Of a DNA stretch of 64,000 bases, positions 1-64,000 are shown piece after piece; the first letter of the stretch is position 1, and each line of letters opens with the position of its first letter. Both the position numbers and the translations under genes were made by a program. The stretch is from positions 4,704,001 through 4,768,000 of the forward strand of contig OZ257156.1 in NCBI GenBank assembly GCA_965279375.1, given 5' to 3'. The DNA comes from Gemmatimonas sp. (lineage in GTDB: Bacteria; Gemmatimonadota; Gemmatimonadetes; Gemmatimonadales; Gemmatimonadaceae). Below the pieces are notes generated by a model, which made no database searches, had not been told where the DNA came from, and saw nothing but the letters and a program-made list of their open reading frames with translations.

Positions 1-1
1 C

Positions 2-889
2 GTACCGCACGGCGGCGCGCGGAGTCTCATCACGCGCCGCACAGGCACGCTCGGCGTGCTGCTCCCGGACCTGTATGGCGAGTTCTTCTCGGAGTTCATC
101 CGCGGCGTGGACCAAACGGCACAGCAGCATGGCTTTCACATGCTCGTCTCCAGCTCGCACAGCGATGCGCGCGAGATCGGCGCCGCAGTAGGCAACATGC
201 GCGGGCGCGTGGACGGATTCGTGGTGATGTCCCCCGATGGCGCGGCGCGAGCCGCCCTCGCCGGACTGGCTCGCAACTATCCAACGGTCATCGTCAGCGC
301 CGGCGAAGGAATTGGCCCCTTCTCGACGCTGTCCGTGGACAACTACCACGGCGCGGCCACGATGATGCGGCATCTGCTCTCGCTCGGCCACGAGCGCATC
401 ACGTTTATACGCGGTCCTCAGCGCAACTTCGAGGCGAACGATCGGCTGCGCGCCGTGCGCGATGTGGCGGCAAGCGATCCGCGCTGCACGTTGCTCGAGG
501 TGGCGGGCGACTTCCAGCAGACATCGGGCTACGACGCCGTACAACAGATACTGCAAGAGCCGCGCAGGCCGGATGCCATCTTCGCCGCCAACGACGCGAT
601 GGCGATCGGTGCGCTGAGCGCACTGCATGAAGCCGGCGTACGCGTGCCGGACGATGTGGCCGTCGTCGGCTTCGACGACACGCCAGTCACTCGCTTTCTC
701 TCTCCTCCGCTCACCACGGTGCATGTCCCGATCGCCGAACTCGGCGAGACGTGCACGCGCCGGCTGATCGACGCGCTGCGGGGCGGTCCTGCGCTCGTCG
801 AATACCACGAAGTGTTCCGCACCACCCTCGTTGTCCGCGCCAGCTGTGGCGCATCCCGCCGAGATCCCTCCAGGAGATTTGTGTCATGA
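2..889 (+). CDS. LacI-family transcriptional regulator (5' truncated by window edge)
   Basis: Frame open from base 2 (VPHGGARSLITRRTGTLGVLLP, hinge region). Ligand-domain motifs PDAIFAANDAMAIG, VPDDVAVVGFDD, PPLTTV, LVVRASCG. Stop overlaps next ATG (ATGA). Confidence 0.93.
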   Translation, partial: VPHGGARSLITRRTGTLGVLLPDLYGEFFSEFIRGVDQTAQQHGFHMLVSSSHSDAREIGAAVGNMRGRVDGFVVMSPDGAARAALAGLARNYPTVIVSAGEGIGPFSTLSVDNYHGAATMMRHLLSLGHERITFIRGPQRNFEANDRLRAVRDVAASDPRCTLLEVAGDFQQTSGYDAVQQILQEPRRPDAIFAANDAMAIGALSALHEAGVRVPDDVAVVGFDDTPVTRFLSPPLTTVHVPIAELGETCTRRLIDALRGGPALVEYHEVFRTTLVVRASCGASRRDPSRRFVS

Positions 890-3807
890 CTTCGCGTCCG
901 TGGTTTGGCCGACTGCAGCAGGCGGCGACGATCGCTGCCGCTGCCGTCGCTCTGCTCAGCGCCCCGTTTGTTCGACCGCTCGGTGCGCAAACATCGACCG
1001 CATCGATTCGTGGCTTCATCACGACCAAGGACGGCAACGCTGCCGCCGGCACCACCGTGATGGCCAAGAACACGGAAACCGGTGCCACCAGAGGCGCGAC
1101 GAGCAACGATCGCGGTTCGTATGCGCTGCTTGGTCTCGTGGCTGGCGAGTATGAGATCACGGCTCGTCGCGTCGGTCTCGCGCCGGTGACCAAGCGCCAG
1201 CGCGTGGCCATCGGGCAGACGGTGACGCTCGACTTCAAACTGGACGATGCGGCCGCCACGCTGCAGTCGGTGCAGGTGTCGGCGAGTGCGGTGGAGACGC
1301 GTACGTCGGAAGTGGCCACGAACGTGAGCCGAGAGCAGATCGAGAATCTGCCGTCGGTGGACCGCAACTTTCTGTCGCTCGCGCAGTTGGCGCCGGGCGT
1401 TCGCATCAGCGGCAACAACAACGGCTCCACGACCAAGAACTTCTCGGCCGGTGCGCAGCCGGCGCAGTACGTGAATGTGTTCATCGACGGTGCCTCGATG
1501 AAGAGCGATGTGCTCCCATCGGGTCTCTCCGGCCAGGATGCGAGCCGTGGCAACCCGTTCCCGCAGAATGCCGTGCAGGAGTTCCGCGTGATCACGCAGA
1601 ACTACAAGGCGGAATACCAGAAGGCGACGAGCGCGATCATCACGGCGACGACCAAGTCGGGCTCCAACAAGTGGCGCGGTGGCGTGTTCGGCTACGGCCA
1701 GGGCACCAACTTCACGGCGCTCGACACGTTCCAGCTCATTCAGAAGGGCGCGGCGAACTCGACGTTCCGCAAGGCATCGTTGGCGCGCTACATGGCTGGC
1801 GGGTCGCTCGGCGGCCCGCTGATCAAGGACAAGCTGTTCCTGTTCGCGTCGTACGAGTCGAACATGCAGGACCGACAGAATGCGGTCACGTTCGGCACGA
1901 TTCCGGCCAACCTTCCGGCAAGCGTCGCCTCGGAGTTCCGGGCGGCTGCGGGCACCTTTGGCTCACCGTTCCGTTCGCACTTGCTGTTCACCAAGCTGAC
2001 GCTCGCGCAGTCGGAAAAAACATCGTACGAGCTGTCGTACTCGCTCCGCAAGGAAACCGATGTGCGCAGCTTCGGCGGGCAGACGAGCTTCGGCGCGGCC
2101 GAAAACGTGCGCAATGGCCTGAACAACGTGAACGCGAAGCGCACGTACGCCAGCGGCGACCATCTGCACGAGACGCTCTTCAACTTCTCCAACGCGAAGT
2201 GGAATCCGTCGCCGGAAGATGATGGCACGGTGGGTCGCACGTACTCGGGCATCGGCCGCCTCGGCGGGCGCGACACGTACCAGAGCTTTGTGCAGGACCG
2301 TTACTCGCTGCGTCACGACTACACGTACACTGGCCTCGACGCCGGTGGGTCGCACGTGATCAAGATGGGCGGCAATCTCGACTACCTGAACTACAGCGCC
2401 ACCAAGTACTTCAACGGCAACCCGCTCTACACGTTCCGCACCAACGAGAACTTCCTGTTCCCATTCCAGGCGGCGTACGGCAAGGGCGACCCGAAGATCG
2501 CACGCCCGAACACGCAGGTGGGCCTCTATGCGCAGGACGACTTCACCCCGTTCGCGCGACTGACGCTCAACCTGGGCGTGCGGTGGGACATGGAGTCGAA
2601 CATGTTCGACAACGAGTACGTGACGCCGGCCAACGTGCGTGCCGAAGCCGCGCCGTTCAACCTGCCGTCGTCCTACTTCTCCGATGGTACGCAGCGCAAG
2701 CCGTTCCTCGGTGCCGTGCAGCCGCGCGTCGGCTTCTCGTATGCGATCAACGAGTCGCAGAAGACAACGGTGTTTGGCGGCTGGGGGCTGTTCTACGATC
2801 GCAACAACTTCAACAACGCGCTCGACGAACGCTTCCGCCTGCAGTTCGCCGTGGGCACGTTCCGCTTCTCCACCGACGGCGCGCCGCGCGACGGCCAGCC
2901 GACGGTGATCTGGCAGCCCAAGTACCTGACCAAGGCTGGCCTCGATGAATTGCTGGCTCTCGGCACGACCGGCAAGCCGGAAGCGTTCCTGATCAACAAC
3001 AACACCCGTCCGCCCAGCGCGCAGCACTTCAACATTGGCGTGAGCCAGAAGCTCGGCTCCTGGCTCGTGTCGGCGACGTATATGGGCAACCAGAGCACCA
3101 ACGGATTCACCTTCGTGCGTGCCAATCGCCGCCCGGATGGATCGTGCTGCGTGGCGCTGGCCAGCTTCGCCAACCTGTTCATGTCGTCGAACGATCCGAA
3201 AACGTGGTACAACGGTGGCGCGCTACGCGTGGATCGTCCGTATCGCAATGGCGGCGCCGACAAGTGGAACTGGGGCTTCGGCATGACGTACACGTTGCAG
3301 GAAGCCGAGCGCATCGGCGGCGACCTCTTCTCGCTCGACTATCGCAAGGTCACAGACTATCCGCGCACGCCGTCCGCCAACGATCAGCAGAACACGGTCG
3401 TGAGCAACTGGATCCTGAACATCCCGGTGTTCGGCGGCGTACAGTGGTCCGGCCTTGTGAATCTGAGCTCCGGCGCCCGCTACACGATCAACGACCAGTC
3501 GGCGGGATCGGCGGTTGACCTGCAGAAGCTGCAGCTCGCTGCGGGACGTCCGCCGGTCGAGAGCTTCCTTGGCATCAAGGCGTTCGGCTATCGCAACGTG
3601 GACATGCGCTTCCGCAAGGATGTGCCGTTCCGCAACACGCGTGTCGGCCTGGTGGGCGATCTGTTCAACGTCTTCAACTTCCAGAACCTCGGCTGCTTCA
3701 ACGGCTTCATCCCGACCAAGCCGGCGACCAATGCCAACTTCGGCAAGGCGGGTTGCGTCGTGACCGATCCGCGTCGTGTGCAGGTTGGCATCGTGTATGA
3801 CTTCTAG
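886..3807 (+). CDS. TonB-dependent receptor (Oar-like, N-terminal carboxypeptidase-regulatory-like domain)
   Basis: Signal peptide, plug motifs (LPSVDRNFLSLAQLAPGV; AVQEFRVITQNYKAEY), barrel motif LTLNLGVRWD, C-terminal YDF. Start set at the ATGA overlap. Confidence 0.9.
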   Translation: MTSRPWFGRLQQAATIAAAAVALLSAPFVRPLGAQTSTASIRGFITTKDGNAAAGTTVMAKNTETGATRGATSNDRGSYALLGLVAGEYEITARRVGLAPVTKRQRVAIGQTVTLDFKLDDAAATLQSVQVSASAVETRTSEVATNVSREQIENLPSVDRNFLSLAQLAPGVRISGNNNGSTTKNFSAGAQPAQYVNVFIDGASMKSDVLPSGLSGQDASRGNPFPQNAVQEFRVITQNYKAEYQKATSAIITATTKSGSNKWRGGVFGYGQGTNFTALDTFQLIQKGAANSTFRKASLARYMAGGSLGGPLIKDKLFLFASYESNMQDRQNAVTFGTIPANLPASVASEFRAAAGTFGSPFRSHLLFTKLTLAQSEKTSYELSYSLRKETDVRSFGGQTSFGAAENVRNGLNNVNAKRTYASGDHLHETLFNFSNAKWNPSPEDDGTVGRTYSGIGRLGGRDTYQSFVQDRYSLRHDYTYTGLDAGGSHVIKMGGNLDYLNYSATKYFNGNPLYTFRTNENFLFPFQAAYGKGDPKIARPNTQVGLYAQDDFTPFARLTLNLGVRWDMESNMFDNEYVTPANVRAEAAPFNLPSSYFSDGTQRKPFLGAVQPRVGFSYAINESQKTTVFGGWGLFYDRNNFNNALDERFRLQFAVGTFRFSTDGAPRDGQPTVIWQPKYLTKAGLDELLALGTTGKPEAFLINNNTRPPSAQHFNIGVSQKLGSWLVSATYMGNQSTNGFTFVRANRRPDGSCCVALASFANLFMSSNDPKTWYNGGALRVDRPYRNGGADKWNWGFGMTYTLQEAERIGGDLFSLDYRKVTDYPRTPSANDQQNTVVSNWILNIPVFGGVQWSGLVNLSSGARYTINDQSAGSAVDLQKLQLAAGRPPVESFLGIKAFGYRNVDMRFRKDVPFRNTRVGLVGDLFNVFNFQNLGCFNGFIPTKPATNANFGKAGCVVTDPRRVQVGIVYDF

Positions 3808-3821
3808 TTCGTCCATGCTGC

Positions 3822-3847
3822 GCCGGGGAGCCTTCGGGCTTCCCGGC
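3822..3847 (+). promoter_or_regulatory. Intra-operon stem-loop with UUCG loop after the receptor gene
   Basis: GCCGGGGAGCC-TTCG-GGCTTCCCGGC with no U-tract. Probably an mRNA-stabilising or attenuating hairpin. Confidence 0.6.
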
Positions 3848-3877
3848 CAGTGTGTGTCCCGCGGTGCGGGAGGCGTA

Positions 3878-5329
3878 ATGCGACTGCAAGCGCGTGCGCT
3901 CGGCCTGCTTGCGCTCATGACGCTCGGGGCCTGCAGCGCGCGCACGATCACAGCGCCGGCGCCGGTTACCACTGTCGCCTTCAAGCCCACCGAACGACAG
4001 GCCGCGCTGCTCGATACCATCGCCGAGCGCACGTTCCGATGGTTCTGGGAAACGACGGATGCGCGTACAGGGCTCACGCCAGATCGGTGGCCCAAGCAGG
4101 ACTTCTCGTCGGTGGCCGCGATCGGATTCGGATTGACCGCGTATCCCATTGGCGCCGAACGCGGGTGGATCACGCGGGCGCAGGCGGCTGAACGGACGCT
4201 GACGACGCTGCGCTACATGTGGCAGTTGCCGCAGGGCGCGGCGACGAGCGGTGTGGGCGGGCACCAGGGGTTCTTCTATCATTTTCTCGAGTACAACACC
4301 GGGCATCGCTTCAAGACGGTGGAGCTCTCGACGATCGACACGTCGCTGTTGCTGGGCGGCGCGCTCTTCTGCCAGTCGTATTTCACCGGAACGAGCGCGA
4401 CGGAAGTGTCGATTCGCGCGTATGCTGATTCGATCTATCGCCGAGTGGATTGGCCGTGGGCGATCGCGCGGTCGCCGGCGCTGTCGATGGGGTGGCATCC
4501 GGAGCGCGGATTCATCAACGCGGACTGGAAGGGCTACAACGAAGGGATCATCGCGATCGTACTGGGCTTGGGTTCGCCGACGCATCCGCTGCCGGCGTCC
4601 TCGTGGGATGCGTGGACAAGCACGTACGCGTATGGCGAGTTCATGGGACAGACGCATCTCGGCTTCGCGCCGCTCTTTGGTCATCAGTATTCGCATGTGT
4701 GGATCGACTTCCGCGGCATTCGCGACAGCTACATGGCCGCGCGCGGACTCGACTACTTCGAGAACTCGCGTCGGGCGACACTCGCGCAGCGTGCGTATGC
4801 GATGCAGAACCCGATGCAGTGGCGCGGCTACGACGCCGACGTGTGGGGGCTGACGGCGTCGGACGGTCCGCTCAACGGCACGGCGACCATCGACGGTGTG
4901 TCTCGCACGTTTCACACGTACTGGGCGCGCGGTGTGGCCGCGGGCGACCGTCGTGATGACGGAACGATCGCGCCAACGGCCGCACTGGCGAGCATCGCCT
5001 TTGCACCGGAGATCGTCGCGCCGGCGGCCGTCGCATTGCGCGAGCGCTTTGGCGGCATCGCCTTTGGTGCGTACGGGTTTTTCGACGCGTTCAATCCCAC
5101 GCTGCGCGACGCGTCGGTGAAGATTCAGGCGGGGCGCATCGACCCGCAGCACGGCTGGGTGGACGGCGATTATCTTGGCATCGATCAAGGCCCGATCGTG
5201 GCGATGCTCGAGAATTGGCGCTCGGAGTTGGTGTGGAAGACGATGCGGACGAATCCGTACATCGTGCGCGGCTTGCGTCGCGCCGGATTCAAGGGCGGGT
5301 GGCTCGACGCGGCACCAGCCACGCCGTGA
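3878..5329 (+). CDS. GH144-like ('glucoamylase family') endo-beta-1,2-glucanase, lipoprotein
   Basis: Lipobox LGAC. Motifs SSVAAIGFGLTA, GFFYHFL, ELSTIDT, GYNEG, PLFGHQYSH, WGLTASDGP, DGTIAPTA, YLGIDQGP. Confidence 0.82.
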   Translation: MRLQARALGLLALMTLGACSARTITAPAPVTTVAFKPTERQAALLDTIAERTFRWFWETTDARTGLTPDRWPKQDFSSVAAIGFGLTAYPIGAERGWITRAQAAERTLTTLRYMWQLPQGAATSGVGGHQGFFYHFLEYNTGHRFKTVELSTIDTSLLLGGALFCQSYFTGTSATEVSIRAYADSIYRRVDWPWAIARSPALSMGWHPERGFINADWKGYNEGIIAIVLGLGSPTHPLPASSWDAWTSTYAYGEFMGQTHLGFAPLFGHQYSHVWIDFRGIRDSYMAARGLDYFENSRRATLAQRAYAMQNPMQWRGYDADVWGLTASDGPLNGTATIDGVSRTFHTYWARGVAAGDRRDDGTIAPTAALASIAFAPEIVAPAAVALRERFGGIAFGAYGFFDAFNPTLRDASVKIQAGRIDPQHGWVDGDYLGIDQGPIVAMLENWRSELVWKTMRTNPYIVRGLRRAGFKGGWLDAAPATP

Positions 5330-6633
5330 CTGCGCTGCGCCGCGCGACGGTTGTTGCGCGGACTCGAGCCGTCGCCTGTGTCCGCGTGGTCGCGCTCGTG
5401 GGGGCAATGGTCGGCTGTGCAGCCGAGCCGGCCACGCAGGAGCTCCGCTTCTGGGCGTTGGGGCGCGAGGGTGAAGTCGCGAAAGAGATGCTGGTCGCGT
5501 TTGAGCGCGAGAATCCCGGCATCAAGGTGCGCGTGCAGCAGATTCCGTGGAGCGCCGCGCACGAAAAGCTGCTGACCGCGCACGTGGGCGACGTGACGCC
5601 CGATGTCGCGCAGCTCGGGAATACCTGGATTCCGGAGTTTGTGGCGCTGCATGCGCTCGAACCGCTGGATGCTCGCAGCACACAGTCGTCCGTAGCCAAT
5701 GCGCGCGAGTTCTTTCCGGGCATCTGGGCCACCAACGTGCTCGCCGATACCGCGTGGGGGATTCCGTGGTACGTGGACACGCGGCTGCTGTTCTATCGCA
5801 CCGACCTGCTCAAGCGCGCGGGCGTCAACACGGTCCCCACGACATGGGACGGCTGGCGTGAGGCAATGCAGAAAGTGCGCACCACGCAGCCCGGCACGTT
5901 CGGCGCGTACTTGCCCACGAACGAGTGGAACGTCCCCGTCATACTCGGATTGCAGGCGGGATCGTCGTTGCTTGGTGACGCGGATACACGCGGCGCCTTC
6001 AGCGAGCCGGCATTTCGGCGCGCCTTCACGTACTTCACCGACTTCTATCGCGATAGTCTGGCGCCGCCCTTCGGCAGCAACGACATCGCCAACGTCTATC
6101 AGGAGTTCGCGCGCGGTCGCTTTGTGTTCTACGTGTCGGGACCATGGCAGATCGGCGAGTTTTCGCGACGACTCCCTCCGGAGCTCAAGAATGCGTGGGC
6201 CACCGCGCCGATGCCCGGCCCGGATGCGAACACGCCGGGCATGTCGCTCGCTGGCGGTTCGAGCCTCGTCGTCTTTCGTCGATCGACGCAGAAGGACGCG
6301 GCGTGGAAGCTCATCGAGTTTCTCTCGCGTACCGAACAGCAGAAGCAGTTCTACGAGTTGACCGGCGACCTGCCGTCGCGGCCGGCTACCTGGCGGGAGT
6401 CGCAACTCGCCGATGCGCCGTTGACGCGCGCGTTCTATGAGCAGCTGCTGCGCGTTCAGCCAACGCCCAAGATTCCCGAGTGGGAGTTGATCGCCACGCG
6501 CGTGTTCGAGCGTGTAGAGTCGGTGGTGCGCGGTGGCATGACGGTGGATGCAGCATTGGCGGCACTCGATCGCGATGTGAACGGCATCCTCGACAAGCGC
6601 CGCTGGCTCGTCACGCGGGAACGTACCAAGTGA
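5326..6633 (+). CDS. Sugar ABC transporter substrate-binding lipoprotein
   Basis: GTGA overlap start, lipobox MVGC, motifs PDVAQLGNTW, IPWYVDTRLLFYRTDLL, AAWKLIEFL. Confidence 0.9.
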   Translation: MTALRRATVVARTRAVACVRVVALVGAMVGCAAEPATQELRFWALGREGEVAKEMLVAFERENPGIKVRVQQIPWSAAHEKLLTAHVGDVTPDVAQLGNTWIPEFVALHALEPLDARSTQSSVANAREFFPGIWATNVLADTAWGIPWYVDTRLLFYRTDLLKRAGVNTVPTTWDGWREAMQKVRTTQPGTFGAYLPTNEWNVPVILGLQAGSSLLGDADTRGAFSEPAFRRAFTYFTDFYRDSLAPPFGSNDIANVYQEFARGRFVFYVSGPWQIGEFSRRLPPELKNAWATAPMPGPDANTPGMSLAGGSSLVVFRRSTQKDAAWKLIEFLSRTEQQKQFYELTGDLPSRPATWRESQLADAPLTRAFYEQLLRVQPTPKIPEWELIATRVFERVESVVRGGMTVDAALAALDRDVNGILDKRRWLVTRERTK

Positions 6634-7514
6634 GCCGCCCGGCTGAAGCGCGCGCGGCATGGACGCTGCTCGCGCCATCGTTGGCGCTGATCGGGCTCTT
6701 CTTCGTGGTGCCGGTAGGCGCCGCGTTCCTGCTCGGCTTCACCGACTTCGACATCTACGCGATCGCCGATCTCGGCACGGTACGCGTGGTCGGACTCGGC
6801 AACTACATCGCACTGTCGCAGCATCCGCTCTTCTGGCAAGCGCTGCGCAACACGGCGGCATTTGCGCTGATTGGCGGGCCACTGTCCATCGCCGTCTCGC
6901 TGGCGGCGGCGCTGCTGGTCAACGCCAAGTCGACACGGTTCAAGCCGTTCTTCCGCAGCGTGCTCTTCATGCCGTTCGTGACGACGCTCGTCGCCGTGGC
7001 GATCGTCTGGCGGTACCTGTACCACCCGCAGTACGGCGTCTTCAACTGGCTGCTGTCGTTGGTGGGCATTGCGCCGCTGGACTGGCTCGGGAATCCATCG
7101 CTCGCGATGCCGGCGATCATTCTGATGACGGTGTGGAAGAGCTTCGGCTACAACATGCTCGTGTTCATCGCCGGACTGCAGGGCATTCCGGAAGAGCTGT
7201 ACGAGGCCGCCCGACTCGATGGAGCGGGACCATGGCAGCAGTTCCGGCATGTCACCATGCCGATGCTGCGCCCGACGCTGTTCTTCGTCACCGTCATCAC
7301 ACTCGTCGGCTTCTTCCAGCTCTTCGCCGAGCCGTACGTGATGACGCAGGGTGGGCCGCTGCGCGCCACAACGAGCCTGGTGCTGCTGATGTATGAGGAA
7401 GGGTTCCGCTGGTGGCGCATGGGCAACGCGGCGGCGATCGCCGTCGTGCTGTTTGTCATCATCTTGCTCTTCACCGTTCTGCAGAAGCGGTTGCAGCGGG
7501 AGACGATCTCGTGA
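6630..7514 (+). CDS. Carbohydrate ABC transporter permease (MalF/UgpA-like)
   Basis: Multiple TM segments, EAA motif LYEAARLDGA, GTGA overlap start. Confidence 0.93.
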   Translation: MSRPAEARAAWTLLAPSLALIGLFFVVPVGAAFLLGFTDFDIYAIADLGTVRVVGLGNYIALSQHPLFWQALRNTAAFALIGGPLSIAVSLAAALLVNAKSTRFKPFFRSVLFMPFVTTLVAVAIVWRYLYHPQYGVFNWLLSLVGIAPLDWLGNPSLAMPAIILMTVWKSFGYNMLVFIAGLQGIPEELYEAARLDGAGPWQQFRHVTMPMLRPTLFFVTVITLVGFFQLFAEPYVMTQGGPLRATTSLVLLMYEEGFRWWRMGNAAAIAVVLFVIILLFTVLQKRLQRETIS

Positions 7515-8329
7515 CGCGACTGCGCAGTGTCCTGCTGCACGTGCTACTGGCTGCGGCGGCGTTCTTCGCGCTGGCGCCGATGTTGTGGATGCTGTCGGCG
7601 TCGTTCATGCCGACGGGCAGCGCCAACACATTCCCTCCCCCGCTGCTGCCGAGGGCGCCGACACTCGACCACTATCGCACCTTGTTTGGACAGGGTGCGA
7701 TCGGGCGCTATTTGCTCAACAGCCTGATCGTCGCGACCGGCGCGACGCTGTTGTCGGTGCTGATCAACTCGATGGCGGGCTACGCGTTGGCCAAACTGCG
7801 TTTCCGTGCGCGCGATGGCGTGCTGCGTGCGATGTCGGCGGCGCTGCTCATCCCCACGCAGGTGACTATGCTGCCGCTCTTTCTGCTGCTCAAGCAGATG
7901 GGGCTGGTGAACAGTTACTGGGGCGCGATCATTCCGGCGGTCGGCACGATCTTCGGCATCTTTCTCGTGCGGCAGTACACACTCGGCATCCCCGACGATC
8001 TGCTGGACGCGGCGCGCATGGATGGCGCCGGCGAATTCCGGATCTACTGGAGCATCGTGCTGCCGGTCATTCGGCCGATTCTCGCCACGCTGGCCATCTG
8101 GACCTTCCTGGCCTCGTGGAACGACTTCCTGTGGCCGCTGGTCGTGCTCACGGACGATGCACGCTACACGCTGCCGGTCGCACTAGCCAATCTCTCGGGC
8201 GAACACGTGCAGGACGTGGAACTGATGATGGCTGGTTCCGTGCTCACCGTCCTGCCCGTGATTGTCGTGTTTCTGCTGCTGCAGCGCTCTTACGTGCAGG
8301 GCGTCATGCAGGGGAGTGTGAAGGGATGA
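7511..8329 (+). CDS. Carbohydrate ABC transporter permease (MalG/UgpE-like)
   Basis: EAA motif LLDAARMDGA, WNDFLWPL, C-terminal GSVKG, GTGA overlap start. Confidence 0.93.
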   Translation: MTRLRSVLLHVLLAAAAFFALAPMLWMLSASFMPTGSANTFPPPLLPRAPTLDHYRTLFGQGAIGRYLLNSLIVATGATLLSVLINSMAGYALAKLRFRARDGVLRAMSAALLIPTQVTMLPLFLLLKQMGLVNSYWGAIIPAVGTIFGIFLVRQYTLGIPDDLLDAARMDGAGEFRIYWSIVLPVIRPILATLAIWTFLASWNDFLWPLVVLTDDARYTLPVALANLSGEHVQDVELMMAGSVLTVLPVIVVFLLLQRSYVQGVMQGSVKG

Positions 8330-9701
8330 AAAGCGGCTCCGCGAGGATTTCGCCGTGAGAACGAATGACGGCCTTGTAGAAGTGTGCGCTGTCCTTGGGC
8401 GTGCGCTCGAGCGTTTCGTAGTCTACGTGCACGATGCCAAAGCGCTTGCTGTAGCCGAGGCTCCACTCGTAGTTGTCGAGCAGCGACCAGGCGAAGTAGC
8501 CGCGCAGGTCCACGCCGGCGCTGATGGCGTTGTGAATCGCGCGCAGATGGTCGTACAGATAGTGCACGCGCAGCGGATCCTGCACGCGTCCCTGATGTGC
8601 CTTGGGCGCATCGTAGAACGCCGCGCCGTTCTCCGTGATGTAAAGCGGCAGCGATCCATACCGGTTCTTCACCCAGAGCAGCAGGTTGGTGAGAGACTCG
8701 GGGTGCACTTCCCAGCCCACATCGGTGTACGTGTGCGTCGGCTGTCGCACCGTCGCCGCGCGCACGGGCAATGCGGTGGGTTCGTCACGCGTGACCGCAC
8801 GCGTGTAGTAGTTGATGCCCAGAAAGTCGATCGGCTGGGCGATGAGCTCGAGTGCATCGTCAGCGTGGTCGGGCCAGGCCTGCCCGAAGATCTCGCGCAA
8901 CTCCTCAGGCCACTGCTTGAGGAAGACGGGATCGAGGTACTGCCGATTCATGTAGGCATCGGCGCGCTTGGTGGCCGCGAGATCCGCCGGGCTGTCGGTT
9001 GCGGCGTCCTTGGGCTCGAGATTCACAACGAGTCCGATCTTGCCATCGTATCCGCCCGCACGATACGCCTTCACCGCCGAGCCGTGCGCGCGCATGAGGT
9101 TGATGCTGGCGAGTGGCGCTTCGAAGAGATTGCGATGTCCCGGTGCAAGTGCGCCGTGCAGATAGCCGCCGTCAGTCACGACCCACGGTTCGTTGAGCGT
9201 CGCCCACATCTTGACGCGATCGCCCAAAGCATCGAAGCAGACCGTGGCGTATTCGGTGAACCAGTCGGCGATGTCGGGGTTGAGCCAACCGCCGCGATCG
9301 TCGAGTGCGGTGGGCAAGTCCCAGTGAAAGAGCGTGGCGTTGGGCGTGATGTTGTTGGCAAGCAGGCCGTCGACCAATCGATCGTAGAACGCAATGCCAC
9401 CGGGGTTCTTGGTGCCTGTGCCCTGCGGCAGAATGCGGCTCCACGCGATGCTGAAGCGGTACGCCGACAGGCCAAGCGACGCCATCAGCGCCACATCGTC
9501 CGCCCAGCGACCGTAGTGATCGCACGCGATCGCGCCCGACTCCCCGTTGACGGTGCGCCCGGGCGAATTGGCAAAGCGATGCCAGATGTTTGGCCCAGCG
9601 CCATCGGCATGCGGCTGACCTTCGATCTGGTAGGCCGAGGTCGCCGCGCCCCACAGGAACTGTTCGGGAAAACGCAAGGAATCACGCATCGTGTCACGCA
9701 T
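8304..9701 (-). CDS. GH1 beta-glucosidase
   Basis: FLWGAATSAYQIEG, TLNEP (acid/base), YITENG (nucleophile), WSLLDNYEW. Start is 9701 or 9689. Confidence 0.95.
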   Translation of the reverse strand: MRDTMRDSLRFPEQFLWGAATSAYQIEGQPHADGAGPNIWHRFANSPGRTVNGESGAIACDHYGRWADDVALMASLGLSAYRFSIAWSRILPQGTGTKNPGGIAFYDRLVDGLLANNITPNATLFHWDLPTALDDRGGWLNPDIADWFTEYATVCFDALGDRVKMWATLNEPWVVTDGGYLHGALAPGHRNLFEAPLASINLMRAHGSAVKAYRAGGYDGKIGLVVNLEPKDAATDSPADLAATKRADAYMNRQYLDPVFLKQWPEELREIFGQAWPDHADDALELIAQPIDFLGINYYTRAVTRDEPTALPVRAATVRQPTHTYTDVGWEVHPESLTNLLLWVKNRYGSLPLYITENGAAFYDAPKAHQGRVQDPLRVHYLYDHLRAIHNAISAGVDLRGYFAWSLLDNYEWSLGYSKRFGIVHVDYETLERTPKDSAHFYKAVIRSHGEILAEPLFIPSHSPA

Positions 9702-9718
9702 GTCGATGGAGAGATGAG

Positions 9719-10888
<1,170 letters not shown>

Positions 10889-11017
10889 GTGTGCACAACG
10901 CATGGTGCATCGAGAGTCGTGTTACATCAAGCGTTACATGCCGCCTTCCAGCGCGCATGAAGTTTTCGGGTCCCGACAGCGGTAGATCTCGTCTTTTCCC
11001 CTTTTCCTGCACCTGCC

Positions 11018-11998
11018 ATGCGTCGTTTCGATCGTCTCCTTGGGCTGCCGTTGCTCGCCCTGATCCTCTGCCTGCCAGCGGGCGCACGTGCGCAGTCCGT
11101 CGATGCGTCCGCGCGACGCGTCGAAGTGATTGGCCATCGCGGCGCTGCGGGTCTCGCGCCGGAGAACACCCTCGCGGCGTTCCGTCGCGGCTGCGCGTTG
11201 CGCGCCGACGGGATCGAGCTGGACGTGCACCTGACCGCCGACAGCGTGCTGGTGGTGCACCACGACTACGAACTACATCCGGACATTGCGCGCGATACGG
11301 CGGGCGCGTGGGTCAACAAGGACGCGCGGCCGGTGCTCCACCAGATGACCGTGGCGCAGATCAAGCAGTACGACATCGGGCGGCTGCGCCCCGGTTCCGA
11401 CTACGAAAAGCGGCACCCCGACCAGCTGCCGGCCGACGGCGAGCGCGTCCCAACGCTCGACGAAGTGATCACGATGTTCGAGGCCTCATGCCCGCCTCCG
11501 ACGCGCCTCGTCGTGGAGATCAAGACGGACCCCACGCGCCGCGCACTCTCGGCACCCGCGGCCCTGGTGGCCGAGCGGACCATCGCGCAGCTGCGTCGGC
11601 GCAAGGTCGCCGCACGAGCGCAGATCATCGCGTTCGACTGGCGCGTACTGCGACGTGTGCACGAGATCGCCCCCGAACAGTCCACCAGCTTCCTCACATT
11701 CGAGGGGAAAGACTGGAATACCATCGAGGTGGGCAAGCCGGGCCCGTCCGCCTGGATGGGCGGTCTCGATGTGGACGACCACGCCGGATCGGTGCCGCAG
11801 GCGATCAAGGCGGCGGGTGGGAAGAACTGGTCGCCACAGGCAGGAAACGTCACGCCGGCGGCCTTGGCCGAGGCGCATCGGCTGGGGATCAAGGTGTACG
11901 CGTGGACGGTTAACTCCGCCACGGAGATGACGCAGCTGATCCAACTCGGCGTGGACGGTATCACGACCGACCGACCGGACCTGATGCGCAGGCCGTAG
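11018..11998 (+). CDS. Glycerophosphodiester phosphodiesterase family protein, exported
   Basis: Signal peptide, GHRGAAGLAPENT, IELDV, VEIK, AWTVN, GVDGITTDRPD. Confidence 0.92.
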   Translation: MRRFDRLLGLPLLALILCLPAGARAQSVDASARRVEVIGHRGAAGLAPENTLAAFRRGCALRADGIELDVHLTADSVLVVHHDYELHPDIARDTAGAWVNKDARPVLHQMTVAQIKQYDIGRLRPGSDYEKRHPDQLPADGERVPTLDEVITMFEASCPPPTRLVVEIKTDPTRRALSAPAALVAERTIAQLRRRKVAARAQIIAFDWRVLRRVHEIAPEQSTSFLTFEGKDWNTIEVGKPGPSAWMGGLDVDDHAGSVPQAIKAAGGKNWSPQAGNVTPAALAEAHRLGIKVYAWTVNSATEMTQLIQLGVDGITTDRPDLMRRP

Positions 11999-12108
11999 AC
12001 GGCCACACGGTGATGGATTGTGCCGGGAGTGTGATGGCAGCGGACAAGTGAGCAACGATTGGGATCGGGCGTTCAGAAGCCCGCGCGCTCGGAGTGTCAC
12101 AAATCGGC

Positions 12109-12136
12109 TCAAGGAGGGCGGAGGGGGCGTCGACAC
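12109..12136 (+). promoter_or_regulatory. Possible sigma28 (FliA)-type promoter of the MCP gene
   Basis: TCAA-N16-GTCGACAC against consensus TAAA-N15/16-GCCGATAA, about 40 bp upstream of a chemoreceptor gene. Confidence 0.35.
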
Positions 12137-12178
12137 TATCTCCTGCCGACGTCGGCATTTCCCTCTTTCCCTTCCTAC

Positions 12179-14170
12179 ATGCGCCGCAACTATTCGCTTC
12201 CCCAACGACTGATCGCCCTCGGGTTCATCGGCATCATACCCACCGTCATTGCCGGCGTGATGGGCTATCGCGGCGTGACTCAATCGGCCGAGGCGGCCCT
12301 GAGTCTCGAGCGCGCCGTCCTGACCACACGCGCACAAATGGACGCGGACATGCGTCACGACGGACTCCGAGGCGTGGGCGCCCTCGCACAGATGGCGATG
12401 CTCGAGCATCGCGAAGACGACGGGCGTACGATCGCCGAGGAAGCGGAGGAGACAGGGCGCACGATGGTCGCCGACATCGATAGTGTGCGGCTGACCGCAG
12501 AGGATTCGACAGTTCGTGCGATGGCAACGCGCGTACGGCCGATGGTGGTGCGTTACGCGGACCTCGCGACGGCGTTGACGAAGTCGGCGGCGTCTGGCGA
12601 TCCCAAAGCGAAAGAGCAGGCGGTCGAACTCGAGCAGCTATTCCTCGAGCTCGAGAAGGGCCTCGAAACGCTGGGCGATGAAGTCACCGCCAGTGCGAAC
12701 CGCGTCGCCGCGAACACGCAGGAGGTCGCGACGAAATTGCATCTCGAACTGCTGGTGCTGTGCACCCTGACCATTCTCGCGCTGGTGTTCATCGTGCGTG
12801 GCATGACCCGCGCGATTCAGCGTCCGATCCTCGAGCTCGCCGCCGAGGCGGAAGCGATGGCCACGGGCGACTTCACGCGATCGTCTGCCTACGAGTCGGC
12901 GGACGCCGTCGGTCGTCTCGCGACGTCGTTCCGTTCGCTGCAAACTTTTGTTCGCGAAACGGCCAACGCCGCCGCGTCGCTGGGTCGTGGCGATCTCTCG
13001 ACCACGCTCACGGTTCGTTCGGAGGCCGACACCCTCTCGCAGAGCGTGAACCAAACCGCCGAGACGCTGCGTCAGCTCGATCGCGAGCTCGGCGTGTTGG
13101 TCACGGCAGCGTCCAAGGGGCAGCTGTCGACTCGCGCCGACGCCACGGCGTTCGACGGAGCTTACCGCGAGCTCGTGCAGCGGATCAACACGATGCTCGA
13201 TGAAACGATGGCGCCTGTTGCCGAGGCCACGACGGTGCTCCGTCAGGTCGCCGAGCGCGACTTGCAAGTACGTGTGGAAGGGCAGTATCAGGGAGACCAC
13301 GCGTTGCTGGCGACGGCCCTCAATACGACACTCAGCCAGCTCGAGAACGCACTGGACGAGGTGCGCTGCAGTTCCGATGAAGTGACCTCGGCAGCGGCGC
13401 AGATTGCCGCCAGCAGCCAGACCATGGCCGACGGCGCCAGCCAGCAGGCCAGCGCGCTCGAAGAGGTGAATGCCTCGCTGCAGGAGCTCAACACGCTCGC
13501 TCGACAGAGTGCTCGCGAAGCGGACAGCGTCCAGAAGCTCACCGATTCCGCGCAGCGCGTTGCAGACGAAGGCGTGGCCTCGATGCAGCAGCTCAACGAC
13601 GCCATGAACGCGATCAACACGTCGGTGGGCGAGAGTGCACGGATCATGAAAACGATCGACGAGATCGCGTTTCAGACGAACCTGCTGGCGCTCAATGCCG
13701 CTGTGGAAGCGGCGCGTGCCGGGGACGCTGGCCGAGGATTTGCCGTCGTCGCGAGCGAGGTGCGCTCACTCGCCATGCGCAGCGCGGAGGAAGCGAAGCG
13801 GTCCGCATCCGTCATCGAGCGGTCCATTGCGGATGCCGCGCGTGGCATTGAAGTGAAGAACGCGACGCAGGTGCGTCTGACCGAGCTCGCGGCCACCGTG
13901 GGGAAGGTGTCGAGTGCGATGCACACGATCACGCAGAGCAGTGAACAGCAGGCAGATGGTATTCGGCAGATTCTTGCTGCCACGGACGACATGAACAGCG
14001 TGACGCAGCAGGCAGCGGCCAGTGCCGAAGAGTCGGCAGCGGCAGCGCAGGAGCTGACCAGTCAGGCCGAGTCGCTGAACGATCTGGTCGGGCTGTTCGC
14101 GCTGAGCGAGCACACCGAGCGTCAGCCCGTCGCAGAAGTGCGGACGGTGCGACAGTTCGCGACGGTGTAG
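12179..14170 (+). CDS. Methyl-accepting chemotaxis protein (2 TM, multiple HAMP)
   Basis: Signalling hairpin [37 protein letters not shown] and methylation helix [14 protein letters not shown]. Confidence 0.95.
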
Positions 14171-14253
14171 ACGAAGCGTCCAGTCAGAAGGCGAGGCACT
14201 CGATCAAGGCAGACAACGACGGGTGAGTCAGTCGATTGACGGCACGAGCAAGA

Positions 14254-14293
14254 ACGCAAACGGGCGATGGGAATTCCCATCGCCCGTTTGCGT
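14254..14293. terminator. Perfect 40-bp palindrome between convergent genes, probable bidirectional terminator
   Basis: ACGCAAACGGGCGATGGGAA|TTCCCATCGCCCGTTTGCGT. Confidence 0.7.
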
Positions 14294-14317
14294 ATTGTCG
14301 TGTCAGCACCGCGCTCG

Positions 14318-15943
14318 TCAGAACGTTACGATCGTCCGGAGCGTGGAGATCATGCCAGCACGGCGACCCAGCTGATCATCGCGACGATTGACGCGCTGCA
14401 TGTCGGCAACCAGCGAGAGATGCGACGTGACCGGAAGCTGATAGAAGAGCTCACTGATCGACTCATGGCCGGCCGACCACGCGGCATTCGTGATGCCGAA
14501 GCCGAGCACGTCTTCGGGGCGATGCGACGAGAAGCCCGTGATCGTCACGCCGCCGCCGTGATGCGCATGCACCGTCTGCCGACTCGGATCCGCGTGCCCG
14601 ACCTGCAGAAACGCCGCGATCTGCGCGCGCTGATCGGCGTGCGACGGATCGCGCACCGCTCCCTGCCACAGCGTCTGATCGAGTGTGGCGTACCAGCCGT
14701 GGTTGCCGCGGACGTCGGGATCTCCACTGGCATCGGCGTTGAGCGACGCGAACATGCCGCTGTGATGCCAGGCGCCGACGCCGAGTCGTCCTGCGAGTTC
14801 CGAGGCGCCGGCCGTCCACGTCTGATTGGCCTGCGCAATCCCGAAGCGCGAGCTGTGTCCTGCTGCGGCGGGTGCCCCACCGAGTCCGTTGAAGACACCG
14901 GCACCGATCGTCAGCCCATCGTTGACGGTGACGAACATATTGAGCCCTGACGTCGGCAGCGGGAACGTCGGTGCGGCGGCAATCGCTGGCGTGTAGCCCA
15001 TGGAGGCATTGAGGAACTGCCCGGCGTTATCCGGCGCACCGAATTCGCTGTTAAAGTCGAGACGGCCGGCCTTCACACGCAGGCGATCGCTCCAGAGATT
15101 CTGCTGCAGCCAGACTTCCCCGAGCGCGCGAAAGTTGCCCGCGTCGATGTTGGAGTAGTTCTGGACGAACGACGCTTCGCCGGATCCGTTGCGACCCGTC
15201 TTGTTCTTGTACTGCACGAAAGTGCTCAGCCCCGGAATGCCAATCAGGGAATCGAGGTCGAGCGAGAGCTGCACGACGGTGTACGTGCGGAGTGCATGCG
15301 CACTCGCCATTGACGAGGTGCCACTGGATGCATCGGTGATGTCCTGCGCGCTGAAGGCCACGCCGGGGTGCGAAATGATCGTGCGCCAATCGAGCGGCGC
15401 ACGCGCTGGTCCGCCCCGCGCCGTTTGCACGCCGGCGGCCGCCTCTGGGACCGCCGCGGCGGCAGGCGCCTCGGCCGCGGCATCGGCCGCCGCAGTCGCC
15501 GTGGCATCGTTCGTCGCGTCGCTCCCTGAGTCGGGGAGTGCAGCGCTGAGGGCGCGGGCGGCGTCGAGCGACGTGGGACCGCCGTCGAAGTTGATGACGA
15601 CGCGTGGCCGTGGGCGGGCCACAGCGGCCGCCACAGGGCGCGGAGCGATCGGTGACGCCACGATGTTCGGGGACGCACTCGGCGCGGCCGACGCGGGCGT
15701 GGCGGCCGCTGTGGCGGCATCCGGCGCCGGCGAGGTGGCGGGGGCGCTGGTGGAGGCGCCGAAGTCTGGCGAGGGTGCTTGCGCCGCGATCGTGCGATCG
15801 GCGGGCGGCGGAGTGGGCGAGCGGAGGGCGGCGCGCGTGCCCAGCGCAACGGCGGCGACACCGCCAAACATGAGCACAGCGAGCATTCGGCGCGGTGACT
15901 TCCCGTCGTTGGAGGACGACGGTTCGCGATCTGAAGGTTGCAC
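14318..15943 (-). CDS. OprB-family carbohydrate porin with long Pro/Ala-rich N-terminal extension
   Basis: LGEVWLQQNL..DRLRVKAGRLDFNSEF, FLNAS, ISELFYQLPV, C-terminal F. Start uncertain. Confidence 0.75.
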   Translation of the reverse strand: MQPSDREPSSSNDGKSPRRMLAVLMFGGVAAVALGTRAALRSPTPPPADRTIAAQAPSPDFGASTSAPATSPAPDAATAAATPASAAPSASPNIVASPIAPRPVAAAVARPRPRVVINFDGGPTSLDAARALSAALPDSGSDATNDATATAAADAAAEAPAAAAVPEAAAGVQTARGGPARAPLDWRTIISHPGVAFSAQDITDASSGTSSMASAHALRTYTVVQLSLDLDSLIGIPGLSTFVQYKNKTGRNGSGEASFVQNYSNIDAGNFRALGEVWLQQNLWSDRLRVKAGRLDFNSEFGAPDNAGQFLNASMGYTPAIAAAPTFPLPTSGLNMFVTVNDGLTIGAGVFNGLGGAPAAAGHSSRFGIAQANQTWTAGASELAGRLGVGAWHHSGMFASLNADASGDPDVRGNHGWYATLDQTLWQGAVRDPSHADQRAQIAAFLQVGHADPSRQTVHAHHGGGVTITGFSSHRPEDVLGFGITNAAWSAGHESISELFYQLPVTSHLSLVADMQRVNRRDDQLGRRAGMISTLRTIVTF

Positions 15944-16155
15944 GAGAGAGACTCAGCACAGAGAACGCATGCCGGTGGGCATGCACAAGTCACCATCGTC
16001 GGTGACAGGAGCTTCTGTGTTGAGCGTCGGACCATCGGAGCAGCTATTTCAGCAGCGCCATATGCGAATTCTGGCATTCCCATCAGGGCGTGACACCCTT
16101 TGCCACCGGCGAATCTGCGGGCGGCAGTACAGCGACCGGAAACGTGCCAACGGCA

Positions 16156-17814
16156 CTACGCCATCGTGGACAGCTCGCCGGGAATACTTGGCAGATAGAT
16201 GAGAAACGTCGTGCCTTCGCCGATCGCGCTGCGCACGACGATGCTGCCACCGCTTTCCTTCACGATGCCGTACACCATCGCCAGCCCCAGACCGGTCCCC
16301 TTCCCGGTCGCCTTGGTGGTGAAGAACGGTTCGAAGGCGCGCAGTCGCACGGGCTCCGCCATGCCTTCGCCGGTGTCGGTCACCTCGATGACCGTGTACG
16401 CGCCGGCTGCAAGCTGACCGGCTGCCACCTCGCCCGAGTATGAGATGTCTTCGTTGCGTGCGCTCAGGCGCAACGCACCTCCCAGCGGCATTGCGTCGCG
16501 CGCGTTGACGGCGAGGTTCATCAATACCTGCTCGAGCTGCGAGTGGTCGGCCCGCACCCTGCGCGTACCCGGGGCAACATCCAGTGTGAGGGTAATGTGC
16601 TCACCAATAAGGCGATGGAGCAGCTGCTGCACGCCAACCAGCAGCGGCTGTACGTCGATGGTGGACCAGGACATTTCCTGCTGACGACTGAACGCGAGTA
16701 ACTGCCGTGTCAGGGTTGCAGCGCGCCGACCGGCGGCATGAATCTCGTCCAGATCGCGGCGCAAGGCGGTCGGATTCGTCAAGTCGCCCATCGCCAGATC
16801 CGCCGTGCCGTTGATGACAGTCAGCAGGTTGTTGAAGTCGTGCGCGATACCGCCCGCGAGCCGACCGACCGTCTCCATCTTTGCCGACTGAATGATCTGC
16901 GCCGACAGCAACCGTTGATCAGTGAGGTCGCGACCGATCGCGATGTGATGTGCCAGCTGGCCCCGGACATTGCGAAAGGGCGCGATGGTTCGCTCTTCCA
17001 CATACGTGGAGCCATCCTTTCGGCGATTGGTGATCTCACCGCGCCACACCTCGCCGCGACCGATGGTATCCCACAGGTCGCGGTAGAAAGCGTCCTCGTG
17101 CGTGCCCGACTTGAAGAGGCGCGGATTGCCGCCGACGATCTCGTCGGCAGCGTATCCGGTCATCGTGCAGAACGAGGGATTGACCCACTCGATGGTGCCC
17201 GTGATGTCGGTGATCATGATCGCGCTATCAGCCGCTTCCAGTGCTGCACTGCGAAGCTGCACCGCCTCTTCGGCGCGATGCGTTGCCGTGATGTCCGTGA
17301 GTACCACGCGGCAGCCAGGTCCAACCGTTGCCCGCTGCCCGTCCAGCCGGAGGATGCGTACGGCCCGGTTCTTCTGCGGCGGAGTCAGCGTGCAGGAGGC
17401 GCGCGCATCGCTCGCGCAGGCGTTCTCGAGAAACGCGGCGAACTCGCGGCGGTCGTCCAGCTCGAGGAACAGATCCATGCGTCGGCGAACGAGCCACGAG
17501 CGCTCGAGGCCGAGGAGACTCGCGCCGAGGAGATTGATCTGTTCGATCGTACCCGCGCGATCGAGCGACATGTAGCCGACCGGCGCGAAATCGTACAGAT
17601 CGGTATAGCGAGCCAGCAGCGCTTCGCCTTCGTCACGCGTCGCGCGCAGCTCATCGTTCTGCATCTCCAGCTCGATCTGATGCACTTGGAGCTCATACAC
17701 CAACCGCGCCATCTCATCGACCGTGCGCGGTGTATTGCCGATGTGCCCATCGGGATTGAGTCGCAGTTCGGCGCGACGGCGGAGCTCTTGTGCGTCCAGC
17801 TGGTGATCATGCAT
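16156..17814 (-). CDS. Cytoplasmic PAS-PAS sensor histidine kinase (no receiver domain)
   Basis: ELQVHQIELEMQNDEL coiled coil, H-box GGIAHDFNNLL, N-box NLAVNARDAM, G-boxes DTGEGM and FEPFFTTK..GKGTGLGL. Confidence 0.93.
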   Translation of the reverse strand: MHDHQLDAQELRRRAELRLNPDGHIGNTPRTVDEMARLVYELQVHQIELEMQNDELRATRDEGEALLARYTDLYDFAPVGYMSLDRAGTIEQINLLGASLLGLERSWLVRRRMDLFLELDDRREFAAFLENACASDARASCTLTPPQKNRAVRILRLDGQRATVGPGCRVVLTDITATHRAEEAVQLRSAALEAADSAIMITDITGTIEWVNPSFCTMTGYAADEIVGGNPRLFKSGTHEDAFYRDLWDTIGRGEVWRGEITNRRKDGSTYVEERTIAPFRNVRGQLAHHIAIGRDLTDQRLLSAQIIQSAKMETVGRLAGGIAHDFNNLLTVINGTADLAMGDLTNPTALRRDLDEIHAAGRRAATLTRQLLAFSRQQEMSWSTIDVQPLLVGVQQLLHRLIGEHITLTLDVAPGTRRVRADHSQLEQVLMNLAVNARDAMPLGGALRLSARNEDISYSGEVAAGQLAAGAYTVIEVTDTGEGMAEPVRLRAFEPFFTTKATGKGTGLGLAMVYGIVKESGGSIVVRSAIGEGTTFLIYLPSIPGELSTMA

Positions 17815-20432
17815 CAGTCTCCCCGTGGCGCGCGATCCTGTTGAAGCGTGGCGTCGTGCGCGGCGGCCTGGGCCGCGAGGGCAGCGCGCGCAGCGAGCAG
17901 GTCGGCCTCCAGCAGCCGTCGCGCTGTGATGTCGGTGAAGTGGACCGCCACACCGTCGATGATGTCTGCGATCGTACGGTACGGCATGATTCGCACCAGA
18001 TACTGCAGACCGCTGCGCGACGTGACCTCCTGCTCGCGCGCGATGAGCGTGCGGAACACCTCGCGCGCATCGGCGGCGAGGTCCGGATAGTCGAGTTCGG
18101 AGGCGAAGTCGGTGATCGGGCGTCCGATATCGCTGTCGTGCAGGCGGAAGATGCGGTTGGAGCCCGCGGTGAAGAGCCGCACACGAAGCTGTGCATCCAG
18201 AAAAACGGTCGCGATCTCGGCGCTCTCGAGGAGATTGCGCATATCGCTGCTGACGCGAGACAGATCGTCCACGCGCCCCTGCAGTTCGCGATTGAGCGTC
18301 TGCAGCTCCTCGTTCATCGACTGCATCTCCTCCTTCGAGGTCGTCAGCTCCTCGTTGGTGGACTGCAGCTCTTCGTTGGTGGATTGGAGCTCTTCGCTCG
18401 CGGTGTGCGAGTCTTCGCGCACCGTGCGCGCCTCCTCGGCGAGCGCCTGCACTTCAGCGTGCGCGCGCGAGAGTTGCTCCTCGAGCACCGCAATGCGGGC
18501 GCTGGCGGCCGTGTGTCCACCACGACGCGACTTGGGCATCGCCGCGACGGCGGAATCCGCGAACACGACGAGCATGAGTCCGCGCAGCGTCTCTGGTGCA
18601 CGCAGTAGCTGCACCGTCAGGTCCACCGCGTGGCGCTCCGCCTCCGTCCCAACGGGAAGCTGACGTCGCACCACGGGCTCAGGACTATCCGCCGCGAGTC
18701 GGAACGCGTCCGTGAGCTCGAAGCGCAGCCCTTCGCGCGCCATGGCGAAGATGCTCCAGTTGGTGGTGCCTGCAGCGGGCTCGAGGTAGCGACCCGTACG
18801 TCCGCTGATGAAGACGATGTCGCCCTTCGCATCGGTCAGCACCGCAGCTGGCGCGAATCGGCGCAGGAGCAGTTGCTCTGCGGCGCCCTGCAACGTGGAC
18901 TTGGAGGTCAGCGATTTCGGTGGAATTTCACTCATATCGGTCATTGCGGCAGTCGGGAAGCTGATGACATCGGCACGCGCGCGAGTCTCGATGCGGCGAT
19001 ACAGTCGCGAGCTCACGCCCAGCGGCGAGAAGAGATCGGTTGACTGACCAATCGACTCGGAACTACCCAGCAGCAATACGCCCCCCGGTCGCAGGCTGTA
19101 GTGAAACACCGGCAGGAGACGCCGCTGCAGTGCCGGAGTCAGGTAGATCAACAGGTTTCTGCAGCAGAGAACATCGAGCTTGGTGAAGGGCGGATCCATG
19201 CCCACGCTGTGCGTGGCAAAGACCACCGAATCGCGAATGACCTTGGTGATCTGCAGGCCACGATCGGTGAGTTCGAACCACCGCGCGATCCGCTCCGATG
19301 TCAGCTCTGCGGAGATGGCATTCGGATACACACCGGTCCGCGCGCGGTCGATCGCGTCGCGACTGATGTCCGTCGCGAAAATCTGCACGGCGATCCGTCG
19401 CGATGGATGCAACGCCTCGATGGCCTCGTGCACGAGCATCGCGAGCGTGTACGCCTCTTCGCCAGTCGAGCAGGCGGCCACCCACGCGCGAAAGGGCTCC
19501 CCGGACTGCAAGCGAACGAGCAGCTGCGGTAGTTGCTCGGCGAGCGCGCTCCACGCCGCCGCATCGCGAAAGAAGCTCGTCACGCCAATCAACAGCTCCT
19601 TGAACAACGACTCGGACTCCTGCGGGTTCTCCTGCAGGTATCGCGCGTAGAGCGCCAGCGTGCCGATCTGATGCAGCGCCATCCGTCGCTCAATCCGACG
19701 GAATACCGTTTGGCGCTTGTACTGAGAGAAGTCCTGTCCGCAGTGCGCGTTCAGCAGCAGCAAGACCTTCTCCAGTCCGCGCTCGTCCGCCGGATCGAGT
19801 GCCGGCTCTCGCGAAGCGCCGCCCAGTTCCGCCGACCGTCGGCCCGCACGTAACGCATCGAAAATGAGCGCGGGCAGTTCCTCGGCCAGTCCTGTGCCGT
19901 CGAGCACGCCAGTCTCGACCGCACTCTGCGGCATCCCGTTGAACGCCGCCGTGTCGGGGCTCTGCGCAAGGGCCACGCCTCCATGACTCTTGATGGCACG
20001 CACCCCCTGCGCGCCGTCACTCCCCATGCCGGAGAGGATGACGCCCACGGCACTCGACTCCGAGTGTGCCGCCAGCGACCGGAAGAAGTGGTCGATGGGC
20101 AATCGCGAGCCGCGCGCCGCGATAGGCTCGAGCAGGTAGAGACGGCCACCGAACACGGCCAGTTCGGAGTTGGGCGGAATGACGTACACATGATCCGCCT
20201 CCACGAGCATCCGATCCGTCACCTCCACCACCGGCATCAGCGTGGCACGCTGCAGCAGCGTTGCCAACAGCGCGTCGCGCGAGGGGTCGAGATGCTGCAC
20301 GACGACGTACGCCAGACCACTCGAGGGCATGACGTTGCGCAGAAATGCTTCGAGCGCTTCGAGTCCGCCAGCGGACGCACCGATCCCGACGATCGGCAGC
20401 GCCACATCAGCATCATCGCTTGGGGGACACAT
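17814..20432 (-). CDS. CheB methylesterase - CheR methyltransferase - coiled coil - PAS fusion
   Basis: CheB GASAGG, QH, SGMGSDG. CheR IGVTSFFRD, ACSTGEEAY, CRNLLIY. EELQSTNEEL heptads. Confidence 0.93.
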   Translation of the reverse strand: MCPPSDDADVALPIVGIGASAGGLEALEAFLRNVMPSSGLAYVVVQHLDPSRDALLATLLQRATLMPVVEVTDRMLVEADHVYVIPPNSELAVFGGRLYLLEPIAARGSRLPIDHFFRSLAAHSESSAVGVILSGMGSDGAQGVRAIKSHGGVALAQSPDTAAFNGMPQSAVETGVLDGTGLAEELPALIFDALRAGRRSAELGGASREPALDPADERGLEKVLLLLNAHCGQDFSQYKRQTVFRRIERRMALHQIGTLALYARYLQENPQESESLFKELLIGVTSFFRDAAAWSALAEQLPQLLVRLQSGEPFRAWVAACSTGEEAYTLAMLVHEAIEALHPSRRIAVQIFATDISRDAIDRARTGVYPNAISAELTSERIARWFELTDRGLQITKVIRDSVVFATHSVGMDPPFTKLDVLCCRNLLIYLTPALQRRLLPVFHYSLRPGGVLLLGSSESIGQSTDLFSPLGVSSRLYRRIETRARADVISFPTAAMTDMSEIPPKSLTSKSTLQGAAEQLLLRRFAPAAVLTDAKGDIVFISGRTGRYLEPAAGTTNWSIFAMAREGLRFELTDAFRLAADSPEPVVRRQLPVGTEAERHAVDLTVQLLRAPETLRGLMLVVFADSAVAAMPKSRRGGHTAASARIAVLEEQLSRAHAEVQALAEEARTVREDSHTASEELQSTNEELQSTNEELTTSKEEMQSMNEELQTLNRELQGRVDDLSRVSSDMRNLLESAEIATVFLDAQLRVRLFTAGSNRIFRLHDSDIGRPITDFASELDYPDLAADAREVFRTLIAREQEVTSRSGLQYLVRIMPYRTIADIIDGVAVHFTDITARRLLEADLLAARAALAAQAAAHDATLQQDRAPRGD

Positions 20433-20617
20433 GCGAGCTCGGGAATCTGGCCATCACGCCCATCGATGCGCCCGTATGGCGCAGCGAAACCGCACTTCGT
20501 CAAACCAGCACGATCTCAAAGATGACGCACACACAATGATTCAACCTATGTGACGCGCGTGCCACGAATACATGCGCCCCTATATGGCATGCGGTCTCGC
20601 ATTGCACAACAATGACG

Positions 20618-21214
20618 TTAGACGCTTCGCGACGAACCCGCCTTCCCGCCCACGTTCGCCCACAGCGCGCGCTCCACCATGGCCGCACTCCACTGCTCGC
20701 CCAACCGCGCCGCGCGCGCACGCAACGCCACCGCATATCTTGCGTAGTAGCCCATGGTCCACGCCACCTTGCCGAGCTGCGGCACCTGCGCGGCGACCAG
20801 TTCATCAAAAAACGGATAGCGTGTTGCATCGTATGCCGCCGCCACCGCAGATGCCGTCGCCGGACCCACGCCCGCCAACGTTGTCAGCCCCGCGATTGGC
20901 TTGGTCGGATGCGGTGCTTCCGCGAGTGCTGCCGCGCTGACCGAGAGCACGTCGTCCGGTGCGTTGCCCTTCACCAGCACCAGGTTGGGTGCGCGCCACA
21001 CGCCACGGGCCATCTTCCACTCCGTCACGCGTACGAGTTCGGCGTGCGATACACTCGGCGCTGCGCGGGATGCGACCATGACAGGCAGTTCGCGCTGATA
21101 CCACTGATCGAGATCGACCAGTTGCTTCACGTTCTGAGCGGCGATGACGGCATCGTAACGGTAGAGGCTGTCATACCAAACTGACACGTCGTCGGCTTCC
21201 CACAGTCCGGTCAT
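20618..21214 (-). CDS. Helix-hairpin-helix DNA-glycosylase-like protein resembling the eukaryotic Amun family
   Basis: LDQWYQRELP, ELVRVTEWKMARG, HhH-like LAGVGPATASAV, PFFDE, WSAAMVERALW. Family recognised from memory. Confidence 0.7.
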   Translation of the reverse strand: MTGLWEADDVSVWYDSLYRYDAVIAAQNVKQLVDLDQWYQRELPVMVASRAAPSVSHAELVRVTEWKMARGVWRAPNLVLVKGNAPDDVLSVSAAALAEAPHPTKPIAGLTTLAGVGPATASAVAAAYDATRYPFFDELVAAQVPQLGKVAWTMGYYARYAVALRARAARLGEQWSAAMVERALWANVGGKAGSSRSV

Positions 21215-22773
21215 CTGACGCCATCAAGAGAGGAGGGAAAGGTGCGCGGAGCGCTCCAGCGGATCGTGGCGACGCTGCGGGCGGGGAGCGTGAGCCGAGT
21301 GCCCGCCGCGGCCAAGCCGCTGACCGTGACGAAGACCTGCTCCGGATTTCCGTTGGCGACGATCAGCGTGCGCGAACCATCGCGGGCATCCTGAAACGAA
21401 ACATGCGAAAGCGCGACCAGCGCGCCAGCGACAGTCGTCGAACTGATACGCGTCGCACCCGGGTGCACAAATCGACTGGCATGCGCGAGCGCATAGTACT
21501 CCTCGTTGCGCGTCACCGCGCCACTCGCTGAATCCACGGTGATCACGCCGCGGCAGTCTGCGCATCCACCCAGATGCGGACCGTGCCGCGCGTCGAGCGC
21601 GAGATTCCACAGCGTCACGCCGCGCGCCCATTCACGCGTGGCGCCGATCACGAGCGTCTGCACATTCCAGAGAAAGTTCTCGCCCCAATTGGGGGCCCAC
21701 GCGCCGCCAGCGCACTCGGTGAAATACGTCGCCACTTCGGGAAACCGATCATGCACCGTGCGCTGCGCACTCACGTCGCCGGCGTAGCAGTGCCAGGCTA
21801 CGCCGTGGACGTAGCGCCGCGCCGAAGAATCAGCGAGCACCGCCAGCGGAGAGGCAGGCGTGTCCCAGTTGTGGTCCCATTCGAGCAGACGGGTCGTGCT
21901 TCCGGTGCGCTCCAACAGCGGCCCCAGCTCGCGTCCAATCAGCGCGATGCGCTGCGCCGGTGAGAGCAGCATGCCCGGGTAGTCCTTGGTGGCGTTGTCC
22001 GGTTCATTCTGCACGGATAAGAGATCGATCGGGGCTCCGGCGTCACTCCACGCTTTGAGCACGCGTTGCAGATAGACGGCGTACCAGTGCACCGCATCGT
22101 CGCGCAGTGTCCCTCCGGCCAACTGACCGTTGCTCTTCATCCATGCCGGCGCGCTCCACGGAGCCGCGATCACCACCAGCTGCGGGTTGATCGAACGCAG
22201 CTGGCGAATCAGCGCGATCCGATCGCGATCGCGGGCAATGGAGAAGTGTGCAAAGGCCGTATCACGCACTCCGGCTGGCGCATCGTCCAATGTGTAGTGC
22301 GATTCCGAAAAATCGGACGCCCCGATCGGCACACGCACGATGTTGAGCCCAATGCCCTCGGTTGGCGAGAAGAGCTCGCGCAGCAGCCGACCGCGGGCGG
22401 CGGCCGGCAATCGCTGCAGTACGATCGCGGATGCATCGGTCAGTGCAGCGCCCACGCCAACCATCGGTTGCAGCGCCACCGTCGTGTCGATCGAGATGGT
22501 CGCGCTCGCGCTCGTTGGTGCGAGCGTAGCCGCAGCGGGGCCTGTGTCCCCTCGTGCAATCGAAATTTCGACGAGCAGCTGACGCCGATCTGCGGTGGTC
22601 AGCCAACCACGTACTTCAGGCGACGCGTCAGTGTGCGAGGTGCGCGGAGCGAACGACGAGGCGTGACAGCCTGAAAACACCATCACCGAAAGCGCGACGC
22701 CCACGGCAGCGGCCCATGCGCGACCCGCCGAGACGTGCCATGCACGAGTTGCGGAGTCCGACGGCCTAGGCAC
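21211..22773 (-). CDS. GH30 glycoside hydrolase, lipoprotein (beta-1,6-glucanase-like)
   Basis: Lipobox FSGC, RVPIGASDF, APWSAPAWMK, VQNEP (acid/base), FTEC (nucleophile), WNLALD. Confidence 0.88.
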   Translation of the reverse strand: MPRPSDSATRAWHVSAGRAWAAAVGVALSVMVFSGCHASSFAPRTSHTDASPEVRGWLTTADRRQLLVEISIARGDTGPAAATLAPTSASATISIDTTVALQPMVGVGAALTDASAIVLQRLPAAARGRLLRELFSPTEGIGLNIVRVPIGASDFSESHYTLDDAPAGVRDTAFAHFSIARDRDRIALIRQLRSINPQLVVIAAPWSAPAWMKSNGQLAGGTLRDDAVHWYAVYLQRVLKAWSDAGAPIDLLSVQNEPDNATKDYPGMLLSPAQRIALIGRELGPLLERTGSTTRLLEWDHNWDTPASPLAVLADSSARRYVHGVAWHCYAGDVSAQRTVHDRFPEVATYFTECAGGAWAPNWGENFLWNVQTLVIGATREWARGVTLWNLALDARHGPHLGGCADCRGVITVDSASGAVTRNEEYYALAHASRFVHPGATRISSTTVAGALVALSHVSFQDARDGSRTLIVANGNPEQVFVTVSGLAAAGTRLTLPARSVATIRWSAPRTFPSSLDGVR

Positions 22774-23572
22774 TCACGCCAAGCCAGCGCTCCAACGCCT
22801 CACGACGTGAGCGACTCACCCGCAGCCGGGTGCCGCCCTTGAGCTGCACCTCGTAGTCGCCGCCGGCAGCCTTGTGCAACGTGTCGACGAGCGCGAGTCG
22901 CACGATAGCCGTGCGATGAATGCGAAAGAACTGCGCGGGATCGAGGCGCTCTTCGAGCATCTGCATCGGCTCGCGAATGAGCAGCACGCGCCCGCCCACG
23001 TGCAGCTCCGCGTATGGTCCGCTCGACGTGATGTAGTCGATCTGCTCCACCGGCACCACGCGTACCTGGCCGCGCGTTTCCACGGCAATGCGCTCGAGAT
23101 ACTGTGCAGCAGGTGGCGCGGGCGCGTCTGGCGTTGCGGGCGGCTCCACGTGCAACAACGCCAACATCTGTTCGCGCAGCCGACCGAGTCCTTCCAGTCC
23201 GATCAGGTGTCGCGCGCGCCGGAATGCCTGTTCGAACCGCTCATCGTCGAATGGCTTGACGAGATAGTCCACCGCCGAGACGTCGAAGGCCTGCAGCGCG
23301 TACTGATCGAACGCTGTCACAAAGATCGTGGCAGGCATCCGCTCGGCGCCGATATGTCGCACCACGTCAAAGCCCGTGCGTCCGGGCATCTGCACGTCGA
23401 GAAAGACCAGATCGGGACGGAGCCGCTCGATGGCGTCGACGGCCGCGTCGCCATCCGTCGCGACGCCGATCAGCTCGACCCCGGCCTCATGTCGCAGCAA
23501 ATCTTCGAGTCGCATGCGGGCCAGCGGCTCATCATCCACGATGAGCACCCGCAGCGGCGGACTCTCAGCCAT
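22766..23572 (-). CDS. LytTR-family response regulator
   Basis: VDDEPLAR, FLDVQMP, DYLVKP, FFRIHRTAIV, VSRSR. Confidence 0.95.
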   Translation of the reverse strand: MAESPPLRVLIVDDEPLARMRLEDLLRHEAGVELIGVATDGDAAVDAIERLRPDLVFLDVQMPGRTGFDVVRHIGAERMPATIFVTAFDQYALQAFDVSAVDYLVKPFDDERFEQAFRRARHLIGLEGLGRLREQMLALLHVEPPATPDAPAPPAAQYLERIAVETRGQVRVVPVEQIDYITSSGPYAELHVGGRVLLIREPMQMLEERLDPAQFFRIHRTAIVRLALVDTLHKAAGGDYEVQLKGGTRLRVSRSRREALERWLGVSA

Positions 23573-24896
23573 GCACCGGCCCCGGAGTGAGCGTGACTGC
23601 CGTGGCGGACGTTGACGGTGGCGGTGTTGCGGCGGCCCCGCTCGCGGCCAAGCTGTTCTCGGCGATTGAGGTCGTGCGCAGGTCGGACGCGGTGTGATAC
23701 GGGAGCCGCACTTCGGCGAGCGTGCCGCCGCCCTCGGCGGGCGCAATGATGAACGACTGCTTCGCGCCGTACAGCTGCTGCAGTCGCGCCATCGTATTGC
23801 GAACGCCGACGCCGCCGGGCGTTTTCGTGGGCAGCACCGCGGCATCGCGATCCGGTCCCGGTCCGTTGTCCTTGACCGACAGCACCAGCACTGCCTGCTC
23901 GCGGCGGACGTCGATCACGATGCGTCCCGCGCCGCCCACGCGCTCCACGCCGTGGCGAATCGCGTTCTCCACAATCGGCTGCAGGATCATGTTCGGCACG
24001 AGCGCGTCGGCCGCATCCGGGGCCACGTTCGTCTGCACTTCGAGCGCGCCCTGAAAGCGTACCTGCATGATCTCGATGTATCGCGTGAGCAGCTCGAGCT
24101 CCTTGCTCAGCGCGATCTCCGGTTCGCTGGCGTCTTCGATGCTGTGCCGCAGCAAATCACTGAGTCGCGAAATCATGCGGCGTACGCCGCGCGGATCGCG
24201 CTCGACCAGCGACGAGACAGCGTGCAGCGTGTTGAACAGGAAGTGCGGATCGAGCTGGCGGCGCAGCGCATCGAGCCGTGCTTCGGCCAGCTGTGCCTTG
24301 AGCTGCGAGGCCTGCTCCTGCCGCAATCGTGAGCTGAGCGAGTACGCACGCGCAAAACCGCCGGCAATCACGCCCATGGCGATGCTCACGTCGTTCAAAA
24401 ACTGAAAGCCGCCTAGCCCGAACGACCACCATGGGCGCGAACGAGGCGGACCACCGCCACCTCGCCCAAAACCGTTGCGTCCAAAGCCACCGCGCCGCGC
24501 CTGCGGGAAGGCCGCATCGCGCACCGCATCCACGACGGTGCTGGCAATGAGCGCCGCCACCAACACGGCGACCACCAGCAACAGCACACGCAGTACACGT
24601 CGCTGATCGTCGGCGATCGTACGCGCGGCCAAAATGAAAAGCGGCACCGTGAGAATCGCCCACGTCATCGCCTGCGTCAGCGAGACGATGCTCGTCGCCA
24701 GCCAGATCTCTTGATCAGTCCCTGGACGCCGCGGATCGAGCGCGCGATTGGCAAACGTGACCAACGCAAACAGCAACCAGAAGGCCGCGATGAGCGCGAT
24801 CTCTCGGCCGGTGATGAGCGACGCGCTTGTGCGAAACTCGCCGGTGGGAAGGGCGAACCGGGCGGCAGGGCCGGAGAGCGGGCGCGAGCGGGACAT
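23565..24896 (-). CDS. LytS/YehU-type membrane histidine kinase
   Basis: About 4 TM segments, QLDPHFLFNTL, LQPIVENAIRHG, DNGPG, GVGVRNT. Confidence 0.92.
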   Translation of the reverse strand: MSRSRPLSGPAARFALPTGEFRTSASLITGREIALIAAFWLLFALVTFANRALDPRRPGTDQEIWLATSIVSLTQAMTWAILTVPLFILAARTIADDQRRVLRVLLLVVAVLVAALIASTVVDAVRDAAFPQARRGGFGRNGFGRGGGGPPRSRPWWSFGLGGFQFLNDVSIAMGVIAGGFARAYSLSSRLRQEQASQLKAQLAEARLDALRRQLDPHFLFNTLHAVSSLVERDPRGVRRMISRLSDLLRHSIEDASEPEIALSKELELLTRYIEIMQVRFQGALEVQTNVAPDAADALVPNMILQPIVENAIRHGVERVGGAGRIVIDVRREQAVLVLSVKDNGPGPDRDAAVLPTKTPGGVGVRNTMARLQQLYGAKQSFIIAPAEGGGTLAEVRLPYHTASDLRTTSIAENSLAASGAAATPPPSTSATAVTLTPGPVHG

Positions 24897-24968
24897 GAGG
24901 GAAAGCTAAGATGCCTGCCTTTGGACGGCACTCCCGGTGGCGTGGATGGCACGTGGAGATGCACGGAT

Positions 24969-25050
24969 GGCGCGGCTGGCGTTTTGTTTGGCTACCAGCC
25001 CGCTCGCGAGGCCGCATCGCTCAATCCGATTCAGGCGCTCCATTACGTGA
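24969..25050 (+). pseudogene. C-terminal remnant of a MacB/FtsX-type ABC permease
   Basis: Translates GAAGVLFGYQPAREAASLNPIQALHY, matching the typical terminal motif G..FG.YPA..AA.L.PI.ALRYE. No upstream gene body. Confidence 0.65.
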
Positions 25051-26097
25051 AGCCGGCGGTCCGTCGCCTGCAGGCGCGTCGACCGGCGGAACAACCGTCG
25101 ACGAACTCCCCAGCGAAAGTATTTCCGCGGAGACCTCGTCCATCGGCGGCCACTCGAGCGCGGGAACGGTAGGCAGTTCTGCCGAACCACCCTGCACCGA
25201 CGGATAGCGCTCGCGCGGCGCGCCCGACGGACCGTGCACAGTTGGCGACTTGCGCAGAAACGCACCGAGAATCCCTGCCGCGGCGAAGAGCACCAGCGCG
25301 ATCCACCACGGCATGCGCCGCACCGGCGGTGATTCGCGCTGCAGCGATACCGCCACCAGCGTTCCCGTTTCGGCGCGCGCACCGGAGTCTGGCTGTTGCG
25401 CCGTGATCATCGAATCCACTGGCACACTGTCGCTGGGCATGATCTCGCCCAAGCCCAGTTGCGCTGCGCGCAGTCGCACCCGCGCATCGGTCAGCGACAG
25501 CCCCACGACCGACGGCACGTTCACCTGACGTCGCGCGCCCGACGAATCGAAAAGCGATTCCGCGCGACCCACGGTGAGCAATACTTCCGCGCCCGAGATG
25601 ACCGGCGTGCCCGCGGCCGGTTCCTGCGCCAGCACGCGATCCCCTTCCCCGTCGATCGACGTCCGCCGTTCAAGAATGATGACGTCCGCCGAGAGCGATG
25701 AAAGCGCCGAACGCGCGGCACCCTGCAGCGCTCCGACCACGTTGGGCATCGCCACCGGCCCCGTAGGCGACGAGTCAGTCGGCGTGTCCGACACGACGAT
25801 GGCGACGGCACGCCCGCGCTCGAGCATCGCACCGGCGCGTGGACGTTGCGTGATCACCAAGCCCGTGCTGCCCGTCGGCCCCGGCATCACCGACACCAGC
25901 GGCGAAAAACCCGCGTCACGCAGTCGTTGTCGTGCCTGATCACGCGCGAGTCCGATCACCGCAGGCACTCGACGCGCGGTCGATGCGGCCGCTGTGGCTT
26001 GCGCGTCGTCCGTCGTCTGCGCCAGGAGTCGCTGCGCATACAACGCCTGCACCAACAGTACGCACGCGACACTCCAATTCCTTCGGAGTGCCGTCAT
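25021..26097 (-). CDS. Exported protein with three PASTA domains and a C-terminal TM anchor
   Basis: Signal peptide, repeats VPAVIG / MPNVVG / VPSVVG each followed by V..Q.P..G, TM WWIALVLFAAAGILGAFLRK. Confidence 0.8.
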   Translation of the reverse strand: MTALRRNWSVACVLLVQALYAQRLLAQTTDDAQATAAASTARRVPAVIGLARDQARQRLRDAGFSPLVSVMPGPTGSTGLVITQRPRAGAMLERGRAVAIVVSDTPTDSSPTGPVAMPNVVGALQGAARSALSSLSADVIILERRTSIDGEGDRVLAQEPAAGTPVISGAEVLLTVGRAESLFDSSGARRQVNVPSVVGLSLTDARVRLRAAQLGLGEIMPSDSVPVDSMITAQQPDSGARAETGTLVAVSLQRESPPVRRMPWWIALVLFAAAGILGAFLRKSPTVHGPSGAPRERYPSVQGGSAELPTVPALEWPPMDEVSAEILSLGSSSTVVPPVDAPAGDGPPASRNGAPESD

Positions 26098-26309
26098 CGG
26101 CGAGATTCGTTTGTTGCGCGGTGTGGGACGCATCGACACCAGAATCCTGCGATCGTACGAGACTGCTGCATGACTGCGGCAACGGACGTGACTGTACCCA
26201 ACATGCGTTGAGCGCGTGGTTCGCGTCTATAGCACCGGAGCCAGCGGTCGAGTCCGTTTGCTGTCGTACGTCACATGACCCGTCACGATGTGGCAGTCGG
26301 TACCACTAC

Positions 26310-27332
26310 TCAGGTACGCTCGTCACCAAGTCGCTTGTCTGGCATCACGTATCCCTGCACATAGTCGGCGATGGCGGACGCGAGCGGAAGCTGCGGCTGA
26401 GCGAATCCCGTCCCCTGCAATCGGCTGATGTCGGCCTGCGTGAAGTACTGATAGCGATCACGCATCGTCTCCGGCATCTCGATGAACTCGATCGCGGGCT
26501 CGCGTCCCATCGCGGCGAAGAGCGCAGCGGTCAGTTCGAGCCACGTGTGCGCGATACCTGATCCGATATTGAACAGTCCGTGCGCCTCTCGATGCATCGC
26601 CAGGTGCAACGACATGGCGACCACGTCCTTCACGTACACGAAGTCACGGCGCTGTTCACCATCGGCGAATTCTGGCCGGTAGCTCCTGAACAGCTTCACC
26701 TTGCCCGTGTCGCGCACCTGCTCGTACGCCTTCTGCACGAGGCTGCGCATCTCCCCTTTGTGCGCTTCGTTGGGGCCGTACACGTTGAAGAACTTGAGCC
26801 CGACGATGCGATCGAGGATCCCGTTGGCCAGGGCATACTGATCGAACAGCTGTTTCGAATAGCCGTACGCGTTGAGCGGCCGCAGCTTGCCCAGATCGCG
26901 CGGAGACCGAATGATGTCGTCCATCCCTTCGGCGCCGTCGCCGTACGTGGCCGCGGACGAGGCGTAGACGAAGCGCGCATCGTGCGACAAGCACCAATGC
27001 GCCAGCCGCTTCGTGAACTCGAAATTGTTGTGCACGAGAAACGTCGCATCGCGTTCGAGCGTGGACGAGCACGCGCCCATGTGCAGCACCACATCAAAGC
27101 GACCCAACGCGCCGGACTCCAGGCGCTCGAGCAGCGACTCTGCTTCGAGATAGTCCTCAAACGCGAGCGGCGCGAGGTTGCGCCACTTGTCGCTCTTCCC
27201 CAACCGGTCCGAGACCACCACGCGATCGACGCCGAGCGTGTTCAGTCCCCACACGAGGGCACTGCCGATGAAACCGGCGCCGCCGGTGACGAGCACGCGA
27301 CGCGGAACGCGCGCATCAGGAGAAGTGTGCAT
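26310..27332 (-). CDS. hldD: ADP-L-glycero-D-manno-heptose 6-epimerase
   Basis: VTGGAGFIGS, HMGACSST, YASSAATYG, PLNAYGYSK, FNVYGPNE.HKG.M.S, RDFVYV, YQYFTQAD. Confidence 0.92.
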   Translation of the reverse strand: MHTSPDARVPRRVLVTGGAGFIGSALVWGLNTLGVDRVVVSDRLGKSDKWRNLAPLAFEDYLEAESLLERLESGALGRFDVVLHMGACSSTLERDATFLVHNNFEFTKRLAHWCLSHDARFVYASSAATYGDGAEGMDDIIRSPRDLGKLRPLNAYGYSKQLFDQYALANGILDRIVGLKFFNVYGPNEAHKGEMRSLVQKAYEQVRDTGKVKLFRSYRPEFADGEQRRDFVYVKDVVAMSLHLAMHREAHGLFNIGSGIAHTWLELTAALFAAMGREPAIEFIEMPETMRDRYQYFTQADISRLQGTGFAQPQLPLASAIADYVQGYVMPDKRLGDERT

Positions 27333-27511
27333 CAGACCTTGGGCAGACGAGTTCGTGCGCGGTCATCCCCAACACCACGCACGCAGAAGCAACGCGACCA
27401 GACGCGTCAGTCTGCCACACACGGCGGGCGCGGCGCAACCACTCGGCGCGACGTCTCTCGATCATCCCGCACTGCGATGCTTCCAGTCGTCGCGTACCGA
27501 CAGGCGTTTCC

Positions 27512-28663
27512 CTACAGGGCGCGACAGACCGCCGCGCGCTGCTGAACGATTGGCGGGACCAACCACGGCGACAGGGCGGGCCATCCCCCTGCCATACGAG
27601 CCCGCTGCACCACTCGGTCGTCGCGGAGCCCGTTCTTCTCGAATGCGTCAAGCGCGTGCAGCAGCAGAGGTGTGAGTTCGTTCGCGCGAGGGACGTCCGC
27701 CACGGCGGCGGCCAGCGCCTCGAGTCCGGTGCGCCGATCGGCGTCCGCACCGACGAGCAGTTCACGCGCCCGCAGGCACACGCCCACGAACCCGGCGTCC
27801 ACCGCGGCCAGCCGCAGTGACGGGGCCAACGTGCGGTCCTGTGCGATCGCCAACAGTCGGCCGTCGCGCAGGTCGATGCCGAGCGCTCGTAGCTGCAGCA
27901 CCGTCGCATGGCTGACTGAGGCTCCCTCGCGCGCCATGGTGGCCAGCCGCAGCGCCTGCGACGCCGCGACCGGCTGCTCCGCCTGACGTGCGGCGCGATC
28001 GAGCAGCCGCGCGCCGTGCTGAACGAGCGACCGGCCGATCATCGCGTCAAGCATCGTCGGCTGGTCGACGAAGTGCCGCGCCGCTGCAATCGTCTCTCGC
28101 GCGCGCAGCATCGCCATGTCGGCGTCTCCAACGAGCAGCGCGGAATCCGCCTCCGCTTCGCTCAGTCGCACGAAACGCTGCAGCGCCGGCCACGAGCGCA
28201 CAGGGAGCTCCCACGGGAGCTGTACGCCGCCTAACCCGGTCGTGTAGCCCCACAGCGCTGGCAGCGGGGCGCTCCGGGCCCACGCGCGCAAGCTCTGCTG
28301 CGCCTCCACCCCACTCGTCGCCGCCTCCGCACGCGCCGCAATCCAGACGCTCCCGTTCTCAGCATTCGGCTCGGCGCGATCGGCTGTGCGGGTGAGCGCG
28401 ACCACACGACGAAGCGCCGCCGAGTCGAGTGGGGGCGGGTTGCCGAGCGGGGCGATGACGGAGTCGAGGAGTGCGCGCATCGCCGAGCGACGGCGAAATG
28501 GTGCCAGATCGAGCCTGCCGGAGGCGGCCTCACGCGGCGTACGGCGGGCGCTGTCGCCAGCCACGATCACGGTCGCGGCCGTTCCGGTGGTCAGGACCGC
28601 CGCGATCACCAACAGCGTCGACCGTAGCAGCGTGACCGGAAGCGAGCGTGCGGTCGATGGCAT
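27512..28663 (-). CDS. Hypothetical helical protein with N-terminal TM/signal
   Basis: Long ORF with host-like codon use filling the gap. No family recognised and start uncertain. Confidence 0.6.
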   Translation of the reverse strand: MPSTARSLPVTLLRSTLLVIAAVLTTGTAATVIVAGDSARRTPREAASGRLDLAPFRRRSAMRALLDSVIAPLGNPPPLDSAALRRVVALTRTADRAEPNAENGSVWIAARAEAATSGVEAQQSLRAWARSAPLPALWGYTTGLGGVQLPWELPVRSWPALQRFVRLSEAEADSALLVGDADMAMLRARETIAAARHFVDQPTMLDAMIGRSLVQHGARLLDRAARQAEQPVAASQALRLATMAREGASVSHATVLQLRALGIDLRDGRLLAIAQDRTLAPSLRLAAVDAGFVGVCLRARELLVGADADRRTGLEALAAAVADVPRANELTPLLLHALDAFEKNGLRDDRVVQRARMAGGWPALSPWLVPPIVQQRAAVCRAL

Positions 28664-28835
28664 CAGGTGGGGCGGCGGGTGGGCACAGCGCGGCGATGCC
28701 GACAGGTCGGACGGAAGTCGTACGCCGCCCCCTCTCCCGAAATTCCGGACAGTCCGCACATTTCCTACGCACGGTCTGGCTGCGCGTCACGCATCGTCAC
28801 CCGTGCGCCCTCCTCTGTCACCACCCCTGCCGCCG

Positions 28836-29048
28836 ATGCCCCGAAAGCCCACAGTGCTCGCCAACACGCTGGACACCGTGAAGCGGTGCGCCAATGTCGT
28901 GCGTCGCATCATCGGCGTGCCGGACTACGATCGGTATCTCGTGCACATGACGACGCATCACCCGGACGTCATTCCGATGACGCCCCGCGAGTTCGAGCGC
29001 GTGCGCCTCAACGATCGCTACACGCAGCCTGGCTCACGCTGCTGCTGA
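28836..29048 (+). CDS. YbdD/YjiX (DUF466)-family small protein
   Basis: IGVPDYDRYLVHM..HHPD..PMT.REF.....DRY.....RCC. Confidence 0.85.
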   Translation: MPRKPTVLANTLDTVKRCANVVRRIIGVPDYDRYLVHMTTHHPDVIPMTPREFERVRLNDRYTQPGSRCC

Positions 29049-30329
29049 GGGAGTCGGCGGCGACGCCGAGCGCGCAACGGTCGCGAGGAGCAGCGCTGCG
29101 GACAGCGACAGGGCCGCGCCTACGGTAAAGGCGAACGGCGCGCCAAGCCGGTCCCAGAGCGTGCCAAAGAGCACCGACGCAGGCAACGCCGCGATCCCGA
29201 TCGTCGCGTGATACCACCCGAACGCCGTCCCGCGCCGCGACGCGCCCACGAGATCGGCCACGAGCGCCTTCTCGCTCCCTTCGGTCAGCCCAAACACGAC
29301 GCCGTAGATCGCGAACAGCAGCCACGCATGCAGCGGGGTGCTCGCGCGGGCGAAGCCCACGTAGACGAGCGCATACAGCAGCCAACCCGAGACGATCAGC
29401 GGTCGCCGACCGAGCCGATCAGAGAGCGCGCCACCCGGTGTGCTCGAGGCGCTTTTCACCAGATGCAGCACCACCCACAGCAGCGGGATCATCGCCGTCG
29501 GCACCCCTAACTGCGACGCACGCAACAGCAGGAACGCGTCGGTGGAGTTACCGAGCGTGAAGAGCAGCATCGGTACCATCGTGATCCAGAACTGACTCGG
29601 CAGCGGCGTTCGATCGGCGGAGGCGTCGGATCCCGCGTTCATGGAATCGGGTGCTGCGCCTGCGCGCGCGGCGACCCGAGGTTCACGCACCATCACGACG
29701 GCCACCACGACCGCCAGCACGCCCGGGATCGTTGCCACCCAGAATAGGTGGCGCACCGGCATGTCGAGCAATCGCAGGCAGAGCAGCGCGACCAGCGGCC
29801 CGATCACCGCTCCGGCGTGGTCAGCCGCCCGATGGAAGCCAAACGCCCGCCCACAGTGCTCCGCCGGTGTGGAGGCCGCCAGCAGCGCATCGCGCGGCGC
29901 ACCACGAATCCCCTTGCCGACACGGTCCACAAGACGGATCATGAGCACTTGCGATGCGGAGTGCGCCACCGCCACCAGCGGACGCACCAGCGTTGCGATC
30001 GTGTAGCCCGCCACAATCAACGGCTTGCGACGCGCCACCCGGTCCGACCACCAGCCGCTCGCCAGCTTCAGCAACGCCGCCAGCGACTCGGCGCCTCCCT
30101 CGATCACACCCACCATGCTCGCCGACGCTCCCAGCGTGCCTACCAGAAACAGCGGCAGCAGCGGCGCGATGATCTCGCTGGATGCGTCCGTGAGCAAGCT
30201 GACGAGCGCCAAGGCCACGACGTTGCGACTGGGGCGCCACGGCGCCGCGGCCACACGCGCCCGGTCCGGCGCCGACGCATGCACACGCTGATCGTCCGCT
30301 GATGCCGACTCGTTGGCTGGTGCCTTCAT
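29034..30329 (-). CDS. MFS transporter
   Basis: About 12 TM segments, G.WSDR..RRKP and GALSDRLGRR loops, DRVGKGIRGAPRDA. Start uncertain. Confidence 0.9.
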   Translation of the reverse strand: MKAPANESASADDQRVHASAPDRARVAAAPWRPSRNVVALALVSLLTDASSEIIAPLLPLFLVGTLGASASMVGVIEGGAESLAALLKLASGWWSDRVARRKPLIVAGYTIATLVRPLVAVAHSASQVLMIRLVDRVGKGIRGAPRDALLAASTPAEHCGRAFGFHRAADHAGAVIGPLVALLCLRLLDMPVRHLFWVATIPGVLAVVVAVVMVREPRVAARAGAAPDSMNAGSDASADRTPLPSQFWITMVPMLLFTLGNSTDAFLLLRASQLGVPTAMIPLLWVVLHLVKSASSTPGGALSDRLGRRPLIVSGWLLYALVYVGFARASTPLHAWLLFAIYGVVFGLTEGSEKALVADLVGASRRGTAFGWYHATIGIAALPASVLFGTLWDRLGAPFAFTVGAALSLSAALLLATVARSASPPTPSAAA

Positions 30330-31543
30330 CGCAAGCGGACGACGCGTGGAAAGAGGAGCTGCTGGCGTACTGGCGACGCCAGCAACGCTGGGTACTCGAG
30401 AAGCAAGTCACGATCGCGGAAACTCCAGCGCCCACCGGACACGAAAGCGCACGGGCCGCGCTGGTGCAACGGGAGTGGACGGCAGCCGGACTTCAGGCGA
30501 CGCGCATCGACGCGGCCGGCAACGTGATCGCGCGGGTCACCGCAAATCCAACGATCGCCATCGCGCACGACCATTCACCGGCGCGCGCACCGCTCGTCTG
30601 TCTTGCTCACCTCGACACGGTCTTTCCCGCCGAAGCGCCACTGCGCGCGCAACGCGTCGGATCGCAGGTGCACTGTCCGGGCATCGGCGATAACAGTCGT
30701 GGCCTAGCCGCCACCATCGCACTGGCGCACGCGTTGCAGTCCCCCGCCATTCGCACGCGTCTGACCCGTACCGTAGAGCTAGTGGCAACCGTTGGCGAGG
30801 AAGGCGAAGGCAATCTGCGCGGCGCGCGCGCCTACTTCGACGAACTTCAGGCGCACGGACTCGACGCGTACGCCGCGATCGCCATCGATGGACCGGGCGA
30901 CAGCACGATCGTACATCATGCGGTAGGCTCGGAGCGAGTGCGCATTCACTTCACCGGACACAGCGGCCACAGCTGGGTGAATGCAGGCACGCCAAATCCG
31001 GTGCATGCGGCCGGCGCGCTCATCGCGATGCTCGCGCGGCTGGCCGAGCATGAGCGACCGCACGCCGCCATCACGGTGAGTCGCATGGGCGGCGGTGAGT
31101 CGCTCACCAGTATTCCGCGCGCCGCGTGGATCGACGTGGACATTCGCGCCATGGACGCCGCACGCGTGACACGACTGCACGCCAGCATCCTGCAGCTCGC
31201 ACAGCGCGCCGCGGACGATGAATCGCGCGCACGGCCCGCGCTTGGCTTGCTCGTGCACACCGAACCGCTGGGCAGTCGCCCAGCCGGCCATCTCGATGCC
31301 GAACACCCACTCGTTCAGACCGCCGCGCGCATTACCGAACGCGTCGGACGCGCACCGCGTTCAGGATCGGCCTCCACCGATGCGAACGTGCCGTTGTCGC
31401 GCGGCATTCCGGCGATCGCCATCGGTGCGGGGGGCAGCGGCGGCGATGCGCACACGCTCAGCGAATGGTTTGACGACAACGAAAGCGACGTGGGGCTGAC
31501 GCGACTGATCGACTTGGTTGTCTCGGTTGCCTGCGCACCGTAG
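30302..31543 (+). CDS. M20/M25/M40 metallo-hydrolase (PepT-like)
   Basis: AHLDTVF, PGIGDN, VGEEGEG, STDAN, AHTLSEW. Start uncertain because it overlaps the MFS start. Confidence 0.85.
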   Translation: MPTRWLVPSSQADDAWKEELLAYWRRQQRWVLEKQVTIAETPAPTGHESARAALVQREWTAAGLQATRIDAAGNVIARVTANPTIAIAHDHSPARAPLVCLAHLDTVFPAEAPLRAQRVGSQVHCPGIGDNSRGLAATIALAHALQSPAIRTRLTRTVELVATVGEEGEGNLRGARAYFDELQAHGLDAYAAIAIDGPGDSTIVHHAVGSERVRIHFTGHSGHSWVNAGTPNPVHAAGALIAMLARLAEHERPHAAITVSRMGGGESLTSIPRAAWIDVDIRAMDAARVTRLHASILQLAQRAADDESRARPALGLLVHTEPLGSRPAGHLDAEHPLVQTAARITERVGRAPRSGSASTDANVPLSRGIPAIAIGAGGSGGDAHTLSEWFDDNESDVGLTRLIDLVVSVACAP

Positions 31544-31559
31544 CGACGCAACCGATTCG

Positions 31560-32957
31560 CTATGCGCCCACCACTTCGAAGGCGGGCGCAGACGGCATTG
31601 ACTTGAAGAAGTGCGTGCGCGCTGTATGCCCGGTTCGCCCTCGCACGTAGCGATCGCGCCAGCTCGACATGAATCGATCGGCCTCGTCGCGACGCACCAT
31701 CGCCCACACGCTGCCGCCAAAACCCGCGCCGAATGCGCTCGATGCGACAGCGCCCAGCTCGTTCGCCAGCGAAACGAGTGCGACGGTGGCCGGGATCTGA
31801 TTGTCGAGCGCACGTTCGGCACCCGCCTGCGACGTTGCCACGAACCGACCGAAGCTCTCGAGATCGCCGGCGGCGAGCGCCTCGGCGGCACCGGGTACCG
31901 ACACAAAGGTCTCTTCGTGAAACTGCCGAACCCGTGCTTCGAGTCGGTCCGCGCGGAACTCGTCGTTCGCGCCTGCGCGCGCAGCATCGATCAAGGCGAG
32001 CGGCGGTTCATGCGACGGCGTACCGCCGGCGGCAGCAATCGTCGCGTCATACAACGTTCGCGCGGTGTCGTTCATGGCGAGATTCCACGCGTCGACGATG
32101 CGATGCGCCGTGCGCGCGACGCGATTGTACCGCTCACGCGCCGCGCCCGTTTTCGCGGCCACGACGCCACTCACGCCAATCACGAACGTGTAGTCGGAAG
32201 GCCACGGCACCGAGCGTTCATGGCGAACCGGCGCCCATCCGAACACGTCGAGCTGCTTGGGCGCGGAACAGAGAATTGCCGTCTGATCCTGCGCGCCGCC
32301 CATCGTCCCTACGCCGCGTTCCCCGCGCAACACACCAAAATCGGCACCGTTCTCCAGCGCACCGACATATCCAGCCAGTTGCACGCGATCAGGAATCGCC
32401 TGTGGCCACAGCTCGTGCGACGGCAAGTCGCTCAGCGCCGCGAACACCACGGCGAGTCCGACGGTCAGCGCGCTCGAACTCGAGACCCCAGCGGCGGAGG
32501 GCAGATTGCTCGCCAGCGCGAGCTGACAGCCCTGCAACTGCTCACCAAAGTTGTGCACCAGTCGTCGCACGACGGTGCGCGGATAGACCGCCCACGGCAA
32601 GCTGCCATGCTGCCCCGGCGCGAACGGTATCGACACCGCTTCGCGCCGCCTCGCATCACGCACGACGAGCGTACGCTCCTCGTGTGGTCGCGCCACGATC
32701 GCGATCCCCCGCTCGACGGTGCACAACAGCGAGCGTCCGCCGGCGTAGTCCACGTGCTTACCCAGCACTTCGATGCGCCCGGGCACGATCCACTCCCGTC
32801 GTCCATCGCGCGGCACATTGCCATCATCCAGCGCGCGGTGCGCTTCGCGCAGCAGCTTGCGATACTGCTCGGCGGCGCGTCCAGCAATGCCCGACGCCTC
32901 GAACGGCACGCGAACCAGTGTGGTATCGAGCCCGGGCAGCAGCACGTTCACCGGCAT
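31560..32957 (-). CDS. Galactokinase-family (GHMP) sugar kinase
   Basis: PGRIEVLGKHVDYAGG, P.AAGVSSSSA, GAGFGGS. Confidence 0.88.
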   Translation of the reverse strand: MPVNVLLPGLDTTLVRVPFEASGIAGRAAEQYRKLLREAHRALDDGNVPRDGRREWIVPGRIEVLGKHVDYAGGRSLLCTVERGIAIVARPHEERTLVVRDARRREAVSIPFAPGQHGSLPWAVYPRTVVRRLVHNFGEQLQGCQLALASNLPSAAGVSSSSALTVGLAVVFAALSDLPSHELWPQAIPDRVQLAGYVGALENGADFGVLRGERGVGTMGGAQDQTAILCSAPKQLDVFGWAPVRHERSVPWPSDYTFVIGVSGVVAAKTGAARERYNRVARTAHRIVDAWNLAMNDTARTLYDATIAAAGGTPSHEPPLALIDAARAGANDEFRADRLEARVRQFHEETFVSVPGAAEALAAGDLESFGRFVATSQAGAERALDNQIPATVALVSLANELGAVASSAFGAGFGGSVWAMVRRDEADRFMSSWRDRYVRGRTGHTARTHFFKSMPSAPAFEVVGA

Positions 32958-32985
32958 GCGCTCACGTTCTCACACACGCTGTCGT

Positions 32986-33798
32986 TCACGGCCGCGGCTC
33001 CAGGTGCGCGAGCTGCGCAACGACCGACGGGATATCCGAGCGACGCGAGAGATCCAGCACCGCAGCCGACATGCGGATCGCCGACACGTGCACGCCCTCC
33101 TGAATCGCGAGACCGACAGCCTCGGGCAGCTCGAATTCGCCGCGCGCGGACTTGGGCACGCGACGACACGCATCCACCAGCGCCGGCGTGATCGCCCAGC
33201 AGTTCATCCCCACCCAACGAGCCGCCGGCGATGAAAGATCGAGCGACGCCCCCGGCTTCTCGATGATGCCGCGCAAGCGATCGGCGTCATCAACATCCAG
33301 CACGGCAAACGACCGCACGCGTTCCGCATCGATGTTTCCTTCGCGCACCAACGCGTCGCGATCGAAGGCGATCGTCGCGGCGCGCGACTCGGCGGCCAGC
33401 GCACGCAGTGCGTCCACCGGGTAGTAGTTGTCGGCGTTGAGCACGAGAAACGGCACGTCGCCCGCGACGCGTGCGGCCGCGACGACGGCGTCGGCCGTAC
33501 CCAACGCGTCGTTCTGCACAGCAAAGCGAACAGCAACGCGCTCCGGCGGCGCGTCCACCGTGAAGTACGTGCGAATGGCGTCGTGCTCCGGACCGATCAC
33601 CAGCACCACATCGCGAATGCCGGCATCAGCGAGGGCACTGAGCACGTAGTCGAGAAAGGGACGACGAATCGGAATCATCCCCTTCACGCCGCTGTCTGCC
33701 GCCGCCGATTGCGCACCGTCCAATTGCGCTGCCGCATCTTCCCGACGCATGCGCGAGCCGAGCCCTCGCGCCAGAATCGCTGCGGTGGTGATCCTCAC
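32986..33798 (-). CDS. Sugar-1-phosphate nucleotidyltransferase family protein
   Basis: ILARGLGSRMR, KGMIPI, Q...LGTADAV, LNADN, EKP, SARGEFEL. GTGA overlap start. Confidence 0.85.
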   Translation of the reverse strand: MRITTAAILARGLGSRMRREDAAAQLDGAQSAAADSGVKGMIPIRRPFLDYVLSALADAGIRDVVLVIGPEHDAIRTYFTVDAPPERVAVRFAVQNDALGTADAVVAAARVAGDVPFLVLNADNYYPVDALRALAAESRAATIAFDRDALVREGNIDAERVRSFAVLDVDDADRLRGIIEKPGASLDLSSPAARWVGMNCWAITPALVDACRRVPKSARGEFELPEAVGLAIQEGVHVSAIRMSAAVLDLSRRSDIPSVVAQLAHLEPRP

Positions 33799-35186
33799 GT
33801 GCTCGCTTTCACGCCCATGGCTGCAGGCGCCGATCGCCACGCGCCACGTGTGAAGTCCGGAAACTTCACCGGCGCGCTACCCTTGCGTGCAGACTCTTCG
33901 CTGAGCGGGAACGGCGCGCTCCACGCCGCCGCATCGTACACATCGAAGTCCGGCGCGAGCCCTTCACGCATGCACTGCACCAGACGATACGCCATCACGA
34001 AGTCCATACCGCCATGGCCGCCGTTCTTCCGCGCGAGATCGCCCACAGCGGTCCAGAGAGGATGCTCGTACTTCTTGCCCATATCGGCGAGCGGCGTCCA
34101 CTTCTCACCACCAGCTGCGCCATCGATGTAGAGCCGCGGCGGATAGTCGTTGAAGATCGCCTTGGAGCCCTGCAGGTTGTTGAGCCGCGAGTACGGACGC
34201 GGGTTCACGACATCGTGCTGCAGCAGAATCGTACGTCCCATCGCCGTCTTCACGAGCGACGAGTTCACATCCCCGGCCTTGTACTTCTCCGCCCACTTGG
34301 GATTGTCCTTGGGGACATGCTCTTCGCGCCACTCGGACAAACCCGACTCGGGGGACGCCATCGACACCATATAGTCGAAGCGATCGCCGCGGTGAATGCC
34401 AAGGTACTGCGCCACCGGACCGAGACCGTGCGTCGGATAGAAGTTTGCGTTGCGCTGCGTATGCGGCAGACGACGCCAGAGTCCTTCGTCCTTGTCCTCG
34501 AACAGGATCTCGCGCAGATCGTGCAGATACGCCGCCTCGGCGTGCAGCAGCGTGCCGAACACGCCCTGCCGCACCATCTGCAGCACCGTGAGTTCACTGT
34601 TGCCGTAGCAGCAGTTCTCCATCATCAGGCAGTGGCGGCGCGTCTTCTCCGACGTCTCCACGAGCGCCCAGCAATCCTCCAGCGTCATCGCGATCGTGAC
34701 TTCGCTCCCGACATGCTTGCCGGCACGCATTGCCGCCAGCGACACAGGCGTGTGAAAGAGCCACGGCGTTGCGGTGTACACGAAGTCGATGTCGTTGCGC
34801 TGCACCAGACGTTCGTAGTCGCGCTCACCATTGGTGTAGAGCGCCGGCGCCGGCTGCCCCGCTTTCACCACCATGTCCGATGCGCGCTTGGCCTTCGCTT
34901 CCACGACATCGCACAGCGCGGTGATCTGCACGCCTTCCACGGCGAGAAACTCGCTCAGCATGGAGCGGCCACGCAGCCCCGTGCCCACGATCGCGATGCG
35001 CACCGTCTGGTGCTTCTCGAACGGAACGCCGAGCATCCGTTGGCCATCGCCCACCGGTGGCGCTGTGAGGTCCACGCGCCAGTCGTCGGTGGCAGCGAGC
35101 AGTCGCGCCGGAGTTGCCGTGATTGCACCGGCCGCCAAGGCGGCCGCACCGGACAGCAGATCGCGACGACTCAGACGCTGGCTCAC
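33795..35186 (-). CDS. GH109 NAD+-dependent alpha-N-acetylgalactosaminidase-like protein, Tat-exported
   Basis: Tat motif SRRDLL, GTGLRG, TPW..H, MENCCY, YPTHGLGP, PRPYSR, GGHGGMD, DVYDAAAWS. Confidence 0.88.
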   Translation of the reverse strand: MSQRLSRRDLLSGAAALAAGAITATPARLLAATDDWRVDLTAPPVGDGQRMLGVPFEKHQTVRIAIVGTGLRGRSMLSEFLAVEGVQITALCDVVEAKAKRASDMVVKAGQPAPALYTNGERDYERLVQRNDIDFVYTATPWLFHTPVSLAAMRAGKHVGSEVTIAMTLEDCWALVETSEKTRRHCLMMENCCYGNSELTVLQMVRQGVFGTLLHAEAAYLHDLREILFEDKDEGLWRRLPHTQRNANFYPTHGLGPVAQYLGIHRGDRFDYMVSMASPESGLSEWREEHVPKDNPKWAEKYKAGDVNSSLVKTAMGRTILLQHDVVNPRPYSRLNNLQGSKAIFNDYPPRLYIDGAAGGEKWTPLADMGKKYEHPLWTAVGDLARKNGGHGGMDFVMAYRLVQCMREGLAPDFDVYDAAAWSAPFPLSEESARKGSAPVKFPDFTRGAWRSAPAAMGVKAST

Positions 35187-36172
35187 TTGGCACCTCGAAT
35201 TTCGGAGTGATCACCGATCGTCAGGGATCCGGACATGCCCTCCACGATCACCGCATCGCCGAGGAACGCGTGATGCAGCGTGGAGTCCGTGATCTGGCTC
35301 TTGTCGCCGATGACCGCGTCGCTGATGGTGGAGTTGCGCACCACGCTGCCGGCGCCGAGCGACACGTTTGGCCCGACCGTCGACTGCTCGATCGTGCAGC
35401 CATCCTCGATGTACACCGGTTCGATGATCGTCGCGCCGGCTCCGAGCGATGCCGGCTTCCGCGCACGCCCCTTCTCCAGCATGGTGCGGTTCGTGTCGAG
35501 CAACGTCTCGAGCTGTCCGGCGTCGTACCACCCTTCGACGTCGACCACCTTGATGCGCGCGCCCTTGTCGATCATGTACTGGAACGCATCGGTGAGATAC
35601 CACTCGCCCTTGTGCGGCGTGGTGGTCAGCACGTGATCGATGCCCTCAAAGAGCAGCTTGAAGTTCTTGATGTAGTAGAGCCCGATGTTCGCGCGCTTGG
35701 AGATCGGCGTGCTCGGCTTCTCGACGATCTTCGTCATGAATCCGTCGGCATCGGTGACCACGACGCCAAAGCGCTGGTAGTCCTCGACCTCCTTGGTCCA
35801 GATGATGCCGTCGGCATCCGTGTCCTTCACGATGCTCAGATCCGCGTCGAAGATCGTATCCACGAAGATGATCAGCACCGGCTGGTCGGCGTAGTCACGC
35901 GCGAGCGAAATCGCCCCTGCGGTGCCGTCCTGCACCTTCTGCTCGATGAACACGCTCGGGATGTCGTACGCCTTTCGCACATACGACTCCACCTTTTCCT
36001 TCAGGTGGCCGGTGATGTACACGACCTGTTCGACGTTCCCCAGCTTGAGCACGTCGTCCATCACGTAGCTCATCACCGGACGGCCGGCCACCTTGAGCAT
36101 CGGCTTCGGAACCACGTGCGTGTGCGGGCGAAGGCGCGTCCCTTTCCCGGCGAGCGGAATAATGACTTTCAT
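35183..36172 (-). CDS. Sugar-phosphate nucleotidyltransferase (RmlA/GlmU-like, C-terminal beta-helix)
   Basis: IIPLAGKGTRLRPHT..VPKPM, FGVV, VEKP, E.YLTDA, W.DAG, hexapeptide tail. Confidence 0.9.
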   Translation of the reverse strand: MKVIIPLAGKGTRLRPHTHVVPKPMLKVAGRPVMSYVMDDVLKLGNVEQVVYITGHLKEKVESYVRKAYDIPSVFIEQKVQDGTAGAISLARDYADQPVLIIFVDTIFDADLSIVKDTDADGIIWTKEVEDYQRFGVVVTDADGFMTKIVEKPSTPISKRANIGLYYIKNFKLLFEGIDHVLTTTPHKGEWYLTDAFQYMIDKGARIKVVDVEGWYDAGQLETLLDTNRTMLEKGRARKPASLGAGATIIEPVYIEDGCTIEQSTVGPNVSLGAGSVVRNSTISDAVIGDKSQITDSTLHHAFLGDAVIVEGMSGSLTIGDHSEIRGAK

Positions 36173-36356
36173 GGGCAGAATTGATTCGTGGCAACGATGT
36201 CGCGGATGGCACGAATGGCCGCGCGACGAGGCGGGGAAGCACACTCCAAAAATGCAGCGCGGCGACAGCCCCGGGGAGGGGATATCGCCGATCAATCATC
36301 CAAGCTGACGCATGCAGCCGAACGACGTCACGGGTGACGCCGTTGCACGTACCGCA

Positions 36357-36734
36357 TCAGGGCGCGCTGGTCCCTTCGCGACCGTACCGATCCTTGATCC
36401 GCACCACGTCGTCCAACTCCGGCGTACTGGCCTCGAGCACGTCGCAATCGGTCACGGCCTCCATGTAGTGGATCGTGCCCGGCGTGATACGAAACGACTG
36501 CCCGGCCACCAGACGCTGGTCCCGTAGCTGATCGTCGCCCGGGAGCTGCACCCAGTAGTTCATCTCGCCCGTGAGCAGGTACACGGTCTCGTCCTTGCGC
36601 TCGTGATACTGCACCGAGAGCGCATGGCCGGCCGTGATATGGAGAATCTTCCCGACGTAGCGATCCGTGTGCGCCCAGATCGTTTCGTGTCCCCACGGCT
36701 TCGGAACATGCGTCACATCAACCCGACCACTCAT
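36357..36734 (-). CDS. Cupin-domain protein (type II mannose-6-P isomerase-like)
   Basis: KPWGHE, LSVQYHERKDET, EASTPELDDVVR..DRYGR. Confidence 0.85.
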   Translation of the reverse strand: MSGRVDVTHVPKPWGHETIWAHTDRYVGKILHITAGHALSVQYHERKDETVYLLTGEMNYWVQLPGDDQLRDQRLVAGQSFRITPGTIHYMEAVTDCDVLEASTPELDDVVRIKDRYGREGTSAP

Positions 36735-36839
36735 GCCAGCACCTCAAGATTGAAATAGGCCACGCCGTCAACACATTCCGACGGTCGCGCACCACCTGTC
36801 GTCACATCGAGTACTCCGAAACCCGGCCTTCCCGCTCCG

Positions 36840-38951
36840 TCAGCGCTTGCCAAGCGAGAGGCGATAGTACGACGCAAAGGGACTGTCGGTGTTGCCATAA
36901 GGATCGAGCCAGATCGCGTCGGGCTCGGCGGTGACCCGCACCGAAATCTGCTGGACATCCTGACGCGCGTCCCCGCGAACGATCGTCCATCCTTCCGCCG
37001 TTCGCACCCCCACCGGCATCGGATGCCGATACGCGCCCGGTACCCGCGAGAGCTGTGCCGTCACCACCCAGCCGTCGCCGTCCTTGCGGACCGTTGGCGT
37101 CCGAAGCCGATAGTCGATCACGCCGGTTGTGCTGACCCACTGATCGAAGAACCACCCCAGCGACCGCTTCGACACACGTTCGGCGGCACTTTGCATCGCC
37201 CACCGATCGACGTGGCGAAACTGCCAGCGCGCGTAGTAGTCGCGGAGAAAACTCTGGAAGTCCTCTTCGCCCAACAGGTCGTGCAGCGCCTGGTACATCG
37301 ACTGCGCCCGGTCATAGACCATGTCGTTGTATGTCGGGAACGATCGGAAGAGATCGGCGCGCGTGCCGATCGGCTCCGCACTCCCCTCGCGCACGAGCCG
37401 CCCCTGCACCGCCGTGATCGAATCGAGATGCTGCCGCAGCGCGGCCACGGCGGCACTGGCCGGGCGCGACGGATCACGGTCGTTGCTCATCGCCAGACGC
37501 GCCGCCAGCAGCACGCGCGACTGCCCCTGCTGGAGCGCCGTTTGATACGAGGTCAGCCCCTCGTCCATCCACGCCGACTGCCACTCGTTGTTGGCGAGAA
37601 TGCCGAAAGTGAAAATGTGCCCTACTTCGTGCAGCGTCAGGTCCAACGACGCCGAACCGTTGTCCACGAGCATCGGGAATTCCGTGCCGCCGCCGTCGAT
37701 GCGCTTGAGGATTGTCAACTGCGGATACGGATAGTCGCCATACAGCGCTTCGAGCCACCGCAGCGATTGCATCGCATAGCGCAGCGCCTTGCCACCTTCC
37801 CACTGCGTCTTGGACGAATCGATGCACGCATCCACGAGACGCGTATAGCGCACACTGTCGTTCCACAGCGCGTTGTAGGCGCGCGGGCAATCGTCCGTCG
37901 CGTCCACGCGATACAGCGTATGCACGGACACGGTATCCCAGATCGGGAAGCGCCACGCTTCCGCCGGTGGACGCACATACGACGCGCCCTCATAGCGAAA
38001 GCCCGGTGACACACTCCACGCGAAGTGGTGCACATCACGCGCATAGAAGCGCACCGCCCGATACCCATTGCCCGGCGCGACCTTGGGACCCTCCGGCAGG
38101 TTGCGATACGCGTTCGCAGCAAGACGCGGCCGCTCGCTCCCCGGCGTCATCACACGCGCCCACCCCGGATCACCGCTCACCGGCACGCCCGTGGCGCCCA
38201 CCACTTCGTCGTTGGGGAGCACCAACGTCACGTCGAACGAGCCGAACTCCCCATAGAACTCGCCGGCCGGCACCAGCGCGTTCGGATGCCATCCGGCGCG
38301 GTCATACACCGCCACCTTGGGAAACCACTGCGAGAAGTCGTAGCTGCGTCCACGCCGTCCCTGCCGACGCGCCACCGTGGACGGGCGCGCCTCCCACGCA
38401 AACGTCACCGTGATCGAGTCGCCGGGGGCCAACGGCGTAGGCAACGTCAGCCGCACTACGGAGCTGTCGGGTGCAATCGGATAGTCCGGCAGCACGGCCG
38501 TGTTGCCGATGCGCGGTGCCGCCGTGAAACGCTCGTACGCGAAATCCGGCTCGGCCAACTTCTGAAAGCGCTGCCGCCCTTCGCGTTCGTCCGTCGCCGA
38601 CCAGCGCGATTCCGGACGGAACGCATTGAGATGCTGATGCAACCACAGCTCACGCAGGACATCCGGGCTGTGATTCACGTAGCGCAGCGTCCCCGACGCG
38701 CGAATGCCACCCATGCGCTCGTCGAGCGTGGCGACGATCGTGTAGTCGGCACGCTGCTGCCAGTAGCCCGTGGTGTCGCCACCGCGCGGCGACGTGGACG
38801 GTGCCGTGGGAATGCGCGGCGCGGTCGGCCCTTGCCCCGGCAACGGCGCGCGCTGCGCCATCGCGTGCGGCGCCAGCGCGACGAGAGGCAGCAGCAACGC
38901 CATCGCCTGCAGCAGCGCTCGGTGCGGCGCGAATTCGAATCGGCGGGTCAT
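36840..38951 (-). CDS. M1-family metallopeptidase, exported
   Basis: Signal peptide, YWQQRADY, GGTEFP (GxMEN-like), HEVGH...WMDEG. Confidence 0.88.
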   Translation of the reverse strand: MTRRFEFAPHRALLQAMALLLPLVALAPHAMAQRAPLPGQGPTAPRIPTAPSTSPRGGDTTGYWQQRADYTIVATLDERMGGIRASGTLRYVNHSPDVLRELWLHQHLNAFRPESRWSATDEREGRQRFQKLAEPDFAYERFTAAPRIGNTAVLPDYPIAPDSSVVRLTLPTPLAPGDSITVTFAWEARPSTVARRQGRRGRSYDFSQWFPKVAVYDRAGWHPNALVPAGEFYGEFGSFDVTLVLPNDEVVGATGVPVSGDPGWARVMTPGSERPRLAANAYRNLPEGPKVAPGNGYRAVRFYARDVHHFAWSVSPGFRYEGASYVRPPAEAWRFPIWDTVSVHTLYRVDATDDCPRAYNALWNDSVRYTRLVDACIDSSKTQWEGGKALRYAMQSLRWLEALYGDYPYPQLTILKRIDGGGTEFPMLVDNGSASLDLTLHEVGHIFTFGILANNEWQSAWMDEGLTSYQTALQQGQSRVLLAARLAMSNDRDPSRPASAAVAALRQHLDSITAVQGRLVREGSAEPIGTRADLFRSFPTYNDMVYDRAQSMYQALHDLLGEEDFQSFLRDYYARWQFRHVDRWAMQSAAERVSKRSLGWFFDQWVSTTGVIDYRLRTPTVRKDGDGWVVTAQLSRVPGAYRHPMPVGVRTAEGWTIVRGDARQDVQQISVRVTAEPDAIWLDPYGNTDSPFASYYRLSLGKR

Positions 38952-39114
38952 CGCAGGAACGTAAGGATCGGGAGGGAGGAGGCAACATGCGCGGCGCGAT
39001 CACGCTCGGACGCGCGCATACATGCACATACACGAAGGGCGCGGCTGCCCGCTGGCAACCGCGCCCCTGGCGCATGCGAGATCAACAAGTCTTCAGCAGA
39101 GACTCAGCTGACGA

Positions 39115-39672
39115 TCAACCAACCGGACGGGTGAGCATCTTGCGACGCAGCATGCCCAGCCGGCGACGGAGCGAGCCATCCATCACCGTGTCGCCCAGCC
39201 GCACCACGACGCCGCCGAGGATCGACGCGTCCACCGCAACGTGCGGCACGACCGTCTTGCCGACGACCTTGGAGAGCTGCGCAGCGATGCTGTCGCGCTC
39301 TTCGTCCGCGATCGCCTTGGCGACGGTGACCTTGGCGTGCACGATGCCGTTGGAGGCATCGAGCAGCGTGTCGTATTCGTCGGCGATGTCCGGAATCAGC
39401 ATCTGGCGACGGTTGTGCACGAGCGTCACCAGGAACTTCATGAACATGCGCGGCACGCGGTCGCCGAGTGCGCGCGTCAGCACCAGCGTCTTCTGCTCGG
39501 TGGCGATGCGCGGCGACTCGAGGAACTTGAAGAGCGTGACATCGGTCGACATCGCGCTCGCCACCTGGCGCAGCATGACACCCCAGCCCGCGGCATCGTC
39601 AGCGCGACGGCCGAGCGTCAGCAGCGTTTCCGCGTAGTTGCGGGCAACCGTTTCGCCCTGACCGGCGCTCAT
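39115..39672 (-). CDS. atpH: ATP synthase subunit delta
   Basis: VARNYAETL, FL.SPRI, VDASILGGVVVRLGD.VMDGS. Confidence 0.95.
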   Translation of the reverse strand: MSAGQGETVARNYAETLLTLGRRADDAAGWGVMLRQVASAMSTDVTLFKFLESPRIATEQKTLVLTRALGDRVPRMFMKFLVTLVHNRRQMLIPDIADEYDTLLDASNGIVHAKVTVAKAIADEERDSIAAQLSKVVGKTVVPHVAVDASILGGVVVRLGDTVMDGSLRRRLGMLRRKMLTRPVG

Positions 39673-40319
39673 CCGCGGACGCCCTTCGCCCCGTCCAGCG
39701 AGGTCAGGAACGTCTCGACGATGCGGCGGTTGTTCGCCGAGTCGAGGTTCTGCTCGATGACACGCGACGCACCGGCGATCGCGAGATCAACCGCTTCGTT
39801 GCGCAGGCTGGCGATCGCGGCGGACTTCTCGCCTTCGATCACGCGACGCGCCTGCTCGATCATCTCTTCCTGCTGCGACTTCGTCTGCGCGAGCATGTCG
39901 GCGCGCATCTTCTCGGCGACCGCGCGACCATCGGCGATCAGCTTCTGCGCTTCGCCGCGCCCGGACTCGAGCTGCGTGCGATGCTGCGCGAGGAGTTCAG
40001 CGGCTTCGGCACGATCACGCTTGGCGCCGTCGATCGCATCTTCGAGCGCCTTTTCGCGCGCTTCGACCGCGGCGAACAGCGGCTTGAAGGCGAACTTGGA
40101 GAGGACGACGCAGAGCAGCACGAAGACGATCAGCGTCCAGAACATCAGCCCGGCCTTGGGCTCCAGCAAATTCACCGGACCGGTCGACGGCTCGTTGGCC
40201 AGCGCCGGGGCGGCAGACAGCGTGATCGTCGCGCCGAGGGCGGCGACACGGAACAGCGAGGCGCGGAACGCCGAGGCGCCGAAGCGCGAATCGCGAATGC
40301 GCGAGAGCAGGACGAGCAT
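39669..40319 (-). CDS. atpF: ATP synthase F0 subunit b with N-terminal extension
   Basis: GLMFWTLIVF..L..VLSKFAFKP followed by a long coiled coil. Start uncertain. Confidence 0.93.
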   Translation of the reverse strand: MLVLLSRIRDSRFGASAFRASLFRVAALGATITLSAAPALANEPSTGPVNLLEPKAGLMFWTLIVFVLLCVVLSKFAFKPLFAAVEAREKALEDAIDGAKRDRAEAAELLAQHRTQLESGRGEAQKLIADGRAVAEKMRADMLAQTKSQQEEMIEQARRVIEGEKSAAIASLRNEAVDLAIAGASRVIEQNLDSANNRRIVETFLTSLDGAKGVRG

Positions 40320-40342
40320 GTGGGATACGCTGGATGTAGTAC

Positions 40343-40370
40343 AGCGGAGCGCCCGGACGGACGCTCCGCT
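40343..40370 (-). promoter_or_regulatory. Stem-loop just downstream of atpE
   Basis: Inverted repeat AGCGGAGCG...CGCTCCGCT in the atpE-atpF spacer. Confidence 0.55.
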
Positions 40371-40385
40371 CGCACAGTGGAACGC

Positions 40386-40664
40386 TTAGAACGTGACCTT
40401 GTTCTGGATCAAGAAGCCGATAACGACGCCGAACAGCGCGGCGCCTTCAACGAGCGCGGCCAGGATGAGCGCCGCGGTCTGAATGCGACCCGCCGCTTCC
40501 GGCTGACGCGCCATGCCTTCCACTGCCGAACCACCGATCTGGCCAATGCCGATACCGGCGCCAATCGCGCCACCCGCGGCGGCAATGCCGGCGCCGATCA
40601 GCGCCATGCCGCGCGCATCCGTGCCCGCAACGGCTGCCTGCAAAAGACCCATCACTTCGACCAT
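40386..40664 (-). CDS. atpE: ATP synthase F0 subunit c
   Basis: GAGIGIG, ARQPE loop, ion-binding Glu in LVEGAALF. Confidence 0.96.
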   Translation of the reverse strand: MVEVMGLLQAAVAGTDARGMALIGAGIAAAGGAIGAGIGIGQIGGSAVEGMARQPEAAGRIQTAALILAALVEGAALFGVVIGFLIQNKVTF

Positions 40665-40826
40665 GAGAAACTCCAAACGTATGCGTTGAGAACTTCGCTC
40701 CTCTGACACAGCGACGGGTCGCTGCATGGCTCGTCCCCGGGCGTGAGCCCAACGAGCCTCACCGGTCACTCAACCGGCTACGTCATCACGTCTGGGAGCA
40801 CCGGACGCGACGTCCTGCAACTGTGG

Positions 40827-41807
40827 TTAATGATGCGCTTCGCGAATCTGGCCGATGAACACGCACGCCAGCAGCGTGAAGATGAAGGCCTGCAAGAAGG
40901 ACACGAACAGTTCCAGCATGCTGATCGCCGTTGCCAACAGCACCGGCACACCGGCCAGCGCCCAGCTCTGGAACGTGAAGATCAGACCGATGATCGCCAG
41001 CAACACGATGTGTCCCGCCGTCATGTTGGCGAAGAGACGAATCGTCAGCGCGAACGGCTTGGAGATCTTGCCCACCATTTCGACAGGCGACATCACGAAG
41101 AACATGATGACGCGCATGACGATGGGGAGATCCTTGTTCCAGTAGAAGATCGTGCTCAGATAGCCCAACCCGTTGGCGCGAATGCCGGCGACTTCAACGA
41201 CAATGGCCGTGATGACCGCCAACGTCAGCGTCACCGAGATGTTGCCGGTCGCCGTGGAGCCGTACGGCAGCATGCCGAACAGATTGCACACGAGGATGAA
41301 GAAGAAGAGCGTCAGCGCGAACGGCACGAACGCTTCGCCATGATGGCCAACATTCGGCAGCACGACTTCGTTGCGCAGGTAGAGCGCCATCGCTTCCATC
41401 GTGCCGGCAAATCCGTGCGAGCGCCCCTTGGTCGCATGCTGCTTCTTGCTCGCGGAACCGGCCGAGATGAGCAGCAGCGCGACGATGATCGCCGCCGCCA
41501 CGATGAACACCACGTGCTTCGTGGGCGACAGATCGATTGCCATCCCGCCGATGTGCACCGGCTCCCATTCCGGGAGCTCGATCTCACCGTAGAATGGCGC
41601 CGTGAACGTCGGATACTCGAGATGACGCGAGTCCGTGATGTGCGGCGTGATGATATCCACTGGCCCTGCGGCGGCCGCGTGCGGCGCACTCTGCTCGGCG
41701 GCCTGTTCGACAGGCACGACGGCGGGAACCAGCGTGGAATCCGTCTGCGCCTGCATTGCGGCAGGGGCGACGGCGAGCATAGCGGCGAAACACAACGAAC
41801 GGAGCAT
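40827..41807 (-). CDS. atpB: ATP synthase F0 subunit a with N-terminal extension
   Basis: NLFGMLP, TATGNI, KPFALTIRLFANMTAGH, ELFVSFLQAFIF. Confidence 0.96.
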   Translation of the reverse strand: MLRSLCFAAMLAVAPAAMQAQTDSTLVPAVVPVEQAAEQSAPHAAAAGPVDIITPHITDSRHLEYPTFTAPFYGEIELPEWEPVHIGGMAIDLSPTKHVVFIVAAAIIVALLLISAGSASKKQHATKGRSHGFAGTMEAMALYLRNEVVLPNVGHHGEAFVPFALTLFFFILVCNLFGMLPYGSTATGNISVTLTLAVITAIVVEVAGIRANGLGYLSTIFYWNKDLPIVMRVIMFFVMSPVEMVGKISKPFALTIRLFANMTAGHIVLLAIIGLIFTFQSWALAGVPVLLATAISMLELFVSFLQAFIFTLLACVFIGQIREAHH

Positions 41808-41821
41808 CCCGAGAGTCCGGG

Positions 41822-42199
41822 TCAGGCGTTCAAGAAGAGCGGCTCAACGAGAGTCGAGACGAAAAAGAACATCACCAGCGACAGCAGCGCAGGCGTCAGT
41901 GGCACACCCAACGCTTTCGCACCCAGCAGAGCCCAGAAGGCCACCGTGGCCAACCGCAGCACCACGCCCAATCCCCATCCCGCCATCACGTTCTCGCGCG
42001 CCACCAGCTTCGCGATCGCGAACGTGATCAGCTGCACACACACCGCCAGCCAGGCACTCGCCCGCACAGCACTGGCCGCGGCGGCGTCGGTGAAGACGAA
42101 GCGTTGCAGCAACAGCGACAACAGCACGACCAACACCACCTGGACCACGGTGAAGCGGACCAGCCCTCGCAACAGCCCTGCGGACGCGTTTGCCATCAT
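41822..42199 (-). CDS. AtpI-like 4-TM membrane protein
   Basis: Four hydrophobic helices, directly upstream of atpB. Confidence 0.7.
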   Translation of the reverse strand: MMANASAGLLRGLVRFTVVQVVLVVLLSLLLQRFVFTDAAAASAVRASAWLAVCVQLITFAIAKLVARENVMAGWGLGVVLRLATVAFWALLGAKALGVPLTPALLSLVMFFFVSTLVEPLFLNA

Positions 42200-42489
42200 C
42201 GGTGATCCTTATCCGTGCGGACCTTCGATGACGGCGTAGTCGCGGTCGACGCGGTCAGTCGCTTGACGCTGAGAAAAAAAGTCCCGCCTCCCCCAAGAAA
42301 CACGCCGAGCAACAGACAGAGCGGTGCGGTACCGAAGCGCCGATCCATCCAGTTCCCTGCGTAGACGAACACGAGCAACGCGACGAGGAACTGCGTGCCC
42401 AAGCCGGCCAGCGCCCACGGCGACACATCGGAAGCGGTGTGCTCGGGAATCGGCTCGGACGGGACATCTGGATGCGGATCTTCGTCCAT
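42196..42489 (-). CDS. AtpZ/AtpI-family protein
   Basis: G.WMDRRFGTAP...LLG.FLG motif, first gene of the atp operon. Confidence 0.85.
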   Translation of the reverse strand: MDEDPHPDVPSEPIPEHTASDVSPWALAGLGTQFLVALLVFVYAGNWMDRRFGTAPLCLLLGVFLGGGGTFFLSVKRLTASTATTPSSKVRTDKDHR

Positions 42490-42499
42490 GCGTGGCGGG

Positions 42500-42528
42500 A
42501 AGCTAGGCGCTTGTGAAACTTTTCGCAA
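42500..42528 (-). promoter_or_regulatory. sigma70-type atp promoter overlapped by a Rex-like operator (42511-42528)
   Basis: Minus strand reads TTGCGA-N17-TAGCTT. Palindrome TTGTGAA-ACTT-TTCGCAA is one mismatch from TTGTGAA-N4-TTCACAA. Confidence 0.7.
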
Positions 42529-42610
42529 GCGAAGCGATCTCGTGTTTCCGAACAAAACCCGGCACCGGGTCGGTGACTGGAAAGCGCTCTCGTACAAACA
42601 CTTAGACCAG

Positions 42611-42649
42611 TTATCCACACTTGACAGCATCCACCGCGCCACGTACACT
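42611..42649 (+). promoter_or_regulatory. DnaA box plus near-consensus sigma70 promoter
   Basis: TTATCCACA (42611-42619), then TTGACA (42621-42626), N17, TACACT (42644-42649). Confidence 0.72.
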
Positions 42650-42742
42650 GGCCTTGTGCAGGTTTGTGACGATCCGGGCCGGATCGGAATCTGCGCCGTC
42701 TGCGGCACGTCGTCGCCGCTACCCTGGTTGATTACGCCCCTG

Positions 42743-43195
42743 ATGCTTCCACGCATCGTCATCCCGACGCTGGCTACGGCCGTGCTCGTGTTCGCGTGTG
42801 GTCCACGCGCACCGCAGAGCACCGTCTCCGCAACGCGACCGAGCGCTGCGGCAGGGAAAGGCGTCACCTCGCACGTCATGGTCGATACCGCGCGCGGCAA
42901 TGTGCGCTTCGCTATCGAGGTCTCCAACGATTCGCGCAAGCGCGTGGAGCTCAATTTCCCCGACGGTCGTACGCACGACTTCGTGGTGCTCGATGATCGC
43001 GGTCGCGAGGTGTGGCGCTGGAGTCAGGGGCGCATGTTCACGCAGGCGATGCAGAATCGGCTCCTCGACGCGCACGATGCCGTCGTCTACGCCGAACGCT
43101 GGACGCCGCCCGCCCCCGGTCAGTACACGCTCGTCGCGCAACTGCACAGCGAGAACTACCCGGTGCAACAGCGCGTGGAGTTCGCGCTGCACTAG
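42743..43195 (+). CDS. BsuPI-like (proteinase-inhibitor-related Ig-fold) lipoprotein
   Basis: Lipobox VFAC and F..G..HDFVV.D..G.EVWRWS.GRMFTQA. Confidence 0.8.
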   Translation: MLPRIVIPTLATAVLVFACGPRAPQSTVSATRPSAAAGKGVTSHVMVDTARGNVRFAIEVSNDSRKRVELNFPDGRTHDFVVLDDRGREVWRWSQGRMFTQAMQNRLLDAHDAVVYAERWTPPAPGQYTLVAQLHSENYPVQQRVEFALH

Positions 43196-43233
43196 GAGAG
43201 ACGTCGGGCCCTCGCTGCATGCTCGACATTCCA

Positions 43234-43255
43234 ACGGACGCCCTCGGGCGTCCGT
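43234..43255 (+). terminator. GC-rich hairpin downstream of the BsuPI-like gene
   Basis: ACGGACGCC-CTCG-GGCGTCCGT with only a weak U-tract. Confidence 0.45.
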
Positions 43256-43360
43256 ATGCGTTTCCGGCACCGAGGGCTGACACAGCATCAGGGAGTGGTC
43301 CCCGGATCGGTGTCCACGCCGTATGTTCTCCGAGTGGTTCTCAGGTGCTCTGGTGTCCCG

Positions 43361-44392
43361 ATGTCTCCTGCTCCGTCACGCACGTCTCTGACCATCTCGT
43401 CTGCCGTGAACGCTCCTGACGACTCGAACGACCTCGCTCTCCTCGACCGACTCGCGTCCGCCCGACGCGAGCTCGCGCACCAGATCTCGCAACGCATCGT
43501 CGGGCAGACGAAGGTCGTGGACGATCTCGTCACGGCGCTCCTCTCCGGTGGCCACGTCGTGCTCGTCGGCGTGCCGGGGCTCGCCAAGACGCTGCTCGTG
43601 CAGACCGTCTCGCGCGCGCTCGATCTCTCCTTCTCGCGCGTGCAGTTCACGCCGGACCTGATGCCCAGCGACATCACGGGCACCGAGCTGATGGAAGAAG
43701 AGCCGGGCACCGGCAAGCGTGCCTTTCGCTTTGCGCCCGGTCCGGTGTTCGGCAACATGGTCCTCGCCGACGAAATCAATCGCGCCCCGCCAAAGACGCA
43801 GGCCGCACTGCTGCAGGCGATGCAGGAGCGCACGGTGACCGTCGCCGGTCGTACGTACGATCTGCCACGACCGTTCTTCGTGCTCGCTACGCAGAATCCG
43901 ATCGAACAGGAAGGCACGTATCCGCTTCCTGAAGCGCAGCTCGACCGCTTCATGTTCGAGCTCAAGGTGGGCTATCCCACCAAGGCCGAAGAAGAGCAGA
44001 TCGTGATGTCCACGACGGGCGACAAGACGGGTGAGGTGAAGCCCGTGCTGGGTGGCGAAGAGCTGTTGGCCATGCAGCGGCTCGTGCGTCGGCTGCCGGC
44101 ACCGCCGAGTCTCGTGCAGTATGCCGTGAAGCTCGCGCGCAGCACGCGCCCCGATGACGCGGATGCGACGCCGATGGTGAAGAAGTATGTCAGCTGGGGC
44201 GCCGGTCCGCGCGCGTCGCAGTATCTGGTGCTGGGAGCGAAGGCGCGTGCGGCGATGGATGGTCGCGCGATGCCCGATCTCGATGACGTGCGCGCGGTTG
44301 CGCCGGCCGTCCTGCGGCACCGCATGGTGGCAAATTTCCAGGCAGAAGCCGACGGCATTCCCATTGAGTCGTTGATCGAACTGCCGCGGTAA
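43361..44392 (+). CDS. MoxR-family AAA+ ATPase
   Basis: GVPGLAKT, RVQFTPDLMPSDITG, DEINRAPPKTQAALL, ATQNPIEQEGTYPLPEAQLDRF. Start uncertain. Confidence 0.95.
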   Translation: MSPAPSRTSLTISSAVNAPDDSNDLALLDRLASARRELAHQISQRIVGQTKVVDDLVTALLSGGHVVLVGVPGLAKTLLVQTVSRALDLSFSRVQFTPDLMPSDITGTELMEEEPGTGKRAFRFAPGPVFGNMVLADEINRAPPKTQAALLQAMQERTVTVAGRTYDLPRPFFVLATQNPIEQEGTYPLPEAQLDRFMFELKVGYPTKAEEEQIVMSTTGDKTGEVKPVLGGEELLAMQRLVRRLPAPPSLVQYAVKLARSTRPDDADATPMVKKYVSWGAGPRASQYLVLGAKARAAMDGRAMPDLDDVRAVAPAVLRHRMVANFQAEADGIPIESLIELPR

Positions 44393-44510
44393 TTTCGTGG
44401 CAGTGTAGCAGGCGAGGCGAGCGCATCGGCGCGGCGGTGGTTTTCGCTGACGCGCCGATGACGCCCCCTCAAAGATTGTGGCGTGACTTCACCGCCCCGA
44501 GGGATTCTGT

Positions 44511-47500
44511 ATGGCTCGTCCTCGTGCTCGTCTTGCCGTTCCGGTTCCCTGGCTCGTCGACGGCGGCATTCCGCCCACGCGCGATGCCCAGTCGCGCCCT
44601 TTGCTGCGTTTGCAGACGCTCGGGGCTTCCGTGGTGCAGTGCGGCGAGCTGCGCATCGGGCCGTCGGCCGGAGTGCTCTTCGCCATTCTCGTGCGACTCA
44701 CGTATGCGCCGGGCATGCAGGTCGCGCGTGATGAGCTGGTGCATCTCGTCTGGGGCGGGCCCGACTCCGCGCGTCGCCGTGCCAGCTTGCGACAGGCGCT
44801 CTACAAACTGCGGAGCGTTGGCGTGCGCGTCGTGCTCGAGGGCGGGATGGTGCGCCTCGATGCCGCGCAGGTGGCGCGCACGTTTGCCAGTGACCGGAGC
44901 GCGACGCACTTCGAGCGTGATGTCACGCGAGGACACGAGCCGTTCGGTCCGTTCCTGCCGGGCTACGCTGCGCCAACTGCCGCGTTCGACGAGTGGATGG
45001 AGACTGAGCGTGAGAGTATTCACGCGGAGATCCGTCGCGTCCTCGTGGAGCAGTTGCGTGCGCGACGCGAGCGTGCCGATTGGACCGGGGCGGAGGCGTT
45101 GGCGCGATGGCTGTTGCAATTCGATCCACTGCACGAGGATGCGACGCTGACGCTGGCCGAGTGCACCATGCTCGCGGGGGCCAAGCTCGAGGCCATTGCG
45201 ATCCTCGATCGCTATCTCGCGGAGATCGGGCCCGGTGCGGGCGATGTGCGTCTTCCCGCCGCGCAGCTGCGGCGTCGCTTCGTGGAGGCGACACGCGGCA
45301 CGCTCTCCTTTGCGCCGACTGAACGGCACTTCGTGGGGCGCGAGCAGGAGCTGGCCGATCTGACGCTGGCGATGCGTCGCGCGCGATGGCGGGATGGGAG
45401 CGCCGTGCTGTTTCACGGTGCGTCGGGCATCGGCAAGTCCCGGTTCGCGCACGAGGTGACGAAGGTCGCGACGATCGAGGGCGTGCGCGCACTGCACGCG
45501 TGCTGTCGGGAGAGCGATGGCATGCGCACGCTGGCCCTGTTCCATGACATGCTGCCCGAGTTGCTGTCCATTCCGGGCGCATTGGGATGCACGCCGGAAA
45601 GCATGGCCACGCTACAGCGTTTAGTGGGACCGCCACCACGACGCAGCGTGGGTCAGTCGATCGCGCCGGCGAGCGGAGAGACCGCGCGAGGCGAGCCCGC
45701 GGAACCGGCGATTGGGGACGCCGTCGCTGTGGATGCGGACGAAGGGCGCAACGCCAGCGTCGGTGCTGCATCCGAAGCCGAGCTCCCGCCGGTCGCGGGT
45801 GAGCACGACGGGGGCGAGTCAGTCACACCGCGGGAGCCGCTGCCGATGGCCGGATCGATTCGACGGGCGTTCGTTGACCTGATGGCCGCGATCTCTGACG
45901 AACGGCCCGTGCTGCTGGTGATCGACGACGCGCATTGGATGGACCTGGCGTCCTGGGATGTGTTGGCGGACATCATCGATCGCATTTCGGCGCTGCGACT
46001 GGTGGTTCTGGTGATGTCGCGTGAGCCGCACGCGCGCCCCACGCGTCCGGAGCGTGTGCCGACGACGCTCCGGGTACGCCCGATGCCACCCTTGTCGGCC
46101 GAAAGCGGTGCGCAGCTGACGCGCTTGATCGGGAACGACCTCTCCGCGCCGGTAAGTGATTCGCTCTGCGCGTGGTTCGTGGAGGCGAGCGAGGGGAGTC
46201 CGCTCTTTCTTCGCTCGTTGGTGCAGCACTGGATCGAGACCGGCGAAGCGGGCGGCGTTCCGCCAACGCTGGTTGAGGTCATCGAGCAGCGGCTGACGAA
46301 GTTGTCGCCGGAAGCGCTACGGGTTCTGCAGACGGCGGCGTTGCTGGGGGAGGAGGCGAGTGTGGAGAGCACTCAGCATGCGCTCGATTTCTCAACTGCG
46401 AACATTCTGGACTCGTTAGATGAGCTTGCCCGCGCAGGGATGCTCAGAGCCTCTGAGCTCGACCGACTCGTCGCGCAAGAGCTGACCGGTAAGGCCGCAC
46501 TTCGCCGACTCACCGAGGCTTCTCGACGGCTACTCAGCCTGCGAGTCGCTGAATCGATTCAGACACGAGCGAATCTGTGTGCGCTTGGCGACGGCGGAAG
46601 ACTCGCTGCTGCAGTCGTACGAAACTTCTTGGGAGCGGGGTTACACGAGCGCGCGACTACGACCGCAGTCGATCTGGCGGAGACGTTTTTACGAAGCGGG
46701 CTTCCTGCTGAGGCACTACTCGTTTGCGAGTGCGGCGAAGGATTTGTACGCTCCGGTGTCTCGGGGGCGCGACTACGACGACTCGAGATGGAGGCGCTCT
46801 ATCAATGCGGCTGCCATTCTCGGCTGTTGACCGTCGCGAGCGCCAGCCAGACTGCATTCAGTGTGACGTCCAAGTGGGACTCGCACTATCCTTTGGATGT
46901 CCTGCGATATATCGAATCGAGTTCCACGAGCGGTCGAATCACTGACTACGGCGATCTGTGCGCGCGCGCCGTACTGATCGCAGAGAGCGAGATCATCCCT
47001 CCAGACATCAGACTGCGGGCGTCCATCACCGCAATTCGCGTTGCGAGCCACGGTATCGACTCCGCACTACCTGAGAGAGCGTATAGGGCGGCGACAAACG
47101 TGGCAGAGCGCACCGCAAACCAATTCGATGCTCAGGTCACGGCGGCACTTTACTACCACACGGCGTTTGGCAGGCCGGAGGCCGCGATCGATGCTGCAGA
47201 GTGCATAGTCGAACGCATTGCGCCGACCTTGCCAGGTCCCGAGAAGATCGCCTTGCTCGCAGATGTTGCCTACGCGTTTCGCGTCTTAGGCAGGACCGAT
47301 GACGCACTCCGCTTGTTCGAACACGTTCTTGCGGACGCGAAGTCCGACAGAATCTGGCGCACAGCTGGAGTGGCAGCTTGGTACTTGTCACTTATGGCTC
47401 TCGACAGCGATGCAGAAATCGCGCTTGCGAAGCAGTGGATCGAGCAGTGTGAGGAGCTAGCGGTATCAACTCAGGATGAGCTACTGCTCCATATCGCCGC

Positions 47501-47885
47501 TCAGCAGAGCGCGAGGATCGCGACGCTGGAAGGCGACATCAACAGGGCGCTCTCTCGCAACTCGGCATCGAAATGGCTGTTCGTTCAAGCCTCGCACCCG
47601 AAGCGTGTCGCGTCAGAACTCGCCTTGGACCTGTTCATCGCGATCACCACGCGAAATCAGCGCTCTATCGTGGAATTGCTCCCATCGGCCGCGAACAGCC
47701 TCGCGAACTTGAGTGGCGCGCTTGGTCAGGATTTCTTGGCAACACAGGTAATACGAGGGAGTCTCGCGGCCGGGAAGCCGGAGGAGGCGCGTCGCGTCTG
47801 CGGTAGCTATTTGGCTCGGCGAAGAGAACAAAGTCGACATCCCGGCTACTTGATGTCGGCGGTCTCCGCGGCCGCTGCGAGTTAG
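44511..47885 (+). CDS. SARP/BTAD + P-loop ATPase (STAND-like) + helical-repeat regulator
   Basis: N-terminal wHTH-like region (RDELVHLVWG...SLRQALYKLR), BTAD (DPLHE), FVGREQEL, Walker A GASGIGKS, Walker B LVIDDAHW.D, GSPLF, TPR-like C-terminus. Confidence 0.82.
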   Translation: MARPRARLAVPVPWLVDGGIPPTRDAQSRPLLRLQTLGASVVQCGELRIGPSAGVLFAILVRLTYAPGMQVARDELVHLVWGGPDSARRRASLRQALYKLRSVGVRVVLEGGMVRLDAAQVARTFASDRSATHFERDVTRGHEPFGPFLPGYAAPTAAFDEWMETERESIHAEIRRVLVEQLRARRERADWTGAEALARWLLQFDPLHEDATLTLAECTMLAGAKLEAIAILDRYLAEIGPGAGDVRLPAAQLRRRFVEATRGTLSFAPTERHFVGREQELADLTLAMRRARWRDGSAVLFHGASGIGKSRFAHEVTKVATIEGVRALHACCRESDGMRTLALFHDMLPELLSIPGALGCTPESMATLQRLVGPPPRRSVGQSIAPASGETARGEPAEPAIGDAVAVDADEGRNASVGAASEAELPPVAGEHDGGESVTPREPLPMAGSIRRAFVDLMAAISDERPVLLVIDDAHWMDLASWDVLADIIDRISALRLVVLVMSREPHARPTRPERVPTTLRVRPMPPLSAESGAQLTRLIGNDLSAPVSDSLCAWFVEASEGSPLFLRSLVQHWIETGEAGGVPPTLVEVIEQRLTKLSPEALRVLQTAALLGEEASVESTQHALDFSTANILDSLDELARAGMLRASELDRLVAQELTGKAALRRLTEASRRLLSLRVAESIQTRANLCALGDGGRLAAAVVRNFLGAGLHERATTTAVDLAETFLRSGLPAEALLVCECGEGFVRSGVSGARLRRLEMEALYQCGCHSRLLTVASASQTAFSVTSKWDSHYPLDVLRYIESSSTSGRITDYGDLCARAVLIAESEIIPPDIRLRASITAIRVASHGIDSALPERAYRAATNVAERTANQFDAQVTAALYYHTAFGRPEAAIDAAECIVERIAPTLPGPEKIALLADVAYAFRVLGRTDDALRLFEHVLADAKSDRIWRTAGVAAWYLSLMALDSDAEIALAKQWIEQCEELAVSTQDELLLHIAAQQSARIATLEGDINRALSRNSASKWLFVQASHPKRVASELALDLFIAITTRNQRSIVELLPSAANSLANLSGALGQDFLATQVIRGSLAAGKPEEARRVCGSYLARRREQSRHPGYLMSAVSAAAAS

Positions 47886-49207
47886 GCCACTGCCTGCGTT
47901 TTCTGGCCCTTTGCTCTTTCGATGATCTGAGTGAAGGACAGAATGCTGCTCTGCGAGTCGGCTGGGGAGAACAGTTGCGGATACAGCGGACTGCTTAGAA
48001 GCGCGTCGCAAATCATAGGATCGAACTGCCTACCCCGAAACTTGACCAATTCAGCGCGAACCTCTGTCTCCGTCATTGCCTTTCGATACGCTCGATCGCT
48101 GGTCATCGCGTCGATCGTGTCTGCAAACATGATGATTCGAGAACCCAGTGGAATTGCATTTCCTGCAATCTTGTCAGGGTAGCCAGTACCGTCCCAATTC
48201 TCATGGTGGTGTCTCACCGCGGGCACGATATCGTGAAACTCCGACAACTTTGCAACGAGCTCAGCGCTCTTGATCGGGTGGAGCTCCATTATCGCGCGCT
48301 CTTCATTGGTTAGACGACCAGGCTTGCTAAGGATTGGGCGAAAAATCTCGTGAATCTTGCCCACGTCATGCAGTAGAGCGGCGATTGCGATTCGCTCGAC
48401 CTCCGGACCGGAGAGACCAATCGCACGCGCAATAATTCTCGAATATCGAGACACGCGCTGCGAATGACCGGAGGTGTACGGGTCGCCATACTCGACGGTG
48501 TGCACGAACAGCTCAAGCAATTCTCTGTTCGTCGTCGCCAGCTGGTGCCGCACTTGGTAGAGCACTCGAAAGCCAACAGAAAGCACGGTCATCGAGAGAA
48601 ATCCCCAAACTCCCCAGTCGACGAATGCTCTCGCAAACAAGTAGACGATCGGAATCGCGACAAGATCGAGCAAGAGCGACTGAGAGTTTCCAGTATACCA
48701 ACAGCGAACGATGCTCTTGCTTTCAGCGATGCCGACCGCGGTTGCGACGGAGAAAGTATTTACGAGAAGAAACGCGAGGACCGCAGCGGAATGCGGCACC
48801 AACTCAAAGCGCACGTCCAGCTGAAGCGACTTGCCGCCGAGCGACAGGTAGAGCAGGCTCGCAACTGCGGCGGCGAGGACGAACTGAGCGATGTTAAACA
48901 GCCGCTTGATCGTCGGCTTGGGCCGGCGTAGTTCGCCGAAGGCCGCCCCAAGCCCGACCATTGCAGCTGTAGCCCACGACGGGTAGAGGACGAGCGCCGT
49001 CAGATAGGGAATGAAGGAAATCTCTCCCAGCGTATTTCCTTGCACTCGGTACCGGAATTGCGAACCAAGTAGTCCGAGCAGCGCGTAACAGAAGGATCCC
49101 AATAGCAGCGCGACGTCAATCGAAGGCTGCTGGAGATACAGACAAGCCAGCGCGGCAGCCGCAGCTGCCACGATCGCATACACGTAGGCGATCACGCTTG
49201 TCTTCAT
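47882..49207 (-). CDS. Membrane-anchored HD-GYP phosphodiesterase with multi-TM sensor domain
   Basis: About 7-8 TM segments, then DPYTSGHSQRV, LLHDVGK, HHHENWDGTGYP, ADTIDAMTSDRAYR, QFDP. Confidence 0.92.
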   Translation of the reverse strand: MKTSVIAYVYAIVAAAAAALACLYLQQPSIDVALLLGSFCYALLGLLGSQFRYRVQGNTLGEISFIPYLTALVLYPSWATAAMVGLGAAFGELRRPKPTIKRLFNIAQFVLAAAVASLLYLSLGGKSLQLDVRFELVPHSAAVLAFLLVNTFSVATAVGIAESKSIVRCWYTGNSQSLLLDLVAIPIVYLFARAFVDWGVWGFLSMTVLSVGFRVLYQVRHQLATTNRELLELFVHTVEYGDPYTSGHSQRVSRYSRIIARAIGLSGPEVERIAIAALLHDVGKIHEIFRPILSKPGRLTNEERAIMELHPIKSAELVAKLSEFHDIVPAVRHHHENWDGTGYPDKIAGNAIPLGSRIIMFADTIDAMTSDRAYRKAMTETEVRAELVKFRGRQFDPMICDALLSSPLYPQLFSPADSQSSILSFTQIIERAKGQKTQAVA

Positions 49208-49246
49208 GAGTCTTGCAAAGTGGCGCCCCCGCCGTCCTAGCTCAAA

Positions 49247-49318
49247 TCAACCCCAGACTTTAGCATCCGCCAAAGCGAACGACATAATCGCGTTCACGAG
49301 CTGGGCCAGAATTCCCAT
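49247..49318 (-). CDS. 23-aa small peptide MGILAQLVNAIMSFALADAKVWG (absent from the ORF track)
   Basis: ATG at 49318, TGA at 49249-49247, Shine-Dalgarno GGAGGTGA 6 nt upstream, ends 39 bp before the HD-GYP start. Confidence 0.78.
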   Translation of the reverse strand: MGILAQLVNAIMSFALADAKVWG

Positions 49319-49515
49319 GTTGCGTCACCTCCCATCGGGGTAAGTCACGCACGTCCCGCTCGGGGATCGCACGTGCTTTAACGAGGTTGGCTCCGCTCCT
49401 CAAACTTGGCCTGCCCGCTCAGCTCCGCTCTACCGGGAGACGGGGACGTTTTGTGAGTATCGTCTATGGCTGACGATGAAGGGTGAACGGCATGGGCGCG
49501 TGAACCACGCCCGGA

Positions 49516-50421
49516 TTATCGATCAAGTTGCATCCAGCGATTCGTTGCATTGAGCACTGCGAGCACACTGCTCGTCTCAGCGCTCTCCTCAACTTCACAG
49601 CTTCCGGTCAAGAGCACTGTGTCGCGACCGTCGCGCGCCGCAATGCTGACAAAGACGAACTCTCGATCAAACGCGTCCACCACTTGCGATCCTTCCAATG
49701 TCAACGCGCGCGCCCGAACCGACGTCGGCCCCAACGCTTCCACAATCGCCAATACCGTCGCACGTGCCGCGAGATCAATGCGAGAACGCTCGCTCGATTG
49801 ACCCTTCGCCTCTCCGGCAAATGCCCGCGCACCCTGCGACAGCGTCACTCGACACGTCAGCCCGCGCTCACGCGACCGACGCAACTCCACATCCTCGAAC
49901 ACCAACACTCGACGCGCCAGACCGCCCGCCTCACGGCTCCCGTCCGCACCCTCGCGCGCTAAGCTCGGCTCCGGCGCCCGCGATGAGGCCGCCGCCGGCA
50001 TGGAAGCAGACGCCGCGGACAGCGATGGCGCAACCGCTCCGGCGGCAAATGACTGGGACGAACTAGAGGGCGATGCCGACCCGGAAGGGGAGGCCGGCGG
50101 AATGAAGACCGTCGTCGGCGACTTGGCCGCTGACGGCACATCGTTCGCACGATTCGGGTCCAGCGTCGTCGCGATCGAGATCTTGCGGTGATTCACGCGC
50201 AACCCGAGCTGCGCAATCAAGGCACTCTCGATATTCCGCACCGTCTGCTTCGGAGCCACGGCGTCCGTCGTCAAGACGTGCACCTCGTCGATAGCCCCCG
50301 CGTCACTCGGCACAATCCGAACAGACAATACGCCCGGGAGCGTGGCGATCAGCTCCTCGGCGCGACGGATGGGAAGGACACTACCCGCGATCGCGCCTGA
50401 CGGCGCAAACGGCGGGTTCAT
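49516..50421 (-). CDS. Uncharacterised two-domain protein with Ser/Pro/Ala linker
   Basis: N-domain IATLPGVLSVRIV...IDEVHVL....PKQTVRNIESAL..LGL.V.HRKISIA. C-terminal alpha/beta domain ending LTGS........AVLNATNR, possibly LeuA-regulatory-like (from memory). Confidence 0.8.
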   Translation of the reverse strand: MNPPFAPSGAIAGSVLPIRRAEELIATLPGVLSVRIVPSDAGAIDEVHVLTTDAVAPKQTVRNIESALIAQLGLRVNHRKISIATTLDPNRANDVPSAAKSPTTVFIPPASPSGSASPSSSSQSFAAGAVAPSLSAASASMPAAASSRAPEPSLAREGADGSREAGGLARRVLVFEDVELRRSRERGLTCRVTLSQGARAFAGEAKGQSSERSRIDLAARATVLAIVEALGPTSVRARALTLEGSQVVDAFDREFVFVSIAARDGRDTVLLTGSCEVEESAETSSVLAVLNATNRWMQLDR

Positions 50422-50529
50422 GCCGAAATTCACTGGAATCGACAGGAAGGACTCCGCAGGTGGATCGGACCAGCGTTGGTCGATCTGTTCTCGACTGTCA
50501 CAATATGTGGTCGAGTTCGCTGGTCGGCA

Positions 50530-50545
50530 AGCCAGAATAGTGCCC
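50530..50545 (-). promoter_or_regulatory. sigma54 (-24/-12) promoter
   Basis: Minus strand GGGCACTATTCTGGCT, with GG and GC at the exact spacing of TGGCAC-N5-TTGC. About 110 bp upstream of the 50421 start, next to a sigma54 activator gene. Confidence 0.65.
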
Positions 50546-50581
50546 AAACCATTGTATGACATGCAGCTACCAGATTGCACC

Positions 50582-52255
50582 TCAACCTTCGTCGAGATCC
50601 AGCCCTGCCCCCCCCTCGTATTCTCGCAATTTGCGATACAAAGTCCGCTCGCCAATCCCCAATCGCTCGGCCGCTTTACGTCGATTCCCGCTCGCATCCC
50701 GGAGCGCCGCCTCGATGGCCGTGCGCTCGATCTCGGCCATGGTCATCCCAGGCCCCAAGGTGATCACGGTCGGCGGCGGCTCCTCATCACGCGGCGCGAT
50801 CCCGCGCAGCCCCCCCATCACAGAGCCGATCTCCACCAAGCCAGCTGCCGCGCCAGCCGTCCCGCTGCGAACGTCCCCCATCCACCCCGGCGCCATCATG
50901 CGAGGGTCCACGCGCGGATCCACCCGCGACTCCTGATCCATCCGGCGCCGCAACTCCTCCACCTGCAGCTTCAGCTCGACAAGCGAGCGTACGATAAACT
51001 CGAGCTCACGCCCCTGCGCACGCTCACCCTCGCGCACGATCGGACCGACATGGACGGGCAGTAGCCGACGTCCGCCCGCATCGCGGATCGCGCGAGGAAT
51101 GTCCTCCGCCACGATCTCGCGCCCGGGCGCCAGCACGACCATGCTCTCGACCAGATTGCGCAGCTCACGCACGTTGCCGGGCCACGGATACTCGACCAGC
51201 AACGCCAATGCGTCCGCCGACAGCCCATGAAACGGTCGATCATGCATCCGTGAGAATTCGGCGACGAATCGACGCACCAAGAGCGGAATATCGTCACGCC
51301 GCTCACGCAGAGGCGGCAGATAGATCCGCAGCACATTGAGCCGGTAGTACAGGTCGGCGCGGAAGCCACCCTCCTCCACATGCTCGCGCAACGGACGGTT
51401 AGTCGCCGCCACCACGCGCACGTCCACCGGAATCGCCTGCCCGCCGCCCACGCGCGTCACTTCACGCTCTTCGAGCACGCGCAACAGCTTCACCTGCGTG
51501 CTCGACGGCACCTCACCGATCTCGTCGAGAAAGAGCGTGCCCGTGTCGGCCAACTCGAACCGGCCAAGCCGACGCTCCGCCGCGCCCGTGAACGCGCCCT
51601 TCTCGTGCCCGAACAGCTCGCTCTCGAGCAACGTGTCCGGCAGCGCGCCCACGTTCACCGCGATGAACGGCTTGCCACGGCGCGGACTCAAGCGATGAAT
51701 CGCGCGCGCCACCAGCTCCTTGCCAGTGCCGCTCTCACCCTCGATCAGCACCGTGCTCGACACCGGCGCGATCTGCTCGATCTTCACCAGCACTTCGCGA
51801 ATGGCCTCCGACTCACCGACCAATCCGGTCAGCTGCGCGAGTCGCTGCCGCTCGAGCCGCCGACGGATCCCGTCCACGACCTCGTCGAGCGCGATCGGCT
51901 TGCTCCAGGTCTCCACGTAGCCCACGTCGCGCACACGCTCCTGCACCACAGGATCGCTCACGTCGGTGAAGCCCACCACCGGCACACCATCCCACAGCTG
52001 CTGCCGCACCAACGCCACGTTCGCGCTGTCGAGCAGCGCGCCCGTCAGCACGAGCACATCCGGACGCGCGCGACGCAGATCGCCGCGCACGTCGTCCATC
52101 GGCGAAATCGTGACGGTGGTGATCCCCAACCCTTCGAGCGCCGCATTGAGCCGCACAGCCGGCTCCACGTCGGTCATCAAAATCGCGACGACGCCCGACT
52201 CGTTGTCCTCCGTACTGCCGCGCCGCACGACCGCGGTGCGCGACCGTTCGCTCAC
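50582..52255 (-). CDS. sigma54-dependent activator (bEBP) with degenerate receiver and Fis HTH
   Basis: [63 protein letters not shown] overlap start. Receiver reads PDVLVLTG, with Thr in place of Asp. Confidence 0.93.
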
Positions 52256-53364
52256 GCCTTCCCCGCCCGCTTGTAGAAGGGCAACGCGACGACACGCGCC
52301 GGGACCGTCTTGCCGCGAATGTCGAGGTCGAACGTCGTCCCGACCACCGCCGCGGCCGCTGGCAAATAGCACGTACCGATCGGGATGCCGAGCGTGGGAC
52401 TCATGGTGCCGCTGCGCACTTCGCCGAAACGCACGCCACCGTAGGTCACGCCGTGGCCGTGCCGCGGAATGGCTCGTTCGTCGATCGTGAAGCCAACCAG
52501 CTTGCGATCCGTGCCTTCGGTGTGCTGCCGCGCGAGCACATCACGACCGAGGAACGGCTCCGACTTGCCGAGCTTCACCAGCCACGAGAGACCGGCCTCG
52601 ATCGGCGTCACCGCATCATCCAGCTCGTTGCCGTACAGGCACAACCCGGCCTCGAGACGCAGCGTATCTCGGCAGCCCAGCCCCGCTGGTACCACCTTGC
52701 CGGTGGCCATCAGCGCCGACCAGATCGTGCCCACATGCTCCGAGGCGCAGTACAACTCCCACCCCAGCTCACCCGTGTAACCGGTGCGCGAAATGATGCA
52801 CGGCACGCCTGCGACGGTGCCTTCGGTGAACCAGTAGTATTTCACCCCGCCCAGCGGCACGCTCGACAGCGACTGCACGATTGCAGGAGCATCAGGCCCC
52901 TGCACGGCCACCAGCGCCGTCGCGTCGGACACATCGACCATCGAGCAATCGAATCCCTCGATGTTCGCCTTAAGATGCGCGATGTCCTTGTCCTTGTTGC
53001 TCGCGTTGATCACGAGCATGAGCTGGTCAGCCATGCGATAGACGAGCAGGTCATCGACGATGGTGCCATCCTCGCGCAGCAGCGTCGAGTACTGCACCTG
53101 CCCAACCGCAAGCGCCGCGACGTCGTTGCTCGTGACGGAATTGACGAACCGGATGGCGTCCGGCCCCTTCACCATCACCTCGCCCATGTGCGACACATCG
53201 AACAGGCCGCACGCCTCGCGCACGGCCTTGTGCTCCGTGGAAATGCCCTGCGGATAGTTGACCGGCATTTCGTAGCCGGCAAACGGGACGATCTTCGCGC
53301 CGAGCGCGACATGAACGTCGTGGAGCGGAGTGCGCTTCAGCGCACCGTCAGTCGTAGCAGTCAT
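52252..53364 (-). CDS. gcvT: Glycine cleavage system aminomethyltransferase T
   Basis: RTPLH..H, FAGYEMP, FDVSHMG, SRTGYTGE, GLGCRDTLRLEAG..LYG. Confidence 0.96.
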   Translation of the reverse strand: MTATTDGALKRTPLHDVHVALGAKIVPFAGYEMPVNYPQGISTEHKAVREACGLFDVSHMGEVMVKGPDAIRFVNSVTSNDVAALAVGQVQYSTLLREDGTIVDDLLVYRMADQLMLVINASNKDKDIAHLKANIEGFDCSMVDVSDATALVAVQGPDAPAIVQSLSSVPLGGVKYYWFTEGTVAGVPCIISRTGYTGELGWELYCASEHVGTIWSALMATGKVVPAGLGCRDTLRLEAGLCLYGNELDDAVTPIEAGLSWLVKLGKSEPFLGRDVLARQHTEGTDRKLVGFTIDERAIPRHGHGVTYGGVRFGEVRSGTMSPTLGIPIGTCYLPAAAAVVGTTFDLDIRGKTVPARVVALPFYKRAGKA

Positions 53365-53469
53365 GGGCCTGGATCCGGGTCAACGCGGCGTCGAATGCGC
53401 CGCGTTGTAAGATGCCCGCAGATCGGACGACATGCCAGCGTGGCAGGCTACAATGCCACGATTACTTGC

Positions 53470-53937
53470 CTACAACTCCGCGATCGCCGCGATCACTTCG
53501 GCGGCATGCCCGGCCGGCTTCACCTTGGTGAAGACCTTCGCGACCTTCCCCTTCTTGTCGATCAGGAAGGTGGTCCGCTCCACCCCCATGTACTTCCTGC
53601 CGTACATGGACTTCTCCTTCCAGACGTCGTAGGCCTGCGCCACGACCTTCTCGGTGTCGGCCAGCAACGTGAACGGCAGCTCGTACTTGGTCTTGAACTT
53701 CACGTGCGACTTCACGGGATCAGGGCTCACCCCCAGCACAACGGCCTTGGAGCCATCGAATCGCGGGAAGAGGTCGCGAAACTCACACGCTTCGGTGGTG
53801 CACCCGGAGGTGTCGTCCTTCGGGTAGAAGTACAGGACCACGGGACGTCCGCGCAGCGACGAAAGCTTCATCGGCGTGCCCGCGTCGGTGTCCAGCGTGA
53901 AATCCGGGGCGAGCGAGCCAGCTTCGATGGCAGTCAT
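53470..53937 (-). CDS. bcp: Peroxiredoxin Bcp/PrxQ
   Basis: YFYPKDDTSGCTTEAC, GVSPD, ERTTFLID. Confidence 0.95.
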   Translation of the reverse strand: MTAIEAGSLAPDFTLDTDAGTPMKLSSLRGRPVVLYFYPKDDTSGCTTEACEFRDLFPRFDGSKAVVLGVSPDPVKSHVKFKTKYELPFTLLADTEKVVAQAYDVWKEKSMYGRKYMGVERTTFLIDKKGKVAKVFTKVKPAGHAAEVIAAIAEL

Positions 53938-53994
53938 GGCAACAGTTGGTGTCGGTCGGAAAGGTCGGCGAAACGCAGGAACGCGCGATCAGCG

Positions 53995-54915
53995 TCAGCC
54001 GAGGGATTCGTTGCCCATCAGCACGGCCATGATCGCCTTCTGGATGTGCAGGCGGTTCTCGGCTTCATCCCACACGACCGACTGCGGCCCGTCGATCACC
54101 TCCGCCGACACCTCCTCGCCGCGATGCGCCGGCAGGCAGTGCAGGAAGATCGCGTGCTTGGCCGCGCGGGCCATCAGCGCCGAGTTCACCTGATAGCCGC
54201 TGAACGCGCGCTCACGGTGCGCTTGCTCCTCCTCCTGCCCCATCGATGCCCACACGTCGGTGGTGACGACGTCAGCGCCGTCAACAGCCTCCGCGGGATC
54301 GCGCACGAGTTGCACATCAGCGCCAGACGCCGACGCGAGGAAACGCAGGTCGGGATCGAAGCCCTCCGGACACGCCAGCCGGAGTGAGAAGCCCAGGTGC
54401 GCCGCCGCTTCGATCCAGGAGTTGGCCATGTTGTTTCCATCGCCAATCCAGGCCACGCGCTTGCCACGATACTCGTGCAAGTGCTGCTGCACGGTGAGAA
54501 TGTCGGCCATCACCTGGCAGGGATGCGACAGATCGGTCAGCCCGTTGATGACGGGCACGCTGGCATACGCCGCCAATTGCTCCGCGTCCGCATGCGCGTA
54601 CGTGCGGATCATGATGCCGTGCGCGTAGCGCGACAGCACCCGCGCCGTATCGGCAATCGGTTCGCCACGCCCAATCTGCACATCGCGCGGCGACAGGAAG
54701 TGCGCCGTGCCACCCAGCTGCGACGCACCCACCTCGAACGACATGCGCGTTCGCGTGGATGACTTCATGAAGATCATCGCCAACGCCTTCCCGGCCAGCG
54801 GTTTGGCATCGTACGCGCCGCGCCGCATACGCTCGGCCAGCGCCAGCAGCGCGGCATTCTCGCGCTCGGAGAAGTCCACGATGTTCAGGAAGTCGCGATG
54901 CGAGGCTGCAGGCAT
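53995..54915 (-). CDS. argF: Ornithine carbamoyltransferase
   Basis: SSTRTR, HPCQ, GDGNN, TDVWASMGQE, FLHCLP, EAENRLH. Confidence 0.96.
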   Translation of the reverse strand: MPAASHRDFLNIVDFSERENAALLALAERMRRGAYDAKPLAGKALAMIFMKSSTRTRMSFEVGASQLGGTAHFLSPRDVQIGRGEPIADTARVLSRYAHGIMIRTYAHADAEQLAAYASVPVINGLTDLSHPCQVMADILTVQQHLHEYRGKRVAWIGDGNNMANSWIEAAAHLGFSLRLACPEGFDPDLRFLASASGADVQLVRDPAEAVDGADVVTTDVWASMGQEEEQAHRERAFSGYQVNSALMARAAKHAIFLHCLPAHRGEEVSAEVIDGPQSVVWDEAENRLHIQKAIMAVLMGNESLG

Positions 54916-54955
54916 ATCGTTCGGGTGGAGTGGCGTCAGCAGGGGAAACGCGAGA

Positions 54956-56398
54956 TCAGAGAATATACTTCCGCAGGTCTTCGTCTTCGGAGATGGCCTT
55001 GAGCCGCTCACGTACCATCGCGGAATCGACGGAGACTGTTTCCTTGCCGCGATCCGGCAGTTCGTAGAGCACGTCCTCGAGCAGCGTCGTCATCACGGTG
55101 TGGAGCCGTCGAGCGCCAATGTTCTCCATGCGCTCGTTCACACGCGTGGCCACTCGCGCAATCTCCGCGATACCGTCTGGCTCGAAGGTGAGCGCGGCGC
55201 CTTCCGCTTCCACGAGGGCCGCGTACTGCTTGGTGAGCGCGTTCTCCGGCTCGGTCATGATGCGCACGAAATCCTGCTCCGTGAGCGGCTTGAGCTCGAC
55301 GCGAATCGGGAAGCGCCCCTGCAGCTCGGGAATGAGATCGCTGGGCTTGGAGACGTGAAACGCACCGGCAGCGATGAAGAGGATGTGATCGGTCTTCACC
55401 ATGCCGTAGCGCGTCTGCACGTTGGAGCCCTCAACGATCGGCAGCAGATCGCGTTGCACACCTTCGCGCGAGACATCGGGACCGCCACCTTGACCACGCT
55501 CTCCGGCGATCTTGTCGATCTCGTCGAGGAAGATGATGCCCATGGCTTCGACACGTTCGAGCGCATCGGTGGTGACGTCGTCGAGGTCGATCAGCTTGTC
55601 CAGCTCTTCGTCCAGCAGAATGCGACGCGCTTCGCTCACCTTGACGGTGCGCTTCTTCTTGCGCTTGGGCATCATGTCGCGAAACCACTCGGCGATGCTG
55701 TCCATCCCTTCCGGCGCACCGGGAGTCATCACGTTGCCCGAGGGTGCGGGGCTGGACTGCGTGACTTCGATTTCCACTTCGCGCGCGTCGAGCTGGCCAT
55801 CGAGCAGGAGCTGCCGCAGCTTGTCGCGCGTGCGCTTGTAGCGATCGCTGTTCGCGTCGGGCTCCGAGGTGGTCGAGGCCGGCGTGTCGGCTGTCGCACC
55901 CGCCGTCGCATCGGCCGGTGTCGCTGCCGCACCGGTGACGCCACTGGGGGGCGGCAGCAGCAAATCGAGCAGTCGCTCGTCGACCTTTTCGTTGGCCAGA
56001 TCCTCGACCTCGCTTTCGCGCTCGGTGCGCACCATGTCGATCGCGCCCTCCACGAGGTCGCGCACCATCGATTCGACGTCGCGCCCGACGTAGCCGACTT
56101 CGGTGAACTTGGACGCTTCCACCTTGGTGAACGGCGCGCCGGAAAGCTTGGCAAGACGGCGGGCGATCTCTGTCTTTCCCACGCCCGTGGGTCCGATGAG
56201 GATGATGTTGTTGGGCGAGATCTCCTGTCGGATCTTCTCGGGCGCGCGCTGCCGGCGCCAGCGATTGCGCAGCGCGATGGCGACGGACTTCTTGGCGTCG
56301 GCCTGGCCAACGATGTAGCGATCGAGTTCAGCGACGATCTGGCGCGGCGTCAGGTCGGCAAGACGCGCGATGGCCTGTTCGGTACGGGGAGAGGGCAT
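54956..56398 (-). CDS. hslU: ATP-dependent protease ATPase subunit
   Basis: GPTGVGKTEIARRLA, TEVGYVGRDV, DVSREGVQRD, ENIGARRL. Confidence 0.97.
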   Translation of the reverse strand: MPSPRTEQAIARLADLTPRQIVAELDRYIVGQADAKKSVAIALRNRWRRQRAPEKIRQEISPNNIILIGPTGVGKTEIARRLAKLSGAPFTKVEASKFTEVGYVGRDVESMVRDLVEGAIDMVRTERESEVEDLANEKVDERLLDLLLPPPSGVTGAAATPADATAGATADTPASTTSEPDANSDRYKRTRDKLRQLLLDGQLDAREVEIEVTQSSPAPSGNVMTPGAPEGMDSIAEWFRDMMPKRKKKRTVKVSEARRILLDEELDKLIDLDDVTTDALERVEAMGIIFLDEIDKIAGERGQGGGPDVSREGVQRDLLPIVEGSNVQTRYGMVKTDHILFIAAGAFHVSKPSDLIPELQGRFPIRVELKPLTEQDFVRIMTEPENALTKQYAALVEAEGAALTFEPDGIAEIARVATRVNERMENIGARRLHTVMTTLLEDVLYELPDRGKETVSVDSAMVRERLKAISEDEDLRKYIL

Positions 56399-56430
56399 GT
56401 CGAACGCTAATTTGTCGTCTAGCTTTGGGG

Positions 56431-58866
56431 ATGTCCCTTTTCACATCCGTCGTGATGGGGCTGCAGCTCGCCGTCGCAAGTCCCGCCGCTCCGAGCCCCG
56501 CCGTCACGACTCCTGCCGTACCTCATAGCGCGGACCTCCCGCCCGCCGCGCCTGCCTCTTTTTCACTTTCCTCGCAGAACGCGCTCGTCCATCACGCCCG
56601 ACAGGGCGACGTGGACGTGGCCATGCCCGGCCCGCAGTCCGCGCGCATCGTGGTGGATGGCCGCCTCGACGAGCCGGTCTGGGCGACCGCACAGCTGCTG
56701 ACCGGTTTCTCGCTCTACCAGCCAGCCGACCAGCGTCCGTCGCCCGACTCCACCGAAGTCCTTGTGTGGTACTCGCCCACCGCCATGCACTTCGGCATTC
56801 GTGCCTTCGAGCCGCATGGCAACGTCCGCGCCACCCTCGCCGATCGCGACCGCCTCTCCACCGACGACAATGTGGAGATCCATCTCGACACCTTCGAAGA
56901 GCGGCGACGAGCCTTCGTTTTCATCGTGAACGCGCTCGGCGTGCAGGCCGATGGGACGAAGAGCGAAGGCGGCGGCTTCACGCCGGGCTCGAACATCTCC
57001 CCGGGACAAAACGATCTCAGCGCCGACTTTCAGTGGCAGTCGCGCGGGCATGTGACCGACTGGGGCTACGAAGTCGAGTTGCGCATTCCCTTCAGCAGCC
57101 TGCGCTTCCCGAGCAAGTCCACGCAGCGCTGGGGAATTCAGTTCAGCCGCAACGTGCAGCACTCGGGATATCAGGAGACCTGGACGCCGGTCAAGCGCGG
57201 CGCGGCGTCGTTCATCGCGCAGGAAGGGTGGCTATCCGGACTGCGCGGCATGCAACACGGCCTCGACGTGACGCTCAATCCGGAGCTCACGAGCACCATC
57301 GCCGGCACGCCATCGCCGAGCAATAGCGCAGCGTGGCGCTACGACAGCAAGCCGCGTGTGGGTGGAAACATCCGCGCAGGACTGGGCAGCAACTTCGTGC
57401 TCAATGGCACGATCCGTCCGGACTTCTCCCAGGTTGAAGCCGACGCGACGCAGGTGGCAGCCGACACGCGATTCGCGCTGTTCTATCCGGAGCGTCGGCC
57501 GTTCTTCGTGGAAGGCGCTGATCAGTTCAACGTGCCCAACACGCTGGTGTACACGCGTCGCATCGTGCAGCCCGACGCGGCGCTCAAGCTCACCGGGCGT
57601 CTCGGCCGCGCCAATATCTCCCTGCTCTCCGCGCTCGATGCGTCGGCAAGCGGTGCGGCGCGCGATCGGCCGATGGTGGACATCCTGCGACTCACGCGCG
57701 ACTTCAGTCAGCAGTCGCAGGCCGGCTTCGTCTACAGCGAGCGCGTTGGCGGTGGCGCCAGCAATCGCATGGTGGGCGCCGATGTGCGCCACGTGTTCGG
57801 CCGGATGTACTACGCGCAGCTGCAGTTCGCCGGTAGCACCAGTGAGACCGCGGGCGTGCAGCGTACTGGCGCTCTCTGGGAAGCCGTGGTCGATCGTACC
57901 GGTCGCACGATGGGGTTCCACTACAACGTGCTTGGTATTCGCCCAGACTTTCGCGCGGACAACGGCTTCGTCGCACGCACGGGCTACGTGCAGCCCAGCA
58001 TGAGTCAGCGTATCTCGTTCTTCGGCAAGCCGGGTCGACTATTCGAGCGCTACACGGTGTTCGTCAGCACGTCCGGACTCTGGCGCTACCGCGACTTCTT
58101 CGAAGGCAACAGCATGCTCGAAAGTCGCGTGAGCCTGAACAACTCCGTCACCCTGCGACGCGGCTGGTCGATCAGCGCCAATCCCGCACTGGCGTCGTTC
58201 GCCTTCGATCCGGCGAGCTACAGTACGGTCGCATTCGACAACGGCGCGGGCGCCCCGCAACGGTTCGTGCCCGCTCCGCGCATCACGAGCGGAACCGGGA
58301 CGATCAGCGTATCCACGCCACAGTTTCGCCGCTTCGCCGCCACAGCTGGTGTCACGTGCGCCAACGACGTGGACTTCCTCGAAACGTCACGCGTCGAGCG
58401 GACAGCGTACAACGCCAGCCTCGACCTTCGTCCCAACAGTCGGGTCCGCGTGAATGCCACCTACGCCAGCAACGAGTTCATCCGCAGGCTCGATGGCACG
58501 TCGTCCTTCTCCACGCGTATTCCGCGATTGAAGATGGAGTATCAGGTTGCGCGGCCCGTCTTCGTACGGCTCATCGCCCAGTACGAAGCGAGTCGGCGCG
58601 AGGCGCTGCGCGACTACCGCACCGGCAAAGTGCTGCTGACGCGGCGAACCGACGGCACGTACGTCGCGTCCACGCGACGCGAGTCGAATCTGCTGCGCGC
58701 AGACTGGCTCTTCTCCTACCGACCACGGCCGGGCACGGTGTTCTTCGCCGGATACGGCAGCAGCATGGTCGAGCCGGATGCACTCGCACTGAACGGTCTC
58801 CGCCGTGTCAGCGATGGATTCTTCCTCAAGGCGAGTTGGCTCTTCTCGCGCGCAACGGTGCAGTAG
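56431..58866 (+). CDS. CBM9-like domain + DUF5916-type outer-membrane protein
   Basis: Signal peptide, VDGRLDEPVW, E.RIPFSSLRF, PDFSQVEAD, FYPERRPFF.EG, YTRRI, beta-strand-rich C-terminus. Confidence 0.8.
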   Translation: MSLFTSVVMGLQLAVASPAAPSPAVTTPAVPHSADLPPAAPASFSLSSQNALVHHARQGDVDVAMPGPQSARIVVDGRLDEPVWATAQLLTGFSLYQPADQRPSPDSTEVLVWYSPTAMHFGIRAFEPHGNVRATLADRDRLSTDDNVEIHLDTFEERRRAFVFIVNALGVQADGTKSEGGGFTPGSNISPGQNDLSADFQWQSRGHVTDWGYEVELRIPFSSLRFPSKSTQRWGIQFSRNVQHSGYQETWTPVKRGAASFIAQEGWLSGLRGMQHGLDVTLNPELTSTIAGTPSPSNSAAWRYDSKPRVGGNIRAGLGSNFVLNGTIRPDFSQVEADATQVAADTRFALFYPERRPFFVEGADQFNVPNTLVYTRRIVQPDAALKLTGRLGRANISLLSALDASASGAARDRPMVDILRLTRDFSQQSQAGFVYSERVGGGASNRMVGADVRHVFGRMYYAQLQFAGSTSETAGVQRTGALWEAVVDRTGRTMGFHYNVLGIRPDFRADNGFVARTGYVQPSMSQRISFFGKPGRLFERYTVFVSTSGLWRYRDFFEGNSMLESRVSLNNSVTLRRGWSISANPALASFAFDPASYSTVAFDNGAGAPQRFVPAPRITSGTGTISVSTPQFRRFAATAGVTCANDVDFLETSRVERTAYNASLDLRPNSRVRVNATYASNEFIRRLDGTSSFSTRIPRLKMEYQVARPVFVRLIAQYEASRREALRDYRTGKVLLTRRTDGTYVASTRRESNLLRADWLFSYRPRPGTVFFAGYGSSMVEPDALALNGLRRVSDGFFLKASWLFSRATVQ

Positions 58867-58958
58867 GGCTCGCTGCAGAGCGCGCTCGCATGACTTATGC
58901 ACTACGGTTGGGTGTGCCGAAGGCACGCGTCTCACTTCTCCCAACCGGGATTCAGCCC

Positions 58959-59297
58959 ATGAAGCGCTCACCGCTGTTTCGTAGTTCGATCATCGCAACA
59001 GCGATGCTCGTCGCCGCCTGCTCAGGCGAAAAGAAGGAAGCAGTCGATAGCACCGGCACCGCTGCGGGCGCAATGATGGACAGCGTCGGCAAGGCTGCGG
59101 TCGCCGCCGCTGACAGCGTCAAGGCAGCGGCTGGTGCCATGGTGGACAGCGCGCAGGGCGCCGCGATGTCTGCCGTCGACAGCGCGAAGAAGAAAGCCGA
59201 CGCGATGGTGGACAGCACCAAGGCCAAGTCGGCCGCCGCGATGGACAAGATCGGCGAGAAGGCCAAGGAAGCGAAGAAGGAAATCAAGAAGCCGTAA
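58959..59297 (+). CDS. Small lipoprotein with 11-residue Ala/Lys-rich repeats
   Basis: Lipobox VAAC and six tandem 11-mers with Asp at a fixed position. Confidence 0.8.
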   Translation: MKRSPLFRSSIIATAMLVAACSGEKKEAVDSTGTAAGAMMDSVGKAAVAAADSVKAAAGAMVDSAQGAAMSAVDSAKKKADAMVDSTKAKSAAAMDKIGEKAKEAKKEIKKP

Positions 59298-59332
59298 CGC
59301 GCGCTCAACTGGCGGCGCGTGACGGCTTCCCG

Positions 59333-59878
59333 CTACGCGCTCGGCTCGATGACCGTGATATTCGTGTTCGTGTAGATGCAGATCTCACCAGCAATGGTGA
59401 GCGCCTTCTGCACGATGTCGCGCGGTGACAGCGCGGTCTCTCGCAAGAGCGCCCGCGCTGCCGCTTGCGCATATGCACCACCCGAGCCGATCGCCAGCAC
59501 GCCGTCGTCCGGCTCGATGATCTCGCCGTTGCCCGAGATCATCAGTCCGTTGTCCACGTCGGCCACGATCAGCAGCGCCTCCAGTCGTCGCAGCACGCGA
59601 TCGCTGCGCCACTCCTTCGCCAGCTCCACGGCCGCCTTGGGCAGATTGCCGGGATAGCGATCGAGCTTTTCCTCGAACTTCTCGAAGAGCGTGAGTGCAT
59701 CCGCCGCCGAGCCCGCGAAGCCTGCCAGCACGCGACCGCCCTTGAGGGTGCGCACCTTGACCGCATGCGACTTGGCCACGGTATCGCCGACGGACACCTG
59801 CCCGTCGCCACCGAGAGCGAGTTTGCCGTCGCGCCGAACGGCAAGAATGGTAGTGGCGCGCATCTGTGGGAGAGCCAT
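59333..59878 (-). CDS. hslV: ATP-dependent protease peptidase subunit
   Basis: Catalytic TTIL after a short propeptide, GDGQVS, GFAGS.ADA, AIGSGG, ICIYTN. Confidence 0.97.
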
Positions 59879-59948
59879 GTTTGAAAAGTAGCGCACGGCA
59901 CCAGTCGCCACGCCCCCACCTCTCCGCTCGTTCCACTCGCACCTACGC

Positions 59949-60920
59949 ATGTCCACGCCACCGATCAGCTACGCCGACGTCGTCGCCGCGCGCGCTCGTC
60001 TCGCCACCCATCTCGATCCGTCTCCCGTCCGGCACTATCCACTCCTCGACGATCTGGTGGGCCACGGCATTCGAGTGCTGGTCAAGCACGAGAACCACCT
60101 GCCGGTGAACACCTTCAAAGTGCGCAATGCAACATCCGCCCTCACCGCCCTGCCCACCGATGTTGCCGCGCGCGGCGTGGCCGCGGCAAGCACGGGCAAT
60201 CATGGGCAGGGGCTCGCGTGGGCCGGCGCCCGACTGGGCATTCCCGTCACCATCTGCGTGCCGCTGGGCAACAACCCGGACAAGAACGCGGTCATCCGCT
60301 CGTATGGCGCGCGCTTGATCGAAACCGGTCGCACCTACGACGAATCCGCCGCCGCGTGCGCCGAGCTGGCACGCAACGAAGGGCTCACGCTCGTGCACTC
60401 CACCAACAACCACGGCGTCATCGCGGGCGCCGCGACGATGTCGGCCGAGTTCCTCGAGCAGGCCCCCGATCTCTCGGCCGTCATCATCGCACTCGGCGGG
60501 GGCTCACAGGCGGTGGGCGCGATTGTGGTGCGTGACGCGGTGCGACCAGGCGTTGAAGTGTTCGCGGTACAGAGCGACGGCGCCACGGCGCAGCACGACG
60601 CATTTCACGACGGCGTCGCGCGCAGCGGGCAGCGCGCCGACACCTTCGCGGAAGGCATCGCGACGGGTTCCACCTACGAGCTGACGTTCGACACGCTGCG
60701 AGCGGGACTCGCCGACTTCGTGCTCGTCAGCGACGACGCGATCGCGCAGGGGGTACGCGACCTGCTGCGCATTACGCACAACCTCGCCGAAGGATCAGGA
60801 GCGACGGGACTCGCGGGGCTGCACGTGCTGGCGCCACGTCTCGCCGGTCGCACCGTGGGCATCGTGCTGTGTGGCGGCAATCTGGATTCGGCGCGCCTCG
60901 CGACGATTCTCGCTGGCTAG
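59949..60920 (+). CDS. PLP-dependent threonine/serine dehydratase-family protein
   Basis: KHEN....[29 protein letters not shown]. Confidence 0.9.
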
Positions 60921-60943
60921 CACCTCACCACGCACCGGCGTTC

Positions 60944-61942
60944 CTATGCGCGCGGGTGCGCCTGCCGATAGACCTTTTTGAGACGCTCCACGCTGGTGTG
61001 CGTGTAGATCTGCGTGGTGCTGATGCTGGCATGACCGAGCAATTCCTGCACAGCCCGCAGATCGGCACCGGCATCGACCATGTGCGTGGCAAACGTGTGT
61101 CGAATCGAGTGCGTCGTGAGCCCCGCGCCTTCGTCCACCGCCGACAAGAGTCCAACCACCGCGTGCTGAATCGCGCGCGGACTCATCCGACCGCCGCGTT
61201 CGCTCAGAAACACCGCACCTCGGGCCACGCGCCCCGCCTTCACGCCACCGAGCTTGCTGATCAGCGCGTCACGCTTGACCAGGTAGTTGCGCAGCGCGCG
61301 CTGCGCATGGTCGCCCAAGGGCACGATGCGCTCCTTGCGACCCTTACCACGCACCTTCACCTGCTGCGAGACGAGATCGAGATCCGGCAGATCCACGCCA
61401 CGTAGCTCGGAAAGGCGCAGCCCGCACGAGTAGAACAGCTCGAGCATGGCGAGATTGCGCACATCGGTGAACTCGCCCGAGTGCGAACGCGTGACGGCCA
61501 GCGCCATCAACGTCTCGGCCTGATGCTGATCGAGATACGTGGGCAGCGTACGCGACAACCGCGGCGAGCCCACCGCGCGCGCCGGATTCACATCCACGCG
61601 TTCATCGCGATGCATCCAGCGGTAGAAGCTCCGCACGGCGGACAGCGCACGCGCAATCGAGCGCTTGGCCAGCCCACGTCGTGTCAGATGCGCCATGTAG
61701 CCGCGAATGTCGGTGCGACCGAGCGCGTTCCAATCCCAGCCGGCGATGCCGCGCGTGGAGGCCAACCACGTGCTGAACTCACGCAGATCCCGACTGTACG
61801 CCGACACCGTGTTGGGCGACAGATCGCGCTCCTTCTCGAGGTGCACGAGGAACTCGGCGATCTCGACCGGCAGCGGCGTTGCCTCGGAGCTGGCAGCGTC
61901 ATTGGCGATCGTCTCCTCGCTCTCGTCCGGCGCGTCGCTCAT
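60944..61942 (-). CDS. xerC: Tyrosine recombinase XerC
   Basis: GLRLSEL, GKGRKER, HSIRHTFATH, QELLGH, TTQIYTH, HPRA. Lies in topA-trmFO-xerC-hslV synteny. Confidence 0.9.
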   Translation of the reverse strand: MSDAPDESEETIANDAASSEATPLPVEIAEFLVHLEKERDLSPNTVSAYSRDLREFSTWLASTRGIAGWDWNALGRTDIRGYMAHLTRRGLAKRSIARALSAVRSFYRWMHRDERVDVNPARAVGSPRLSRTLPTYLDQHQAETLMALAVTRSHSGEFTDVRNLAMLELFYSCGLRLSELRGVDLPDLDLVSQQVKVRGKGRKERIVPLGDHAQRALRNYLVKRDALISKLGGVKAGRVARGAVFLSERGGRMSPRAIQHAVVGLLSAVDEGAGLTTHSIRHTFATHMVDAGADLRAVQELLGHASISTTQIYTHTSVERLKKVYRQAHPRA

Positions 61943-61952
61943 GTGATCGATC

Positions 61953-63317
61953 CTAACGCGCGACTGCAGCGGGGACGATCGATGCCGCGTCGCGCCACGC
62001 GGTGAAGTTGGCCAGCGACCGACTCGCGTAGTGCCGACGCTTGCCGACCTTGTCGCGCATGACTTCACGCGACAGACCTTCCAACTCGTCGAGCAACCCG
62101 AAGTTGGCGTTCATCGGCTGGAAGTGGCGCGGATCGGCCTCGCGAAGGTAGCGATAGAGCGCGCCCAACATCGTCGTGGTGGGCGGCACCACCGGCTCCT
62201 CGCCGGCCAGCATGCGCGAGAGATTGATCCCCGCCATCAAGCCCGTTGCCGTGCTCTCGGTGTAGCCTTCCACGCCCGTGATCTGTCCGGCAAAGAGCGT
62301 CGTTGGCTCGTCGCGCAGCGACAGATGCGGCGTCAGCGTCGCCGGCGCATTGACGTACGAGTTGCGATGGATGGAGCCGAAGCGCAGGAACTCGGCGTCG
62401 GCCAAGCCAGGAATCATGCGAAAGACGCGCTGCTGCTCGGGGATGCGCAGTCGCGTCTGAAAGCCGACGAGATTCCACATGCGCCCCGCACGATCTTCCA
62501 TGCGCAGCTGTGCCACGGCCCACGGCTTGTTGCCCGTGCGCGGATCGCGCAACCCGATCGGCTTCATCGGCCCGAAGCGCAACGACTCGCGTCCGCGTTT
62601 GGCCGCTTCCTCCACGGGCATGCACCCTTCGAAGTACGGCACGGCATCGAACTCGTGCGCGGTGAACTGATCGGCCGTGGTCAGCGCATCGAGAAATGCT
62701 TCGTACTCGTCGCGCGTGAACGGGCAGTTGAGATAGGCGCCCTCCTCACCCGCCGACTCCATCGTCTCCTTGCCCCAGCGTGATGCGCGAAACGCAATGT
62801 CCGCATTCACTGACTCGATGGAGACGACCGGCGCGATCGCGTCATAGAAGGCCAGCGACTCCACGCCCAACTTCGCGCGAACCGATTCGGCGAGCGCGTC
62901 GGAGGTGAGCGGGCCGGTTGCAATGATGCCGGGCGATGGCATCTCACGCACTTCCTCCCGCACGACACTGATGCGCGGATGCGCGTGCACGCGATCGTGC
63001 ACGGCCTGCGAGAACAGCTCGCGGTCTACGGAGAGTGCCGTGCCACCTGGCACACGCGCGCTGTCGGCGCACTCGAGCACGAGTGAGCCAAGCAGACGCA
63101 TCTCGGCTTTGAGCAGGCCGTGCGCGCTGGTGGTTTCCGTGCTCTTGAAGGTGTTGGAGCAAACGAGTTCACCGAGTTTCTCGGTGCGATGCGCTGCAGT
63201 ACCTCGCACGCCACGCATCTCGTGCAACACCACCTGATGCCCACGCTCGGCTAACTGCCAAGCGGCCTCACTGCCGGCGAGCCCACCGCCGATGACATGT
63301 ATTTCGCTGGACGACAT
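61953..63317 (-). CDS. trmFO: Folate/FAD-dependent tRNA m5U54 methyltransferase
   Basis: GGGLAGSEAA, ELVCSN, FEGCMP, GPMKP.GL, VGFQT, AGQITGVEGY, FQPMNANFG. Confidence 0.96.
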   Translation of the reverse strand: MSSSEIHVIGGGLAGSEAAWQLAERGHQVVLHEMRGVRGTAAHRTEKLGELVCSNTFKSTETTSAHGLLKAEMRLLGSLVLECADSARVPGGTALSVDRELFSQAVHDRVHAHPRISVVREEVREMPSPGIIATGPLTSDALAESVRAKLGVESLAFYDAIAPVVSIESVNADIAFRASRWGKETMESAGEEGAYLNCPFTRDEYEAFLDALTTADQFTAHEFDAVPYFEGCMPVEEAAKRGRESLRFGPMKPIGLRDPRTGNKPWAVAQLRMEDRAGRMWNLVGFQTRLRIPEQQRVFRMIPGLADAEFLRFGSIHRNSYVNAPATLTPHLSLRDEPTTLFAGQITGVEGYTESTATGLMAGINLSRMLAGEEPVVPPTTTMLGALYRYLREADPRHFQPMNANFGLLDELEGLSREVMRDKVGKRRHYASRSLANFTAWRDAASIVPAAVAR

Positions 63318-63328
63318 GCCGTGAAATT

Positions 63329-63363
63329 AGCGGAGGGTAGCCGACGTTCGGCTACCCTCCGCT
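63329..63363 (-). terminator. 16-bp-stem hairpin after topA
   Basis: AGCGGAGGGTAGCCGA-CGT-TCGGCTACCCTCCGCT, followed on the minus strand by AATTT. Confidence 0.7.
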
Positions 63364-63369
63364 GACAGT

Positions 63370-63999
63370 TCACGCAACTTCCGCGACCTCTTCCACCTCG
63401 TCCGGCGTGGCGACATCCCACTCGTTGCCGCACTTGAGGCACTTTCGGTACTGGCCGCGCGTCTTGTTGCTCTTCATCTCCGCGCCCACGTAACCACACT
63501 CGGGGCACGTTTCGGCGACAGGCTTGTCCCACACCACGAAATCGCAGTTGGGATAGTTCTCGCAGCCGTAGAACGCCTTGCCACGCTTCTTGCTGCGACG
63601 CTCGGCGATCTCGCCACCATCCTTAGGGCAGAAGACGCCCGTGGGCATGGAGCGGGTGCCGCGGCACTTGGGGAAGGTGCTGCAGCCGAGGAAGTCGCCC
63701 GAACGGCCATGACGAATGACCATCGGCTTGCCACACTCCTGACACATGTACTTGGTCAGTTCGGCAGGCTTCTTGTCACCCTTGATGGGGCGCGTGTACT
63801 TGCACGCCTTGGGGTGATTCTCGCAGGCGATGAACGGCCCGAAGAACCCACCCTTGGCCACGAGCTTCCCGCCGTCGAGCGGGCAACGCTCGTTCGGGAG
63901 CGCCGACAGATCGTACGCCTCGCCGATGAGGAGGTCGAGGTCATCGTCGTTGAGCGTGCGCTGGAACGGCGTCCAGAAGTCACCCAGCGCCGTCTGCCA
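63370..63999 (-). CDS. topA: DNA topoisomerase I, C-terminal zinc-ribbon region (5' truncated)
   Basis: Repeated C4 zinc ribbons (CQECG...FLGCSTFPKC; FYGCENYPNC), directly upstream of trmFO. Confidence 0.92.
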   Translation of the reverse strand, partial: WQTALGDFWTPFQRTLNDDDLDLLIGEAYDLSALPNERCPLDGGKLVAKGGFFGPFIACENHPKACKYTRPIKGDKKPAELTKYMCQECGKPMVIRHGRSGDFLGCSTFPKCRGTRSMPTGVFCPKDGGEIAERRSKKRGKAFYGCENYPNCDFVVWDKPVAETCPECGYVGAEMKSNKTRGQYRKCLKCGNEWDVATPDEVEEVAEVA

Positions 64000-64000
64000 G

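Follow-up and report, generated by a model that had tools for sequence, protein, structure and literature searches.

Organization and conservation of the locus

The question raised by this locus is what supplies the input of a predicted membrane-bound c-di-GMP phosphodiesterase encoded within a 64,000-nucleotide stretch of Gemmatimonas sp. DNA, hereafter the window. The missing input of this c-di-GMP-degrading enzyme is probably supplied by a 23-codon gene embedded in a folded RNA. All five elements of the original prediction lie at the places claimed, on the minus strand of the window: a gene for a sigma54 activator (bEBP, 50582..52252), a -24/-12 promoter motif, a gene for a two-domain protein of 301 aa (Unk, 49516..50421), an unannotated micro-ORF (49247..49318) and, after a gap of 39 nt, the gene of a MASE9-HD-GYP protein of 441 aa (47882..49207). 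Unk was correctly described as uncharacterised, since it belongs to no Pfam family and matches no NCBIfam model over the cut-off. A structured RNA of about 225 nt, a convergent SARP-STAND-TPR gene, DUF5317 and the likely RNA-binding role of Unk had been overlooked.

The core order, Unk, structured leader RNA, micro-ORF and MASE9-HD-GYP, was found in Gemmatimonadota, Bacillota, Armatimonadota, Actinomycetota, Chloroflexota and Sumerlaeota. The expected recurrence of this neighbourhood in distant phyla was borne out by the distant Unk loci, of which 66 of the 70 evaluable carry an HD-GYP gene within 1.7 kb, the peptide being called in 65 of the 70. At the level of whole genomes, the Thermus and Thermotoga controls contain matches to both MASE9 and DUF5317. 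No earlier account of this module was found in a literature search.

Promoters and the adjoining sigma54 activator

The first interpretation of the cassette was a sigma54 operon switched by the adjoining bEBP. This protein comprises a receiver-like domain lacking the phospho-accepting Asp, an AAA+ domain with intact GAFTGA, Walker A and Walker B motifs, and a Fis-type HTH; rpoN is present in the genome, and the synteny of the bEBP gene is kept in 14 of 20 fetched regions. The promoter motif exists at 50531..50545 (minus strand), with GG-N10-GC spacing and a -12 box of TGGC, and so good a match would seldom arise by chance (0.002 per 160 nt). In most genus loci, a CAA-N4-TTG palindrome is found upstream of the -35 box. 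However, the function of the GG-N10-GC motif as a promoter was not confirmed: among 19 genus loci, a match of this quality occurs in the window only, and GG-N10-GC of any quality occurs in six, about five being expected from its genome frequency. It is adjoined by a sigma70-type promoter preceding Unk (50502..50530, minus strand; TTGCCG, 17 nt, CATATT), and the form TTGCNN-17-CA[TG]ATT, with its fixed spacing, is present in 19/19 loci. The bEBP gene is absent within 3 kb upstream of Unk at all 67 distant Unk loci, and four loci (L222, L223, L226 and L227) have the cassette with no adjoining bEBP. Because the sigma54-like site is unconserved, the sigma70 promoter conserved and the bEBP absent at distant loci, the sigma54 link was rejected, and a bEBP-switched operon is most improbable. 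The bEBP is probably a lineage-specific upstream neighbour and not part of the module.

The micro-ORF and its leader RNA

The micro-ORF, preceded by the ribosome site GGGAGGTGA (49325..49333, minus strand), is almost certainly a real peptide gene. It is present at all 29 evaluable MASE9-anchored Gemmatimonadota loci (30 examined, including that of the window, with one at a contig end), far beyond chance, and its pN/pS of 0.47 in frame compares with 0.97 and 1.43 when the frame is shifted. The product is an amphipathic peptide of 23 aa with a hydrophobic moment of 0.32, versus 0.18 for shuffled sequences; like the genes of the MgrB/SafA type, this one is a conserved hydrophobic ORF of fewer than 50 codons. 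Peptides of this kind had been described as ending in Trp. In the window the Trp is near the C terminus, but the last residue is Gly; among 67 Gemmatimonadota peptides, Trp falls within the last four residues in 60 and is the very last in 17.

The transcript region around the micro-ORF is very likely structured. The predicted RNA of about 225 nt contains, on the minus strand, the 5' strand of a long-range helix P0 (49436..49448), three AGCG repeats (at 49429, 49419 and 49397, within 49394..49429), a hairpin with a covarying stem (49343..49377) carrying a fourth AGCG (49360) at its loop, and the 3' strand of P0 (49224..49237), located 10 nt beyond the stop codon of the peptide, with 17 nt remaining to the start of the sensor, so that P0 encloses the micro-ORF. 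The Shine-Dalgarno site is able to pair with the hairpin's 3' side. Two-sided changes were observed in 7 of the 13 hairpin pairs, with 96.7% of cells paired and none of 500 shuffles scoring as high, and the P0-closed structure is borne out by covariation and cognate-pairing tests. The entire 266-nt region folds no better than its shuffles (z -0.95), and a rough strand test on G-U versus A-C gave no clear difference (88 versus 96). Rfam covariance models produced no match on the leader of the window at E up to 10, and no match at the gathering score on the leaders of 14 distant loci. In metatranscriptome run X1, the only identical contig on an 8-kb stretch (49230..49427, 198 nt, depth 2.7) falls on the leader RNA, a weak hint of a short RNA.

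Two other roles for the micro-ORF bear on this structure. It could be mainly a leader ORF, whose translation melts P0 and licenses translation of, or read-through into, the sensor gene, the peptide product mattering little. The position of the P0 3' strand just before the sensor start, the lack of a clear ribosome site of the sensor's own in the genus, and U-rich tracts after P0 at several Bacillota loci are in line with such a role. Against it, eight Actinomycetota MASE9 loci retain the peptide with 0-1 AGCG and no P0, and L299 (Bacillota) likewise has peptide and MASE9 without Unk and the RNA. Loss of P0 and AGCG is even accompanied by duplication of the peptide, with tandem copies at L159 and L167. 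In addition, the peptide is constrained at the protein level, more than 250 nt separate its stop from MASE9 at 9 of 142 loci, and a homologous peptide passes, weakly, a co-fold test with MASE9 (see below). A mainly leader-ORF role is thus unlikely, and the leader-ORF and peptide roles are not mutually exclusive. The leader RNA also resembles type I toxin mRNAs in its short amphipathic ORF, closure by a long-range helix and maskable ribosome site, which would suit a membrane-active toxin or bacteriocin silenced by 5'-3' pairing, with the sensor as a linked immunity or monitoring gene. This is very unlikely given that an intact signalling enzyme is invariably linked to it on the chromosome in different phyla, and given the single copy of the peptide gene in the genome and the acidic or neutral character of the peptide.

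The Unk protein as a candidate reader of AGCG

Unk is a candidate binder of AGCG RNA, comprising two domains joined by a low-complexity linker. The N domain has an alpha-beta-beta-alpha-beta fold of the CDF-CTD or BolA-like type, with conserved His, Lys and Arg; this fold is widespread, and its best fold matches are metal binders and not RNA binders. The C domain has the regulatory fold of LeuA/CimA (Foldseek E 8e-5; VIA Z 9.3, rmsd 3.2 over 110 residues), from which proteins Unk differs by the absence of the catalytic TIM barrel and by an identity of 14-19%.

The leader RNA tracks Unk and not ANTAR. Among MASE9-anchored Actinomycetota genomes, Unk is present in 8/8 AGCG-positive and 1/8 AGCG-negative ones, four of the latter appearing closely related, so that there are fewer than 16 independent cases. 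An ANTAR gene was not found in 12 of 35 AGCG-positive genomes, some of them 99-100% complete, and is present in 7 of 11 AGCG-negative ones. Binding of the leader RNA by Unk is consequently somewhat favoured. At two Bacillota loci (L287 and L308) Unk adjoins the peptide gene with only 0-1 AGCG, and nine Armatimonadota Unk loci have fewer than three AGCG.

The MASE9-HD-GYP sensor and its proposed partnership with the peptide

The initial account of HD-GYP motifs as intact holds for the sensor of the window, which has HD, KPG, HHExxDGxGYP, DxxDAM and RxYR, and phosphodiesterase activity is predicted from them. The membrane part of the protein is MASE9, which scores 33 bits against a Pfam cut-off of 24.3, and HD_5 scores 121 bits. 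Among relatives, HD and RxYR are present in 58/58 and the GYP motif in 54/58. The RAYR sequence is of the c-di-GMP type, and a Tyr apparently occupies the third-metal Glu position. The gene is low in GC; MASE9 is the most variable part (mean distance 0.69 versus 0.50 and 0.38) and is low in GC at 15/15 loci. In the available text of Galperin and Chou (10.1101/2021.11.05.467447), ligand binding within the membrane is predicted for MASE9 and no ligand is named. The same domain architecture occurs in TM1467 of Thermotoga maritima and HdgA/HdgB of Streptomyces venezuelae (10.1101/2021.11.05.467447; PMC6205966). No developmental phenotype was seen in mutants of HdgA/HdgB; missing activating signals are suggested by the authors (PMC6205966, available part). 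The available parts of both papers mention no adjoining peptide, leader RNA, Unk or DUF5317, and the word "peptide" does not occur in the main text of the former.

That the peptide acts on MASE9, as originally proposed, is fairly likely, being favoured by indirect lines: its persistence without the RNA and Unk, co-divergence of its tail and a weak co-fold. No peptide was found at 6 of 29 Bacillota MASE9 loci, nor at several Actinomycetota ones. In 26 disjoint nearest pairs, the six residues before the Trp track MASE9 (rho 0.91) more closely than HD-GYP (0.78) or Unk (0.65), with a partial correlation for tail and MASE9 of 0.76; the N-terminal helix of the peptide also tracks MASE9 in pairs (partial 0.48). 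A partial Mantel test over 53 loci gave r 0.11 (p 0.017) for tail versus MASE9, the tests for Unk and HD being not significant, whereas in a 15-locus subset the match of the tail is stronger with HD-GYP (rho 0.76) than with MASE9 (0.69; partial 0.15, p 0.14). Since the peptide and MASE9 genes adjoin, their joint transfer can give the appearance of co-evolution. A natural 35-aa homologue, taken in place of the peptide of the window, co-folded weakly with its own MASE9, at 0.34 versus 0.00 for the best control; at least 88% of contacts are shared between runs, and partner pLDDT is at least 59. Of 157 solved pairs, 116 reached the mark, as did 2 of 215 mismatched pairs; 18 of the 157 did so at 0.60 or below, and so did both mismatches. 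Direct binding of peptide and MASE9 is weakly supported by this modelling.

Accessory genes and the possibility of a pre-pheromone

In the window, the cassette is met by a convergent gene (44511..47885, plus strand) for a protein with SARP-like wHTH/BTAD, STAND NTPase and TPR parts, whose C-terminal half is very variable and low in GC. DUF5317 takes the following position in 35 of 57 loci of other phyla.

These neighbours are relevant to the possibility that the peptide is a pre-pheromone, whose cleaved Trp-containing tail is sensed from neighbouring cells via MASE9 or the STAND TPR, thus feeding strain-specific signalling into c-di-GMP. The STAND gene adjoins the cassette in 16 of 17 loci of the class Gemmatimonadetes, its TPR half being only 24-37% identical within the genus; DUF5317 has invariant Asp and Asn residues; and the variability and low GC of MASE9 would fit as well. 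Peptides outside Gemmatimonadota resemble signal peptides, with a mean charge of +1.85 over the first eight residues and an xAGG/xAGA-type motif in 38 of 52, and in genomes without a MASE9 match, 15 of 18 full-length Unk loci stop at a contig break within 800 nt. However, the peptide of the window lacks a basic N region (mean -0.33), and the motif is found in 0/67. DUF5317 has no match over the cut-off in 61 Gemmatimonadota genomes; a search for protease homology found none, hhalign gave a probability of 1.4% against LspA (signal peptidase II), and LspA is not among the fold matches listed. Moreover, the peptide tail shows no association with the TPR region (partial -0.12), and no exporter is linked to the locus. 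A pre-pheromone is accordingly rather improbable.

Proposed mechanism and significance

The best reading, to which we assign a probability of about one half, is that a short RNA gated by Unk gives rise to a membrane peptide serving the orphan MASE9 sensor as partner or ligand. The locus would then control a membrane c-di-GMP phosphodiesterase in two layers. The sigma70 promoter would drive Unk and the downstream unit, including the P0-closed RNA with its AGCG repeats, AGCG-loop hairpin, strong ribosome site and micro-ORF. The Unk N domain may bind the AGCG sites, setting the amount of peptide, and the LeuA-like C domain may bind a small ligand, tuning this output. The peptide would insert into the membrane as an amphipathic helix, its Trp-containing tail binding MASE9 and switching the HD-GYP domain on or off, with c-di-GMP probably converted to pGpG; tail and MASE9 would diversify jointly into matched variants. 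More tentatively, the locus could represent an undescribed widespread peptide system with a c-di-GMP phosphodiesterase as receptor, in which MASE9 senses strain-specific matched peptides from a structured small RNA gated by a ligand-responsive, AGCG-reading Unk family, DUF5317 or SARP-STAND-TPR proteins being interchangeable accessories.

Under this reading, MASE9, an orphan sensor of Streptomyces, Thermotoga, Thermus and many Bacillota, gains a candidate input that can be tested. Also added are a structured RNA class that is conserved in six phyla or more and absent from Rfam, and a candidate family of RNA-binding proteins lacking a Pfam entry. If matched variants act between cells, peptide communication would be wired directly to c-di-GMP turnover with no two-component system. 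Cultured members carrying the module include Gemmatimonas, Desulfosporosinus and Symbiobacterium.

Comparison with known systems

In agr and com systems, a peptide gene lies beside a polytopic sensor whose hypervariable membrane part varies with the peptide. The present locus shares this arrangement and covariation, but has no histidine kinase, response regulator output, AgrB or ABC exporter; the neighbours are HD-GYP, Unk and STAND genes, and DUF5317 in other phyla, a gene content that does not match agr-type quorum sensing. The leaders controlled by CsrA/RsmA (core GGA) and TRAP (core (G/U)AG) carry short repeats near the ribosome site, as does the leader studied here, where such repeats are probable protein-binding sites; the invariant core is, however, AGCG, and the candidate binder an unrelated adjoining protein.

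ANTAR-target RNAs, as described in the available part of PMC3369931, consist of two hairpins with 3-bp stems and 6-nt loops; A at position 1, G at position 4 and a protein-controlled leader are common to both, whereas the present leader has one long hairpin and mostly unpaired AGCG repeats. An ANTAR-target RNA was rejected, since a stable hairpin holds the first AGCG far more rarely than the last, and tracking of ANTAR genes is absent. Closest in principle are MgrB and SafA, small hydrophobic proteins that tune the membrane signalling enzyme PhoQ (PMC2789325 and PMC8404706, available parts). In comparison with these, the partnership proposed here is known from sequence and prediction, the peptide is half as long and amphipathic, its gene adjoins that of the target and is embedded in a conserved RNA, and the putative target is a c-di-GMP phosphodiesterase.

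Organization of the locus and the MASE9-HD-GYP sensor

The source genome of the window is complete and of Gemmatimonas type. A sequence check located all five elements that the original prediction had placed on the minus strand: the gene of a bacterial enhancer-binding protein (bEBP; 50582–52252), with Sigma54_activat and HTH_8 domains and an N-terminal receiver-like domain lacking the phospho-Asp; a -24/-12-like site; the gene of a 301-aa protein, here called Unk (49516–50421); a 23-codon micro-ORF (49247–49318); and the gene of a sensor (47882–49207), a MASE9-HD-GYP protein with intact motifs. The presence of RxYR in the sensor points to c-di-GMP as the substrate, and a Tyr that, by our reading, probably occupies the position where trinuclear enzymes carry Glu would point to pGpG as the product. 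The genome contains 18 GGDEF matches and rpoN. Ligand binding by MASE9 inside the membrane is predicted by Galperin and Chou (10.1101/2021.11.05.467447), and PMC6205966 describes Streptomyces HdgA/B as membrane proteins without a phenotype or known signal.

No paralogues of the peptide or of MASE9 were found elsewhere in this genome. In 40 genomes pre-selected as negative, a MASE9 profile found no match; this search had no positive control. Of 18 Unk loci of full length in genomes without a MASE9 match, 15 (L255–L269) run into a contig break less than 800 nt downstream, four of them within the peptide gene, indicating that assembly or binning frequently misses the sensor region. In two distant Gemmatimonadota loci (L226, L227) and one of Armatimonadota (L073), a co-directional gene 3' of the HD-GYP gene encodes a B12-binding radical SAM protein, possibly a peptide-modifying enzyme. 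Armatimonadota cassettes L061, L063, L064, L101, and L082 carry two HD-GYP genes; downstream of these lies a gene for a PMT-type glycosyltransferase or for a MshEN-domain pilus ATPase, both candidates for a c-di-GMP output.

Conservation of the gene order

Sampling of 61 Gemmatimonadota genomes yielded 30 MASE9-anchored loci, 29 of them evaluable, and all 29 contain Unk upstream and a 17–29-codon ORF behind a strong ribosome-binding site. The predicted linkage of Unk, micro-peptide and HD-GYP across phyla was borne out by Unk homologues from other groups: among the best 80 of 584 loci, 70 had sufficient downstream DNA, and of these 66 encode an HD-GYP protein within 1.7 kb of Unk and 65 a called peptide (the call in L071 is doubtful; those in L074 and L101 were missed but are visible by eye). 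The 66 loci belong to Bacillota (32), Armatimonadota (21), Sumerlaeota (3), Actinomycetota (2), and Chloroflexota (1), with one labelled Pseudomonadota and six unplaced. Peptide, leader and sensor are absent together from three distant loci. Among 29 MASE9-anchored Bacillota loci, 22 contain Unk and peptide, one the peptide only, and six neither.

Several variants of this arrangement were observed. In one family (L021, L022, L034, L038, L042–L044, L048, L049, L060) a helix-turn-helix and receiver gene is inserted between Unk and the leader with its AGCG repeats. In several Actinomycetota (L235, L237, L241, L244, L238) Unk and the peptide gene are divergently transcribed, with the AGCG leader still on the strand of the peptide; in L156 leader and Unk are on different contigs. 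A Coriobacteriia locus carries a raiA RNA (L099:761-997) about 5 kb upstream of Unk.

Leader RNA

The region between Unk and the peptide contains about 4 AGCG per 130 nt, against about 1 in shuffled sequences. The last AGCG sits atop a hairpin (49343–49377 in the window), in which 96.7% of cells pair across 19 loci (18 of the genus, one of the family); 7 of 13 pairs show two-sided changes, matched by none of 500 shuffles, and slid controls scored far lower. Nearly all leaders have at least three AGCG copies (72 of 73 in Gemmatimonadota, 53 of 56 at distant loci), and across groups the hairpin at the last AGCG beats all eight shuffles in 61 of 130 leaders (about 14 by chance), that at the first AGCG in 32. 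These tallies may include one locus from an unpublished genome; none of the conclusions depends solely on such a genome. A long helix, P0, pairs the 5' end of the leader (49436–49448) with bases directly 3' of the peptide stop codon (49224–49237). Its cognate pairings score 29.7, 29.1, and 27.3 versus 21.1, 18.3, and 17.9 for non-cognate ones, and for 86 of 139 loci the cognate pairing ranks among the best 10%.

No Rfam family matches the leader. RNAalifold on unanchored alignments gave little or nothing; model R1, without pairs, was not used. A putative helix that would mask the ribosome-binding site pairs in 90% of cells (with a +1 slide) and never covaries. A crude G-U versus A-C comparison of the strands gave 88 against 96 and did not discriminate. 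A genome-wide scan for further AGCG leaders returned 136 clusters, fewer than the 413 of the reverse control, the window's own being the sole convincing leader. In one metatranscriptome run (X1) the only identical contig on an 8-kb stretch, 49230–49427, falls inside P0, for which the chance is about 1 in 90 for a 198-nt piece; it is a single, low-depth contig from one study that reveals neither RNA ends nor strand. The lack of identical contigs in X1 for other parts of this stretch is not proof of absent transcription.

Unk and candidate RNA-binding proteins

Unk, alone or as an alignment of 17 members, matches no Pfam family below E 0.01; its own family has 2,610 representatives at 50% identity. 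The model comprises two confident domains joined by a disordered linker. The C domain resembles the regulatory domain of LeuA/CimA in its fold (E 8e-5; Z 9.3, rmsd 3.2, 110 residues), and the N domain, with conserved His, Lys, and Arg residues, the CDF C-terminal, BolA-like, and ring-building folds (Z 7–9). The C domain alone (about 150 aa) is also encoded elsewhere in this genome (G000:C1:4490432-4490944, minus strand) and in many relatives (L271–L281).

In MASE9-anchored Actinomycetota, Unk is present in 8 of 8 genomes with an AGCG leader and 1 of 8 without it (Fisher p 0.0014, overstated by kinship); where AGCG is lacking P0 is gone too, and the peptide remains. Of 22 Bacillota leaders adjoining Unk, 19 contain at least three AGCG, one contains two, and two contain none or one.

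Since AGCG fits the A1/G4 rule given for ANTAR sites in PMC3369931, ANTAR was tested as the binder. No ANTAR gene was detected in 12 of the 35 genomes with the leader, and one was detected in 7 of the 11 without it; gene presence thus does not track the leader, and ANTAR was rejected. CsrA is present in 4 of 5 genomes checked. AGCG as SARP DNA boxes was likewise rejected, because the 80 distant loci (best 80 of 584) mostly keep AGCG with zero STAND matches, and the hairpin covaries as RNA.

Promoter region

Sigma54 control of the cassette, part of the original prediction, did not hold. The GG-N10-GC match at 50545–50531 is good in the window's genome but is not conserved: sites with this spacing are found at 6 of 19 genus loci, close to the expectation from genome frequency, and the sigma70-like pattern TTGCNN-17-CA[TG]ATT at 19 of 19. 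Relatives at the order level have TTGAC-type boxes. No bEBP was found within 3 kb upstream of Unk in 67 distant loci with at least 2.5 kb of upstream DNA. A sigma54 operon is therefore rejected as highly improbable, in spite of the site and the neighbouring activator gene. A CAA-N4-TTG palindrome 5' of the -35 box (50546–50560), conserved in most genus loci, is a possible regulator site.

The peptide and accessory genes

Among 15 genus copies, pN/pS of the peptide is 0.47 in frame versus 0.97 and 1.43 in shifted frames, and 60 of 67 Gemmatimonadota peptides have a Trp among the final four residues. A coupling of leader and ORF in which the product is of little importance, to which the P0 helix enclosing the ORF would be suited, is rather unlikely beside this in-frame signal.

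MASE9 is the most divergent part of the module (0.69, versus 0.50 for Unk and 0.38 for HD-GYP). Divergence of the six residues before the Trp correlates with that of MASE9 when controlled for Unk and HD-GYP (r 0.11, p 0.017; 53 de-duplicated loci). For 26 disjoint pairs rho is 0.91 with MASE9, 0.65 with Unk, and 0.78 with HD-GYP. Gene linkage confounds both results, and the tracking is absent in a 15-locus subset. Co-folding of a natural 35-aa homologue, not the window's peptide, with its own MASE9 scored 0.34 versus 0.00 for the best control, with contacts agreeing to at least 88% and partner pLDDT of at least 59. Most solved pairs (116 of 157) and few mismatched ones (2 of 215) reach the co-fold mark; as 18 of the 157 solved pairs and both mismatched ones reached it at 0.60 or under, the result is weak.

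The Gemmatimonadota peptides are amphipathic, without a basic N region. A type I-like toxin appears quite improbable. The peptides associated with DUF5317 are signal-peptide-like, with a short tail. DUF5317 is encoded downstream in 35 of 57 distant loci and had zero matches over the cut-off in the 61 Gemmatimonadota genomes. Its invariant Gly/Asn/Asp pattern resembles that of signal peptidase II; a protease of this kind was unsupported by Foldseek, VIA-align, hhalign, PDB sequence search, and Atlas, and the confident model (pLDDT 94) lacks a clear fold match. A processed pheromone, which the signal-peptide-like type would favour, is an unlikely reading. Signal peptidase II itself is encoded in the window's genome by two tandem genes (G000:C1:3501490-3502505) and a third, divergent copy (176815-177222).

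A SARP-STAND-TPR gene (44511–47885, plus strand; L208–L225) is the convergent neighbour of the sensor gene at 16 of 17 loci of class Gemmatimonadetes picked for long contigs with downstream DNA; in the 17th an insertion sequence separates them. The C-terminal half of this gene has low GC and 24–37% identity inside the genus, and no peptide–TPR covariation was found.

Proposed mechanism and comparison with known systems

With the genes, their order, the RNA structure, the folds, and the intact motifs as observations, we infer a mechanism whose every interaction and direction is conditional: Unk would gate translation of the peptide from the short structured RNA, and the peptide would bind MASE9 within the membrane and thereby set phosphodiesterase activity. 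We give this reading a probability of about one half.

The module is not described in the literature searched, which took in few subscription papers and no supplements, where the RNA motif could be listed. In the main text of PMC5737381, HD-GYP and AGCG are both absent.

The leader fails the tests for an ANTAR target RNA. Like MgrB and agr, the module would probably couple a variable sensor in the membrane to a small peptide. Unlike agr, whose tests it fails, its output is a phosphodiesterase.

Follow-up and report, generated by a model that had tools for sequence, protein, structure and literature searches.

The locus analyzed here lies in a 64,000-nucleotide stretch of the genome of a Gemmatimonas species (the window), where the minus strand reads the Shine-Dalgarno (SD) sequence GGGAGGTGA, a six-base spacer, an ATG at 49318, 23 codons and a TGA ending at 49247. 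The neighbors of this micro-ORF encode a sigma54-type activator, an uncharacterized two-domain protein (hereafter the upstream protein), a MASE9-HD-GYP protein, whose gene follows the micro-ORF stop after 39 nt, and a STAND ATPase (Table 1). Two features went unremarked in the initial annotation, namely the MASE9-HD-GYP gene downstream and the folded RNA that surrounds the micro-ORF.

Table 1. Features of the micro-ORF locus, with positions in the window
Feature	Position	Strand	Description and basis
STAND ATPase/TPR protein, 1124 aa	44511-47885	+	Converges on and overlaps the end of the MASE9-HD-GYP gene
MASE9-HD-GYP protein, 441 aa	47882..49207	-	Pfam, motifs, model, fold, charge bias
P1 closing helix, 3' arm	49224..49240	-	Duplex test, folding
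Structured RNA, ~225 nt	49224..49448	-	Encloses the micro-ORF; fold, covariation; candidate discrete stable mini-mRNA
Micro-ORF	49247..49318	-	23 aa, MGILAQLVNAIMSFALADAKVWG; amphipathic helix and D-x3-W-G tail
Shine-Dalgarno GGGAGGTGA	49333-49325	-	Partly paired in predicted folds
Hairpin	49349..49376	-	GAGC loop (TAGCG loop in other lineages); covariation
AGCG(G/A) repeats, four (49429, 49419, 49397, 49360)	49356..49429	-	Candidate protein-binding sites
P1 closing helix, 5' arm	49430..49448	-	Duplex test, folding
Small hairpin directly 5' of P1	49460..49476	-	Conserved in genus
Uncharacterized two-domain protein	49516..50421	-	Predicted fold, co-occurrence; candidate AGCG-RNA binder
Sigma70-like promoter pattern TTGCCG-17-CATATT	50502..50530	-	Ahead of the three-gene unit
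Sigma54-type activator	50582-52372	-	Upstream of the three-gene unit; syntenic at 18/20 relative loci

A relative of the STAND ATPase/TPR protein was found at the same position in 13/20 loci, and the GC content dips to 54-60% across 46500-49500. The TTGCCG-17-CATATT pattern was detected at 13/20 relative loci against 0.02 expected per 8.5 kb, the pattern having been derived from these same loci, and it fell below threshold in one other search. A sigma54 promoter before the three-gene unit was rejected as it was not conserved among the relative loci.

The SD of the micro-ORF is complementary to the 16S 3' end of the same genome. Only 11 sites with GGAGGTGA placed 4-9 nucleotides before an ATG occur in the 5.3-Mb genome, 4 of which precede ORFs of 10-50 codons; this rarity by itself is no proof of a gene. 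The proof is conservation. Because the same SD, 22-23 codons and a near-end Trp were found at every genus locus with upstream DNA, the micro-ORF is a genuine, conserved and unannotated gene. The near-perfect SD that the initial annotation had placed before a 23-codon ORF was thus borne out by the coordinates, the 16S complementarity and the conservation, and the ribosome-binding site, length and Trp whose conservation it proposed to check are all kept in the genus. The element is present in a single copy per genome. Annotation mostly misses the gene, since 9/10 looked-up peptides were absent from a 15-billion-protein collection, and a profile search of NCBIfam gave no match to the peptide.

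Within Gemmatimonadota, 66 loci were sampled, 59 of which carried MASE9; 3 of these lacked upstream DNA, and all 56 that could be scored had an ORF of 16-35 codons, preceded by an SD and ending a short way upstream of the start of MASE9 (the ORF pick at L047 is doubtful, and L043, from an unpublished genome, was excluded from later counts). As an independent anchor, a model of the upstream RNA was searched against 81 family genomes, of which 52 matched, and 49/58 matches were examined. The micro-ORF and MASE9 were both present at 38/38 RNA-anchored loci with at least 300 nt of downstream DNA; among the rest of the 49, 10 stop at a contig break and 1 that was missed by the script has both. This set shares two loci with the 56-locus set. 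Contig breaks in or just past the RNA-peptide element were noted at 10/49 loci (L293, L297, L300, L306, L307, L314, L315, L318, L326 and L338).

Selection at the protein level was indicated by a dN/dS of 0.39 over 20 gap-free genus ORFs, compared with 1.13 and 1.57 in the alternative frames, which carry stops in 18/20 and 12/20 of these ORFs. W22 and D/E18 are each present in 20/20 genus peptides. Additionally, Leu7 uses a single codon in all 20 ORFs, a sign of RNA constraint within the reading frame. Across 92 distinct peptides, with a family length range of 15-35 aa, Trp is among the last three residues in 84 and an acidic residue lies 4-7 from the end in 63. Residues 2-17 have a mean hydrophobicity of 0.63 and a moment of 0.28, and polar positions are kept within the helix (Q/E6, N/S/D9 and S13), so that of the amphipathic or hydrophobic helix claimed previously the amphipathic character stood and uniform hydrophobicity did not. 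The near-terminal Trp and the membrane-seeking character of the product were supported as well; the Trp is conserved and a signaling role is likely.

Relatives in other phyla were collected through the upstream protein, for which the best 80 of 496 loci were examined, spanning Bacillota, Actinomycetota, Chloroflexota, Sumerlaeota, Armatimonadota and others. Amongst these best 80, MASE9 lies downstream at 64, the sequence ends early at 7, and other genes follow at 9, where the upstream protein occurs without the RNA or MASE9 alongside. The small ORF was present at all 64 MASE9 loci (63 by script, 1 by eye). Judging from their composition, the peptides of these phyla look like signal peptides, with a basic N-region (59/64), a hydrophobic core and a small-small-Ala motif (63/64) followed by a mostly aromatic tail of 2-9 residues. 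At 51/66 other-phyla loci, MASE9-HD is followed by a gene for DUF5317, a membrane protein in which two Asp are invariant; it was not found among 61 genomes of the present order, and an ESM Atlas search with it returned nothing. DUF5317 as an LspA homologue was not supported (profile comparison probability 0.4%, weak Pfam hit in 2/37). Three lipoprotein signal peptidase II genes, two tandem and one divergent, were noted at G000:C1:3501490-3502505 and 176815-177222, a pattern common across the genus. In a Natranaerobius plasmid record (L068:2606-4404), the MASE9-HD-GYP and DUF5317 genes are frame-split, and the peptide and RNA look intact.

For actinobacteria, 70/245 matches were examined (30 best and 40 hand-chosen), 69 with upstream DNA. 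At the 46 MASE9-HD loci a peptide was recognized by eye in 43 (2 merely probable) and none in 3; the script found 31 peptides, one of them spurious. Amongst MASE9 proteins without HD-GYP, an adjacent peptide was found in 3/23, one of which precedes a MASE9-histidine kinase (L189), and this rate is close to the chance rate of the script (106/1400). The RNA pattern was present at 26/46 MASE9-HD loci, against a chance rate of 48/1400 and among related genomes; the upstream protein is encoded in all 26 of these genomes, whereas 17/20 loci without the pattern lack it in the genome. In sister-family genomes, the upstream protein was near the locus in 5/5 tested. By these counts, which are drawn from related genomes, the RNA co-occurs with the upstream protein and the peptide with MASE9. 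Identical tandem peptide copies, each with its own SD, were observed at L164, L169 and L218 (the last with an assembly gap), and some actinobacterial loci have tandem copies without the structured RNA. Because the gene is duplicated and persists without its RNA frame, we infer that its product acts as a peptide. The peptide ORFs of L205, L206, L207 and L209 have no ATG, GTG or TTG near the SD, and an ATA or other non-standard start is likely there.

The structured RNA that encloses the micro-ORF is closed by P1, with the core of the 3' arm 14-23 nt past the micro-ORF stop and the end of that arm 17 nt upstream of the MASE9 ATG. Poor alignment of the 3' arm caused RNAalifold to overlook P1, and a duplex test of cognate versus swapped arms was therefore used. 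Cognate arms paired at -35.6 kcal/mol versus -27.0 kcal/mol for non-cognate arms across 51 Gemmatimonadota loci, and at -32.3 versus -21.9 kcal/mol across 61 other-phyla loci; 0/20000 permutations gave as good a cognate-pairing excess, kin not being independent. The hairpin at 49349..49376, whose loop holds the fourth AGCG(G/A) repeat (49360), has two-sided changes at 7/10 pairs, with 0/500 shuffles as high. Whole-region fold z-scores were modest (-0.77 and -1.65). The SD has a mean unpaired probability in predicted folds of 0.50 here and 0.34 across 49 loci, and blocking the AGCG repeats in folding increased SD access at 6/49 loci and decreased it at 11/49, with no consistent change. The core of the RNA (AGCG repeats, covarying hairpin and partly paired SD) recurs across phyla, and no Rfam family matched, either over 49000-50800 of the window (E of 5 or below) or at the RNA element in 8 other loci. 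A stretch of CTCTTTCACAA was noted upstream of P1 in L031, L034 and L037, which we take to resemble the boxA antitermination motif of rRNA leaders.

Contigs identical to the window at 49230-49427 and 49270-49431 were present in two metatranscriptome runs from two studies, and an RNA-library contig of a relative maps to 49290-49437, with DNA-like runs covering the whole stretch. These contigs were retrieved using this sequence, and the missing cover of the flanking genes was not counted as evidence; they provide a weak hint that the ~225-nt element is a discrete abundant RNA.

The model of the upstream protein (pLDDT 74) has an N-domain that resembles cation-diffusion-facilitator C-terminal domains (CDF-CTD, Z 9.1) and a C-domain similar to the amino-acid-binding regulatory domain of LeuA/CimA (3f6g, Z 9.2, rmsd 3.4, 110 aligned), for which Foldseek returned 3fig (E 2e-5) and then tandem dsRNA-binding domains. 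An ESM Atlas search with the protein matched unnamed clusters only. We infer that it binds the AGCG RNA. At L158, L162, L168, L205, L207 and L209, further AGCG(G/A) repeats lie beyond P1 and cover the ribosome-binding region of the sensor, as if the same protein controlled translation of the sensor too. A second, stand-alone LeuA-like C-domain is encoded elsewhere in genomes G037, G041, G057, G116 and G208, some of which also have a receiver-like gene separating the upstream protein from the RNA.

The downstream gene is the sole MASE9 gene of the genome and a member of the MASE9-HD-GYP phosphodiesterases (T. maritima TM1467, S. venezuelae HdgA), matching PF20972 with 33 bits against a cut-off of 24.3, together with HD_5, and with intact catalytic motifs GHSxRV, LLHDxGK and HHExxDGxGYP. 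MASE9 was detected in 90/201 genomes of this phylum and in 101/151 actinobacterial genomes (these tallies, the 26/46 count of the RNA pattern and the 81-genome RNA search include a few unpublished genomes), and no relative was found on viral contigs. The domain was predicted with a pLDDT of 95 and models as an ECF S-component fold: its six-helix core superposes on S-components (4hzu_S, Z 12.7, rmsd 3.7, 162 aligned), 14 of which scored Z 10.0-12.7 with the next match at 7.2. These Z values are within the chance range for helical bundles, the match list being uniform however, and the best Foldseek E was 0.02 only; the likeness by itself shows no function. One extra helix flanks the core on each side. 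Basic residues are in L3, L5 and both termini, L3 and L5 having 3.7 and 2.4 K/R compared with 0.04-1.2 in the opposite loops. With HD-GYP located in the cytoplasm and L3 and L5 both basic, the fold is apparently inverted, the side of the S-type pocket facing the cytoplasm, a topology read from charge and the number of helices. N105 and N150, both invariant, are in the pocket half.

A sensor use of this fold has been reported for the 5TMR-LYT kinases YpdA and BtsS, S-component-fold receptors (PMC11109136) that MASE9 resembles in having the six-helix core and an extra N-terminal helix. In these receptors the cavity opens outward and H6 runs to the cytoplasm (PMC11109136), whereas the further C-terminal helix and opposite charge bias of MASE9 make it appear inverted. 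The main text of PMC11109136 mentions neither MASE nor HD-GYP. Ligand binding within the membrane was proposed for MASE9 by Galperin and Chou, the ligand being unknown (10.1101/2021.11.05.467447), and S. venezuelae hdgA mutants had no phenotype, for which the authors suggested that the activating signal was missing (PMC6205966). The accessible parts of both papers make no mention of an upstream small ORF or RNA.

Altogether, these observations suggest, with a probability of roughly 0.55, that the intact amphipathic peptide is a dedicated partner of MASE9, a ligand or regulatory subunit that would set phosphodiesterase activity, with its supply controlled by the RNA and its binding to the sensor as a candidate interaction; the peptide is the best candidate for the signal or partner of this sensor. 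The upstream protein, the RNA with its peptide and MASE9-HD-GYP would be made as one transcript, from which the P1-closed segment would be excised, or at which the transcript would end, and would persist, so that the peptide would be in excess over the sensor. The upstream protein would bind the AGCG repeats and gate the translation or stability of the RNA, perhaps being gated itself by an amino acid via its LeuA-like domain. In Gemmatimonadota the peptide may lie uncut as an amphipathic helix in the inner leaflet, its Trp tail docking in the pocket that this inverted S-component fold would present to the cytoplasm and thereby switching the HD-GYP c-di-GMP phosphodiesterase. The ORF-MASE9 coupling (56/56, 38/38 and 64 of the best 80 upstream-protein loci), the dN/dS of 0.39, the tandem and RNA-less copies and the peptide gene before a MASE9-histidine kinase count for such a partner, as do the S-component fold of MASE9 with its apparently inward pocket, the intramembrane ligand binding proposed for this domain and the co-occurrence of the RNA pattern with the upstream protein. 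Counting against it, a Trp that is not universal (84/92) and a length of 15-35 aa are loose for a specific ligand, an adjacent peptide is missing at 20/23 non-HD-GYP MASE9 and 3/46 MASE9-HD loci, and 9 of the best 80 of 496 upstream-protein loci have neither RNA nor MASE9. The inward pocket agrees with an amphipathic peptide that is not exported and whose N-terminus is acidic or neutral; the signal-peptide-like forms of other phyla suit it less, as their tail would be outside, away from that pocket.

The strongest alternative, and still an unlikely one, is a cis-acting leader, in which translation of the ORF or stalling at its Trp would control P1 and hence the read-through or translation of MASE9-HD-GYP, the peptide being a by-product. 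The covariation of P1 (51 and 61 loci) and the position of its 3' arm, which begins just past the micro-ORF stop, favor such a leader, but a ribosome modeled at that stop opened the MASE9 start region at only 10/49 loci and not here (0.50 to 0.50), the folding being equilibrium and not co-transcriptional. No well-placed SD precedes the MASE9 gene here, as a leader would have it, whereas 46/61 other-phyla loci have an SD-like sequence beyond the stem, the 3' arm is frequently pyrimidine-rich and not an SD, and the MASE9 start is far from P1 at several loci. A U-rich tail after P1 (28/61 other-phyla loci) and the single Leu7 codon (20/20) are likewise in its favor; tandem and RNA-less peptide copies and a variable Trp-to-stop distance argue against it. 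P1 as a simple mask of the ribosome-binding site was not supported, having failed most tests (opening at 10/49 loci, not here, in an equilibrium model); P1 may have a terminator-like or processing role. Trp-sensing attenuation was rejected, given one Trp codon, 8/92 peptides without Trp and the absence of amino-acid genes downstream. A leader function and a peptide that acts as partner of MASE9 are compatible and can both hold.

Signal peptidase I requires small residues at -3 and -1. The initial annotation had likened A-L-A to a signal-peptidase A-x-A site, and the peptide could be an exported pheromone precursor, the helix being a leader and cleavage after A17 freeing DAKVWG to be sensed outside, which we consider improbable. 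Small residues do occupy -3 and -1 here (A15-L16-A17), and the rule is followed in 27/45 scoreable Gemmatimonadota peptides, but many sister-family peptides have Phe at -3 and a literal A-x-A is found in only 2/20 genus peptides. A basic N-region (net charge at least +1) was found in 0/20 genus peptides, whose helix has a polar face, against 59/64 in other phyla, where the small-small-Ala motif (63/64), the short, mostly aromatic tail and DUF5317 after MASE9-HD (51/66) also favor export. With DUF5317 not found in the 61 genomes of this order and without detectable LspA relation, and with the MASE9 pocket apparently inward-facing, release of DAKVWG by signal peptidase is unlikely here, and the intact membrane helix, also raised in the initial annotation, is favored over the cleaved form, as a helix with a polar face.

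SHP and ComS are short hydrophobic peptide pheromones, and ComX carries an isoprenylated Trp. Like these and ComX, the micro-ORF is a small gene beside a membrane sensor, with a Trp near the C-terminus and an acidic residue opening a short tail; unlike them, it differs in length and is accompanied by no ComQ and no histidine kinase/response regulator pair, and its product has no basic leader in this lineage. The ComX precursor has 52-73 residues, and comQ, comP and comA are adjacent on the same strand in ComQXPA (PMC4008528). The comparison with ComX-type pheromones made previously was therefore not supported: W22 of 23 is near the C-terminus, but the product has 23 aa, the adjacent genes are other than comQ, comP and comA and the receptor is not a histidine kinase. 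That no modifying enzyme is encoded nearby was correct, a ComQ-like neighbor being absent. A Pfam search of the genome for ComX gave no match, the control being likewise silent. A type I toxin-like or membrane-active peptide, silent in its folded mRNA and linked to MASE9-HD-GYP by co-regulation alone, is very unlikely: type I toxin mRNAs share the strong yet partly paired SD, the 5'-3' long-range pairing and the short amphipathic product, but this element is in single copy per genome, fixed before MASE9 across phyla and in conserved synteny rather than a mobile context, with no antisense partner seen.

A peptide partner of MASE9 would have parallels in MgrB and SafA with PhoQ and AcrZ with AcrB, where a small membrane protein modulates a sensor or a transporter. 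As with these, the product is very short and hydrophobic, and its proposed site of action is a membrane protein within the bilayer; the comparison is one of concept. The target here differs, being a c-di-GMP phosphodiesterase, and the gene is fixed before its target, within a structured RNA. In mgtQ-mgtB, a leader ORF reportedly unmasks a downstream start, and TRAP and CsrA are repeat-binding attenuation proteins. Similarly, a short ORF is found here in a folded leader, with a repeated motif, one copy of it looped, near a paired SD. Unlike in mgtQ-mgtB, P1 closes the whole RNA and mostly leaves the downstream SD uncovered, and unlike for TRAP or CsrA, the motif is AGCG(G/A), GGA is not required and the candidate binder has an unrelated fold.

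Tentatively, and as a possible extension, the module may form an undescribed cross-phylum circuit, in which a stand-alone protein with LeuA-regulatory and dsRBD-like features would read a metabolite and bind the AGCG repeats of a stable mini-mRNA that yields a peptide; this peptide would serve, within the membrane, as ligand for an inverted S-component receptor that governs the breakdown of c-di-GMP, and would be processed as a signal in the phyla that bear DUF5317. Within this four-part module the micro-gene is real, conserved and undescribed; in the literature searched, which includes few subscription journals, neither the peptide nor the RNA was found described, nor was an S-component identity of MASE9.

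MASE9 sensors are widespread, no signal is known for them, and the single member studied so far gave no phenotype. With a partner peptide encoded in the genome, the question of the signal becomes directly testable in tractable hosts. If true, the turnover of c-di-GMP would be tied to a peptide signal and an inward-facing S-component receptor would be added to those known, and an unnamed protein family would gain a role together with a new RNA motif.
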